Shown here: in pieces, positions 1 to 64,000 of the stretch
Position numbering within the stretch: position 1 is the stretch's first letter
How the letters are laid out: every line of letters starts with the position of its first letter
From: Raillietiella orientalis
Lineage: Eukaryota
Length of the DNA: 64,000 nt
Reading direction: 5' to 3'
NCBI GenBank assembly: GCA_036172245.1
Contig: JAYWIR010000029.1
Location: 2,542,001 to 2,606,000 of the forward strand
The notes under the pieces: model-generated
Databases searched by the model: none
What the model was told of the DNA's origin: nothing
The model's input: the letters and a program-made list of their open reading frames with translations, nothing else
Translations under genes and position numbers: made by a program

Positions 1-2966
1 ATTCATCATAGGCACACTAGAGATATCGCTACTTCAAAATCATAACATACGATGCAAACAACACACCTGGGTGGTTCCACTACTTTCTCTAGGGCTCCTC
101 GTTTGCGAACGAAGCACATCCGCAACTTTCAAATGTCAGAGGCGAGAATTTTTGCGGTTTGCCAGCACTCACCGATTCAAGTTAGGATTGGAACTTGCCT
201 ATGGCACTGTTTAGTTGAAGCAATCGTCAGGAGTTAAGGGATCCAAGAAGTGCTCCAAAGCTTGGCTTCATCTCACTCTACTGTTCCGGAAATAGCGAGA
301 AGTGGAGAGAGTGATCTTGTTCAGCCAAGGGATATCCTACTCCTTCCATCCTTCCTAAGGTTTTCTCCTTTAAGTGGGAACACCAGGGAACTCTTGGTTA
401 ATCATGAGCTTTCTGTACCCTAAACATGCATTACCGGTTCATTTAAAAGGAACTTTAGTTTCTTGAGTTTTCCATGGATGACTCCCATACAATAGGTTTC
501 CATGTCTCTACCAAAGTTAGTTTAGAGCTCGACTACCTTTCAAGCATGAAGAATAACTTTCCGTTATGAAAGGCAGCTTGCCCTTCGTGACACAGAAGCG
601 CAAATTCCGCGCTGCTTAGTGTCACATGGAAGAAAGGAGCTGCTTGGAAGTATTCTCTTCGTTCCTCCATCTTTGTCTTTCTTTAACGAGGCTTTTAATA
701 GTTTGCAGAGTCGATTGGCTCAGTTCCACCTATCACTGCCTAGCATCGTTCAGAGATGAATTGCTGTGCGGTTTAGGCAAGGAAAACTATGGAACCCGAG
801 AGGTGTGGACACCATGGTTCCACTGATACAAGTCCGATGGAACTTATACGGAAGGAATGTTGGGTTTCAGAAGCGAAACTCTGGGTCCTTCCCCAGTGAG
901 CACGCAGTCCTGCTTTTGCACACACACCTTCATGTGAAAGATGAGGAGTTTGGCATCAAGGCTCAGCTTCCATCTTAAAGAATTGGAACCATCCCCTTGC
1001 AAAGAATTCATATGCCCTCGGTATCCGGTTCAAGAATCAGGAACTGAGAGTACGTCTTATCTTCAGGGTCTTCAAATCCACCCTCCACAAATATCAGTTG
1101 CTCAATATCGCATCATCCATTCATCCTTTTCTTTCATAAGGTGCACCATAACCGCGACTTGAATTTCCCATCTTTGGGTCACAGGGATAGATGTCGAAAA
1201 AACTGAGCTCGACGGATCACTTGTGAGCTGAGAATCGACTCCTCCCTTTATGTGTGTGTATGTGTGTGTTTTAATCTCAAACAATCCTTAACGATCCTTG
1301 TCCTGCATCTTGGCCAGTCTCACAGACGTCTGCCCTCTCAACGAAAGTTCTTTGTTTTCCCGAAGTGGATTTACAAAAAATACTGTGAAACTACTTTCGA
1401 TGCAGGAAGCAAAGAAAATGTCAGCATAGCAATTCACCCTGCGGTCTGGAGACCGTAAAAGTGTGTCTTGAATCTGTAAACAAGAAACAAGATTCCCAAC
1501 AACTTTCCTTGTTATTCCTTCTCTTCAACAAGATCGGATGACAGTGCATGCGGGATCCATCCGTTACTCCGAATGGCCATCAACTCTCAGCTTCCGTGCT
1601 AATGCTCGCCTCATAGTGAAGCCCCCCGAGTCTCCAAGAACAACACACTAGCACGAGCCTTCGGATTTCATGACGACCGCATCGAAACCGCGCTGGGAGG
1701 TCACTCGGAAACCGCTTGCTGCTGACGTCTTCAGACCCTTAGTGGTCTTTAGATGACTGACAGTTACATCGTGAACTCTCCAGCCACGCCACAAGGTGAT
1801 TCGGTGGTCCACTGCATGGCTCCAATCTACCACCATTTTTATCACTTCTGTACGATGACTCGCTCCTGCGGATCCGGAAATCATGAAAAGATGTTCCAGA
1901 AACATGCTGGAAATCATCCGATCTTCTTCCCGTGACGGTGGATCTCAAAGCTCCCTGACTCCTAGGTGCTGTCTCTTTCGTAAGAAAAACGGCATCCGAG
2001 CACACAAAGACGATGTCGACAGTGGATGAAAACATGCGTTTAGGCAGAAGTGAGCGGGGAGATGCTCTTTCTTTCCATCTTTCAAGCTCAGGACCTACCT
2101 GATTTGCTACCATGGAAGATAAAAGCAGGAAATATGTAAGGCAGAGCAGGAAACTTTCTTGTTCGTTTTGTGTGGTTACAAATCTTGTATGCAAGGGGCT
2201 CTGGAGAATCTTCCGCAGCTATTTCCTATCCATCCTTTAAGGGGCTCCTTACGGGATGGGTGATCGAGATGGTTGTCGTTTTTCTTCTCTACGTAGGTTA
2301 CATATATGGCGCTTGAGTACCGGATACAGGTGACCACCATCTGGTGTCTCAGCTCCACAAGCTTCTTCTTTGGTACTCCTTAGTACTGGATTACTTCTTT
2401 GGTACTGACTTAGAGGGCAGTAAAGGAATGGATTTTCTCCGATCTGTTTGCTTTTGTGGACATGCGAAGGAAAAGGGCGGTTTCAATTTAGCAACTAAAA
2501 ATTTACCTTGATCCCTCACCCAAGTTCGTAATATTCACCTGTGAAGTCCTTGAATTCTTGAACCAGTCGCCATTCTGTGTTGGAACACGAGTGCGAATCT
2601 TTGGGTACTAACATTCTGTTTCTTTTCATTTGCGGTGAAGATTAATGGGTCTACACATTTATTCGACGCAGACCAAACGGAGTGACTTAGTGGAGAGCAG
2701 GACAAAGGACACTTTGCAATGAACATTTTTGACTTCCGGTAACATTCCGCCTTCGTTTCCAAAGAATAAAAAAATTTTGACTCAAGAATGTTTGGCTACT
2801 ATTGCTGACGAGTCTCCACACTTTGAAGAAGACAGATTGACTGTTTCCACTGGTCTTCACAAACCAAAACGCAATCTGAGAATTTTAGGCTACTATTTAT
2901 TCGCTCCTTGCAGCTCCACTTGGTATCCATTCACGAGCTTCTCGATTTCCGTCGAAAATGAGACAT

Positions 2967-3067
2967 ATTCTCTTCGACTGGGCATATACTAAAATTAGGA
3001 CGACACAGAGAAGATTCGCATGGCCCTGCGCAAGGATGACACGCAAAATCGTGAAGCGTTTCATTTC
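2967..3067 (+). ncRNA. U6: U6 spliceosomal snRNA-like sequence, probably a pseudogene
   Basis: CATATACTAAAATTAGGACGACACAGAGAAGATTCGCATGGCCCTGCGCAAGGATGACACGCAAAATCGTGAAGCGTTTCATTT closely matches metazoan U6 as recalled, with the ACAGAGA box at 3005-3011. The AGC triad reads CGC (3017-3019), one C is missing in GGCCCCT, the 5' hairpin is degenerate and there is no T4+ Pol III terminator. Confidence 0.85.
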
Positions 3068-6000
3068 TCACTTGGTGGTCAAACATGTTTTCTTTTGTCT
3101 CCAGACACCTAATAACTTCTCGCAATTCAGACATTGTCTTCAGTATCTTGTGGAACAATCTGAGATCCCAGCTGATCTCTAAGATTAGGTTCTGCAGTCA
3201 CCAACTTCTCTTGACTTCGCCACAATAAGACGTTGGTTGCTGAGAGCAACCAACGTCAATTTGATGGTCGTCACCACGACTTTCTAGATGAGATTCGGTT
3301 TCAACGATCGTTCGCACACCTTCCAACACGTGAGACAGCCGAACAGAGGAGTTTGGCATCGTCAGGCCTTTCAAAGGATTTTTTCAATGTATTAGTCTTG
3401 GGGTCAGCGGCTGCAGGACAGACCTTATCAATACGTCGGGCTTATCGCGTGAACTTGAAAAGCAGTCCACACGCTGTTCGACCTTTCTCCTGAAGAAATA
3501 GACTATCTTAAGATTGTCACACATTTGAATCAAAACCCATAGTGGTAAACTTGTATCTCAGCGAATTTCTCTGCAAGGTGGAGTAAAGGCTCCTTTCAGA
3601 AGGTTTCCTCAGCTGCCTTTGGATAGGTTCAAGAAATTCCAGCAGTCACCAGCTGCAAATCGGTTCCATCAGCACCAGTCCTTCCAGCAACGGTGCTTTC
3701 GGAGAGTCTGAGACTTCTAGAAGCATTCAGTTCACCCAAGCACACGGTTTCAGCATTGCTAAGAATGTCTCTTAGGCCATCTGGTCGGCTGAGACCTCGT
3801 AGAACGGGGCGATCGATTAAGGGAGCCTTCTGACTGAGCATCGCCTCGTTCATCCTGTTGATCCTGGAAAATTTCTTTTGCTGCTCTCTAAGTCGGATCT
3901 GGAATCGGCTCCGAACAATAGTGCTATCTAGAGGCATTTCTTTCGTCTACTTCTCCACTATCGCATCACTTCTATGGAGCTCATGATGCTTCCCATGTTC
4001 GCTACTCCTCAGATGTTTCCTGCTTTTGTTTTTCCTTTGCACATCACCAGGTTATCAAACCTTCAACCGTAGTATCTATAAAAAATTTAAAATGCATCTT
4101 AAACGTCATGATAGTAGAATGTTGGTTATCTCGCTTTAAAGCCGAAGAAAAAAAATTGAAAGTGTTTATTTATTATTTAATGTGAAGTAAAAAAAAGAAA
4201 AAAAGCTTTTGGAGTTTTGTTGATGTTTAATCAGTCGCTCTGTCGCTGTTTCGTTTCTATCGCTCTTGCTGTTGAAAAATGTATGCTGTTGAAATATTTT
4301 ATTCACGAATAGCTAAAGAAAACAGAATCCAGCCTACTTAAATCGTGCATTGGCATTCCTTTTGGAAAACATCTGAACCGACACCGCACCACCAAACTGA
4401 AATTTATTCACAGCGCAGCACAGGGTTGATGCACCGAATTATACGAGGAGGGGCACCGTCGACACGTTTTGGTCGCGCTGTACACGAATCCGCGGTGTAC
4501 GGGAGCCTGCGGTATCTCCAGCGGCCTTCATGACATCATGCAGTGTCGAATATGCATTCACATTAGCATGTTTAGATGAGATTCTGGACGATGCATTCAC
4601 GTTTATGGTGGACCAGAAAAATTCACTCATTTCAACAAGAAGCATTGCATGTGTCCGCTGCATCTCGGGAAGGCCAAGTTGATTTCATGACGAAGGGCGC
4701 CATAGCAAAAATGAATTAATAAGATCCTTGGCTCCACGCAGATTGATGCTGAAGAGAGCTCTGTAGCACACTTTCTGCCTTTCGGTGAAGCGGACCAGAT
4801 CTAAGATCGGAAATCCAGTCTGGGCATTTAGCATCCCTCTTATGTTGGAGGCATAATTGCTCCAACATCCAGATGCTCCTGACTTGCTAAATTATTTGAC
4901 AATTTTTTGCTTCCCCACGAAGCGGGAACAGTCTCAAGGTGGCATCTCCAAGCCTCACTGAAGATTTGTAGTTGTTCTACGGATTTAGAAAATCTTCCTA
5001 ATTAATCCTCCTAATCGCTTTTTGGCACCAAAAGCTGAAATGCCATCGATCATCACATGTTTTCGTGTTTGCATATGAGTTTGTCAGGTCACTGTAGTGC
5101 GAGCTTACTTGGTGAAAGGAAACCAGGAGCCTTTCTCCGACTGGTATTTCAATAGTGCTCCCAATGAGAAACGCGGAATTCAGATTTTCAACTCTTTGTT
5201 TGTTACTATAAGGAAATATCTGGAGATGTTGGAAGACTCTGATTGCCTGGGAGCAGCTGTCGTTCCAGAGTGCGACTTACTTTTGAGACCAATTTTATTA
5301 ATGGCACTCAAGCAAAGATGGGGAGTGGCAAAAGAAACAGGGACGAGCATCTGATCTTACGGTCCAAGTTCCACGCGAGCCTTTCAATCAGACAATTGTG
5401 GTTCCTTTGCTGTGATAGTCAGTAATCACGAAGTCCTGTGCCGAATCGCGGCACCACATTTGACTCGATTCCAGTTTTTCATTCAGAGAATCAGCAACTG
5501 ATGATTTTCAGTGTATTTTTTAGAGCCGATAGCAGCCTTCTCAGCAGAGGTTCCTAAGTTTCCTGTTGTGTGAGACCTCGCTAAGAAATCCAATTTCCGT
5601 TGGTAACCTAATGAAACATATAAAAATCAAATTGCTACAGTTCTGGTAATGAAGTTTGGCGTCTCTAGCTTTCCTTCTTTCACAAGTAATACTTTATTAC
5701 GCTGTACGTAATACTGTTAACATTTACGATAGCACTAGAGGCATAGATCCTTGTAGACGAAGCTCTTTCGATTTCTAGAAGGAACGTGCAATACTTGTGA
5801 ACGCTTCTGGCCAAAGCATCTTTGTACAGTACTTCCAGGCATGAAACTTGGAAAAGTGAAAATCTTGTTTATGATAACGTTGTTGATTACAACAACAGAA
5901 AAGCTGGTTCGAGAAAATGGTGTTCATCATCCCTGGTGACGAGCACAATGATGTGTTAATGAAACCTTTTCAATCGATAAACGGTATAGGAAATGAGTCC

Positions 6001-7158
6001 AACTGTGGATTCAAACCTGAATGGTTGCATTCAAACCTTTATGTAGACCTATTGCTACTTTTTTGCTCTTGTCAACCGTAGGAGTCATCCGCGTGCTGCC
6101 CAAGAACATGGAAGCGTGCGAAGAATTCGTGTTGATTTCAGACCTTCTAATTCATTTGACCCTTTGACAGGACTTACTTTAAAAAAACCAAAAAAAAAAA
6201 AAAATGGGAAAAAAATCGGAAAACTCCATTTAAAGTTTGGGAGCTTTATAATCACAAAAATTACAGAATCTTTTATTCTTCTGATGCTCGGGACACAATT
6301 TGTTACATTGCAATCAAAATTTCATGGTCAAAGATACATCAGAAGGTAAAATTTTCCTTTTCAGTTATAATTCCTTTCAATACAAACGTTTTCCTTATGA
6401 AATAAGTGGATTGCTTCTCCCAATACGAAACTGTTTTGGATCCGAATTTTAACTAATACTGGGAGCAGACTCTGCTGAATTTTATTATTTTTGCTCCAAA
6501 TATTCCACAAAGTTGAAAACTGGTTTAGATTTCGTTAGAACACCTTGAACACAGTGAACCTTGATGGTTTCCAAACATGTAGAAGATAAACATCCCTATA
6601 AATAAAAAAAAAAAATTGCATGAAAGAACGATGAAGCCACAATTATGAATAGTTCTGTAAAAAGAAAGAAAGAAAGAAAGTGCTAATCGTACCAGATGAA
6701 ATTTCTTTGTATCCTATGCGAAACCAAGTTTTTGCATTACTAATCACCCATTTTTCTCAAGAAGTCTTTCCAAAAATGATCGCCAAGTTCTTGTAAAACT
6801 ATTAAAAATTGCAACTTTGTCTCGGAACCAAAGTTTAATAGTTTTGGACACCATCAGAATTCTGAAGGTGTAGGACGATAAGGAATTTTGAGATAAATGT
6901 TCCACGGAACAAATTCAAACCATAATGCATCCAAACAGAAGAAATTTTCCTGTAAAATTTCGAAATTCAGTAATAGGATGCAATTAAGAGTAATCATTTG
7001 CAAAATTTGTAACTAATACATGGAACACTGGTTAATGGAGTTTCTTTTCAGACTTATTATCAGCATTAAATAAGCATGAATTTTGATGAGAAATGCATAG
7101 ACTTGACAAATCGTTGATTATGCTGAGGATGCCTTTTTGAAGCGGAATCGAGAAATGA

Positions 7159-7162
<4 letters not shown>

Positions 7163-7194
<32 letters not shown>
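7163..7194. repeat. (CA)n microsatellite
   Basis: Uninterrupted AC run; a shorter one lies near 24266-24283. Confidence 0.9.
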
Positions 7195-7198
<4 letters not shown>

Positions 7199-10100
7199 AG
7201 AAAAGAAACCAAGCACTACAAAGATGACATTTTGGGGATCTAGGGGAAAAAACACAGAAAATGAGGATACTGAATGAAAACGGAAGCCATCGCAACGATG
7301 TTCAGGTGAAAACCGGAAGGTTTGTTGTGACCGATTCCGACATGAAGCTGGTCAATCGATATGCTTCGGGTAACACCTTCAGTTCCAATGTAGAAAGAAA
7401 TAAAAGTAGAATTGTTAATGGATCCATGCATCTACCCTTGCTAAACACATACCCTTAGCAAACTCCACACTAAGCTGCATTTATTGCATAACTCACATTA
7501 ATTCAATAGAGCAATTATCTGAATCATCTACACGGCTTAATTACGGAATATACCATATCGAATCTGGAAGTTTCATCGCTCTCGTCTTGTTCCATCAGCG
7601 TTAAAAAGCAGCAGTATTCAAAAACTCTTGACTTAATGACGAACGGCAAACTCAAACACGTTGAAGTTTAAACACTTGTTAGCAATTTAGACACATGGAT
7701 GAAAAGCAGAATCTATTTATTCATATCCCAATGTTCTGTAGACTTTTTTGCGAGAGTAGTCCTTCTCAATCCCATTTTAAGCTATCCCATTTTCCGTGTT
7801 TAGCTTTTGGAAACTTCTAGACGAGGCTAGTAGTGCTCAGGTAAAGTGTGAATGCAAGTTTATTGAAAATTTATTGAAACTTTTAGAAAAAAGGAGATGT
7901 ATGAAAGGAAGCGATTTTGTTTTTTCGTTTAAATCCTAATCTGCATTATACATCGAGTGCGCTTTTTTTTTTCTTGCAAAAAAAAAATAAAAAATGAATG
8001 AATAAAAGATAAAATCCAGATCGCAGAAACCATGAGAATTTTGAAAATTCCTTTCAGAATCCAAATTCTATCCAACCGGCACAGAGAGAACGAACTCAAC
8101 GTTAGGTTCTATTCAAACTGTGGAAACTGTCTGAATGGTTGTCCACTGAAGGTTAAGAGTGCTTATTTCCTCAGGCTGCAAGCCGGAGGATTTATCGTAC
8201 ACGCGACGTCCTGCTTTTCAGTGCATTTCAATTCGATGCACAGAACGTTTCCTGCAAAGTACTTGCAATGCGGCGGAACTTTTCCCCATCGCATTTCCGA
8301 AAACAAGGTCACGATCGAGGAGCACCCTATATTCGTGAGCTGTGGTGGCAACCTTTATTCGGGTCATAAACGGTATCGCGAGCAAACTGCATTCGCTAGT
8401 ATTGAATTATGCAAGTGTTGTAGTTGACGCAAATGGCAGTTCATAGTACGATAAGTACGCAGTAGTAAGAAAGTGATTCGTGCGGGGCCGCAGTGCTGAA
8501 TGTACATCTTATCACAGCAGATTCGTGCTGGAAAGCTCATGTTTTGTTTGTGCCAGCAGTGCTGTGTAAACTGAATTTCCCTTGCAAATGGTCACGGGGA
8601 TCGAACGAAAACACAAAACGGATACGGTATAAATTAAGTGAAGGATGCTTTCGTAGTACAAAGATTCTACTCGGAAGTTTTCGTCATCCAGTTGATATTG
8701 CAATTTCGACAAATGATAGTCTCAGTGTTTGGCATTTGGAAATTTGTGTACCAGGCCGTTGGTGTGCGTGTAAAAATGTAAACACGGATAAAAAGCTTGA
8801 AACTTTTAGAGGAGGTGTATGGGAAGAAACATATTTTGTTCCTTTTGTTTAAGTCGTAGTTGGGCAAGCTCTATTTTGATGCTGCTAAGTGATAGGGTTA
8901 TTGCAGATGGATTCCATTGCAAAGTAAAAAAAAAAAACGTTTGAATTTATGTTGAAGTCCGATGTGTCTCCAAGCTGCATTTTCAATAGTTCAAATCGCT
9001 GCGGTTAAGTACATAGAGGGAATTTGCTTTGGGAGAGCATCCATGTGGTTGATACTAATGGTTAGGTAACGAAGCACTCTTTATTAATTTTTGTAAAATT
9101 TTGTTTATTGGCTGGTTTAGTTTCCAGTAGATTGTGTTGATGTAAAAAAGGTTTGAAGTATGAAATGATAAAATAAGGCTTAAGGTGCACAACAGAATTT
9201 GATGATAGGAAATCGGGGATTCACATTGATGGACCAATAAATTCGAAAGGAATCTGTTGTAATTTTGTGCTTACATGGATTGTATCATAACTGCCCTTGA
9301 GTGTGTGTTCATATTCTTTTTTTTTTTTTTTTTTTTTCAAGTTTAAACCTTGCAAAAAAACTTTGAACCACTGCCCACTGAGGTCACACTTCATGAATAA
9401 GAAAAAATGTGCCTCATATTATTCTGACCTCAAAATGCCACTTCTATGCCCTACATTGTTTACCATAGCATATTGATATAAAACTAGTCGATAGGAAGAA
9501 TGGGAATTCACAGGGTTGTTCTTATGAAAACATAATTTGGCAGCAAGGTTCACATCAGGTTGTTTAGTCATTGTTGCTGTATGTATTTATATTTCGAATA
9601 TTTTAATTCCAATTTCGCGAGGTGAATGTTTGAGAGATGGACAAAGTGTGAACAAGCATCCAGGGTAAGAATTGCTAACAATTTTTAAAAAGCCGTATTA
9701 GTTGAACTTTGATTTGTTAGCCTTATTATTTCAAATTTTCATCATTTCTTGAAAATTTTTGATAAGATTCAAAATGCCTGTTTTCAAAATGGCAAAGCAG
9801 TCAGCTTGATTAAACAATTTAAGTTGAAATAACCAGTTTTCCGAATACTAATAATTGTATTAGCATTCCACTCACTCTAAATTATTCATTATTATTGAAC
9901 CAAATTTTTCAGTTCTTGAAATCCAGTCAGATATTTATTTAGATTACATTGTATATGTTAGGTATTTTGTGCATTAAGGTACAAATTATTTATGTTCCAG
10001 TTTCAAAATTGAGCTCTGTAATAATATGAGTGTATGATTTTGTTTTCTAGATATTGTATTTTTTGAATCATACTATAAATGAAGAACTAATGTTGCTTTA

Positions 10101-11192
10101 TCAAATATTACATCTTGTTTATTATCATTGTTCATTCCATCTCATTCCCTAAAAGTATGGAAAATTAAGAAAGAAGGAACTATGAAGTTGTCAAAGAATA
10201 GTATTGGATCCATGTTTGTATTTTTAATTGAACAAGTACCATCTTTATGATGTCATATGACCACAGTGTTCTGGAAAAGATTGTCTGAATTTTGCAGTAT
10301 CAAGATGCAAAATTAAGACTGAATCTTTTTGAGACTGAATACCAAGATGCATTTGATTGAATCAGTAATGTAGCAGCAGAGTATGAATAACCATGTACAA
10401 TAATTGTTTTAAGATTAGACATTTTGCAGATTGATTTTTTTTTTTTTTTTTCATTTTCTTTAGTTTGTTGACATGTGCTTGTTTCTAATTTTGCTTATCT
10501 GTTGAATTTGCATCTTTAAGATATAAGACACATTGAAAATTTAGGTTCTTTTATCGTCTAAAAATATTCTTTTGTTGTCTTTTATCACAGCAATTTTTTA
10601 TCTTGTAGTTTAATCATTTTGAGGTCTTTCAATCGAAGTTATTCTTTTGATCAGGGTATTTTTGCTGATAAAACTGCTGTTTGTGGTTTTGAAATTTCTT
10701 GTATACAGTTTGAATGTTGTTCTGAAAATTGATATTTGAAGAATGTTTCTGAGCATTTTATATGTATATATGTATTCTGAATTTTATCAACAATCTCAAG
10801 TCTAAGATTATGTACAATGTATTCAAAATGAACTTGAAAAATCTGCCTAATTTGAGTGTAGCAATGAGCAGTTGTGTCAGTTTTTTCTAGTAATTTATTT
10901 ATGGTTTGATACATTTATTTATGTGTATCATTTAATTTCGCTAATTAAAGATTAGCAGTTGAAAAATAAAATGATTTTAGATTGAAAGCTTTGAATAAAA
11001 TGTATGGATTAATTTTATGTAATTCATTAGAGTGCCCATCGGTGAATGCAAATTGTGTATTGAAGAAGGAAAATAAATTTCAGTCTCAAGAAGCATCATA
11101 CTGGAAATTCACATGGTACGTTATTATGAGTTTTTGAAAGAGAAAACGAAGTAAGGAGCCTGAATTTTAATTTTGTGTTCTGATTAATTGAA

Positions 11193-11226
11193 CATCAATG
11201 TATGAACATTTGTTCATACATTGATG
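11193..11226. repeat. Perfect inverted repeat (16-bp arms, 2-nt spacer)
   Basis: CATCAATGTATGAACA-TT-TGTTCATACATTGATG. Confidence 0.85.
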
Positions 11227-12366
11227 CATGTCAAAGGTTTCAAGAAATTAGACAGTCATATAGAATTCCATGGTAGTTTGGTACTTTTTTTTTTTTTTCC
11301 ATTATTATCCAAAATAATAATAATTACAGTACCCAAAATTTAATCCTAAAATTATGAATTTAAATTTTTGTGTGTTCATGTAAATGAATTAGGAACACAT
11401 TCTGCATAGTTCAGTATTTATGTTTCTAAAGAAATGTAGGAAGTCATGAAATTTTTCAGAGGTGTTGTGTGAGATCTGATAGACAGGAAAAAAAAGTTTC
11501 AAGACAATCCCTTTTTGACATATGAAAATTTGACCGTAATCTTCCTATTGATTCCCCATTATAATGAAAGACTTTTGTATCTGACTAATTTCTTTAATGC
11601 TGGGTTTGTTGGTTGTAATTTTCTCTCACCTCAGTAATCTCATTGCTGATTTCTGTTCTCCTCTCACCTGACTTGGAATATCATTTACAGCTTCCTCAGA
11701 TATTTCCTTACCATTTTTTTCTCTCTCTCTTTCTTTTAGAATATTTCAAAGCATATGGACCATGCTTTGAAGTTTACATATGCTATGCTTACTCCAAACA
11801 CTTTTGTGTAGTAACATTAGATTTTTTGAAGGTTCATTGCAAAACATGACAGTAAAATTAATCCTGACAGTAAATTTCTAACTGCTACCATTAATAAGTT
11901 TAGCTTTCAGACAAGAGATCTTCATTGTGTTTTAGCATTATCACATGGACAATCATTATAATGACCTGCATTTTGTTTGGTTGTTTATAGGTGGTGCAAA
12001 AGGGTTTTTTAATGAAAACAATGGGAGCAGTTTGAAATTATTACTTAAGATGCCCCCTATTATTTATTGAAAAGCATTCCTTTCAAAAAATAATAAGCAT
12101 TTCAGGACTGATGATTTGAAATTTTGATTATCAGGAGCGAATATCACTGCTTGTGAATAGTGAACATGAATGCAGAAAAGGAATATTAATTCGTGAATAT
12201 GTATATTAAAAAGAAACATTTGTATGCAAAGTTCCGGCTTGTATTTGTACAGGAAAGAAAGTGTATATTACAATAATTCTTTTTTATTTTATTTACAGAA
12301 TTCTGCTTTTTCATGCATTCCATAAACCATTAGAAATTCCTACATCATAGTCTTACCAATGGATGA

Positions 12367-14158
12367 ATGATGAGTGATTTGTTCTGTGATTACTTCAACA
12401 TAACAAAGTGTCAACCTGGTGTCAATGAACAAGGTTGTAAGGGAAAAGTAAAGTGTCCCAGAGTTGAATTGGACAAGCGCAATCATTGTTATGCTTTGTG
12501 GAATTCCTTGAAACCTGATCAGCATATTGTTCAGTTTAAAGTACATATTTTCTCTCTTGTTTCCAAATGGGTTATTATTTTAATTTTGGTTATGCTTGTC
12601 AAAAAACTGAACCAGTTTATTTCATTCTTAAGATTAAGATTTCAGTTGACAGGGAAAAATGGAAAATAGGGATTGAGTGTGAACAGATGGAAAGAACAAA
12701 ATACTATTATGTTTCTACTATAGCCCTATTTTTCAAAGGGATGCTGGTTCGATGACCGCACTTGTTATGGAAGGCTTCAGTGTGTAGCAGAACAACGTGG
12801 AAAGCACAATTTTTTCTTCTGTTGCTGTGATGGTAATTTGTGCAATAGAAATTTCTCCTATGTTGGTCCAGTAACATCTGTACCTCTATCTCGTAAGCAT
12901 ATTCCTCAGACAAGATGTCGTTATTAAAATAAATCATCAGCTCCTCTCTTAGTGTCTGAATACACAGATTGGGTAGCCTTTCAGAGAAAGCCACTAGCCA
13001 TCATTATGTATTCTTTATTGCCTTTGGTATTGTTGGTTATCATAGTTGGATCAGCATACTGGTGGTTACGTAATAAAAAATTAAGACAGTTTCACGAATT
13101 GCCTACATCTCCATCTGCCAGTCAAATTCACGAAGCTGAGTTACCTATCCATTTGCTTGAATTAACTGCACATGGCAGCTGTGCTTCTGTTTGGAAAGCC
13201 CAACTCTATGATCGTCTTGTGACGGTGAAAATATTCGAATTTCAGGTAAAATTACTTTAATATCGATTCAATTGGTATGCATTATTTTGGTAGGATATAA
13301 ATTTTTGGAAAAATGAATATGAAGTTTTTACGATCTCCCAACTTCAGCATGCCAACGTGCTTCAGTTTTTGGCTGCTCAACAAAGACCTGGGACACAATT
13401 CTGGCTTGTGACAGAATTCTGTGCCCTAGGTTCCATCTATGATTACCTCAAGGTTTGAAATTTTTTATACCTCATGTTCTTGACAAGTCTTACAGGGCCA
13501 TACTCTAAGTTACTGCCGTCTTATGCACATGGCATATGCTTTGAGTTCTGGTTTGGCGTATCTGCATCAGGAAATTCTTCCCAAACCTTCTATTGCTCAT
13601 CGAGACATTAAGTCAAGCAATATCCTTCTACGATACGATTTAACACCTTGCATAGGAGACTTTGGCTTGTCTCTTGTGTTTCATTCTGGTCAAAGTATTG
13701 GTGAAACACATGGTCAAGTTGGCACACGACGCTATATGGCTCCAGAAGTTCTGGAAGGTGCTATCCAGTTCAGCTGTGAATCATTTTTGCGGATTGATGT
13801 GTATGCATTTGCTTTGGTACTGTGGGAGCTAGTGAGCCGGTGCTCAGATGTTCTTGGAGAAGATCCCAAGCAGTACTTCTTGCCTTATGAATTGGAAATA
13901 GGCAGCAATCCCACTCTAGAAGATATGCAGGAATTAGTGGTTCAGCGTCGTTATCGCCCTATTTTTCAGAATTCGTGGATGCAGCATCCTGTAAGAATTG
14001 TTTTTTGTTACACCTTGTGTGATCATGTTTTGAAGGGTCTGGCTGTATTTTGTGAGACAATTGCCGATTGCTGGGATCAAGATGCAGAGGCTCGACTCAC
14101 AAGTTCCTGTGTACAGGAGCGTCTAAAAGAGCTTCTGCAGGATTGTAGCAATTCCTAG
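12367..14158 (+). CDS. ACVR2: Activin/TGF-beta type II receptor Ser/Thr kinase (punt/ACVR2-like); 5' end unresolved
   Basis: Exons 12367-12540, 12739-12892, 12941-13245, 13294-13452, 13496-13990 and 14036-14158 join in frame across GT-AG introns. Ectodomain has HCYALW, KGCW and the CCCDGNLCN Cys box. One TM helix (AIIMYSLLPLVLLVIIVGSAYWWL) and no GS box. Kinase motifs: VWKAQL, HRDIKSSN, IGDFGL, GQVGTRRYMAPEVLEGAI, FLRIDVYA, CWDQDAEARLT. Confidence 0.93.
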
Positions 14159-14620
14159 ACACAGCGTAGTTTTCTGTACCTGCATCTTGTAATCCAGGAC
14201 CAATAAGTCAGTCTCACCTACCTCAATCCTCAGGGCAATACAGGAAGTAACGAAGTACCTATGGGATCCCTGTGCCATAGTCATGAACTTTAGATGACAT
14301 ACAGAGATCCTCGCGTTTCATACTTCAAGGTGAAATACACGGAATCTCCGGTGTTTTTCTTGTTTGCGTAACAGTGGATACATTTATATAGTGTTTGTGA
14401 TATCTTAATTACCAGTGCACAATTGGGATGTGCACCCTTCAATTTATACCGTATTGAGATGAAATACGTTTGATACGGGTCTGAGGTGTATTATGACATA
14501 TTTATTTGCAAAGAATTCTATTTAACTTGTCTTTATTATTCCGTTTATTATAACTGAGCATAGTTCATTATATTTTCATATACACTGATGTCTTTGATGA
14601 TTGTTTTTTATCCTTGTGCT

Positions 14621-14626
14621 AATAAA
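14621..14626 (+). promoter_or_regulatory. Candidate polyadenylation signal of the type II receptor gene
   Basis: AATAAA about 460 nt after the stop codon, followed by a T-rich tract. Confidence 0.45.
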
Positions 14627-15974
14627 AATAATGCATGTCATCATTTTGAATTTTTTTTTCCTGGGAATCGTCAACAAATCATCAGACGTTAAAGTCGAAA
14701 CTTTAATTTGGTATGAGTAGGTATTTAGAGAATTTAAATGCGGTCACTTTATTTTATTTATTTATTTATTTTTACAATCCATGCATCCAATTATAGTGAA
14801 CTGTTTGAAAGTTGTTCAAGCTATTTTATCACAAGGAAGCAGGAGCAGTCTTTGTGAAGTTGCAAGCAGAAGTGAAAATTTGTGCTCACCTATAATAAGA
14901 TATTTTTATAAATTAATCAGAGTGATAGTTTTGAGTTTCTTCTAGGTTGCATCAGTAATAATAAGTTCAGTACATTCCAAAGGGGGAAAATACTTGAGCA
15001 GGAAAAAGAAAGATAATGCCAAGGCAAATATATAGAAGTTCTTAAAAATTCGCAGTGGATACCAAGCGCCAAAACCTCATAGGAATAGAAAAACAGTGCT
15101 ATTTGATTGCAAATTAAAGAGAGCGAAGTTTTTTTTCTTTTTTAAGATTTCAACAGACATCAGTAGAAAGCTGGAAACATGCGATCTGCATGATACTGGA
15201 AGAGGCTGAATAAGTAGTAACAAACAAAACACCATTTTCGTCAAATAGTAATCAGGTCATCAGGTACCCGAAAGTGTACAAAGAAACCACGTTCCAAACT
15301 GCAAGATCGTGAAATGCCCAGAAGGCACTGCTCCAACAGACCGTAGTACGATGGAGGTGCACGACTCAACCTTTCCACCTGATGAGACTTATCTGAGCAA
15401 GTGCGATCGAATATAATAAACACAAATAAATTTGTGTATGGAGATGCAAAACAGATACGTATGCACGACTTCGTAAACTTCCGACCAATTTGTGGTGTTG
15501 CGAATCTCTGCCTGCATGCTTCATTAACATGAATACGTAGTGCTTTGAGCCCTGCTTCCGTTGTTTGTTTGTTTTTTGAGAACTTTTCCCATTACAGGAG
15601 ACAGCCCAGCCAATCCTTCCAATAAATGTCCCGGGAACGCTGTTTGCTTGAGCACATCGTGTCTTGATGTATTCCTCCCGTTTCCTGGGAAGTTTCAGTT
15701 CTCTGAGTGTTTCATCATCGGCTAGAGATTCTACTACTGTCTCTCTTACGGTGGAACACAGGGTGGAAAGACAGTTCTTAGTACTTACTGCTTTTTTTTG
15801 TCTTGTCTTTCCCAACGCTGCCGATGAGTAGTTTTCTTTCCCTTCGAGCACCATATCTGTCTTTGCATTGAATTTGTTCCTGGAATGGTCTGAATGGGAA
15901 TTGGTCATTATCAGTTTCCATTGTTCCAATACACGTTTCTTGATATAGATCACTAATTCTTCATGCCTTTCCCT

Positions 15975-16042
15975 AATCATGCTCTGGTTGTATACCCAAT
16001 GATTGAGGATTCAATCGTTGGGTATACAACCAGAGCATGATT
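15975..16042. repeat. Near-perfect inverted repeat (32-bp arms, 4-nt loop)
   Basis: AATCATGCTCTGGTTGTATACCCAATGATTGA-GGAT-TCAATCGTTGGGTATACAACCAGAGCATGATT, with a single T:G mismatch. Confidence 0.9.
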
Positions 16043-19000
16043 CAGATACCTGTGGATATCATGATACCTATGGATTCCTCCCATCTTCCACACCTTGTGC
16101 ATAGATGATGTGCGTCAATCCAAGCGGGTGATGTCCTCACTTGCAGGAGATTAAGTTGCTCTGCATGATGAATCTGTAGTCTTAGAACCGGAGGGTGTTC
16201 AGGTTTGTACCTACAATGAACTGAAGCCGATATTGTCCAACCTGGAATATGATCTCCCCTTGATCAGGGATTCTTTCATTAAGGTATGTCCGTTCTGCCT
16301 TGCGTTGAATCGTTTGTACACCTGAGATGATTTACTTCCTCGTGTGCTCATCGACCGTAGAGTCGTCGCTAAATGGGAAAGTTATGACAACCATTCAGGG
16401 TTTCAATGATTCCACTCTATCTAGAATTGCAAACAAAACAGTTCTCAACAAACTGAATCTCTCGTCTTCCTAAAACTTAGTAAAAAGTATTCTGAAACTG
16501 GATTCTAACTTGGATTCCAAACCTTAATAAAAGAGTTTATTTACCTCTAAGTAAGTTTGCATGAACTCTCCTTTTGCCTTTTGTTTACAAATTTTGAACG
16601 TAATCATCTGATGAGGAAGCAATCCCAGTCCTGTTATAAGAGGGTTCCATAAAAATAGTAGTTAGCTTGCTGCTTTCTTCACAGACTTTAGCAAGTTCAT
16701 TATAATTTTTAAATCGACAATATATGAATGTGTAAACGCTGCTAATATTTGTTAAGCCAGATTTTTGAATCTTCAGTCTTCGTAATTGGACTAATTCTGT
16801 CTTGAATGCTGTCTTTCTCAAGATCTCCAATTCTTTACATTTCATGTGGAAATTTATTTAAGAAGGTTGCAACCTTCGTTCAGGCAAGTTTCAACGGGTA
16901 TGGTGGTGTGATGGAATTACGAATCCCTGTCTACGAACACTATTTCCTTGATGTTTGGTGATCTTGTAGTCTGGAAGATGGTTTGTATTTCGAGTACTTG
17001 ATGACAATTTTTTGACGAGCACACTGTCCAACATGCTATCCATTTATCAATACTTACTCAGTCCCGATTTGTAACCCCGGATAAAAGCATTCCGTATCTT
17101 TCCTTCCCTAGTCAATCCCTCATTTATTCTTTGCAACACCACAACCCACATAGCTATGAAATTGCATGCCATGTGTTCACTCCTTTGTAGGAGTAAAATG
17201 ATGAAACCCCCAGTCATCTCAACCAACAGTTAATTAGTCAAGACAAACCGGCAGTTCCATTTGATCAGTGCTTGGAATTCACTACATCCACGCAACTCCA
17301 ACGACTTCATTAGAATCATGCTCAGATAGTTTTTAGTTAAATAATAAATGCAACTTTCAAGTTCACATTACGAGTATAAATACAAATTCTAGAATCTAAG
17401 TTTTAGTTCATGCCTATAAATTCAGTATTTTTTCTAATAGCACCCTTCAGAATGTTCAACTCAAGCAAAGAATCTGTAGACCTAATTTTCCTCCGGTCTT
17501 CACCTTTTCCCTTGGGCTACCTTGCCACGTCTCAAAGTGCTGTTCTGGTAAGATCCAGAACTCAGTTATAGTTCTCAATGTGTTTTTTCAGACAGTAAAA
17601 GATCACCACTAGCAGTGGTAGTTAAGTTTTGATTAGGTTTGCATTCTTCATTCCCTCTGTTTTGGAATGTTAGTTCAACACTTCATCGCTCGTAATATAT
17701 AGTTTGCAACTATCTATGAAGATAAAACCTAGTCTGAAGTGAGGATCACTCAGAATTTCCTCAACTGCTGCGTTTAGTGAGAACACACCTTGATCTCTTT
17801 TTCTGCTGTAAGCAAGCTTCCGCATCATTTCTTCCTATACGAAAGAATTCTAGTTCACCTAAATAGAATCATGAGGATAACAGTCCAGTAGAATCATGAA
17901 AGTTCCACTTGAATGTTTAGTACGTTTTTTTGTCCCTCATTACTTTTGGGGAGTATCTCCCCTTATATAGAATAAAAGGGCTGCATTACGTGATGCTCGA
18001 ATCATCAGTGAAATAATTCTTATTCTTCAGACTTCAATCCGAACTCATTGGCAGGAAGTTCCTTCCTCAGAGATATGACCTTGCCTAAGAGATCCTTAGT
18101 TTGGTCTTTGAATTTCACCTCGCTCAATGAAGCTTATGATAATAAGCTGATCCGTTTTGGGAATCAGCAATGAATTGGAATGTGAAAGCCGTTCTTTAGA
18201 TATTCTTCCTTTCCTTCTTTTCAGCAATGAGTTTTTGATGAGCGCTTCGCAGGATAGGACACATGGTCTGCAACTGCGTTACCCATCTACCTTGCTGGAG
18301 CTTTATTCTCAAAGTCACAGACTCGTTTCCGTATACACATTTTCTCGTGGAACTGCATTTCTGTTTTTGCACTCTCATTCACTGATTCAAGTCAGTTTTT
18401 TTTATCTGTCGCTGAAAGATGTTACAGTGCCATTTCCCGTGCTGTCGGCGAACCGGAAACTTCTCCATTTCCATCCTCTTCTACCGTAAACCTTCGAGCT
18501 GAAGCTGCTAGTTAAAGAGCAGAATCCTTCTGTGCCGTTTTTCCATCATTCCAGCCTATCAGTATTTTCTTTGAAGGTTTTTCAAGCAAAAGCATTTTTG
18601 TGAGTTGGTGAATACCACAGAAGAAAACGCGCACGAATTCGGAAGCTCAAGGCAAGCGTGCAAGCGGGTTTTGTCACCAGAATGGTACTGCAAAGCTTCA
18701 GCCTTCTTTGACGAGGGTTTCATATACTCCGAAGAATGGTCTGGCTGTCAAGAAAAAGCACAGAGAAAAGCATAGAGAAATGCAGAGAACAGCAACCGCA
18801 AAAACAAAGGAGTTTTCGAGTGCGTGGTACCCACCCATGAGGAACCGTTGTTGAATTTAGACTAATCCTTGAAGTGAATGGTTGCGATTCTCCAAGTCGT
18901 CCCTCATCCTTAAATTTAGAATTTCCAGATTCTTGCATCCATGCGGCGCATCTCAGAATAGTGATCTTCCCACCGCTTCATGCGTGGTTTCCAAGACTTC

Positions 19001-19499
19001 GCTTTCAATTTAAACGATTGCTCTGGAAATTCTGCAGTTCATATGAAAGCCGACTGAAGCGGGACGTATCCAAATCGAACAGTAGACAATCATCTACGGA
19101 ATGGGAGCTAGACATAAAAGAAGCGGCCGGCAAATTCCATAGACGTGCTCTTTACTGTTAACGATTTGGAACCCGCCAATCACGCCAGGGCGTTTATTTA
19201 GAAATAAACAAATTTCAGGTCAGTTACGAAAAAAAAGTTCATCGGGGTTGACTACCAGCTCGCACGCCGGCTTACAAGGGAATCGGGAGCGGGAAGAGGG
19301 GACAGCACATAGTGTGGAAAAAAAGGCGATCTTTGGAGTCAAACACTCCTTCCTTTCTAGAGTGACGTTGAATGATGGCGGTATCCCTGGAAACTTCTTG
19401 CAGACGAGGCCACCTCGTAGTCGCCCTCATTGAGGCGGCTGCCATTCGGATGGCCTCTCTTCGATGCGAACGAGACTCCATCGCACGGAGCGGACTGCG

Positions 19500-20045
19500 A
19501 ACGATGGCGTGGATGCAGTATCTTGTTACCATCACGGCGCCTGCCTTCAGACTCACCTTGCGTGAAGAACTTCCGCAGAGGGTCCAAAGCGGTGTCCTCC
19601 GAGTGAAGGAATACCGGAGCGAGTCTCCGCCACCTGTCCTCGGGGGCACTGCAGTCCAGTTTGAGACGCGGGAACGATTCCATCGCTCCACATCTCAAAC
19701 GGTTCGGGATATAATCCCCCCCCCCTTCCCTCCGGGAACAAGGTGCCTGCGATGATGGCGCCGGAATCTCCAGCTCAGAGACAGCAGGAACATCCCGTTT
19801 GGCAACGGAGCAGGAACATGGAGGTGTGTGTCCGCGCACAGGGAAGGGATTACGAGTTCTTCGGGGGGGGGGGGGGGCACATTGAGCAAGTCACTCCACC
19901 GAAAGCATCCTTTCGCCCCGGAACGAGGAGCGGCGGCGTTCGCTCGTCTTGCAACTGTCAAGGAGTTTCTCGACTCCTGCAATTCTGCGGGATCAATTCC
20001 CGGTTTGCCGGTCAGCTGCTGTCATTGCTTGCCCTGAGGGCAGAC
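19500..20045 (+). mobile_element. Decayed Ty3/Gypsy LTR-retrotransposon pol fragment (RT N-terminus and RT-RNase H connection)
   Basis: LREELPQRVQSGVLRVKEY..PPPVL resembles the Gypsy RT start. AFARLATVKEFL / TPAIL / PGLPV / ACPEG, read across frameshifts, resembles 'AF..+K..L...P+L....P.LP+....DASPYG'. Motif recall only. Confidence 0.4.
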
Positions 20046-23000
20046 AATACTGGGGCAAAAGGCGAGACAGCTATCCAATGTGCTTTGTAGCACGAATCTA
20101 AGATTCAGCTTTAGTTCAAGATTTAGTATTCAATGTAGTGATTACTGTACTGCTTACGATGCTGCTTCTTGTGCTAGAATGGTTGCTGTTCGTATCGCAC
20201 GACCTTTCAGGTAGCAGCAGCCTTTCAGGGGATGAGCATCAGCAAGCAAGGTGTGCTCTTGGATGCTTTAGCAAACGGCCTAATGTTACTGCGACGCAAA
20301 GCGAGTTTTCCTACTAAGCCATGGATATGAATACTCCAAGAAATCTGCGACGAAAAAGCCAGAACAATGGAAAGAAGCCGCTGAAAGCCGAAGGGCACCT
20401 TGGACCCGTAGGCGGAAAGAACTGGTTAAGGAGGAACTCTTTTCAAAGCAAGCATAGACCCATAAGGTGATTGTAATTACTCAGAACCGTGTTGTTTATT
20501 TATGTATTTATTTCAAAAAAGCTGGACGTACAGAAGTCTCGAGGCATCATCATCAAATTATGCTCTCCTTTTCTGCAGTTCCCTGAAAATTGCAGCTTAC
20601 GTAACACATGACTCATACCAATGAACACGTGAACGTGAGAAATAAGCCTTCTTGGACTACGGAGAACTCGAGATTCGAACACCCCTCTACACATCACAGT
20701 GTTGCTTGAGTCTGGTGCTGATGCAAACGCTGAGCACCACTCGTAGTAGACCTCTCTATTCCTTCCGTTCAAAACACGAGGAGCGTAGTCCTGAGAGAGC
20801 GCCTTTCTACTGGAGCAGCTCAGCGATCCCACGGAATCCGGAACCTCCTGGAGTCGTCTTTCGGTCAAACCTGGTCTTCCTGGACGGTCGAATCGAGTCA
20901 GACCCACCTCGAATTTCATTTCCTGTCATTTTCTGCGACTTCCCTGGAAACCATGTCTTTCAGGCGAAGGAAGAGCAAGAAGCAAGGGGACCGGCGTTGC
21001 CGTGTCACGTCCGCTCCCGCGCGTCCGACTCCGATTCTGCCAGGGCTGGGGATGCCCTTACTCCTGAAGTTCCGACTGCTCCCCCTCCACCACTCATACC
21101 AGCTCTTGAAGCAGGGTAACGTGGCCTGTCTGACCCGCTCGCTTGGAAAACCTGGACACTGTCCAACAGCTCAAGTTCAAGTTCGTTGTCTCTCGTGCGT
21201 GAACGAGTGAAATATTCGGAGCTCTGGAGTCTTTTCCTCACCCCATCCCTCTCTCTGGAGCTAGGCAACACCAAGCATAGCAGGAGATGCGCTTTAGTAG
21301 GTGAGCCACGTGCTTCAAGCAACCAACGCATTATTCTCCAAATACTCTGTAATCGAAGCAAAGATGGAGCGAACGCTCTTTCCCCTCCCCGACAATTAGA
21401 TGACGGCAATTCCTCTTTCCTTGTCCACTCGACCTCACACACCTCGATCTTATCCCCCTGGTATCTGTTTCTGTCGCTGGAATCGCCCGCCCTTTTCGCA
21501 CTTTACGACTCTTGGGGAGCTTGCGATCGACGCGATTACTTGGATGCCGAAATTGTGATCGTGTGGATCGTTTCCGCAAGCAGCAAGCAAGAAATCTTCG
21601 TGGACAGCGGAGCAGGTGGCGACAGCCCGAAGGAATGCGGGATGGAACCAATGAACCCGGAACTTGTTTTTTGTTTTCTTCCTTATACTCCCATGTGGGA
21701 ACGCGCTGCAGAAATGAAAATTGCACGAGGAAGACCGAGAGCTACCAAGCACAGATTTCAGCAGATACCGGGAGGACGGATCCAGCGGCAAAGTCTAAAG
21801 GAAGCCGCACCTAGAAACGCTAGCAAAATTAGCAGAGGGAGCCTTCCCATCTGAACATGAAGAAAAGACCTTGAATACTGTAGAAGTACCTCAGCAAATC
21901 TCTTGGCTCAGGAGCGACTGAGGAACTCGAAGATCCGAAGCATCCACCGCGCTCTAGCTTGTGCATGTTTGTGTTATTTTCCGAAACCATCTGGTTACTT
22001 CAGGAGTTTTCACAACAGGAGCATTGAAGTTTCCAATGTTCCGAGATAGTCACATGACTGCGCCCCTGGGAGGGTAGCCGTGAAGGTATAGCTGCTCTGA
22101 AATAGTACACAAAAACTCGGCCCCAGGCTTCCAAATGCCGTGCGCATCTCTTCTGTGGTTTGAATGAGCGCGAGTGCACGCGTGAGTGCTTTCAGAGAAA
22201 CTGCTGGGCTTTCCGAGGTTGGCGTCCACCTTGTTGTGGGAAAGAAGTGCAGTGGGAATCATGTGAGTTGATGTACTGAGTCGGCCGCGACACATCAATC
22301 ACCGCGGTAACCAACCCGACAAACTGAGAGTTTTCGAAGGACTCTCGGAATCATCCAAGATGATGTATGACGCCTCCGCGGATGCGCCGAGGCAGTACAT
22401 CCTGCCTCAGCGCCGCCTATGGAGAGGGATCCAAGAACGAGAATCAGTCCCGGAAACAAGAAACCTGACCGTACCAAACGTATGGTCAACCAGCATGTCT
22501 TCTTCCGCTGGAGGGCATTCCACTACCACCAGTCTCAGCAGCAGCAAACTCTTCGTATGTAGCTAGTGGTGGTTGACTTCGATTCCACTTCCCTGTTGTG
22601 CCCTTCTTATGTTTTCGCCGTGTGTTCCGTTTCCATAATTTCGGTCTATTTCGAACTATCATCGAAGAAATCGAATGGATGGGAATTTTCGCACGTTCGG
22701 GATAGAAAGAGATCCTGTTGAAATTGCAGTGTGGAACCGAAGCGGGGCTTATTGCAGCAGATCGATTCTCGAATCGATCTGCTTCATTCAACGCATGCCA
22801 TTTAGAGGGCACATCGTCATCCCATAGTGCCCCATTTTCAGTTGGAAAGTTACTTTCGGAAGGCTTGATTGCCGGACTATGTGGGGAGATGACCTCTAGT
22901 GAAGAAGGTAAATATCAATTAACCAGTCATTGCTCACGCTACGCAGTTCGTTTTTTTGCTACGGAAGAATCTGTGAAGTGGCAAATTGTCTTGACCGCGT

Positions 23001-26000
23001 AGAAATGCTTCAAGTCGCGCTGTATGCGTCTTTTCTTCTCCTTTTTTCACGAGAGAGCTGCATCGTAAGTGTTTTCAACATGCTAATTGTAAAATGCCCT
23101 GCGCATCTCATTTTTGTTTAAGTGTGCTCGACAAACAACATATGGCATTTTTTTTTTTTTTTTGTGCAGGATTCGCTTGTCGTGACAAAACATCCGAACT
23201 CGCTTGACCATACTGGGCAGTTTCCACGTGACACCTGACCCCAAGTTGGTGCTTCATTCATGTGTATGAAATAGCATTGATACCATGATGAACGTGTATA
23301 ACCGGCGTATTGTTATGGTGGACGCAGAATCTCAAAAGGTCCACTTAACTGTGAATACCTGAACTGCCATGCAATCCAAAACATTTCTATAACAGGAACA
23401 TCGGAAGCGATTCGCGTTACCACGGAATGCATTCGCGTGGTAGCAGCTCTGGCTTACATCTCGCTCACAAGTTCGTAATCTGAGCACATTGCAATGTTAG
23501 GCGAACGTTTTGAAAATAAGAAGAAAAAAAAATTCAAGATGAAAGACCCGAGTAACGCCGGAGAACTTTTTGCGTGCAGTGGACCTTCGAAAACACGATT
23601 TCTTCCGGCTTTCGATTCAGAGCTCGAAACGAGTCTCCTGGCATCCCCGACTGCCAGGATTGCCACGCGACCCTTTGCATAATTCTATTTTTGGTGTCTG
23701 CTCTAAATGAGATGCTTTCGGAGCCACAGGTGTTGATACGCCTGGTAACGCAACTGCTGAGGGGGCGGAAGAGGAAGGACAAAATGGCGTTCGGGAAAGC
23801 ATTGTTGGGAAAATGACGCAAGCTCTGCGGCTCTGCCGGCAGCGTGTGCACGGCTTGCCAAACCGTCGTCTAGCAACCGCATGTTGTCTTCCTACGTACA
23901 TGCTGAAGAAAGGCGGTGTAATAGATACAAGCCTGAGAAGAACGTGCCGAAACTTCAAGCGGGTTCAGGAAGCTGACAGCTATGAGGACGTGACAGGATG
24001 GGTGATTTGGGGTGTTCAGCATTTCATTTCTGGTGTTCTTACATATTCTTTTACATATATATATGTAAAAAAAGTAAGAAAGAAAAGATGTCAACCTATA
24101 TGTATGTTGGTATCTTCGCGAGAGGATTCGGAAAGAAGAAGAATAGAAAAGAAGAAGCTTCCTTGCCACTACTATGCGCATAGAATTTTTTCGTACCGGC
24201 TTTTTTGGTTAAAAACGCAATATTTGATTCTGGGAGATCGAGGAGCTGTACGCCAAAAGACAAAAACACACACACACACACACAAAAAGGGAGGGGGGGG
24301 GGACGATATGAAAGCTGCGGGGTGAACACCAAATTTGGTTTTGATTGCGTCATTTGGTTTTAATGTTGAGCCCGAATTCCAGAGTTACAAGGGGAAACAA
24401 GTGATCCCTCCTTGGGTAATAGCAAGGACCCTAATGTTTAATCGTGTTTCCGAAGCCTTGATATTGTCATTTAAAAATCGTTACAGATCCCCAGATTTCC
24501 CAGAGACTGAAATTGCTAGATTTCGAACGGACACTCAAAAAGCGGCCACTGGAGACATGTGTGTTGGAGGTTGCCATGCCAATCGTGATGTAATTCTTCC
24601 GCACACGTGGATGCCTCCGTAACGAATTCATCATCCCAATTGAGCGTTGGTTACGCAACGAATACATTTTCAGAGATGAAATCCCATCCGACGTTGCCGG
24701 GGAGAGACGACCCGATTGCATTCACCCTCACGATGCGTTGATGACCTTTCTTTCTTTCCCCCTGCATCCAGTCCTTTCTAAGACTCCAGCCATTTAAGTG
24801 GTCATTTGAATGACATGGTTCGAAGGGTTTCTTGTGGGAGCAAGGGGAGTGTCGTGGTGGGGTTAAATGTTCCTACACCAAAGAAGTGGAAAATACAAAC
24901 AAATCCGAGGAGGACGAACGGAGATTTCCTCCGCAAGGCAGCATTTCGTCTGTCTTACTCCTGCGAGAACGATGCAGCTTCCGCTACTCTTCTGCGTCGG
25001 GTTGGCGGTTTATGATTGATATCGCTCAACCAAAAGAAATTGTTTCGGAGCACAAACAGAACAGTTAAAATGCCTCTACAGAATTTCCCTACAGATATCA
25101 GGCTAAAACGAACTGAAATTCTCCACGACACTGAGGTCTGCCTCGCAACCTTCTCGTATTGCAATTCACTTGCTATGGGAAAGGGCGCTTCCGGGGAAGT
25201 GCAGAAACGGTTTTTTTGGTTCTCATTTCGTAGCAAAAGGGCTGAATGACTGCCATCTCGTGTGGTGATTTCGTTTTTGTTCTTCCTGGAGGTGCAGGAT
25301 GGGCTCTCGTTCTCCTGGCATATTTTCGAAGAGGCTTTGGCGACATCTCGATATGGTGTGCTACAAAAGAACTCCGCTGCAAGAGGAGAAATGGAACGGA
25401 GCTCGATTGCAATTTTAACCTAGAAAGGAGATCATTTTCAGACGAGGAAGCTTCCCGACTACGAATGCTTGGGAAAGAACTGCTCCTGGAAGAGATTTCA
25501 TGCCTGAGAAACCAAACTGAGGCAAACATATAAGAAAATCCTATCGTTTATGCCTCCTCGTCAGGTGAATCAGTCGCCATGCCGCATCAGATCGTTTCAA
25601 TTTTCTTGAGTCTTGGATTTTCCTTTCCTTTTCGTAGGAAGAAGGGTAGCGTAAGAGAGGGATCAAGGGATGAATTGCGTTCCAGATTCTGTCAATAGTT
25701 TGCAGTCCTAGTCAGCCAGACTCATATAGGACGCATCCAAGTACAGGCGGATTCTTCCCTTTGGTGCGGAACATCGCGCCTTTGTCCATGATCTTTTACG
25801 AACCAATTTCTTTCCTTCAGCTACGAACGCATGCAGTGCCTTTTAACGCACATATGGCATGGGATGAAGATCTTTAATGAGAGGAAGCCCCGAAGAGACT
25901 CGAGCAGCCTCTTTCAAGAAACAAATCCCCCTCCCTGCCCTAGAGTATCGATTCTGCTGTACCTTTTTGTGGAGCGCACGTCTCGGGATTTGCACTCTCG

Positions 26001-26849
26001 TGAAGTCAGCTGTTTTCTCCAGCCTGCTGGGTGCTTTATTGCCGAGGTCCACCTCTGCTGCGTTTGCAGAAAAAGGTTCTGACAGCCAGGCTTCCGAGTC
26101 CCAGGATCACTTTCAGTTTATCAACGTTTCCCTCCGTAGAAACCAGGAATCTCCGTGGGAAGCGCGTGACGCCTCCTTTATACATGCTGCAGATTAAACT
26201 GAGCAACTTCCCCCGGGAGTTCTGGGAAGCTCATAATCCCCTGCACCTATGCCTACACTCCCGACTGCGCTGCTCGCATCGGCATCTCTTCGCCGCAGCA
26301 TTGTGTCCCTCTTGCTCAGGGAAGAAGGGCGTCGCATGCTCTAGTGAACTTGAATAGTGCTGACTTCAGTGAGGTCTTAGACGTTTCACTTTCTCTGCTC
26401 TGCGCATCCGAAAATTTCGTACTTGTGGTACGAACGAATCTTTTCTTCCTGGATCGGCTTTCCACCATCATTTCACAAAAGCGCGAGGCGGAAGGTGCTT
26501 CCGTACCGCATCTGGTGAGCTACGCTGAGTTCAGTAGGGGAAAACCTCCAAGGTTGTTGAGGATACTACACTTTGATCTTAACCAAAAGGATGGATCGAA
26601 TGAAAAAAATCTCCTTCCTCACAGCTGTGCCACGTACAGTGCAAGACATGTGAGGCACAGTAGTCTGAGCAATAGAAAGAGAAAGCAATGAGGAAAGAAC
26701 CTCTGTGAATCTTGACACTCGGCTGCAGCTTCCATGCTCGCAGCGTCGTGAGGAAACACTTACCTTCAAGTGAGGTTCAGAGGCAGAAGAGAGGTATCTG
26801 GTTTTAAGCACGGTCGAAAGTGATTCCCTCTCAATCACAGTGCTTAGTT

Positions 26850-27560
26850 TCACTCCAGGCCGAAACTTGGATGCGATGCTCTCGGAGCAGAGCTTCTTCC
26901 CACCTCGTGCCCAGGAAGAGGATCTTCCTTTCTGGAGTTCCAGCTGCCGCTCGGACTAGTGGAATGCGCCGTTCGCTTGGAACACGCGCGCGCTCATAAC
27001 ATCCATGCAGTCACTCCTCTTCCTCCCTCGTGTTGACTTGATGCCACTCTATCCAGTTTCGCTGAGAAGAACAGTCAATTCCCCGAGAGATTCTACAACT
27101 CTGTGGAGGTGGATGCGCGTAGAGTTCTGCCAGGACACCCACCGAACGAACTCCATCGCGTGAGTTTTCACTGGACTTCTTTCAGAGGTCAGCGGGGCAC
27201 TCTCTAAGAGCGCGGAAACAAGGGTGGCGCTGCATGCCACTTCTCCCAGGGAGCGAGTCCGCGTGACCTTCAGGGCCAACAGACAGGAAGTGAGGACGGA
27301 ATCGTCGTAACACAGGAAGGTTGCGAATTCTCTGATGGAAGAGCGTCGCTGGAAGGAAAGGAAGCGGGAAGAGATTCGAAGCAGGAATAGGTCGAGATAA
27401 CGAGGCAGGTGGACCCGATTCGAAAATTCTGGACCGAATTCGTGTATACGGCAGAGAGGGAGATGACGGGATTGGAGAGAGAAGATGGGAACGACATCAG
27501 TTCGCCGTCCTCCAGGGCCACAGGAGCGGCTCAAAAGGGGTGGGATGGGATGTGTGAACC
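26850..27560 (-). mobile_element. Decayed Ty3/Gypsy reverse transcriptase fragment
   Basis: Minus strand gives LPRYLDLF (cf. PLPRIDDL) and, with a 1-nt shift, KILFLGHEVG (cf. FLGH.V), in the expected order. Disrupted by stops and frameshifts. Confidence 0.45.
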
Positions 27561-30500
27561 GACAGGGGTGACTCTCTTGCGGGTATTTCGGCTCCAAGGA
27601 TCACCAAACTACGAAGCCGCATTCTTTGAGCCTTCATATCTCAGAAACGTGAGCCTCTCTCAAATCTTAAGGACATCAGTTACTCCAGTGGTTTCTGGAG
27701 GTTTCAAGGAGATGCCAAGTGTCCAACTTTCAGGGATGCCTCCATTAGCGAGGACCAGTTTCTTTAACAAGCTGATCACCTAAAAAAGGAGCAAAGGGGA
27801 GGGACTGAGGCACACAGGACTGATTGCGCTTCCCGCGACGGTGGCGCAAGAACCTCGACTGGAGCGCGAATGCGATGGTCTGGGTGCTATTAGTTGATTG
27901 GATTCTAAAAATAGATCAGAATTTTGGAAGCGAGAGATCCTTTTCAGCTAATCGCGAAGGGGAATGCTCGTTCCCGGTGTTTGAGACTGCCTGCCAGGAG
28001 CCTCCGAAAAGCAGACGTGTGGAAGAACTCCTCTGCCCGAACGAGGGGATGTCTTACGTCATGAAAGTCTTCCCTTGATGTGAAGCACGAGTCCCGGGAA
28101 CGACAGGATCGATTTGGGAAATTTCAGGACAAGGTTTTCGCGTCGGATGGAAGATCAACCAGCTCCACCGAGCTCTCAGCATCTCGGACTGTCCCACCTA
28201 CGAATTTCTTGGTCCTGATGCAGAAACAGAGAAAAGCTTCTCCCTCCTTTTTAATGTGTTCCGGAAGTACATACGAAATGGCACATCACCGACCCCCTCT
28301 TCACGTGCTCTTTAAGCATGCCCGAACGGAAGAAAAATTCGGGTCCTTAAAAGTTTCGCTATTGAGAACTGAAATTCGTTTGGTAAGGACGAAGAACTCC
28401 GCGAAGGCGAGACGAGTCGGATGGGCAGCTGCTCCATTCTTGGACTGTGACTCAGTTCTTGCCTGAAGTGCTCGTTCTGCGAACATTTCTTCCTGGATGC
28501 TTCGAGAGGGATGCTGTCTTTCGAGAAAATATCTTCAGGCAGCAGCAATCGGTCCCTGTTGCTTTCTCCGGTTGTCAGAACGAGCTTCATAGTGTTCATC
28601 TTGGCGACAAGCGCTCTCCCGCTCCCCGAGAGTTGTTCTCCTGCACTCTTCACAGCTTAGAAGTCGTCAGTGAAGCCAGCAAGCAGAGGAGCTTTTCCTG
28701 CGACGAGTTTTTTCTTTCTTTCTTTTTTTTTGCGTGCTTCTTAGCGTGACCGCAGGCATGCTAAAAGGAAGGCTTCACGGGAATACAGAAAATCAACCGG
28801 AAGGAGTCACCGATCCCTCCCTGCTTATCCTCGATCTTGTCCATCTTTCGCGAAGGGTGCCACGCGGGATTTTTTTTTTTTTTGTTACATGCCAAGGGCG
28901 CTTCTGTGTGCAGCACGCGATTCACGGTTCTCATCCCACGGGGACATGTATGTCCCGACTTGGGCTTCCAGATGTCGCCTTGCATAGAGCGAGTATTTAT
29001 CTTGTGCAGCCGCGTTTCACCCCTTCCCTCCTCCTCCTCCTCGTTTCAAAGAGATTGGAATTCATTTCGATTTTCTGAGTGTTTTATGTCTTCCTCTGAG
29101 AATGGACCCACACAACCGTATAAAAAAGGATGCGTGATGCATCCCGAAATCTGTAAGCTCTGTGATTTCGCATCTTCCACAAGCCATTTTCCCTCGCGGT
29201 AATTGAACCTTTCCTGTTTTTGCACTTTGGGGCTTCCCAGCTTAGACCTTCGACTGCGACCATGAGAAATGTGGCGACTCAGCAGTGGAGTATAGACGAG
29301 GCGCCGCTGGTTCCATCATCTCGCAAGCAACCGCAGGAAGGCATTCGAATACTTGATCTTGGCTGCCGTCATTCAACGGCCAGAACCAGGCAACCGGATT
29401 CCAGGTTCTTCCTCCTGTGCATCTCGACCCTGCTTCCAGTGTTTTAGATCCTTGGCGCTGCCATGGCACCGCTTGCGGAAATCGAGCTCTTTCCGAAAGA
29501 CGGAAAAGGAAAACGAAAACATGAGAGTAGCCCGAAGAAGTAAAAGTTCCCTTTCGGTACATCGGAATTTCAAGTGGGCTGGAGGGGGAAAAAGATGCTC
29601 GAATGTTCTCGCGGTTTTCTGTGCGTCAGTGAAATCGCATTCTCCGTCTCTTGCGCATCATTTCGGCTCATCACTCGTCCAGGCTGTGCCTTTGAGTTGC
29701 GGCGAAAATCCCTTCTCACGGATCCTTCCTGCCGATTCATTTTTAATTCGTTATTTGTCTGCCGCAAGAAAATGACGGCTTTCGAAACTGGGAACGTTTT
29801 TCGTCATTGTACATGGCTGCTGCTGTTCACCGGACGATGCGCCGGCCGCCGCCTGGCCCAAGCTGCAGAATTTTCCTGCCCATCCATGTGCAGCGAAATT
29901 GATTTCCATGCGATTGAGTGGGCTTTCCCTTTATCGCGACAGCATTAAAAGGTTTTGAAACACCATCTCGCTTTCAGCCAAACCTCCAGCTAAGGTTTAC
30001 TCCTCCGCCGTGTATCGGAAAAGGCTTCCGCGTCGAGTGGGTGTTGCCTACTTTGGAAAACCCGAATTCAAAGCCCGGTCGATCACGATCCATGATTGAG
30101 TGACTGGACGTGGACGACGGTCCCTGCTTCGGTTTGTTTATGTTGTTTCCCCAAGAGACTTTTAAAAGGCAGCAGGAACTAACCGATTTTTTTTTTTTTT
30201 TTTTCCTTCCGAACTGGCAGTGCAAGACTGCTTGTCATGTGTGGGCCATTTCTAGTGGCCATAAGGTGCCAATTTGTGTTTCTGTTATTGATTGGAATGA
30301 CTTTAAGTTGCACTTTTAAGATGCACTTTTTACGACCACGTAAAACTGTGCTCATCGATGCAGTACAGTACAGTCTCGTACGACGTTTTCGTTGCTTCAA
30401 ACTGGAGTTGGGCTTGGCTTGCGGATCCGCTGCACTGCTTCCTCGAAGCTTACCCTGCATCTCTCAGAAGAAACACATCCCTGGAAAACTCCATCGTTCG

Positions 30501-30949
30501 CAGACGCGAGCTCGAGGGCGAGCAGTAAGCAGAAGGATGTGACGTGACTGCCCGCTTGTGATGACATCTGCCCAGAGAACAGATCTGTACTGTGCAATCA
30601 TGCACGATGCCATGGGATGTGTCCCGTGCTACAAGGCATCAAGATGGGCTTTATCATTGTAACCCACTTTAATTGCCTCGTGCTTTTGGAAGACAAACAA
30701 AGGCATTTGAAGACAAATTGCTTGCCGTTTCTCATCATGAGATGTTCGGACTGCTCTGGGAGGCGTTCCTGTGTTTGCGCTGAACGATTTGCAAAGCACC
30801 GTGAAGTTCACTTCGACGAGGTGGAGCTTCATTTCTCAGGAGGTTCTTTGAACGCAGAGGCCGTTTGGGACGGAACAGAGAAATGCATAGGGAAAAAAAA
30901 ATTCACATCTGTGTGAAAGAAAGAGTAGTTTGGAAATGCCGGAAGGATC

Positions 30950-31950
30950 TCTTGAGCTACGGAGACGGAATCCAGTTCCTTCTGCCTAGAGCTTTGTTGG
31001 TCGATGCTCTCAGCGAAAAGGGTAAAAGCAACCGGATTGATCGACAAGCTGTCTTTTGCCGAGAAACTGGATGTAATTCGTGCCCACAGTTCGGGTGCCA
31101 TAAAGTTGATTCAGGTTTGGAAAGTCATCTTGAATCTTCGGAATTGCTCAATCCTCTTCATTCATTCGGAACTTCGTCTTCGGTTGTGCTTGAGAAGGCT
31201 CTCCGATGCAACAAACCATTTCGTACTCTGAATCATAGCGGGAATTCATGATAGGGCAATCCAAGACAAAGGACTTGCTCCTTTGTGCAACGTCCTCTGA
31301 GTGACTTCTCTTGGGGTGTCGACTTACGTTCTCTTCTCCCGTCGACGTTCCCTTCCCTTGCAGAGAAACAGCTTTCGGAATCAACGAGTGCATCTTTTTC
31401 ATCACGAACACACTGGGCTGCTGCGAGAACTGCATTCCGAACTTCATCCTGTCCTGCATGCGTATGATATGTATGTATTCTTATGCATTCTTGCAGAGAA
31501 GCATTCCATTCGCGTTGAAAGTCCACGGTTTTCCGCCACTTTCTCGATCGGAAGGAAAAGGAAGATCTTTTTCAATTCGCAAAAATCCGAAAGGAAGAAA
31601 ACCGAAAGAAACTTCAGACAATTTTCAGCACAGCGATTCCGAGAAAGCGCAAGGAACCGACAGGACTTTGCGAGCTTCAACGGGAAACTTCACAACGGCA
31701 AGTGTTACGCAATGCAGGTCCATTAGCGCCTGCCTCCCTCGAACCATGGATTGCACGTTCCTTATGTACCGGGCAGATGAATTATTCGGTACGATTGCGG
31801 TATCCTGGGGCGACAGTGCTCACCGGAGATGCTTTCGTTGCTGTTTTTACCGACGAGAGAGCGCGTATTGCAAAATTTCATCCAAGCTTGACAGTGGAAA
31901 GTTCGATTCTGTTGTGAGAGGCACCTGTTGTTGCCCTCTGGTTAAACGCT
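30950..31950 (+). mobile_element. Decayed non-LTR (LINE, RTE/L2-like) reverse transcriptase fragment
   Basis: Colinear degenerate RT motifs spread across frames: KRVKATGLIDKL (cf. KAPG.D.I), LAEKQ (cf. L.EEQ.GF), CIFFITNTL (cf. HIFTL), EKAF.RV (cf. EKAFDRV), LMYRADE (cf. LLYADD). Confidence 0.45.
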
Positions 31951-34422
31951 CTTGATTCTCATCTTGTGACATAGTTGGTCTTCCCCTGTCTGCCTCCCGG
32001 TATCAATTTTTCTATCAGACGCAGATAACTGCTTGTTGGTATTTGGCTGTCGTTTATAGGCAGCCAGTCATATATATATGGTGGTCTTCTTGTGTTCCCG
32101 TGTTCCACAGCTGCCATATTCTTGCAGTTGTTTTCGCGATTTACTAAGTATTATTTATTTATTTTACCCGTTGTTGCTGGAGGTAGTGAAGAGCTTGGAA
32201 TTTTTTTCCCCCTTCAAGTTTTTTGAGAAAGGAGGAAAAAAACACAGGGATGTGTTGTTTGCACGTCGGAAGAAAACAGCTCAGCTGCCCGTGCTTTGAG
32301 AAAGCACTGCTCCAGCAGCGCACCGGTGTTTATCGCGAAAATGCTAGTGATTAATCATTTGTAGGTTTTCGCTGCTTTGGTTTCGTGTTTTCTTCTCCGT
32401 ACTGGGTTTTTATGTCGTGCAGAGCGCGTCGGCTGGATGTGGTGAATTCCGTGGGAGCGAACTTGGTCCCCCCATCGGTCTCCGCTCGTGGCAGTGTCGT
32501 TCGTTGCCTATGAAAATCGCATTTGTACGGTACGCTGTGGCCGGATTGCCACCACTAGCTTGCCAGTGCAAGCGGTAGGAAATGGCAGTGGCGAATGCGA
32601 TTACCGAGTACGCCTGCGCGTGAATGACGTCACGGAACATCGCCATCAGCTTTCCTCCCAGGTCTTTCGTTCGCTTCGCCGTCAATGAGTGTTGCACATC
32701 CACGAATCGTCAGATTGCAATGTCACTTTCCTCTCTGGGATTTGCTTCCGAAGTGAATGAGTTTTAATGAGGTCGGGTCTGCAGCCTGCTCTGTGTTCCT
32801 GTGGCGTTCATCTTTGCTTCGTAAATTAGAATGACCTTTCACGAGAAAGTGCTCTTTCCCTGTGGAAAGTTCAGAGTTTTCCGTTTGTAACTGGAGGATG
32901 GCATTAGGGTGTTCAGGTTACCTGTAGGCGTGTTCACATATTTGCGGATAAGTGCCCGCGGTCATCTCTATACACGCTTGTATACATTTTCACACATTTG
33001 CATGTACACCTGTGTAAGGAAACGTGTGCACACAGTTTCGTGCATTCTTCGATGCTGTTTGCAACACAGAATTGATTCCGTACACGGTTGGCTACTTGGG
33101 CCCGTAGCCATGGCTACGAACTCGACGGTGCATGGCCATGTACCTACGAGAACCCGACCCATTTCCACTAGATTTCACCTTGGATTCCTTGAATGCGTTC
33201 TCCTAGAACACCTCGAGGAGTCTCCAGGGAAACCGCTTTAAGCTATTCCTTTGACCCACGGGGTTGTTGCCAACCTCCACGTTTTGGTTCATCATCGCGT
33301 CGAAGGTGCAGCTCCCTTCCTCGGCGTTTGTGCCACCTCGGCCGCGTCGAGTCCACGCGACGCATCTTGCGCTGTCCCTGCTCCGGCTGCCCCCGAACCC
33401 TGGGGTGAGGTGGGAAACCGCGCTTGTCCTAAGCGAACGGTTGGACCTTCCAGGAAATCCCAGGATGCAGAGAACGGAGAGGATCTCAGACCAGCGACGG
33501 ACCCGCGTTGCTTCCCATCTCCACCGCCACCGAAGCAAGCAGCGCTTGCCCTTCCTCCTCATTCCCGAAGCCCGCCGCCTCTTGCCGCAGGACTCCAGGC
33601 ACAGGCGAGCTCACAGGAAAAAATTCGCCTCCTAGGCTCAGGGAGAGTCCTCGCAGCGCAGTCCACTCGCGTTCTTCCCATCCGTCTCTCCAAACCGCAT
33701 CCTCCGTCGTCAAGGGCGTCGTCGTCGCCTGGGAAACGCGAGAGCCACCTCGACCGCGAGTCCATGTCCGGTTCCCGGATCTTCCCTCCCTTCTCCCTGG
33801 AAAAGCGGGATTTTTCTTGACATTGCGCTGGAGGGTTGACCGCAGAGGGAGGGTGGAGGTCACTTGCGAGCGAGCCCCTTCCTGTATCTGAGTCAGCGAA
33901 GAACGGGTGACCTTGCCAAGAAGAGAGGGAAGACGTCCTCGCGTTTCCTCCACCTCGGCAGCCCCGAAGTCCCTGCCCTTCTTCGGAGCTGCCTTCTCGG
34001 GGTCTCCGTGCGCACGGGACTGCGAACCGTTTCTTCCGGAGCGGGACGAGGGGTGCTCGCCCCGGGCAGTCCTGGCACGCTCCGCCGAGGGTGAGCTCAC
34101 CCTCGTGACTCACGTGGAGCGCGTCCCAATCGCTCCCCGGCACCGGCGCTGCCTGTTTCCGGGTTCCCGTTGGACCACGTCTGGGAGCTGGCTTTCGGCC
34201 ATCGGGAACAGCAGCAGCGCCCCGCCGGAACCAGGATGGAGAGGACCGTACCGGAGCCGCTGACCGAGGGCTCCAGGAAGATTTGAGACGGGCGAGAGCT
34301 CTTCCTTCGGAGAGAAAGCGCCAAGAGCCGAAACTGCTGCCCTCCCGGCGCTTCGGGTGCGACAGATATCTACGGAGGTCGGGGTGGGGTGGGGAAGGCC
34401 TTTTCTTGGTGCCCTCTCTCAG

Positions 34423-34529
34423 CACAGGAAGAGCACTGCCGATCGTGTTCCCCTACTTCTTGGAGCTCTTTTGTGCCTCGGAGGAGTCTCTGTTAGCTCT
34501 TCTGCAGTGGCTGATGCTAACCGAGTCAG
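34423..34529 (+). pseudogene. Duplicated, diverged copy of the SV2 exon at 35731-35882 (pseudo-exon or recruited exon)
   Basis: Clear nucleotide similarity including the acceptor (CTTGGT..CCTCTCTCAG|CA) and donor (TCAG|GTG). Encodes TGRALPIVFPYFLEL-FCASEESLLALLQWLMLTES versus IGGALPAVFPYFLEL[15 aa]FWALGGVFVTSAAWLMLAKS. Confidence 0.85.
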
Positions 34530-34820
34530 GTGTCTTTCCCGTGCTGGTCGAGGACGCTTGGTCGGGACAAAGCGATCCCGAGGCTGGAATCGCTTCGAGG
34601 GCGACAGCGCAGTCGGGGCTACGCGCTCCCAGTCGATTCCCAGCCGTACTTCCCGCCAGCTTTTCCCTCCTGATGCCTCTCGCTCTCCCGAAGCGGAGTG
34701 AGGGACGTAGAAACGCCTCCTCCCCCAATTCTCACCTTCTCCCTACCCCATTGGTAGCGGCGCTGCGGTCGCGGAGAGCAGAAAACCTGTTCCTCTCTGA
34801 GACTTCCTCTTTTCCCCCAG

Positions 34821-37800
34821 GTGAGCTGCACTCGGAGGCCGAGCGGGACGCCCTGGAGCGGGCGGAGCAGGGACACGCGGACGTCATCAACATGGTAAGG
34901 CCGGGTGTGCGGCGCTCTCCGCCGCCGCTTCCCTGTTCGGGGGAGTCATGGAGGGCCCAGGCGGGGGCCGGCAGCTTCCAAAGGGGGCTTCTTCCCGTGC
35001 TGGGTCTTGCCCTGGCTGCCGACGCGGCCGAGGTCTTCGCTACCGTCCACGTGGTGCCTGCGGCCGAAGTCGAGCTCTGCCTGTCCAGGGTCCAGGGAGG
35101 CTGGCTGGGTGAGTCTGGCCGCTCCCGGGTTCACCGGGAAGCCGTCCCAGGACCCGGCGTCACCATGGGAAGGAATCGAAGTGAGGGAGAGGGTGTGCTG
35201 GGGTGTGGACGGGTGCGCCTGCAGGGGCCGGAGGAGCGGAAGTAAGGGAGGAACCCCTGGCCGCATCCCCCAAAAGGGTCCGCGCAAGCGCACCTCGATT
35301 CCCCCGACGGTACGTGGCGTCCCGGAGGGGTGTTCTCCCCGAGGGACGTGCAGCTTCCCGCTCCCTCTCTCGCTCCTTCCCGAAGCCGGAAGGAGGGCGG
35401 TTCGCGCGCGCGAACGTCTCCCCGAGAACGGGAGCTCTCTGGCGGGACTCTCCTCTCTGTTTTGCTCAACCCACCCTCTTTCCAGTTGCCATGTCCTTCC
35501 TCGGGACAGCCTGTGGCTCCTGTGCCTGGGGCGTGGTGTCGGACCGCTCCGGGAGAAGGAGGGCGCTGCTGTGCGCTCTCCTGTTCAACGCCCTCTTCTC
35601 CGTGATCGCCGCCCTCATGCCCAACTTCGGCACCTTCGCTGCAGCCCGGTTCCTGGGAGCAGTCGGGTAACTGTGGGAAAGGGAGGGATGTCGGGGAGGA
35701 GGTCACGCCTTCCTCTTGGTCCTCTCTCAGCATAGGGGGAGCGCTGCCGGCCGTGTTCCCCTACTTCCTGGAGCTGTTGCCGGAGAGGGACCGCGGGAGG
35801 TGCCTCTCGCAACTGGCGTGCTTCTGGGCCCTCGGGGGAGTCTTCGTCACCTCTGCGGCATGGTTGATGCTGGCCAAGTCAGGTGCCCTTCCCCGCCTCC
35901 CGACCCAGAGTCCCGGTTCCCCGTCGCGAGCTCTCAACCGTCTCCGATAGGGCGAAGGTTCCCGCACACTGAGAAGTTGCTGCATTTCAGCGCCTGGAGG
36001 CTGTTCCTCGTGGTCGCCCTGCTGCCCTGCCTGCTCGCGATCCTCGGGCTTACGTTCAAGCCGGAGTCTCCGCGGTTCCTCCTGGAGGCGGGGCGCAAGG
36101 AGGAGGCCACCCAAATCTACCAGGTGAGCGGGAGCGCCGGGAACCGCGCGCCCCCGAGCGGGAGTCTGCTGCCTCCCGGAGGCAGCGCGAGGTCTTTGGT
36201 TCTTTCACGGGGAGCTGCTGTGGAAGGAGATGTCCCCTTCGTATCGGAAACGATGGATGAGGGCGGTTAGAGCGTTCCCTCTGCCCTCGAGGGAGTCTCG
36301 AAAACTCGCCGAGGTACTGCTGTCGCTCCGTCTCCGGTCAACATCTGCGTGGCCGCCGCCGTGCTCCTGCCAGCTGCTGCAGTGCCGTGATGTCTTGATG
36401 GCTAGAGCCGCAGGATGGCACCTCTGCATCTCTCCTCGTCCTCTGGAGAGCTGCGCCCTACGAGATGACGCCACCGGGTTCTCGCTGTTCGCTCGCGGCG
36501 CGCTGCCTCCTGTTTCTCCCTCCGACTGCCTTCGAAAGTTACGCGGCAGAGCAAGTGATCTCCACGAAGCAATCCCGACGCGGAGGACCGCCGTCCGCTC
36601 TCTGAGCCGGAACCAACCGCCGGAAGTCCTTCCGATCTCCGAGACGAGATGCATAACAATCTTTCGGAGCAGAAGCACTCGCCGTGGCCTCCTTTCGATT
36701 GGGATGGCTCGTGGATCGTCTGCTTTCCTCCGCCTCATTACCATCACTGCTTATCATCCGGACTGATGCCGATCCGGTTGCGCAACTGCCGCCTGGTCCG
36801 CTACTGGGAGCTTTCCTTGCCGCTCTTCCTTCTTGCGTGAGTGCTGCATCTTCCGCCATTCGCTACCGCAACGCTCGACTGTCAATCGCTGGCCGTCCTC
36901 CGCCGGCAGCCGAGCCCCTGCTTCGCCCGCCCCTCCCCCACATCACCGAGGCAACCAAAAGGAGGATCCCGTATACATGAAGATGGGTGGTTGTGTGAGA
37001 GTCCACGGATCGCATCCATCTCCTTCCGAAACATCATCCTTTTCAGACTATCCAGGAACAGAACCACAGCGTGAAGTCCACCATCCCATATCAGCTGACA
37101 TCCTGTGATCTGCTATCGCACGTAAACATGCAGGAGGATGCGATTAGCGGTCCCGGAAAGGCTCCCTTCGTCGTCACAAAACCGTTCAAGATGGTCAGAT
37201 GCTCTCGAAAACACCTCGCTGTACTCAAAGTGTCGTTCCCAGTTCGGAAAGGCGCTCTCCCTCTTGTTCCAGGACAAATACCGGTGGAAGACGACTCTCC
37301 TTTCCCTCATATGGTTCTCGACATGCTTCGGGTACGAATTTCATTTACAGGATGAGCCGGAATCTATTCAGCTCCTGTAACCGGATCTACGAGCTGGATC
37401 TGTCGCCCCCCTCCCTTCCCCCCCCCCCCACCCTTCCTATCGAAAGAGTCGTTCCTCGTTCTGTCCTAGCCGTTCTTCTGCCGCCGGTCCGGATTCGTTC
37501 CCCGATCGCTTCCCGGCTTTTCCCGTTCGAGGAAGGGTTTCTTCGTGGGCGCCTGTCCGAAGGGGAAGCGCGATTTCCCTCTTCCCCTGCCCCCTTTCTC
37601 ACTCCTCCTTCTCCCTCAAATGCGTCTCTTGGAGGGTGCGCTCTCCTGGGTTCGGCGCTTCGCGCGGAAAAGAGTGCGGCTGTGCGACGAATTTCTCCCT
37701 CAGAGAGCGAGCGCGCCGTGACGCTTGCAGAACCGACCGACATCCGGAAGATGGTCGTCCCGCTCGGTTGCTTCGTCTCCCGCGAACTGTGCTAAGAATT

Positions 37801-38833
37801 GCATAGCAAAGACGACGACACGATTGTTTTACTAAACTCTTTGGTTATTATTATTATAGTTATTATGGTATATGCTGGTGGCTTCCAGAGCACATTAGGC
37901 TTTTGATGATGGCCCGCTATCATTACGATTCCAACCAGATTCGGAACAGAGCCTTCGACGGCGTCTCTTTCAACGCCTCTCTGGAAAACGTGTACTATTC
38001 GAACTGCACGTTCAGGAACGCTAATTTCAGTGATGTAGTCATGAACTACGTGGTGTTTGACTCTTGCTCCATAGAGCGCTGTCACTTTAGCGATGTAATC
38101 AGCAGTCGCACGTATTTTGTGAACTCTTCCTTGTTCCACTCCTCCTTCGTCGACACAAACATGCTCCCGTCCCGTTTCGTCGACTGTGTCATGGCCAACA
38201 ACACGTTCCGCTCCACTGTGAGCAGCTGCCCTCTGGACTTTGACGTAAACCTGCATTCGGAGGTCATTTTCCTGGGCAGCATCATCAGCCAAGTGGCACT
38301 GGTTCCAGGGATACTGGCTTCCCCTTACCTCACTCAGAAGTTGAACGGGATTCGAGTGATAGGTAAGGGAGCTCGGTCTCCTTGCTCCTCCACCACCAAG
38401 CGTCGCTTCGCTGTGTTTTCTAGCTCTGTTTAGTCTTCTGCCCGGACTGTCTGTGATGGCTCTTGGATTTTTGCAAACCAAGATCGCTTTGATCACGTAC
38501 CAAGCGTTCTTCAACCTGCTTCTGGTTTGCTGTTGGACGGCCATGTGCGTGCTGTCCGTGAGGTCATACGAATGTTCTCTCCGGTAAGGTTTTTCCCTTG
38601 CGCGTGTCCTTGCATGAGGCCAGCGTTCTCTTCCGTCTCCTTCCCTTCTTTATTCCAGATCCACGGCGTTTGGATTGTTCAGCATGTCCAGCAAGGCCGC
38701 CGGCTTCCTCTCCCACATGCTGTTGAAGGCTTACCTGAATGGAGATCCGACTGTGCCAGTGATTGCCTTAATGGGAGTTCTGATAACAGGAAGTTTCCTG
38801 CCCTGGTGCTTGCGGCTCGGCGCGCCGTTCTGA
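34821..38833 (+). CDS. SV2: Synaptic vesicle glycoprotein 2 (SV2)-like MFS transporter; start codon not identified
   Basis: Exons 34821-34894, 34961-35108, 35486-35666, 35731-35882, 35951-36123, 37047-37193, 37243-37331, 37860-38362, 38424-38583 and 38659-38833 join in frame. SV2 signatures: VLGLALAADAAEVF, SDRSGRR (MFS motif A), IGGALPAVFPYF, WRLF, PESPRFLL, FGYYG..WWLP, a Phe-rich pentapeptide-repeat luminal loop, and RSTAFG. Stop TGA at 38831-38833. Confidence 0.9.
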
Positions 38834-39893
38834 ACAGCCAGCCCCAGAAAGGGGGGGGGGGGGGAGATGTGATCTTCGTATGACCGTTATTTCTCATTTT
38901 TCTGGGCGTTTCCCTGGGAAACCAATCCAGAAACCACATACATGGAGTATCATCTTTTCGCACTCTGAAATCACCCTCCTAGAAAAAAAAAAAAAAAAAA
39001 AAAGGGGAAAAAAAAAGTCTCTTCATGTAGTCTTCATCCTTTTGTGAGTTGCAATCACCAGAAAATGGGCAGGCCTTACTCAGAAAATCCCCTACTCTTC
39101 CCTCCGTCCTTGCACGATTCCTGCGCATCGTGGAAAGGGAGGCACTGGATTTTTTTTGAAAAAAATTCCCTGTCATGTGTCATGGATCCGAAGTTGCTTA
39201 GAAGCAGTTCCCTCGATAATCCTCACGTGAAAAGGGACGTTGGTCCGGCTGGCCGGAACAGCAGAAAGCCGTCCTCGAAACCGTGGAAGCCCCGGTACAG
39301 AGCTTTTCCAAGGATGCAGGAAGCGAAACCCTGTGCCTGGCGTGGTTCAGATGAGGAGGAATCAAGCGACTGGACCCTCTGGGAAGCTGCAGAGCAACTT
39401 ACCCGTTTCCTGAGTCGGCTCCACGAACTGAAGGAGAAGGAGGGGCATCCTTTCCATTTGACCTCAATCACAGAGAAGTTGCTCTTGTATGAGGAGCTGA
39501 GCGGTGTTTTCGCTTCTACTGAAGGCGCCAAAGGCAATCACTCTTAAGTCATAGTAGAAAGGAACCCTATCAGCTTCCTCTTTCTACGATTTCTCACATC
39601 TGTTGCAGACGGGACTTTTTCTGAAGGTAACAACTTCGTACTCACCTTCCTTCCCATCTCTTCCTCTGAGATTTTCCAGAGGTAGAGATGGAAATGATGG
39701 TGCCTAGAGGTTTCCTGGTAGCCGATCCGAAACGTTAGGGAATGAGAAGTGGGGAGACGGAAAAGACACCTGGAACGGACTCTTCAGCTGCCCTGAACTG
39801 AAACATTTTAAATCTACCCAGAAGGATCCAAAAAAAGAAAGGACGAGAAAGACTGCTCTACTCGGAGACCAATTCTTCTGATGGAAATAAGAA

Positions 39894-39924
39894 CAGAGAT
39901 AGGATAGCTCCTATCCTATCTCTG
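39894..39924. repeat. Perfect inverted repeat (14-bp arms, 3-nt loop)
   Basis: CAGAGATAGGATAG-CTC-CTATCCTATCTCTG. Confidence 0.85.
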
Positions 39925-40749
39925 GACATCCAGGAATAGACGGAGGCCGAGCCTTCATACGGAAGCTCCCATTCAACTGCCTAGAAAATGAAGTGAGACT
40001 GCCCCTCAAATTGTCTGACTTTGCTGAAAAAAGTCCGAAATTCTGAATCCCGGGTTAAAGAGGAACCTATGTCTGTCTTCAGGAATCGCGTACCTGATCC
40101 AGGGTCTTTTCTTGGGTGGTTCTTCAGAAGACAGCCTTCTGTAATTTCCGGAGCCATTCATCTAAAGCCTTCACACCTGTATCCATTTTCATGCAGCGAA
40201 ATTTCCAGATCCAAGCTGGAGATCCGCTACCATTAAGGTCCGAGTCCCAGTGCGGTTCTTCCTGAAAAGACTAGATAGGATCGATCCTCTCTATCCCAGG
40301 AGAAGCGAGACGGAAAGATCGTTCGAAGTCCACCAAACCGGTTTAACAGCAGAGCATGTGAGATCCACCTATCCACCTCCGCATAATCATGTTCGCCTGG
40401 CGGCCCTTCAACGACTTGCAATCATCACGTGTTCTGCCCAAATCCGACTCTGCAAGAAGATGAGAGGTTTGAGCGTGTACGCTGGAACACGGACCGTTTC
40501 TCGGAAACAACGATGGACTCCACATCATCAGCTCCTTGCGCAGCTTAAACTGCCTTTACTCATTTCCTGCAGGGCGATCCACTTCTCGAAAGAATCTGCT
40601 CCGTGGCTGAACTTCAGCCATGGAGCAGGATGGCCAGAGCAGCCCCGGAACTAGTGCCACCATGATTTCAGGGTCGCGAGAGTTCATCCGCCTCGGATCG
40701 AGAGGTTCTCCAGCCTTCAGTTCCCGCGAGGTTCTGGACAGTACCTCTC

Positions 40750-41560
40750 CTAGGCTCCCAGGGCTAGATGGTTCCTCCTAGCTGATTCTTCGACAGGCCT
40801 CTTCTGAAAAGCTCGCAGAGCTCTACCTTCATCGAAGGGATGAGCAGCACTCTGGACACCGCGAAAAAGTTTCAGAGATTCAAGTAGCAGAGAGCATTCG
40901 GCAGGCGTTCAGCTGCTGCCGCCTCTTGGCGCAGCTCCGCGAGTGGAACGCTCTGACTCGAATGCAAGTCTTGGGTTTCGGAATCGTCATAGTCGGCAGC
41001 AGCATCCCTTTGTACCGACGTTTCCCACGGCAAAACGGGTGGGAGCACAGATGGAACCCGAGTTCCTTCCCCTTCCTGATACCTGCACCGCTTGCTTGAA
41101 CACCAAGAGTGGCGACGGTTGCCTCGTGGTCAGGAGTCTCTCTCTTTTCCTCGAAGTTGTTCCTCGCGCTCCCCGACCCACTGATTTGAATTTCGCCCAT
41201 GCTCTGAGTATCTCGATGGCCTTCTGGATTCGGTTGCGGTCGATGCGCCAACGCTCACTTCCCTTTTCCCTCGGGTAGCAACTGATGCAGAGGTCATTGG
41301 TGGCCGAGTCCTCTCCGAAAGGAGGTCGCTCGGCAACCGACCGACAAGAAAGGGACCTGCCACTTCCGACGCGCCGCCTACTTTGGAACAACCAGAAGGG
41401 AATTGCGGCCATCCTGGTAAGGACTCAGAGGACTTCTGAGCAGCGGACGGCAGCGATCCCTTCTCGACTTCCCCGTGCAGGTCGCATCCTGGCAGGTCCC
41501 TCCGGGATGCGGCCTACCGGGATTTCTTTAAACCTGCCGCTGATTCCTCGCGCGCTTGTC
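40750..41560 (-). mobile_element. Decayed non-LTR (I-group/Lian-like LINE) reverse transcriptase fragment
   Basis: Colinear degenerate motifs on the minus strand: RRDLPGCDLHG (cf. LRDLH..GLRG), TNDLCISC...RIQKAIEILRAWA (cf. YVDDL.ISC...LQ.AI..L..WA), LNACRMLSAT (cf. LNIL.VLS.T), RAFQKRPVE (cf. GAFRTSPVE). Confidence 0.5.
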
Positions 41561-43299
41561 GTTTCCTAGTAGACGTCCCGGCGTCACCGGGTGACGGACC
41601 CATCCTCTGGACCCCACTTGCAAGAGGGTCGAGAGCCCGAGAGCGACCATCCCCCGAGGAAGAAGGACCTCCAGGAGGTGTCTTCCCCGCGGAGGGTGAC
41701 GCCGGAGGGTGCGCGACCACCTCCACGTTTCGCAAGCGCCCGTGAGATTAAACGCTGTCCCGAGTGGAGGGTGCCGGCGTCCCGGCGGGAGAGCTTCACG
41801 TGCGTTCGAGAGACGCGAGCCGGAAGTTCCAGCGGGTCGCTTGCATGCTGATGACTTCAGTCCCCTCCCCCTTTCCCCGTGATAAGATAGCGCTGCGCCA
41901 AGATCGCGGGATGGGCGCTTGTCGTGCCCGTACTGCGCGCGCCCATCCCGCGACCTTGGCGGCCGAGGAGCTCCGCGCAGAGGCTCCGAACTCCTTACCC
42001 TTCCGCCCTTGCAGGCAGCACGCCCGGCCTTAGGTGCGGCAGCTGCGAAAGAAGGAGCAGCGGGCTGGATGACAAAGAAGTTTCCCGTCCCTCTCCTTCC
42101 TCGCCCTTGGCAGCTTTAAGGGGACAGCGGTCCCGAGCACAGGTCGGCAGAGAGGGTCGCGAAGGGTGGAAAGTGCCCGGAGGTAATCCGAAAATAGGAA
42201 CGAAGGGAGAAGAGGATTCGCTCTGTTTTCCAGGAAACGGAGAAGTCCCTTCCAGCAAGCGAGTGCTCCGCCCACGCTCGACCGCGCGCCTCGGGAGAGC
42301 AGCCCTCCAGGAGAAGGCTCCCCTTCGGCAGAGGATGCGGAGCGTCCCGGGTGGCTGCGGAGACCTGGGACTGTCAGAGCGGGGTCGCAGTGAGAAAAGG
42401 GCGACGGGACGAAAGGCCAGCGAACCTCTTCTTCGGGTCGCTTCCGGATCTGCTCGGCCGGGATCCTCTGCCAAGACCCGTTCTGCTGTCACTTCGGAAA
42501 GCTGCTCACCAAGAACCAAAGCGGGAACTGAGATCTTTGGTCGATACCCGGTCACACCGGGCCCTTATTTATAAAAAATAAATGCCTGTGGCAGTGCCTG
42601 TCTAAATGTCCTGCCACGTCACTTATAAGTATGAGAAGGAACCTGCCGGGAACAGGCACACAGAACAACGGGGTCGCCTCGGCTGCACAGGGGAAGGAGA
42701 GACAAACAAAATAGAAAAATAAAACCAAAAACATACAGTCAAAGAATAAGAGGGGGGTCCGAGAAGGGATCACTGTGTGCTGGAGGGTGCTCTCTGCATC
42801 CTTGTACGGACGCCGGCAAGTTCCTGTTTTGTGGTTCCCAGATGGAGCCATCTTGACGGTGTCCTCATGAAGAGCACAGCAAAGTGAATGGCATCCCTGT
42901 CGTTCCGGCCTCCTCTGGCATTGCTCCATACAGCTATGATCCCGCCGCATGGGCAGCATTTTGCTGCTAGGGATGCGGCTGGCGTGAGGGTGTCTCACAG
43001 AAAAAGGCGCTTCAATGTGTCTCGGGGGTTCCAAGGGTCGCGGCAAAGCGTTCCCAAAGGGGCCGGAGGGCAACATAGCCCACTAGGAGGTGTAGCATGG
43101 ATTTCCGCTCCCCATACCTTGCAAGGTTCGGGTCTACCCCCCACTCCCCCGTGTCCAATGATGCCTGGGCGAGTTGCACAGGAGGCCCCAGTGCAGCAGC
43201 ATCAACGCCGACTCCTGTCACTTTAAGGTGAGGATGCGGGTGTTCATGAGCACCCGAGGTCACTGCAAGTCTTCCTCCGGAATACTCAGTAGCACGCTC

Positions 43300-43900
43300 C
43301 AGCTCATAAGTCCATGAGGTCGAGCAATCGGAGTCGCATCCTTACATTGAGTTTCCGATTGCTCGACCCGGTGAGCTGGCCCGTCGTCCACTCGCCCAGT
43401 CCTTTCCTCCTTCCGGGGGTTTTCACACTAACCTCCCATCTAGCCGCGACATTGCTGCTCATGTGTTCCCTAAGGGAGGGCAGCGCGGCGGCGAGGGAGG
43501 TTCTGCCTGCCCACGCGCTCTTCAAGGGATCTTCCAGGATCACCCGGAGCGTGCAGTTGCTGTTATGCCGGTACAGGAAACGTTGCACCTGTTCTGCGCC
43601 TGGCTCCTGGATCCTCGCCCTTGTGCGGACGGTTCCTTTTAACCGGGCGCTACAGTTAGCGGAACGGTACGAGATGCATCCCTTCTTCCTGGCCAGCGTG
43701 GCCATCTGCCGAAGGTGCAGTGCTCAGTGGATGAGACTATGTGGACGGAGGGCAAGGAAGGACGCGGGTCCCATGCTGCCTGTGGCTTGCTGGACGAGTA
43801 GACGTGCAGGTTAGCACAGCTGGTGCTCCAGAGATTTGCCACGAGGGCGAGTGTTCGAAACTGGAGCTGCAGTTCCATTCGTTCCAGAGTCAGGAAGTGG
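43300..43900 (-). mobile_element. Decayed Ty3/Gypsy integrase-like fragment
   Basis: Minus strand QRFLYRH...GRTSLAAALPSL...VSVK...EWTTGQL resembles the Gypsy integrase C-terminal half (RFL..YR, GR.LRT.L..L.P, VWV....W.PG). Weak similarity. Confidence 0.35.
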
Positions 43901-46164
43901 TCTAGACCGCCGTCCCGGCGTGGAGCACGCAAGTCCTTCAGGCGGAGTCGGGGCCTCATTTGCTCCAGAGGGCGAACAAAATCAGGGGTGGTCAGAAGGA
44001 GGGGTGTCACGAACGTGTTCCGCACCGCGGCCCGTTCCGGCAGGTAAAACCTGAGGTCTCTGAAACTCCAGAAACGCTCTCCTTCTTGAGAACAAGCCGT
44101 CGCTGGAACGACCAGCGACAGCTTGTCCTCTGGCACAAAAAAAAAAAAAAACGAATGTGACCGTGTGGCGCGCAAGGTAGTGGAATGTCGCTCGGGGAGA
44201 TTTTCCTCGAGCCCGGACCTCTGGCAAGGCTTCCAGAGGGGCGAACGCCTAGCGAGCTGCGCAGAAAAAAAGCAAAAAGCAGGAAAAGAGCAGCTCCCGG
44301 TTGCAGAGAGGAAGATCCGGAAAGTGGCCACGGGGAAGCAAAAAGGCTCGTGGAGGATTTCCCCTGGCAACATCAAGTAGACGAAGAAAAATCTTCGTGA
44401 TGGATGGAGGCGGTGGACCACGTCAGCCCTACTTCCCGACTGGTGGCCCTACGTCGGGACACGGCACGCCTCCGTAGGGTGATCCCTTCCCGTCCTGAAA
44501 TCCTCCTCAGGAACCAGGGGCAAACGCGAGAGAAGCGGTGCCACCGAGAACCGGAAGTCTCTCGGGAGCTGGAAGAGCAGTGACCCACGATTCTTTCCCT
44601 TGCGTGGAGGGAGAAGGAGACGTTCTTTGTCCACTGGAGCTGGCTGTCGTCGGTGCCGTCGGCGCAGCGCCATCTGGCGGACACCGAGCTGCTCGAGCTG
44701 TTCCCGAGGGTTAAGGATTCCCCAAGGCGGAGGGACGAAGGAAGGAGATGCAACAGCTCCCGTGCTCCACTCGGAGGAGGACCAGGATAACCGCGAGTTC
44801 CTCTCCCTTCCTTCCCTTTTCCCAACGCTCCGCGCATCCCGCTCTCTTGGTTACTTCCTTCCTGCACCGCTCCCACTGAAGGGGTATCTCCCGGGGTCAA
44901 TCCGAGGCCTCTCTGAGGCAGGGCATTGCCTTCTGCTACCTGGAATGTAGTTTGGGAATGAGAGAAGGATTGTAGGTCCCCGACCTGCGCTCCTGAGTTC
45001 CGAGGAGGAGAGCTATTCTTCCCGATGGAGTCTGGATTCGTCGGCTGAAGACGAGGGGGAAGGGAAGTGTCCTGATCCTTGAGCTGGTGGCGTCGTTTCT
45101 GGGAGACTGCGCTGACACAGGATGCCCTATCGGGACGTAACCTCGCACCCCCGGGCGCGGGAGGAGGGAAGACTCTTGTCTGCGGAAAAACCCTTTCGCA
45201 GAGAGTGGGACGGGACCGAAGGGGAGAGAGAGCGGCGGCGTTCTCGCCACAGAGAAGGACGCGAGAAGGACGACGCGCGAGGGCGTCGGGCTGCTCCCGG
45301 TAGTCCCGGGGGCAATCGTCGACCACCCTTTCGCTTTCTCGTAGAGGGGGAGGAAGGGGGAGGGGTACGGAATGAAGGTGGTGGAGGCGCTGCAGCTTTT
45401 TTCTCCCTCTCCCCCCGCCTTCTCCAACGCCCGGTGGGCGGAAGCGCCGAAGGCGGTTGCGGTGACCGGACGGCTCTGGCCGGGCATTCCTTGCATGGCG
45501 CCGGCGCGCCGCATGGCCAGCTCGGCCGGGACGCATCGAAGGCGGGGACGACGGGCAGGATGAGGGAAGAGAGGAGAAGGGGCGAGGTTCGGGATCCGCG
45601 GCACCACGCGCCCCCGACCCTCTCGTGATCGGTTCCGCCACGGCGAACCCTCTCTTTCTCTCTCTCTCGCGGGCGCGCTCGACTCAGCTGGCCGCCTGAG
45701 GCGCTCGCCCTCCCCTCAGCGACGGCTCTCTCTCTCGTGTACGCTCCTCCGCGGAGATGGCAGCACCGGCGGCGACCGCGGAAAGGGCCGCGGCGCGCCG
45801 CCGCCGTACGCGCATACCTTTCCCGCGCAGTGACCGGTGAGGTCGCGCTGCGGCAACCCGGTGAGTGTCGTGCTCCCGGGTCCTGCTCCCGCCCCTCCTG
45901 CACTCGCGGTTGTGAGCTGGGCCCCTGAAGCCCCCGCCATCGTTTTGGCGACCAACTGACGAAGCCTCGCTCTCTCTCCGTAAGTACAGCGCTGGCCGGG
46001 GAAGGGGGGAAGCGAAGGGTGCGGGGCACGGCAGGTTGGACCCAGCCCGTGCAGGGCTCTCCCCATCCCTCCCCTCTCGCGTCCCCCCGCCCGGGGGTCC
46101 GCAGCGCTCTTCACACGCGGCTCTTTCCTCTCCTCCCCATCTCAGAGAGGGAGCGTCCCTGAAG

Positions 46165-49014
46165 ATGCCGGCCGCCTGCCACAGCTTCGTGCAGAACGCC
46201 TGGCGCAAGGACCTCTGCTCCAACTGCTTCCGGCCCAGGAAGGAGCACGGGCTAGCGCCTGCTCCGGAGGCTTCCCGGGACGGGCCGCACGTCACCACGG
46301 TCTACCAGACCGCCAACTACGGCTCCTCCTCCCGGGGCACCTGCTGGGCGTCCGGGAAGCTGCAGCTGTCCGTGAAGCCGTCGGCGGCGGTGAGCCGCGG
46401 CGCGGCGGCGGGCGAGGACGACCGCCAGAAGCCCCGCCCCTCCTGCCGCGAGGGCGTCGGGTCCGCAGCCGTCCACATACACGACTGCGCCGGCGTCCTC
46501 CTGCGGGTGGGCAAGGTGCCCAGCCGGGAGAAGCGCGTGAGGTTCGCCGACGGAGCCCCGGAGGTCATCGGGTTTGGCGGCGGCGACGACGATGACGGCG
46601 ACGAAGAGGACGTATCCGGAGGCGAGGAGTCCAAGGCGACCAGGCGCTCGCCGGACGAGAAGGAGGAGGAGGAGGAAGAGGAGGAGGAGCGGCCCTCAGA
46701 GGCGCGCGCCGCAGGCGGCAGGACGCTCCAGCAGGAGGTCCGGGAGCCACGACCTCTCGCCAGCAGGAAGAATCCCGTCCAGGTCAAGGTGCACCCGGTC
46801 ATCCCGTTCGTGAAGCTGGAGGAGAGGGTCTCCGAAGGAGAGGAGGGGAAATCCTCCGATCCGGGACCCCTGTGCTCCGAGCCGGACGAGGCCGGTAGCC
46901 GGGAGGGACCGCCGCCCCTCCTGGAGCAGGGGTCCTCCGTGCCGGACGCGCCCTCTGGCGAGGCCGTACCCCTGTCCAGCTTCGGGTCCGGGAGGGCGGC
47001 GTACCTGTTCACGCGGGCGGAGACGCTCGCCGCCCCCAGCGAGGACATCCCGGAGGAAACGAGTGCGTCCTTCCGGTTCTACGGGTGTGCGGAGCACGCA
47101 CCGGTCTGTGGCGTCCCCCACGCGCCGGACGAGCCCAAGAGCTCCCTTGAGGAGGAGTCCTCCTCGGGCACGGAGAGCCCACCCTTCCCTGGCCTCGAGC
47201 ATCCGGCCCGGGCGGTGGGCCACAAGCCGACCCGGCCCTTGGCCCGGTCGCAGGCCAAGGCGGGGCGGCTGACGTACCTCAAGAGGATGCTCATGGGCAC
47301 TAGCCGCTCGCAGGGCAGACCGGACCGCCCCCCGGTGCCTCCCCGGGTCAAGCCGGAGATCATCCACCCCCTGGACCTGACTGGCCTCGGCGTGCAGATC
47401 ATCTCCAGCAGCAGCAGCAGCTGCTGCCGCGGCGATTCGCTCTTCCCCGGAACGCCCTCTGCCGGCGCCTTCGTCACTTTCTCGGAGGTGGGTGAGGGCG
47501 GGACGGGGGAAGGCAGGAACGAGGGAACCTCGCCCTGCCAGACGGTCGAGCAGAGTGGCTCTCCCGATAGCGACCGCGCCTCCAGGGTCCCTGCGCGGCC
47601 TCCGCCTCCCAAGCAAGAGCTCCTGGAGAGGCTGCAGGTGGATGATGACCCTGCGGGAACCGCTCCCCCCGCCTCCACGGAGTACGCCAACCTCGGTACG
47701 TGCGTGGCGCAGGGAGAAGGGGACGAGAGCCTTCCCCCCTCCCCCTCTTTTCAGGCGACGCCCGTTCCTCCCTGGCGCCGAAGAAGCCGGAGAGAGGCTC
47801 CAGCCTGAGAGACGTGGACCGGGAAGAACACGCGAAGCGCCGCGCGCCCCAGCCTCCAGGAGGTGCCCACGAGAAGGTAGCAGAGACGTGGGAAGGGGGC
47901 GCAGTCTTCTTACCTGACCTCCCGCTGCATCCTCCAGAGGGGGTCTCCCATCCTGACCTGCCGCTGGCGGAGCCTGAGCTGGGGACCACGCCCCCCACCC
48001 GCCACCCTGCAGGAGGCCCACGCCGGGGTGACCAGCGCCGTGCACCAGTCGCTGACCTACGTGCTGGAGCAGGTGACTGGCGCGCATTCCCCTTTTCCGC
48101 GACGACTCCTCTTCCCCCAGGTCTCCCAGCTCCGCTGCTCTCACAGCTGCCCCAAGCGCATCCGACGCTGCGACAGGCTGGAGTTGTCCATGTTCGGTCT
48201 GCGCCCGGGGCCACCTTCCCTCCGGGCCGGAGAGAGAGCCTTCTTCGCGGCCAGCTGGGAGGAGCAGAGCCTCGTGCTGCTGGTCAGTCAGGAGCCCGTG
48301 GCCGCTATCTGCTCTGGCTGCAGCAGCTGCCAACCCGCTCCGCTGGTGACCTTCCGCGACCTGGCGCCCGCGGCCCTCCTGCAGGAAGCGCCCTCCCCCG
48401 GACTCCGCCTCCCCGTCTCCGTCACCGTGATGCCCGTACTCCGCGTCGTTCCTCTGAGGCAGTTCTGCCTGGACCTGTCCTCCTCCGAGGACTCCCTGCC
48501 CGACCTCGCCTTCCTCCTCCTCCAGCTGGTCTGCGTGCTGAAGGTGGTCCAGGCCCAAGGGGTCGAGGAGCTGGACGCCGACCTACAGGACCTGGTCCTG
48601 GCGTTCGAGAGCCGGGAGTACCCACCCCGCCTCTACCTCTTCCTGGACGAGCCTCCCCGATCCACGGCCACCCCCAAGGTCTCCCTCTGCCAGTGCGCCC
48701 TCTCTGTCCTGCGCGCCGCCGTCCCTGGACGCGCCCCGCCTGCGTTCGCCGCTGTGGTGGGCGCGCTGCAGGAGGAGCGCTCTGGGTCTCTCACTAAAGC
48801 CAAGACCCTCCTGGAGCTCTTCCTGTGGGGGCCCGACTTCGGAAACCCGTCCCTCAACATAGCCCGGTGGCTGGACGTGGAGAGGGCAGACGTCCTGGCG
48901 GAGTGTCTGAGGCCCCCGGGCTTCTCCCAGCGCAGCTGGACCGTGGTCGACGAGTTCTTCCTTCTGTTTCTCGTGCGCACGAGTGCTGCAAGCATCAAGG
49001 AGATGTGCGTCTAA
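46165..49014 (+). CDS. PEAK1: PEAK1/SgK269-Pragmin(SgK223)-like pseudokinase scaffold
   Basis: Exons 46165-47695, 47755-47876, 47938-48072 and 48121-49014. N-terminal MPAACHSFVQNAWRKDLCSNCFRPRKEH matches the PEAK1/PRAG1 N-terminal C-x-F..W...C.NCF..H motif. A long acidic/proline-rich linker follows. C-terminal signatures FLLLQLVCVLK, AKTLLELFLWGP, WLDVERA and FLVRT. No recognisable VAIK, HRD or DFG. Confidence 0.82.
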
Positions 49015-49337
49015 ACCAGCCCTTTCTTCTGGAAGGTTCCTTTTTCGAAACTCTTCGCCGCCCTCTGGAGAAACCGAGAGAGCGGGCGGAAACGATCCTT
49101 CGGAAGCCCCTCGACAGTGAGGAAGGGACGGTGCCCCGCGAGGGCTACAAGAAAGGTGATGGAACCTCGGAACGTTCCCGAAAACCCCGAGGTCAATATC
49201 CATCCCAGGAGCGCCTCAGAGGAGCATTCCCTTCCTCCGCCCTTTCTCGTCTTGTCCACTCGTGCACGCCACCCACCCTCCTACTTTTCTGCAGCTCCCT
49301 CTGCAGGAGACATTCCGAGGCGGAGTCTGATGTCACC

Positions 49338-49343
49338 AATAAA
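49338..49343 (+). promoter_or_regulatory. Candidate polyadenylation signal of the PEAK1-like gene
   Basis: AATAAA about 325 nt after the TAA stop, in otherwise GC-rich sequence, followed by TTTGTTTT. Confidence 0.55.
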
Positions 49344-50806
49344 GACCTCACATTTGTTTTCATCCAGGAAGGCCAGGAGAAGATGGTTAGCTGGTTCCAG
49401 GTCCAGCAGAGAGGAAAGGGGACTGTCCCTTTTCTGTAATCCTCCTGCCTTCTTCGCGTCCCTCCGCAGAAGGTGGAAGCTCCTAGTCGCCTGCCGCACG
49501 CTCTTCGCTTCCTTGAAGATACGGGGGATTGGTGCGAGAGTGCATCGCTCGGACCAACCCAGACATCTTGCAGCATAGCATCCCTATCTCCCTTCCTTCT
49601 TTTGTGGAACGAGGTGGTCGCTGCCGTCGTCTCGAAGATACGCGGCTACCCGGGTGGTGGTGACGTGCGGCAGCCCACTTTACGGTCCCTCCTTCCGGGG
49701 CAGAAGGCAGGAGAGAGCGGACGAAAAAAGGATCGAGATCCCTGAGGAGCGTAGGGGTCTCTCACTTTTTAGCTGCTCCTGCCCTGAGTGACCCAAAGGG
49801 GACTGCGAGGAGCCGGATGGAGACTCGTTGGTCGGGTGGGGTTCACCGATGGGGGGCGGGGGCTGGATTGGCCTCTTCGTAACTCGTACCTGCAAAGATC
49901 CCCTCCAGGTCCTTCACCACCAGGTCTCTTCTCATGGTCCAAGCTCCAAGGTCAGACCTTTATCCTCCTCCATCTCTCCCGAAGGCCTCTCGGAAGCTAC
50001 TCATGCTCCCTCGCCTCTTTCGGGGAGGCTCCTTGGCAACCGGCTTCGGGGAAGAGGAGCCAGGCATCCCTGGATGCGCCTTCCATCTGGAGAGAGAAGG
50101 AGGGCTTAGGAGAGCCGTTCCCTTCTTCGCCGGGAATCTCCCGCACCGTCTCTCCCCAGCTGGACCTCGGAAACGCTGCCTGGTTTCCTCCCGAAGGGAA
50201 TCCCCTTGCGACCCCGTCCGTATGTGAGACAGGGCGAGGGCGGGAACGCGCGCGCCGCGGTAAGGTCATTCCTTCCTTTACCATCTTCCCGGCCCTAGCC
50301 GGACACGCCGACTCGCATGGCCGGTCCTTGCAGGCTTGGGCCTCTGGTGTTGACTGATATCAGGAAGGGTGAGGGCCTCTTCCTTCCTTCATCCCCCACC
50401 CCACTTTTCCAGAACATTTCCACGAGGACACCCCTCGTCCCCTTCCCGTAGACGCGGACGCTATTGCACATCTTTCTGAGACCAGTTGCTCGGCAACGGG
50501 TGCTGAAGCGCGGACCCCTGGTTCCGGGAGGACTCCTGCAAGGTATGCACGATCCCGTTTCACGGGAGTCGTACGATTACACTCCCGGGAGACCACAGGG
50601 ACGCCGTTCGGGACGAGCGAACGGGATCGGCGCGGATGCTCTCCCGCAGGCGACGAGGACGCGGGTTCCCGGAAATCGATACGTGAAGGTTTCCCTCCTT
50701 GCGTTGCCGGAGCAACCGGGTGGGGAAACCGAAGGCCGGGGCCGCCGCCACTCGCAGACTCCTCCGGAAAACGACTGTGTGTGCCCAGTGGCTGCTCCTC
50801 CGAGAA

Positions 50807-53800
50807 ATGAAGGCGGGAGAGAGCGTCACCGTCGCCATCAGGATCCGTCCTTTCATATCCTTTGCTGGTGACCCCTGACCCGATCCTTCTCCCCCCTCGC
50901 AGTTCCCCTCTCTCGATCTCGCCGGCGTGGACTAGAAGGCGCTGATCCCCCACCCGTGGGTCTCCTCCTCCCCCCTGTGACGTCATGAGCGCGCGCGCGC
51001 ACCCTGGTCGCTCTCCTCCTTGCTCGGCTCTTCGGGCGACTTCGCGTGCGCGGTCCCCCCCCCCCCCTACCATTCCAACCGGGAGGAGCAACGAGGAAGT
51101 CTTTCCAGAGTTGGACCCTCCCTTTCCCGCTCCCAGGCCCATTCCTCGGCTCTTCTCGGGACTTTTCAGCCGGGAGAGCGAGATCGGCTAAGCGAACGGC
51201 GGTCAGGAAACGGTGGGGGAGAATAGGGAATGGGAAAACAGGCCAGCCAGGAGGAGGAACCCTATCCTCGCGCAAGTATCGTCCTCCTTCAGAAAGGCCC
51301 CTCCCGAAGACAGGAAGGCAGGAGGTGCGAAGACCCCACGGTCAGCGCACCCAGGAGGTTTCCTGCTTCCCGCCGCCGGGATCCTCACTTCACATCCGTG
51401 ATGGGAGGGGGAGGGAGAAACGGCAGTATGATTCTCCGGGATCGTTTCCTGGTCGACTTCGCTCCTTTCCTCCCACGCATGAGGAAGGCGGACGCGCGCG
51501 GTGGTGAGAGATCGCGCGCAGGGAACGAAAGTGTATGGGTCGGCCCCGCGGATGACTCACCCGTAGTTTCCCGGATCTAGCTCCTCCTGCCAGCGCCCTG
51601 CGCGGACGTCTGGTTCTCACAGGGAAGAGGCGAACCGGGGGTCTCCTTCCTCTCCCCTCCAGAGGGCGCTCCCTGAGCCCGCAGCGCGAGGGAGAGGCGC
51701 CGGGCAGCGGTGACCTCCTGACACGTCTGCCGCAGGCAGCATACACATCTCCGGACCCCGCGCGGAGCAACATGGCCGTGCGATGCTTCCACCCACCTTT
51801 TCGCCCCCGGGTGCAGAAACTCCCGAAAGTCCCCTCGCATCCCCATCCCACCCCTAAAAACGAGAAAGGAAAAAAAGGGTGGGAGAGGAAGGAGGTCCGG
51901 ATGGGTTTCCTTAACGGGAGATCACAGCAGCCGAGAGATCGAGCGGAAGGCCAGGTGTGTGGTGCAGATCGACGGGCAGGTCATCTCCCTCAGGGATCCC
52001 AGCAGGCCGAACGAGCAGGTCAAGTCGTTCTCCTTCGACCACGTATACTGGTCCCACGACGGCTTCGTCGTCGACCCCAGCGGATACTTCGTCCCCGACC
52101 CAGACCACGTGAACGGTCACAAGTACTGCGACCAGGTAGGGACACCCCTTCGGGGTGGTGTTTTCCGGGTTTGGGAAGCCACGTTGCCGGGCGCACCTTT
52201 CCCACCTTCTACCGGAAGAGCTCGCAGACTCAGCCCGGTCGCGCGTCGCCCTCCGGCGAGGCCGAGAGGACTCTCTCGTTGACGACGGCAGCACTGCCTG
52301 CCGGGGGAAACCTCCGTCCCGACGTCCCGGGACCCCCTCTCGAACTCCTCCTCATCCCCGTCCGGATGCTCTGCCACTGCGCGGGGAGGCCCGCATCGTT
52401 GGGAGACGGATCCTCGGAGCTGCTCCTCCAGTTGCATCCGCGCCAGGGCGGCAGCGCGCGTTCCCCTCGGTGCATCCGAGGATACTGCGGCGCGGACGCT
52501 CGCAGCCTCCCCGGCGCCGGGGAAGACCCCGTCCTCCCATCTCCCCGCTCCCCTTGGACTCTCCCTGCTCATCGGAACGTGGCAAGGGGAACCACGAAGG
52601 GTCGCTGCCGGGGAGCCCCACTCGTGTTTCTGGGGAGAGGGTCGTCCCGTCTTCTGGACCGCTCCTGAAACGATGCCCACACGCCCGAGCAGTGGCACTC
52701 CCACCACGTCCGGCCGAGGGCGCCGGACCTCCGGACCGCCCCTTCCTTCCTCTGACTCGCGTCGGAGATGACCCCCCGCGGTGCCGAAAGCGAGGGCTTG
52801 CGGCGGGTGGGTGGGCGGAAGGCAGGAATTTCTCCGGGTCGTCGCCTCCTCCCCCTCTCTCCCCCCGCGGAGGGACAGGGAAAGTGAATACCGACTCCCG
52901 GGAGGCTCGGTTTCGCGCCGAGCTTGTCCCGTAGCATCCTGCGGTCGCACCTTTGGGGCTCGTCTCTGGGTTCGGAAGAGATGAGTGGTGACCAAGTCGG
53001 AAAGGGGCGCGGCGGAGAACCGCTAGGGCGATTGTGCTTGCCCACGCACTTTCAGAGACGAGATCAACGGGTGTCGCCTCCGCCGCAGGTGATGACCTCT
53101 GCTCACGCGTGCGCCATCCCGGGCTTTCCTTCTCTTCAAAGGGAGCGGATAGGCGAGGAGGAAAGTGCGGAGCAGTGGGAGAAGAAGGGGGAGTAGCCGG
53201 GGAGGGAATCTCCCGGACGACGGGAAGGGGGCAGGAATTTATAGGAGGCAGGTGCGGAACTCGCGTCTCCAAGGCTTTCCAGAGTGCCACCGCGCGGCGT
53301 GCGGAGGCCGCAGTCGTTCCGAATCCGTCAGCATCTAACGGCGAACCTGAGAACGAAAGAATCATAGCCCCCTGCTGTCGTCGGCATGCGCGCGATCCGC
53401 ACGCCAAGTGCGTGCACGCTGCCTCGTGCGCCTTCCGCCTGTCCACGCTGCCATTATGCTCCGCGCGGTTTCCCGCCCCTCCCCGGAAACGAGAGAACCG
53501 TTAAGTCCAGGCAACCATAAAAGCAGGGTGGCCATAAAGCGGGCTCCAAGAGCTTCCTCAGAATGGTAGTCTCCCGGCGGACGGATGAACGCAGTTTCCC
53601 GAAGGTGGTTTTTCTGTCTTGCCTCCAAAGACGAGCCTCCAAAGACGATGAGGAAAGCAAACACGGCAGGGGAACTTGGAGAGAGACGGCAGCTTTGCGA
53701 GAAGGAAAGAGCGAAGCAGCGGAAGGCGGTCCGGACACAGCTCGGCATGGCGTCAACTCCCGAGGGGCAAGGGGTTCCGGGAAAGAAACGCACCAGTTCG

Positions 53801-56800
53801 GCTTCGTTCGATCATCTAGTTGTCGAGCATGGTGGAGGAGGGAAAAAAGCTCCCTGCTCCTCCACCTTCTTCTTAAGGAGGAGAAGGATCGATTCTTTCC
53901 TCCTCATCCTCACCCTCTTCATTTTCCTTCTCCTCCTTTCCTACTATCCTTCTCTTCCGCCTCCTCATCCTCTTCATTTTCCTCCTCATCCCCTTCCTCT
54001 TCTTTATTCTCATTCTCCTCTTTTCCTTCTCCTTTTCATTCCCATCTTCCTCCTGCTCTCCCATCTCACCCTTTTTTTTCGCGCTCGGAGGAACCTCCAG
54101 ATCTTCGCTTTCATGCCTCTCTGCGGCGCAGGACCGCATCCCGAGGAAGACGGAAGGGCCCTCAGGAACCTCCAGGAGAAAAGGAGGGAGAGAGGAACAC
54201 GTCTTCTCTTTTCCTTGGCTCCCACGCACGATCCGGGAACCTTCGGAGAAGGCTTGCTATTGTTCCTCGGCCACTAATGCCCCCTGGGGATTGCTCTCAG
54301 AGGCCCGCGCAGCTCCGCGCAAGGAGCGTCCTTCTCGAGCGCCCTTGAGCGCAGCGATCCGGGAAACGGTTCCCCGCCCCACACTCGGGACGCAGCTCCG
54401 CACGGGGGAGTTTGCCTCCCTGTTCCCTCATCCTCCGCCTCGACCAGCTCCGTCTTTTCCCACCTCTCTCCCTTTCCAGAAAAGGATCTTCGCTGATTTG
54501 GGCCGCCAGCTGGAGAGGAATGCATGGGAAGGCTACAACTCCACCCTCTTCGCCTACGGGTGCACAGGATCTGGGAAATCCTACTGCACGATAGGCTACG
54601 CGCCCAACTTCGGTAGGTCGGGATCCTCCTTCCCTTCCGGTAGAGGCCCACATGAGGCCCTTCTCCTCCCAAGGGATCCTGCCCATGTTCCTGGAAAACC
54701 TGTTCTCGGAGATCCAGGCCAGGAAGGTGGCTAGGAACTCGACCCAGTACGAGGTTCACTTTAACATGCTGGAGATCTACAACGAGGTTGTCTTCGACCT
54801 CTTGAACCCCGTGAAGGGCAAGAAAGGGCTGAAGATTCGCGAACACCCGACCAGGGGTTTTTACGGTGAGTCCGCCCCGTCGGCGTAGATGCTGCGACGG
54901 TGCGCCTCCCCCCCCCCCCCCCAGCCGAAGGGCTGAAATCCGTGCTGGTGTCTTCGTACGAGGAGCTCAAGTTCCGCATGGAGGAGGGCATCATCAACCG
55001 CACGATTGCCGCCACCAAGATGAACGCGCTGTCGTCCAGGGCGCACACGATCGTGCAGATCGTTCTCCTGCAGAGGTTCGAGAACGCGGAAGGCCAGGAG
55101 ACGGTGAAGACGTCGGTCACCAACATCGTGGACCTGGCCGGGAGGTGGGGGCCGGGGAAAACGGGGAGGCTCGGGGACTCAGCCCCAGCCCCTCTCCCAC
55201 CCTCACAGCGAGAAGATCGTGCAGACCGGCGCCGAGGGCAGTCGCCTCAAGGAGGGTGTGTCTATCAACCACTCGCTCCTCTGCCTGGGAAACTGCATCC
55301 ACGCCCTCGCCGACAACTCCGCGGGAAAGCACGTAGGTAGAGCGGCTGCCGGCGGGAGGTCCAAAGGGGCGGCGACCTCTCCCGGCGAGCCACCCTACTC
55401 CGCTTTTGCTTTCGTTCCCGGATGAAGGTCAGGGTGCCCTACAGGGACTCGGCGCTGACCAAGCTGCTCATGAACGCGCTCGGCGGCAACAGCAAAACCA
55501 TCATGGTGAGTCGGCGTCACGCTCGCTGGACCGCAACCCGCGGGCGTCTTTGCTTGCAGCTCGGCACTATCAGCCCGGCGGACTTCCACTACGAGGACAC
55601 GCTGTCTACCCTGAGATACGGTGAGCTCCCCCTCGCGCGCGCACTCGCGCGCGGGCCGTCGCTCCCCGTGCGGGGAAGGCGAGGGAGAGGCCGTAACGAG
55701 CGCAAATTCCCTCTGCCTCGAGCATTCCCGACGGGCGGTCAGCTCGCCGCCGCCCGTTGCGTCCGCTCCCTGAATGGTCTCCTTCTTTCTTCTTCCAAAC
55801 GAGCAGGCACCTCTATCAGGAATCGGACCTGCCTCCGGAGAGACAGGTGGCTCTGCAGCGGGGAGGCGGCTTGGGGTCGAGAGGGTCTCTGCGAGGCCTC
55901 CTCGGAAGCCACGTCCACCAGGGGGCAGCCTTGGAAGCACCTCGTAAACGTTCGACAGTGTGGCACGCGTGATGCGCGGATTCGTGAAAGGAGGGAAGCG
56001 CAGAACGCCTGGAGCAAGAGGTGATCCTCCCAATGCGGCGACACTTCCGAAATCTCCTTCACGAGATTCACCCGCGTCTCTCTTGCCAGAGTTCTTTTTT
56101 TTTTTTCTCGGAACGTTGAAGACGAAAAGGCTCTTCCTGGGAGATCACGAATCGCCGTGATGGTGCTGTCCGGATATCAAGGAAGAAAACGCCTCGCAAG
56201 GACAGGCGTTTAGGCAACCTGGGCGTTTTCCATGGGAACGGCGGTCTCTCAAGGAATCCGTGGTTTGCTGAAGTCCCAAATTCTCAAGCAAGTTCCCAAG
56301 ACGATAAAGTGCTCTGGCGTATCTTCATATCTGCCTCCTCGTGGGAATCATCATTGCATATCTCTGGCGAGTCGCTCCTAATAATCCATCTTGCATACTG
56401 TGTCATCCGGAGGATGACCCAAACTGTGCGTCCGATAAATGCCCCGACTGTGCTGTACGCAGGAAGCGACTATCAACTTTCTCATTTTTTCTCCGTACAC
56501 TTTGATCTTAGACAAAAGGCTTTTCTTACGAAAGTGTGTCTTTAAAATTCAGTCTGCTATTATGAGGCGACTGGCAAGAGTAGCAACAGTTTTTTTTCTT
56601 TTCTTTGTTTGCGTCACGCGTTTACTTCCTACAGTAATGCTGCTATAATTTACATATACTGTAATCGTTTACAGCTTTGGAAAATTCATTCTTAACATTG
56701 TAATTTAATAGCAACTTCACTGCTTTCTTTTATTGTATTTAATGTTTGTACAGACGACGGGGCTGCAAAGGATCGCGTTGGTTTCGTACGTGCGGCGAGT

Positions 56801-59800
56801 TTGCGCCACGTCCTTTTCGCTCGTTTGCGCACGCGCGCGGCTGCGACGAGAGCGACTCCATGATGCGATCCCCGCAACGAAAACCGAGGAAGAGGGGGAA
56901 AGAGAGACTTCTAATCAAAGGAGGAGGAGGACGCACTCCGTGAAGTCGTCATTTCGAAGAGGTTCGTCCGCTGCGGTAGCAGCATCCGCGCTCTCCCTGC
57001 TCTGCCTGCCGTTCCCCAGTAGGGGCCGCCGAATCGATCTCCCGGCACGGCCCAACCCGGACCACCACCTCACCTGCTGAAGGAACCGCGCACGTCTCCA
57101 AGAACAGCCGCCGCTTGGCCTCGGCTCCGCCGGACAAGACATCCCGCTTTTTTTTCCTTTTTTTTTTATTATCCTGGTCTCTCCTTCCACAGAGGAAGGG
57201 AGAAAGCCGGTTTCCGCGATGGTGAGGAGGCTGCACCTCCTCAGGCTGCACGCTGGTCGGACCCCACCGATAACCGGTCCGAATTGGCGGTCGTGAGGCT
57301 GAGGCTGCTGCCGCACGCGGAGAGACACCAGGCGTTGCGGGTTCGAACCCCACCCGGGGAAGGGTTGGCGCCAAGCGTTGTGGGGAAGAGGCGCCGAGAA
57401 CGGGGATTGCGCCGTGGGCTTCGATTTCTCCCCGCAAGATGACTCTGGTTGGACCGCGGGTTTCGGGTGCGGCGGCACTGGTGGAAACCCCGGATCCTCC
57501 CGTCTACTGACCGCCATGGCCTCCAGGGTCCTTCCAGGAATCGAGGAGCCCTTCGGGTTCCCCTATGGTTGTGGAGATGAAACCGCGGTACCATGGAGCT
57601 GGTCGAAACCCCTCCCCTCGGGGGTGCCTCTCCAGGGCGTGAAGTGCGCTGCTCACTTCGGGGAGCGCCTTTCAGGGAAACTTGGAAGCGTCCCTTCAGG
57701 GTTCCCTTGAAAGGAAGAGTAAAGAAGGGGCGGATCCTTTCCGGGTTCCCTTCGGAGAAGAGACGACGAGCGACTCCCTACGGGTGGTCCCTCCGGAGAG
57801 AACAAGGAATAGGTTCCTTTCGGAGCTCCTTCCCACTCCTAAGGGGAACGGACTCCTCCCTCCGGAGCCTTCCTGGATTCACAGGGTGGTCTCCATGGGG
57901 TTGTCCCTTAAGTTGGAGAGTTAAATATTCACCCTCGGGTGGTGTAGACAATGTCAAAGAGCTTCGTGATCCCCCCGCAAGGAGGAGAACGGTTCTTCAG
58001 CACTTGGCGGACCGACAGAAAAAAAAGAAAACCCGAAGAAAAAAAAAAAAATGGGTGTTGCGGCAACCATGGAGAAATTAAGCCTCCGCGCTTGCTGACA
58101 GGGATCGGCGGTTCCAATCCTTGGACTTCCTGCTGTCTTCGAAGGGTTGCCGTAGATGTTCGAAGACTACTCACTCCCCAGGGCATCGGAGTCTCGCGCG
58201 CCCGTCCAGAAAGGCGCACCCCTCCGGGAAGCAGTGAAGGCAACGAGACTCGCATCCTTTTACGAGACGCAGAGAGCCAAGGAGAGCCATTGCGGAGGTG
58301 CAGGAGCATCCTCGCCTGTGCATTCCGTGGTCACGTTCTGCTCCCTCCTCCTTCCTCCTCCTCCTCCACGTCCGACCCTGCAGATTTGTCTTTTAGCCGA
58401 TCGAGCGAAGAAGATCAAAACCATGGCCGTCGTGAACGAAGATCCCACGGAGAAGCTGCTAAGGAAGCTGAAGGACGAGAATGAGAGGCTGAAGTACCTC
58501 ATTAGTAATTCCGTCAGCCTGGACGTGGCGGGCATCTCTGCTGCAACCTCTTCTCAGCCGCTGGACACGTCAGGTGATCCGCTAGCGCTTCTCTGTCCCC
58601 GCTGAACTTGCACCCGTGATCCTCGACCGGAAATCACAGCTTCCCTTTCTGAACCGGGGGGGGGGAGGGAGGCAGGAACGCATCTTTTCCCGGGGAGTAC
58701 CTCGAGTTGCGAGCTGCCGGAGAGTCTCATCCACCAGCGACGTTCCTCCTTCCTCCTCGGGAGTCTTCCCTCGCGTGGTTGCACGCGCCTCCCGCCGTCT
58801 GTCCCGCATACACCCTGTCCTTGGGGATTTCCCGCTCTGCCCCTTGCCCTCCGCAGAGTGCCCCCTCCAGGAGGGATCGGTGGTCCGGCACTTCCCCTTC
58901 CATTCCATTCCCGGGATGGGTGCCCCCTCCCCGGTTGCGCTACCTCCGCGAGCGGTGTGACCCCGCCGAGGGGGGAGGCGCCCCGTTCTCACCCTTCTCA
59001 TCCAAGAGCTGAACGAGTTGCGAGACAAGTGGGAGGAGGAAGCCAAGGCGAACCTCGCCAGCAACGAGACGGAGATGCAGAGGATCAGGCAGTCGTACGG
59101 CGAGAGGCTCTCGCAGGCCTCCCGGGAGACCGAGATCCGGCGGCAGGTCGGTCTCGGCGCCGGGCCGGCAAGGACGTCTCTCCCGCTTTCAGGGAACGGG
59201 GCATCTGAGGGTGAAGGAAGAGTGCAAGACCAACCCGCACATCTTCAACCTCAACATCGACCCCCAGCTCTGCAACCGCCTGGTCTTCGTGATTCCGTTC
59301 GGACAGAGCAAGGTGGGTCACGGCCACAAGAATCCCGTGGATTACGTCATCGTCGGACCGGGGTGAGCACCACCCTGTGAGAGAGCGAGGGGTATTTTCT
59401 GGATTATTCCCTTCCCTCCTCCCCCCTTCGCACACTCACACACTCCGGGATTCCCTTCGCGCGGGAGATGTGACGGCCTCTCCCGCGCCTCAGTCTAAAG
59501 TTGTCTGAGACCGTTGCACTCCCACCTCCTCCTCCTCTTCTTCCTCTTCCTCCTCCTCCTCCTCCTCGCTCTGCCCATCCACCCACCGCTGCCTCTTCCG
59601 CAGTCAGCGGAGCGTGGAGGACGTGGACCTGTCACGCTTCGCCGCCGTGATCGCTGCGCGGCTCGAGGGCGCTCCGATCGAAGAGGCGGGCAGTCGAGAT
59701 GCTCTGCCGAGTTCCGCACTCAGCCGCTCCCTAGAAGGGGGGCGGAAGGCGGCCTCCTCCGTTCCCCCTTCCTCCCTCCGGTTTTCGCTCCTTCCTTCAA

Positions 59801-62800
59801 AGAGTGTCCCCGGCTGCCTCGGGAAGAACCGGGGTGCCGCCTGTTCCCTCCCGCCGCTTCCTCCTCAGACAGCTCGAGGGCATCTACGAGTGTTGCCAAA
59901 CTTCGCGAAGGCTTCCTGAAGCGAGGAGTCGGAACGGGAAGGAAGCAGGGGCACGCGGGCTCTAAGGAGGGAAAGACCGCCAAGGAAGAAGAGGCTGTGG
60001 AATCATCTGAGAGGGAACGAAAAGGGAGAAAGCCGTGGTGCGTGCCTTCATCGGCGTGACCGGCCTTCGACCTGCCCGGCTGTCCCGAGGTCCGTTGTCC
60101 GGACTTCTCTCATCCCAGCCCTTTCCGGATACCAGGAAGAACCGAACGCGCTCCCTCTGCCGCTGCCCCCTGACAACCAGGCTCATCACTCGCCTCCCGT
60201 TCCTCTCTTCGGGCGGCCACCAGCCCCGCCCTCGAAGAGGAAGTGAACGGCAGCGGGGTCGCCGTTCCTCCGTCTCTGGACCGACCACTTCCGAGTGGGT
60301 GCACACACTCCCTTGCAGCGAGGGAAGTGCCTCGCAGGCTGGCTCGACCCCGTTCGCAACTGGTCGCAGCTTTTCTCCGGGGAGCAACCCAAGAGACCAG
60401 AGAGCCGACCGTCGCAAGCCCCGCGCTTCAGCCAGGAAGGACGCGCGTCCCTCCGAGATCGCTCCCTGCCCGTGCGCTCCCCTTTCCGGTTTTGCAGGAC
60501 GCTCACGAAGGCGGTGAGGCACCTAGCACACGCTTGGCGGAGAGAGGCGTTCTGGAGCGTTCCCGGCCGCCAGCCCCGTGACCTGCCTCGTACCGGCGGG
60601 AGCATCCTCGGCCTGCTGCTGCTTCCGTGTCTAAGACGATACATGATTAAGGGGGAAAAGGGGGGGAGATTGGCATAGAGGGGGCGGAGGGAGGCACGGA
60701 AGCTGCCCCCTGGGAACGCCACGTTGCTCTCACAGCCCACCGGATCTCCAGCAAGGCTGTCGGATGCTCTCCTCAAGGCAACCGCGGTTCTCTCTGGATC
60801 ACCACTGTGTGTGTTTCCTTCCAAGCATCCACGAGGTCCACGTCATCTTCTACCGCAACCAGGAAGGACAAGTCTTTCTGCAGCCCGGCAACGAGACCTG
60901 CAGGGTTCTCGTGAACGGCGTGAAGATCAGTTCCTCCACCCAGCTGTTCCACTACGACAGGTCAGTCCCTGCCTCGGCTTTCCTGGGACACCGGGGTCCG
61001 GCGAAGACTCGTTTTCGGGACGACGCAGATCTGGGTGTACCAGAACCCGACGGAGGCGACGACGTCGAGCAAAACCTATCCGGAGGTCACGTACGAGTTC
61101 GTGCAAGAGGAGATCATGTCCCACGGCGGGATAGACCTCAAGGAGAATGCAGGTCAGTGAATGCTTCGAGAACCACGGCGGTATCCTTTCCGCCCCCCGC
61201 AAGGTTACGGGGAGGAATCGGGCAGGCGGAGAACCCGAACCGCCCTCCCCCCTACGGTTCCGTGACCTGAGGATTCTGATCTTTGCAGCTGTTTCGGACA
61301 CATTTCCAATAGGGTTCTCGTTGCGCGATCAGTTTGCCACGCACCCCCTCGCATCGGCAGCGAATTCCTGGTGGGTTCCGAGGTTCCATAGGGGATTTTT
61401 TTTATTGTTGTTCCCGTTGCCGTCCACTCAGCGAAGAGAACTGGTTGCCAAGCGGCCAGCCTTCCTCGTCCCAGGCGCAGAGAGATTTCGTACGGCAGTC
61501 GATCGCACGCACGCCATGGCGCTGTCTGCTCGCGGTTCAGAGCTCAGAGATGCCACGCCGCGTGTCGACCACCGGACATCCGTCAGCCTAGGCCAGAGGC
61601 TTCTCTTATCGTGGTAGCCAGAAAGAACCTTCTCGTTTCCACCGTGCCCGTGGAGCGCATGCGGACCAACATCTATCCTCTTCGGCGGTTCTCTTCGTGG
61701 GCGTTTGTGTGTGTCAGGAGTCGTTCCCTCTATTTGGAGTGTCTTCAGCACATTCCATTTCGAAGATGCTGAAGTGCAATGCTTACAATGGCGGAATGGG
61801 TGCTGCCGCTGTGCACCACGCCACGAAGACTGTGCCCTGAATGAGTCGGTGGAGAACGAGGATGCAGCAAAGATGAAAACACTGTCGAAAGCCCTCAAAA
61901 GAAAAAAAAAAAAGGCATCCTCTACAGATCAAAGATTCATATTAAAGATGGTAAGATTGAGATCTTCATATAGTAATAAGACGGCTGCATCGGAGCCAAC
62001 CTTATGTGGCTGAAACAGTCACAGGGCTGCGACGTACCAGGTGCCTGAGGAAAAATGAAGGGCAACAAATGTCCTGGAGTGGGAACAGATGCCTTCTGGA
62101 ACTTCCGGGCATGGAACTGCTCTCGTTCCAGTCACTCGTAATCACTCTGTGTGTCCGGTCCCAACACTCTGTGTGTTACAGCGCGCGTCCGAACCGTTCC
62201 GGCGCCTTCTCGGGGAATCAAATCTTGATTACTGCAGGGGGCTCCCTCTCCGTGCAGGGGGGGAGAGTAACGAACCTCGGTTGCTCTCGGGGACGCGGAA
62301 CAGGTTACCTGATTCCCCCGAACCACGGTCCGAATCCGGTCGCCAGACGAGGCGCGCTTTCTCTGGGACCAACCGCCAGCAAAGGTGTTCCAAGAACACA
62401 CCCTGAATCGCCGCATCGCCGCAACACAACCCGGGCGCCTCGCTGCAGCTGTGGTGTGCACGCGCCGTTGCGGAAGTAGGATCATCACCCGTCGGGCGAT
62501 CCTCCGCCACTGCGTATTCTGCTCTCGGAATGGCTCGCTAATTGGCAGCGTCCCTCTCTTCTCCTTCGTGCGCCTCTTCGGACAAAGCTGCTGAGCTTTG
62601 TCAGCCGGTGTTCCCAGCTGTACTGGGAATCGCTTAGTGCTCGGATTTTTTAAGGACACTCGAGGAACGCTCCTCATCTCCGGGTGGCAGGAACTGAAGG
62701 GAGTGCTGCTGCTGTTCTTTCAGATGCTTTGTGGCTTCAAGACGATCTTTTGGAACTCATCCCTGCAGTAGAAGAGGCGAACGCCATCTCTGAGGAGTTG

Positions 62801-62869
62801 GACAAGAGAGTCAAGTTCGAAGTGTTGGTGGTGGCTCCGCAGTTCAACAGTAGCAACAGCAACAGCAAG
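50807..62869 (+). CDS. KIF28: Kinesin-3 family motor (KIF28-like) with FHA domain; 3' part continues beyond the window
   Basis: Exons 50807-50854, 51926-52135, 54480-54612, 54674-54865, 54925-55144, 55209-55332, 55428-55505, 55560-55620, 58397-58573, 59007-59146, 59193-59362, 60826-60960, 61007-61152 and 62724-62869 join in frame. Motifs: [89 protein letters not shown] (FHA), [11 protein letters not shown]. Confidence 0.92.
50855..51925 (+). other. U12-type (minor spliceosome) AT-AC intron, first coding intron of the kinesin
   Basis: 5' splice site ATATCCTTT (50855), branch site TTCCTTAAC (51907-51915), terminal AC (51924-51925). Excision gives the in-frame junction [12 protein letters not shown]. 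Confidence 0.92.
53890..54080. repeat. Polypyrimidine/polypurine low-complexity tract ((TCC/TTC)n-like)
   Basis: About 190 nt almost entirely C/T on the + strand, inside kinesin intron 2. A similar shorter tract lies at 59521-59570. Confidence 0.8.
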
Positions 62870-64000
62870 GTAAGAAGAATCCAGGAGCGACCCTCAAAGT
62901 CTGAGCAAGGTAGCAACGCCCCTGAAAGTTGCAGCACACGGTGCACCCAGGTTGCCAGGCGCAGCGCTCCGTGACTGCAAATTCAGGATCAACAGTGCGC
63001 CGAAAGAGCATCTAAACGCGGCGGCAAAAATTTTTCCCCGTTTCTCCGAAATCTTTCCTAAATTCTTCCTCCTCGGTCCGTCGGCCTTCTTTCCATTGAG
63101 GAAGCACTTCGGCTGGAGGATGACACGGGATGGCGTCGGTCGGGGAATACGGATGTCTTGGGGTCGTAGTAGTTCCTGCCAGAGCTCTTCACGGTTTGCC
63201 CATGACTTGCTGATCTGTACACGGGACTCCAGTGGAGGAGTGAAGGCCAGGGTTGGCTGATTGACCCTTTAAGGAGTTTAAGAGAGCGAGTAGCACACCT
63301 CAATTGGAATGACGAGGGAGTCAACCACGGGAGGCAGGGCGGGTGGCGAAGCCGCGCGGACTTTAACCGAAGCCGTTCTTTGTTCACTCCTCCGTTCCCT
63401 CTTCCAGCGAACACGCTGAAACTGGAGGAGACCTCCCAACTTCACGAAGGCTTTCGACGGTAACAGGGAGGTTTCGGCAAAGCGCGAGGAGCAGCAAAGA
63501 AACAAAAAGCAGAGGCGACAACAGCGGAGGACATGAGTTCTGGTGGCTGCAGGCTGGCGACTGGTAGCGCGTGACCCGAGATCGCAGATCGGAAGGCCGG
63601 TTAGCGTGGTCAGGCGAGCTGAGGGGGAACAGGCGGGAAGGAACAGCAACGCGTGTCGGGCACGCTCGTCTGGGAGTCCGTTCCCGTTTTCCTGCGGGAT
63701 CGTAGGGAACCTAGCGCTGCGGTGCGTTTCCGATGGGCGCTACGAATCCGAGCTACCCTACGCGTTGGGATAGGGATCTTCCCCGGCCCCCCGGCCAGCG
63801 GTGCCGATCAAAATCCCCAACGAGCATAGAAAATCAAGCGTACATCTATTATGTATATTAATGTGCAAATTTATTCACCATGCGTCTTTATTGATATACA
63901 CATTCATAGTGATGTTTTTCACACATATATTTATTAGTAATACATTTATATACTAATATACGTACTTGTTTGTAGATTAATGCATATTATAAAGATCATA

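Follow-up and report, generated by a model that had tools for sequence, protein, structure and literature searches.

The window, a stretch of 64,000 nucleotides from the genome of Raillietiella orientalis, carries on its plus strand a gene that similarity and phylogeny identify as a KIF28/KLP-6 kinesin-3 of an arthropod (Table 1). The first coding exon begins at the sole ATG of the stop-to-stop frame 50687-50878 and aligns to residues 2-17 of a Lingula KIF28 protein. It contains the RxRP motif, which has a role in nucleotide binding. The intron after exon 2 is GT-AG, and relatives have one at the same position. The best PDB matches of this exon were KIF1A (E 4e-9) and 7wrg_A (E 9e-8), the latter of which we take to be KLP-6, and exon 5 matched the Pfam kinesin family (PF00225) with an E-value of 2e-14. 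A word-index search with exon 2 gave no match.

Table 1. Features of the KIF28/KLP-6 gene and its first coding intron, in window coordinates.
Feature	Position	Strand	Remarks
First coding exon	50807..50854	+	48 nt from ATG, 16 codons, ends in RxRPF
Predicted U12-type AT-AC intron	50855..51925	+	1,071 nt, phase 0
U12 5' splice site ATATCCTTT	50855..50863	+	
Cryptic GT donor CTG/GTGACC	50868..50873	+	Weak, inside intron
U12 branch-point sequence TTCCTTAAC	51907..51915	+	
3' splice site CAC	51923..51925	+	No polypyrimidine tract upstream
Second coding exon	51926..52135	+	70 codons, no Met
Motor exons 3-8	54480-54612, 54674-54865, 54925-55144, 55209-55332, 55428-55505, 55560-55620	+	All introns GT-AG
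Further exons (neck, stalk, FHA region and beyond)	58397..62870	+	Approximate boundaries, from colinear tblastn matches of five KIF28 proteins

The motor model comprises 390 residues, and the seven introns other than the first are all GT-AG. Five of the eight modelled introns measure 54-95 nt and three measure 1,071-2,776 nt, so the description of a short-intron animal in an earlier, sequence-only reading of this DNA suits the former and not the latter. Alignment to 35 named KIF28/KLP-6 proteins gave the model 407-525 bits, compared with 309-329 bits for five KIF1 proteins. In a tree with KIF1 outgroups, from which KIF13, KIF14 and KIF16 were left out, it grouped inside the arthropod KIF28 branch, where it sits beside two ostracod proteins with weak support (93/82, 90/85) on a long branch (0.59 changes per column). 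Bit scores, tree and PDB matches all agree with the sequence-only reading, which had named a kinesin-3 motor and pointed to KIF28/KLP-6 orthologues for comparison.

The gene runs about 10 kb past the end of the window, and five KIF28 proteins gave colinear tblastn matches throughout, spanning about 840 residues. PF00498 is present in four of these five query proteins; single exons of the window gave no Pfam FHA match. The grouping and the colinear matches liken the window protein to C. elegans KLP-6 and the KIF28/KIF28P family, from which its long branch sets it apart. Six loci were examined for paralogs in the same genome; three of them include the motif region, and these three, the KIF1/unc-104-like locus and two further kinesin loci, lack an intron at the site of the first KIF28 intron. 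The adjoining gene (window 45916-49011, plus strand) consists of long open frames with no Pfam or PDB match, and its start (CHSF...WRKDLC..CF) seems to us to recall the N-terminus of PEAK1/pragmin pseudokinases.

Signals and placement of the first coding intron

The codons CGT CCT TTC end at 50854, and the donor ATATCCTTT begins directly after them at 50855. The branch sequence TTCCTTAAC ends 10 nt upstream of the CAC end at 51925, which places its two A's (51913 and 51914) 12 and 11 nt upstream of the intron end. Compared by eye and by pattern, the donor matches the RTATCCTTT consensus and the branch sequence matches TTCCTTRAC with the expected spacing of about 11-13 nt. The termini are AT...AC and the 3' end is purine-rich. 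PMC3584512 describes U12-class introns as defined by a conserved donor and branch sequence in the absence of a pyrimidine tract, with an optimal branch-to-3' distance of 11-13 nt and with either A able to branch. The intron fits every class feature listed there. Phase 0 is relatively uncommon among minor introns, at about 22% (PMC10639083). Removing the 1,071 nt yields RPF/SSRE and restores the kinesin spacing RxRPF-x-x-RE. The sequence-only reading had described an AT-AC U12 intron right after RxRPF whose removal restores RIRPF-SSRE; signals, length, phase and join are all as it stated.

Canonical animal U12 AT-AC introns, as represented in PMC3584512 and in the Drosophila-human set of PMC2831892, share the ATATCCTTT donor and a TTCCTTAAC element 11-12 nt from the AC. 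They also resemble this intron in lacking a pyrimidine tract and in occurring singly among U2 introns.

We assessed how far these signals could arise by chance. The genome contains 1,677 copies of ATATCCTTT and 1,525 of a reversed control, and RTATCCTT occurs three times on the plus strand of the window. The word by itself is not rare and proves little. A rough order-2 Markov estimate gives a probability of about 4e-9 that donor, branch site and terminus would all coincide by chance with the codon boundary that homology defines. Chance fails to explain the placement of all three signals at this boundary. The other U12-like words in the window (at 13620, 1285, 61181 and minus-strand sites) do not lie at any recognisable coding boundary. 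One of them, GTATCCTTT at 61181-61189 on the plus strand, lies 28 nt into an ordinary intron of the KIF28 gene, after an in-frame stop, and is probably there by chance. A second genomic match to RIRPF/GTATCCT was considered as a possible paralog whose U12 intron is of the GT type and was rejected, because five kinesin queries gave no tblastn match within 30 kb and about one chance match is expected.

Exon 2 opens with AG (51926-51927), so the AC end of the intron adjoins an AG. Use of the resulting AT-AG pair would shift the frame. The same AC/AG arrangement at the border with exon 2 was seen in several of the metagenome loci described below.

Predicted minor splicing and competing joins

An Rfam search of the genome returned all four minor-spliceosome snRNAs above their cut-offs. 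U12 gave one match (98.7 bits), U11 gave two (best 80.9 bits), U6atac gave 14, of which 12 exceeded the cut-off (best 91.3 bits), and U4atac gave four, of which three did so (best 69.5 bits). The recognition boxes of these snRNAs are complementary to the signals of the intron. Predicted duplexes, computed without a shuffled control, comprise 6 bp between the U11 5' end and the donor, 6 bp plus flanking pairs between U6atac and the donor, and 8 bp between U12 and TTCCTTAAC. A U11/U12-25K-like gene matched PF18036, presumably the family of the U11/U12 25K protein, with 78.2 bits, and PDCD7 gave a marginal match of 27.6 bits, just above its cut-off of 27. Judged by these homologs, the minor spliceosome is retained in this genome, as the sequence-only reading had supposed, and its retention in an arthropod is no surprise. 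Several of the 14 U6atac and four U4atac matches are probably retrocopies or fragments. One U6atac copy is followed by an A run and has a weak U4atac match some 600 nt away on the opposite strand (G000:C19:2292919-2293741, L003).

We regard it as nearly certain, from its signals and relatives, that the first coding intron of this KIF28/KLP-6 gene is an ordinary U12-type AT-AC intron of ancient origin. The minor spliceosome of R. orientalis almost certainly uses the 50854/51926 junction. In this model, the U11/U12 di-snRNP would recognise ATATCCTTT and TTCCTTAAC, and U6atac would then take over the donor from U11. Either of the branch A's would attack the 5' end, and the AC 11-12 nt downstream of them would serve as the 3' end. 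Exon 1, with its 16 codons, would be joined to exon 2 without adding or removing any residue. A transcript that retains the intron reaches an in-frame stop at 50876..50878 (plus strand) and encodes a peptide of 23 residues. Every full motor would therefore depend on minor splicing.

The alternative is that the major spliceosome removes a GT-AG or GC-AG intron from a donor at 50868 or 50864 to an AG between 51887 and 51949, and that the U12 signals are vestigial. The sequence-only reading had held that the canonical join shifts the frame. This is correct for the GT donor at 50868 with the CAG acceptors only, but six in-frame joins exist: the same donor with GAG at 51887, 51920 and 51935, and the GC donor at 50864 with AGs at 51937, 51943 and 51949. 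Automatic prediction could thus yield an N-terminus that is in frame but wrong. Conversion of U12 to U2 introns by way of a cryptic U2 donor close to the U12 donor has been described (PMC3584512). However, each of the six acceptors reads GAG or AAG and is preceded by 1-10 pyrimidines in 20 nt, against 13-19 for the seven ordinary acceptors of this gene. The donor at 50868 lacks G at +5, that at 50864 is GC, and each of the six joins alters the length or deletes the conserved R of the x-x-RE stretch. The motif is present in 87 of the 120 public KIF28 proteins examined, and 86 of these have just the spacing that results from the AT-AC join. Vestigial U12 signals, moreover, would not be expected to remain perfect. 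We consider removal by the major spliceosome very improbable.

The intron in other KIF28 genes

We compared the intron position with that in relatives, a comparison the sequence-only reading had proposed. An alignment of 26 exon-2 sequences was used to collect 80 metagenome loci, the best 80 of 295 confirmed. In 22 of them, both intron ends lie at the identical phase-0 codon boundary, and the intron is of the U12 type (21 AT-AC and one GT-AG). In each of these complete introns, which range from 84 to 2,289 nt, RPF is directly followed by RTATCCT, which reads ATATCCT in the 21 AT-AC copies, and a branch site precedes the terminal AC (21) or AG (1). Another 10 of the 80 loci show the 3' end only; all end in AC and nine have a branch-like motif. 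The 32 intron-bearing loci represent 24 distinct acceptors, and one group of relatives accounts for several of these. None of the 80 loci showed a U2-type intron at the boundary. Of the remainder, 45 have no intron at the site, two fall outside the classifier and one begins inside exon 2. Both loci outside the classifier have an extra intron that splits exon 2 (L061:3431-4436 and L073:780-920). Inspected by hand, L061 has a U12-like 3' end before exon 2.

The sole GT-AG copy among the 22 complete introns, in locus L074, reads GTATCCTT...CCTTGAC...CAG. It occupies L074:9647-9994 (348 nt, from GTATCCTTTT through CCTTGAC to CAG) in a divergent lineage. The sequence suggests an apparent switch of the intron to the GT-AG subtype in this one lineage.

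The organisms behind the metagenome loci were assigned from trees built on 61-396 residues. The first tree, of 51 of the 80 loci, drew long branches together, and a second was built with 15 loci and KIF1 outgroups. In the rebuilt tree, L079 and L089 are flagged as a possible long-branch join. Intron-bearing loci adjoin Oculina (L033, 99/82), Ruditapes (L022 and L062, 100/99) and Pecten (L065, 100/84). The KIF28s of molluscs and of corals each fall into two paralog types, both of which include intron-bearing loci. The division into these two types has only moderate support (88/74), with some loci contributing no more than 61-70 residues. The presence of the intron in both paralog types, in molluscs and in corals, suggests that it probably predates both the KIF28 duplication and the cnidarian-bilaterian split.

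Ten of the 45 intron-free loci are clearly genomic, with a GT right after the next exon. In the first tree, the eight of these that it included clustered with Tigriopus and Lepeophtheirus (SH-aLRT 98), and all three included in the rebuilt tree again fell with copepods (100/100). This pattern reads as precise loss of the intron in copepod-like lineages. Most of the other 35 intron-free loci may be mRNA contigs or come from intron-poor organisms and say little about loss; a few of them are long contigs without an intron at the site. Canonical animal U12 AT-AC introns, too, are conserved over long times, are now and then lost precisely and rarely switch to the GT-AG subtype.

Protein sequences carry independent traces of the same boundary. 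Of 150 phmmer matches to exon 2, 49 translate upstream DNA as coding, a few of them mis-anchored by the pattern used. H or Y, the residues encoded by CAC and TAC, stands just before exon 2 in 34 of these 49 read-through proteins. A few residues before this H or Y there is often S-L-T or F-L-N, which corresponds to an in-frame reading of TCCTTAAC. The nearest named exon-2 proteins include KIF28s from a barnacle (88% identity), a mussel (83%) and corals (76-79%). The vertebrate-like KIF28 proteins P0094, P0123, P0142 and P0072 (from a tegu lizard) have no H or Y before exon 2, and in three of the four a Q codon two residues downstream resembles an acceptor. Going by these protein sequences alone, vertebrates may have a U2-type intron shifted by two codons.

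Public KIF28 models and the significance of the intron

The sequence-only reading had predicted that GT-AG annotation would mispredict the N-terminus, and this tendency is borne out in models from other species. We surveyed the 120 best KIF28 matches, of which 82 are annotated in NCBI or UniRef and 38 come from assemblies or other collections only. The RxRP motif is missing from 30 of the 82 annotated proteins, compared with two of the 38 assembly-only proteins and six of 101 annotated KIF1 controls (Fisher p ~2e-7, for rows that are not independent and a control drawn mostly from vertebrates and insects with better annotation). One of the six KIF1 controls scored as motif-less does carry the motif. 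Of the 30 motif-less annotated KIF28 proteins, 28 begin inside the exon-2 region and two have a foreign N-terminus. Biomphalaria, Patella, Tachypleus and Darwinula are among the genera with short models. A first exon of 48 nt is easily missed whatever the class of the intron that follows it. The AT-AC ends are the likely cause of the missing motor start in many KIF28 models.

Some transcripts might instead skip the 16-codon exon, through an alternative first exon or a start in exon 2, and the short KIF28 models would then be real isoforms. Models that begin inside the exon-2 region make up 28 of the 82 annotated proteins, and some are labelled isoform X1. The scarcity of motif-less proteins in the assembly-only set argues against such isoforms, as do three models (P0158, P0187 and P0193) with intron read-through or a garbled join exactly at the site. 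In the window, exon 2 offers no start codon, and the first Met beyond it is already past the P-loop. Loss of the first strand would probably keep the motor from folding. We judge real isoforms an unlikely explanation and retain misannotation as the preferred one. It would represent a likely systematic and correctable error in public KIF28 models.

On balance, we lean towards the view that KIF28/KLP-6 genes carry an unremarked U12 AT-AC intron older than the cnidarian-bilaterian split and the KIF28 duplication. This intron would be absent from lists centred on human and mouse, lost in copepods, switched in subtype at least once, and perhaps replaced in vertebrates by a shifted U2 intron; it would also be what leaves about one third of annotated invertebrate KIF28 models without the first motor strand. 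If this view is correct, the set of genes connecting minor splicing with cilia would gain a ciliary motor. The intron would also be one more ancient minor-intron position missed by human- and fly-based lists.

Slow minor splicing of the first intron could, as the sequence-only reading had suggested, set the output of this putatively ciliary motor, which would account for the long retention of the intron. A retained intron leads to a dead end of 23 residues, and the position has been kept in many lineages. Minor introns in general are proposed to be rate-limiting (PMC3584512), C. elegans KLP-6 is described as a ciliary transport motor (PMC12646758) and minor-spliceosome defects are reported to affect cilia in vertebrates (PMC9992838, PMC13216214). 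Against this, the gene works without the intron, because the genomic loci that group with copepods have none. AT-AC introns convert rarely and long conservation is normal for them (PMC2831892), and a broad survey favours neutral processes and persistence (PMC10639083). A regulatory role is therefore doubtful in our estimation. A gene that keeps the intron in most groups, lost it in copepod-like loci and has a GT-AG form in one offers a natural comparison between regulation and mere persistence.

The class of the intron, its mechanism and its presence in an arthropod are all well known and would not surprise a specialist. A minor intron in KIF28 was not found in the literature searched, though the MIDB, IAOD and FigShare tables may well list it as an unremarked row. 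Species with a correctly annotated KIF28 junction may already have the intron in such catalogues. Human KIF28P is classed as a pseudogene, which would help to explain the absence of KIF28 from human minor-intron lists. The host gene differs from those of canonical U12 sets in being absent from their supplements, as far as these were searchable: those of PMC10639083, PMC2831892 and PMC7367187, which are small and hold no full catalogues, contained no kinesin.

KIF6 is kinesin-9, and KIFAP3 is the accessory subunit of kinesin-2. These two were the only kinesin-system genes in the searched human and mouse minor-intron tables of PMC6717393, and the searched supplement of PMC11347168 listed only KIFAP3/kifap3a. 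Minor introns thus occur in mouse and human KIF6 and KIFAP3 and in zebrafish kifap3a, which belong to the kinesin system but are genes other than KIF28. The KIF6 donor listed in those tables of PMC6717393 is of the GT subtype, in contrast to the AT donor of the KIF28 intron.
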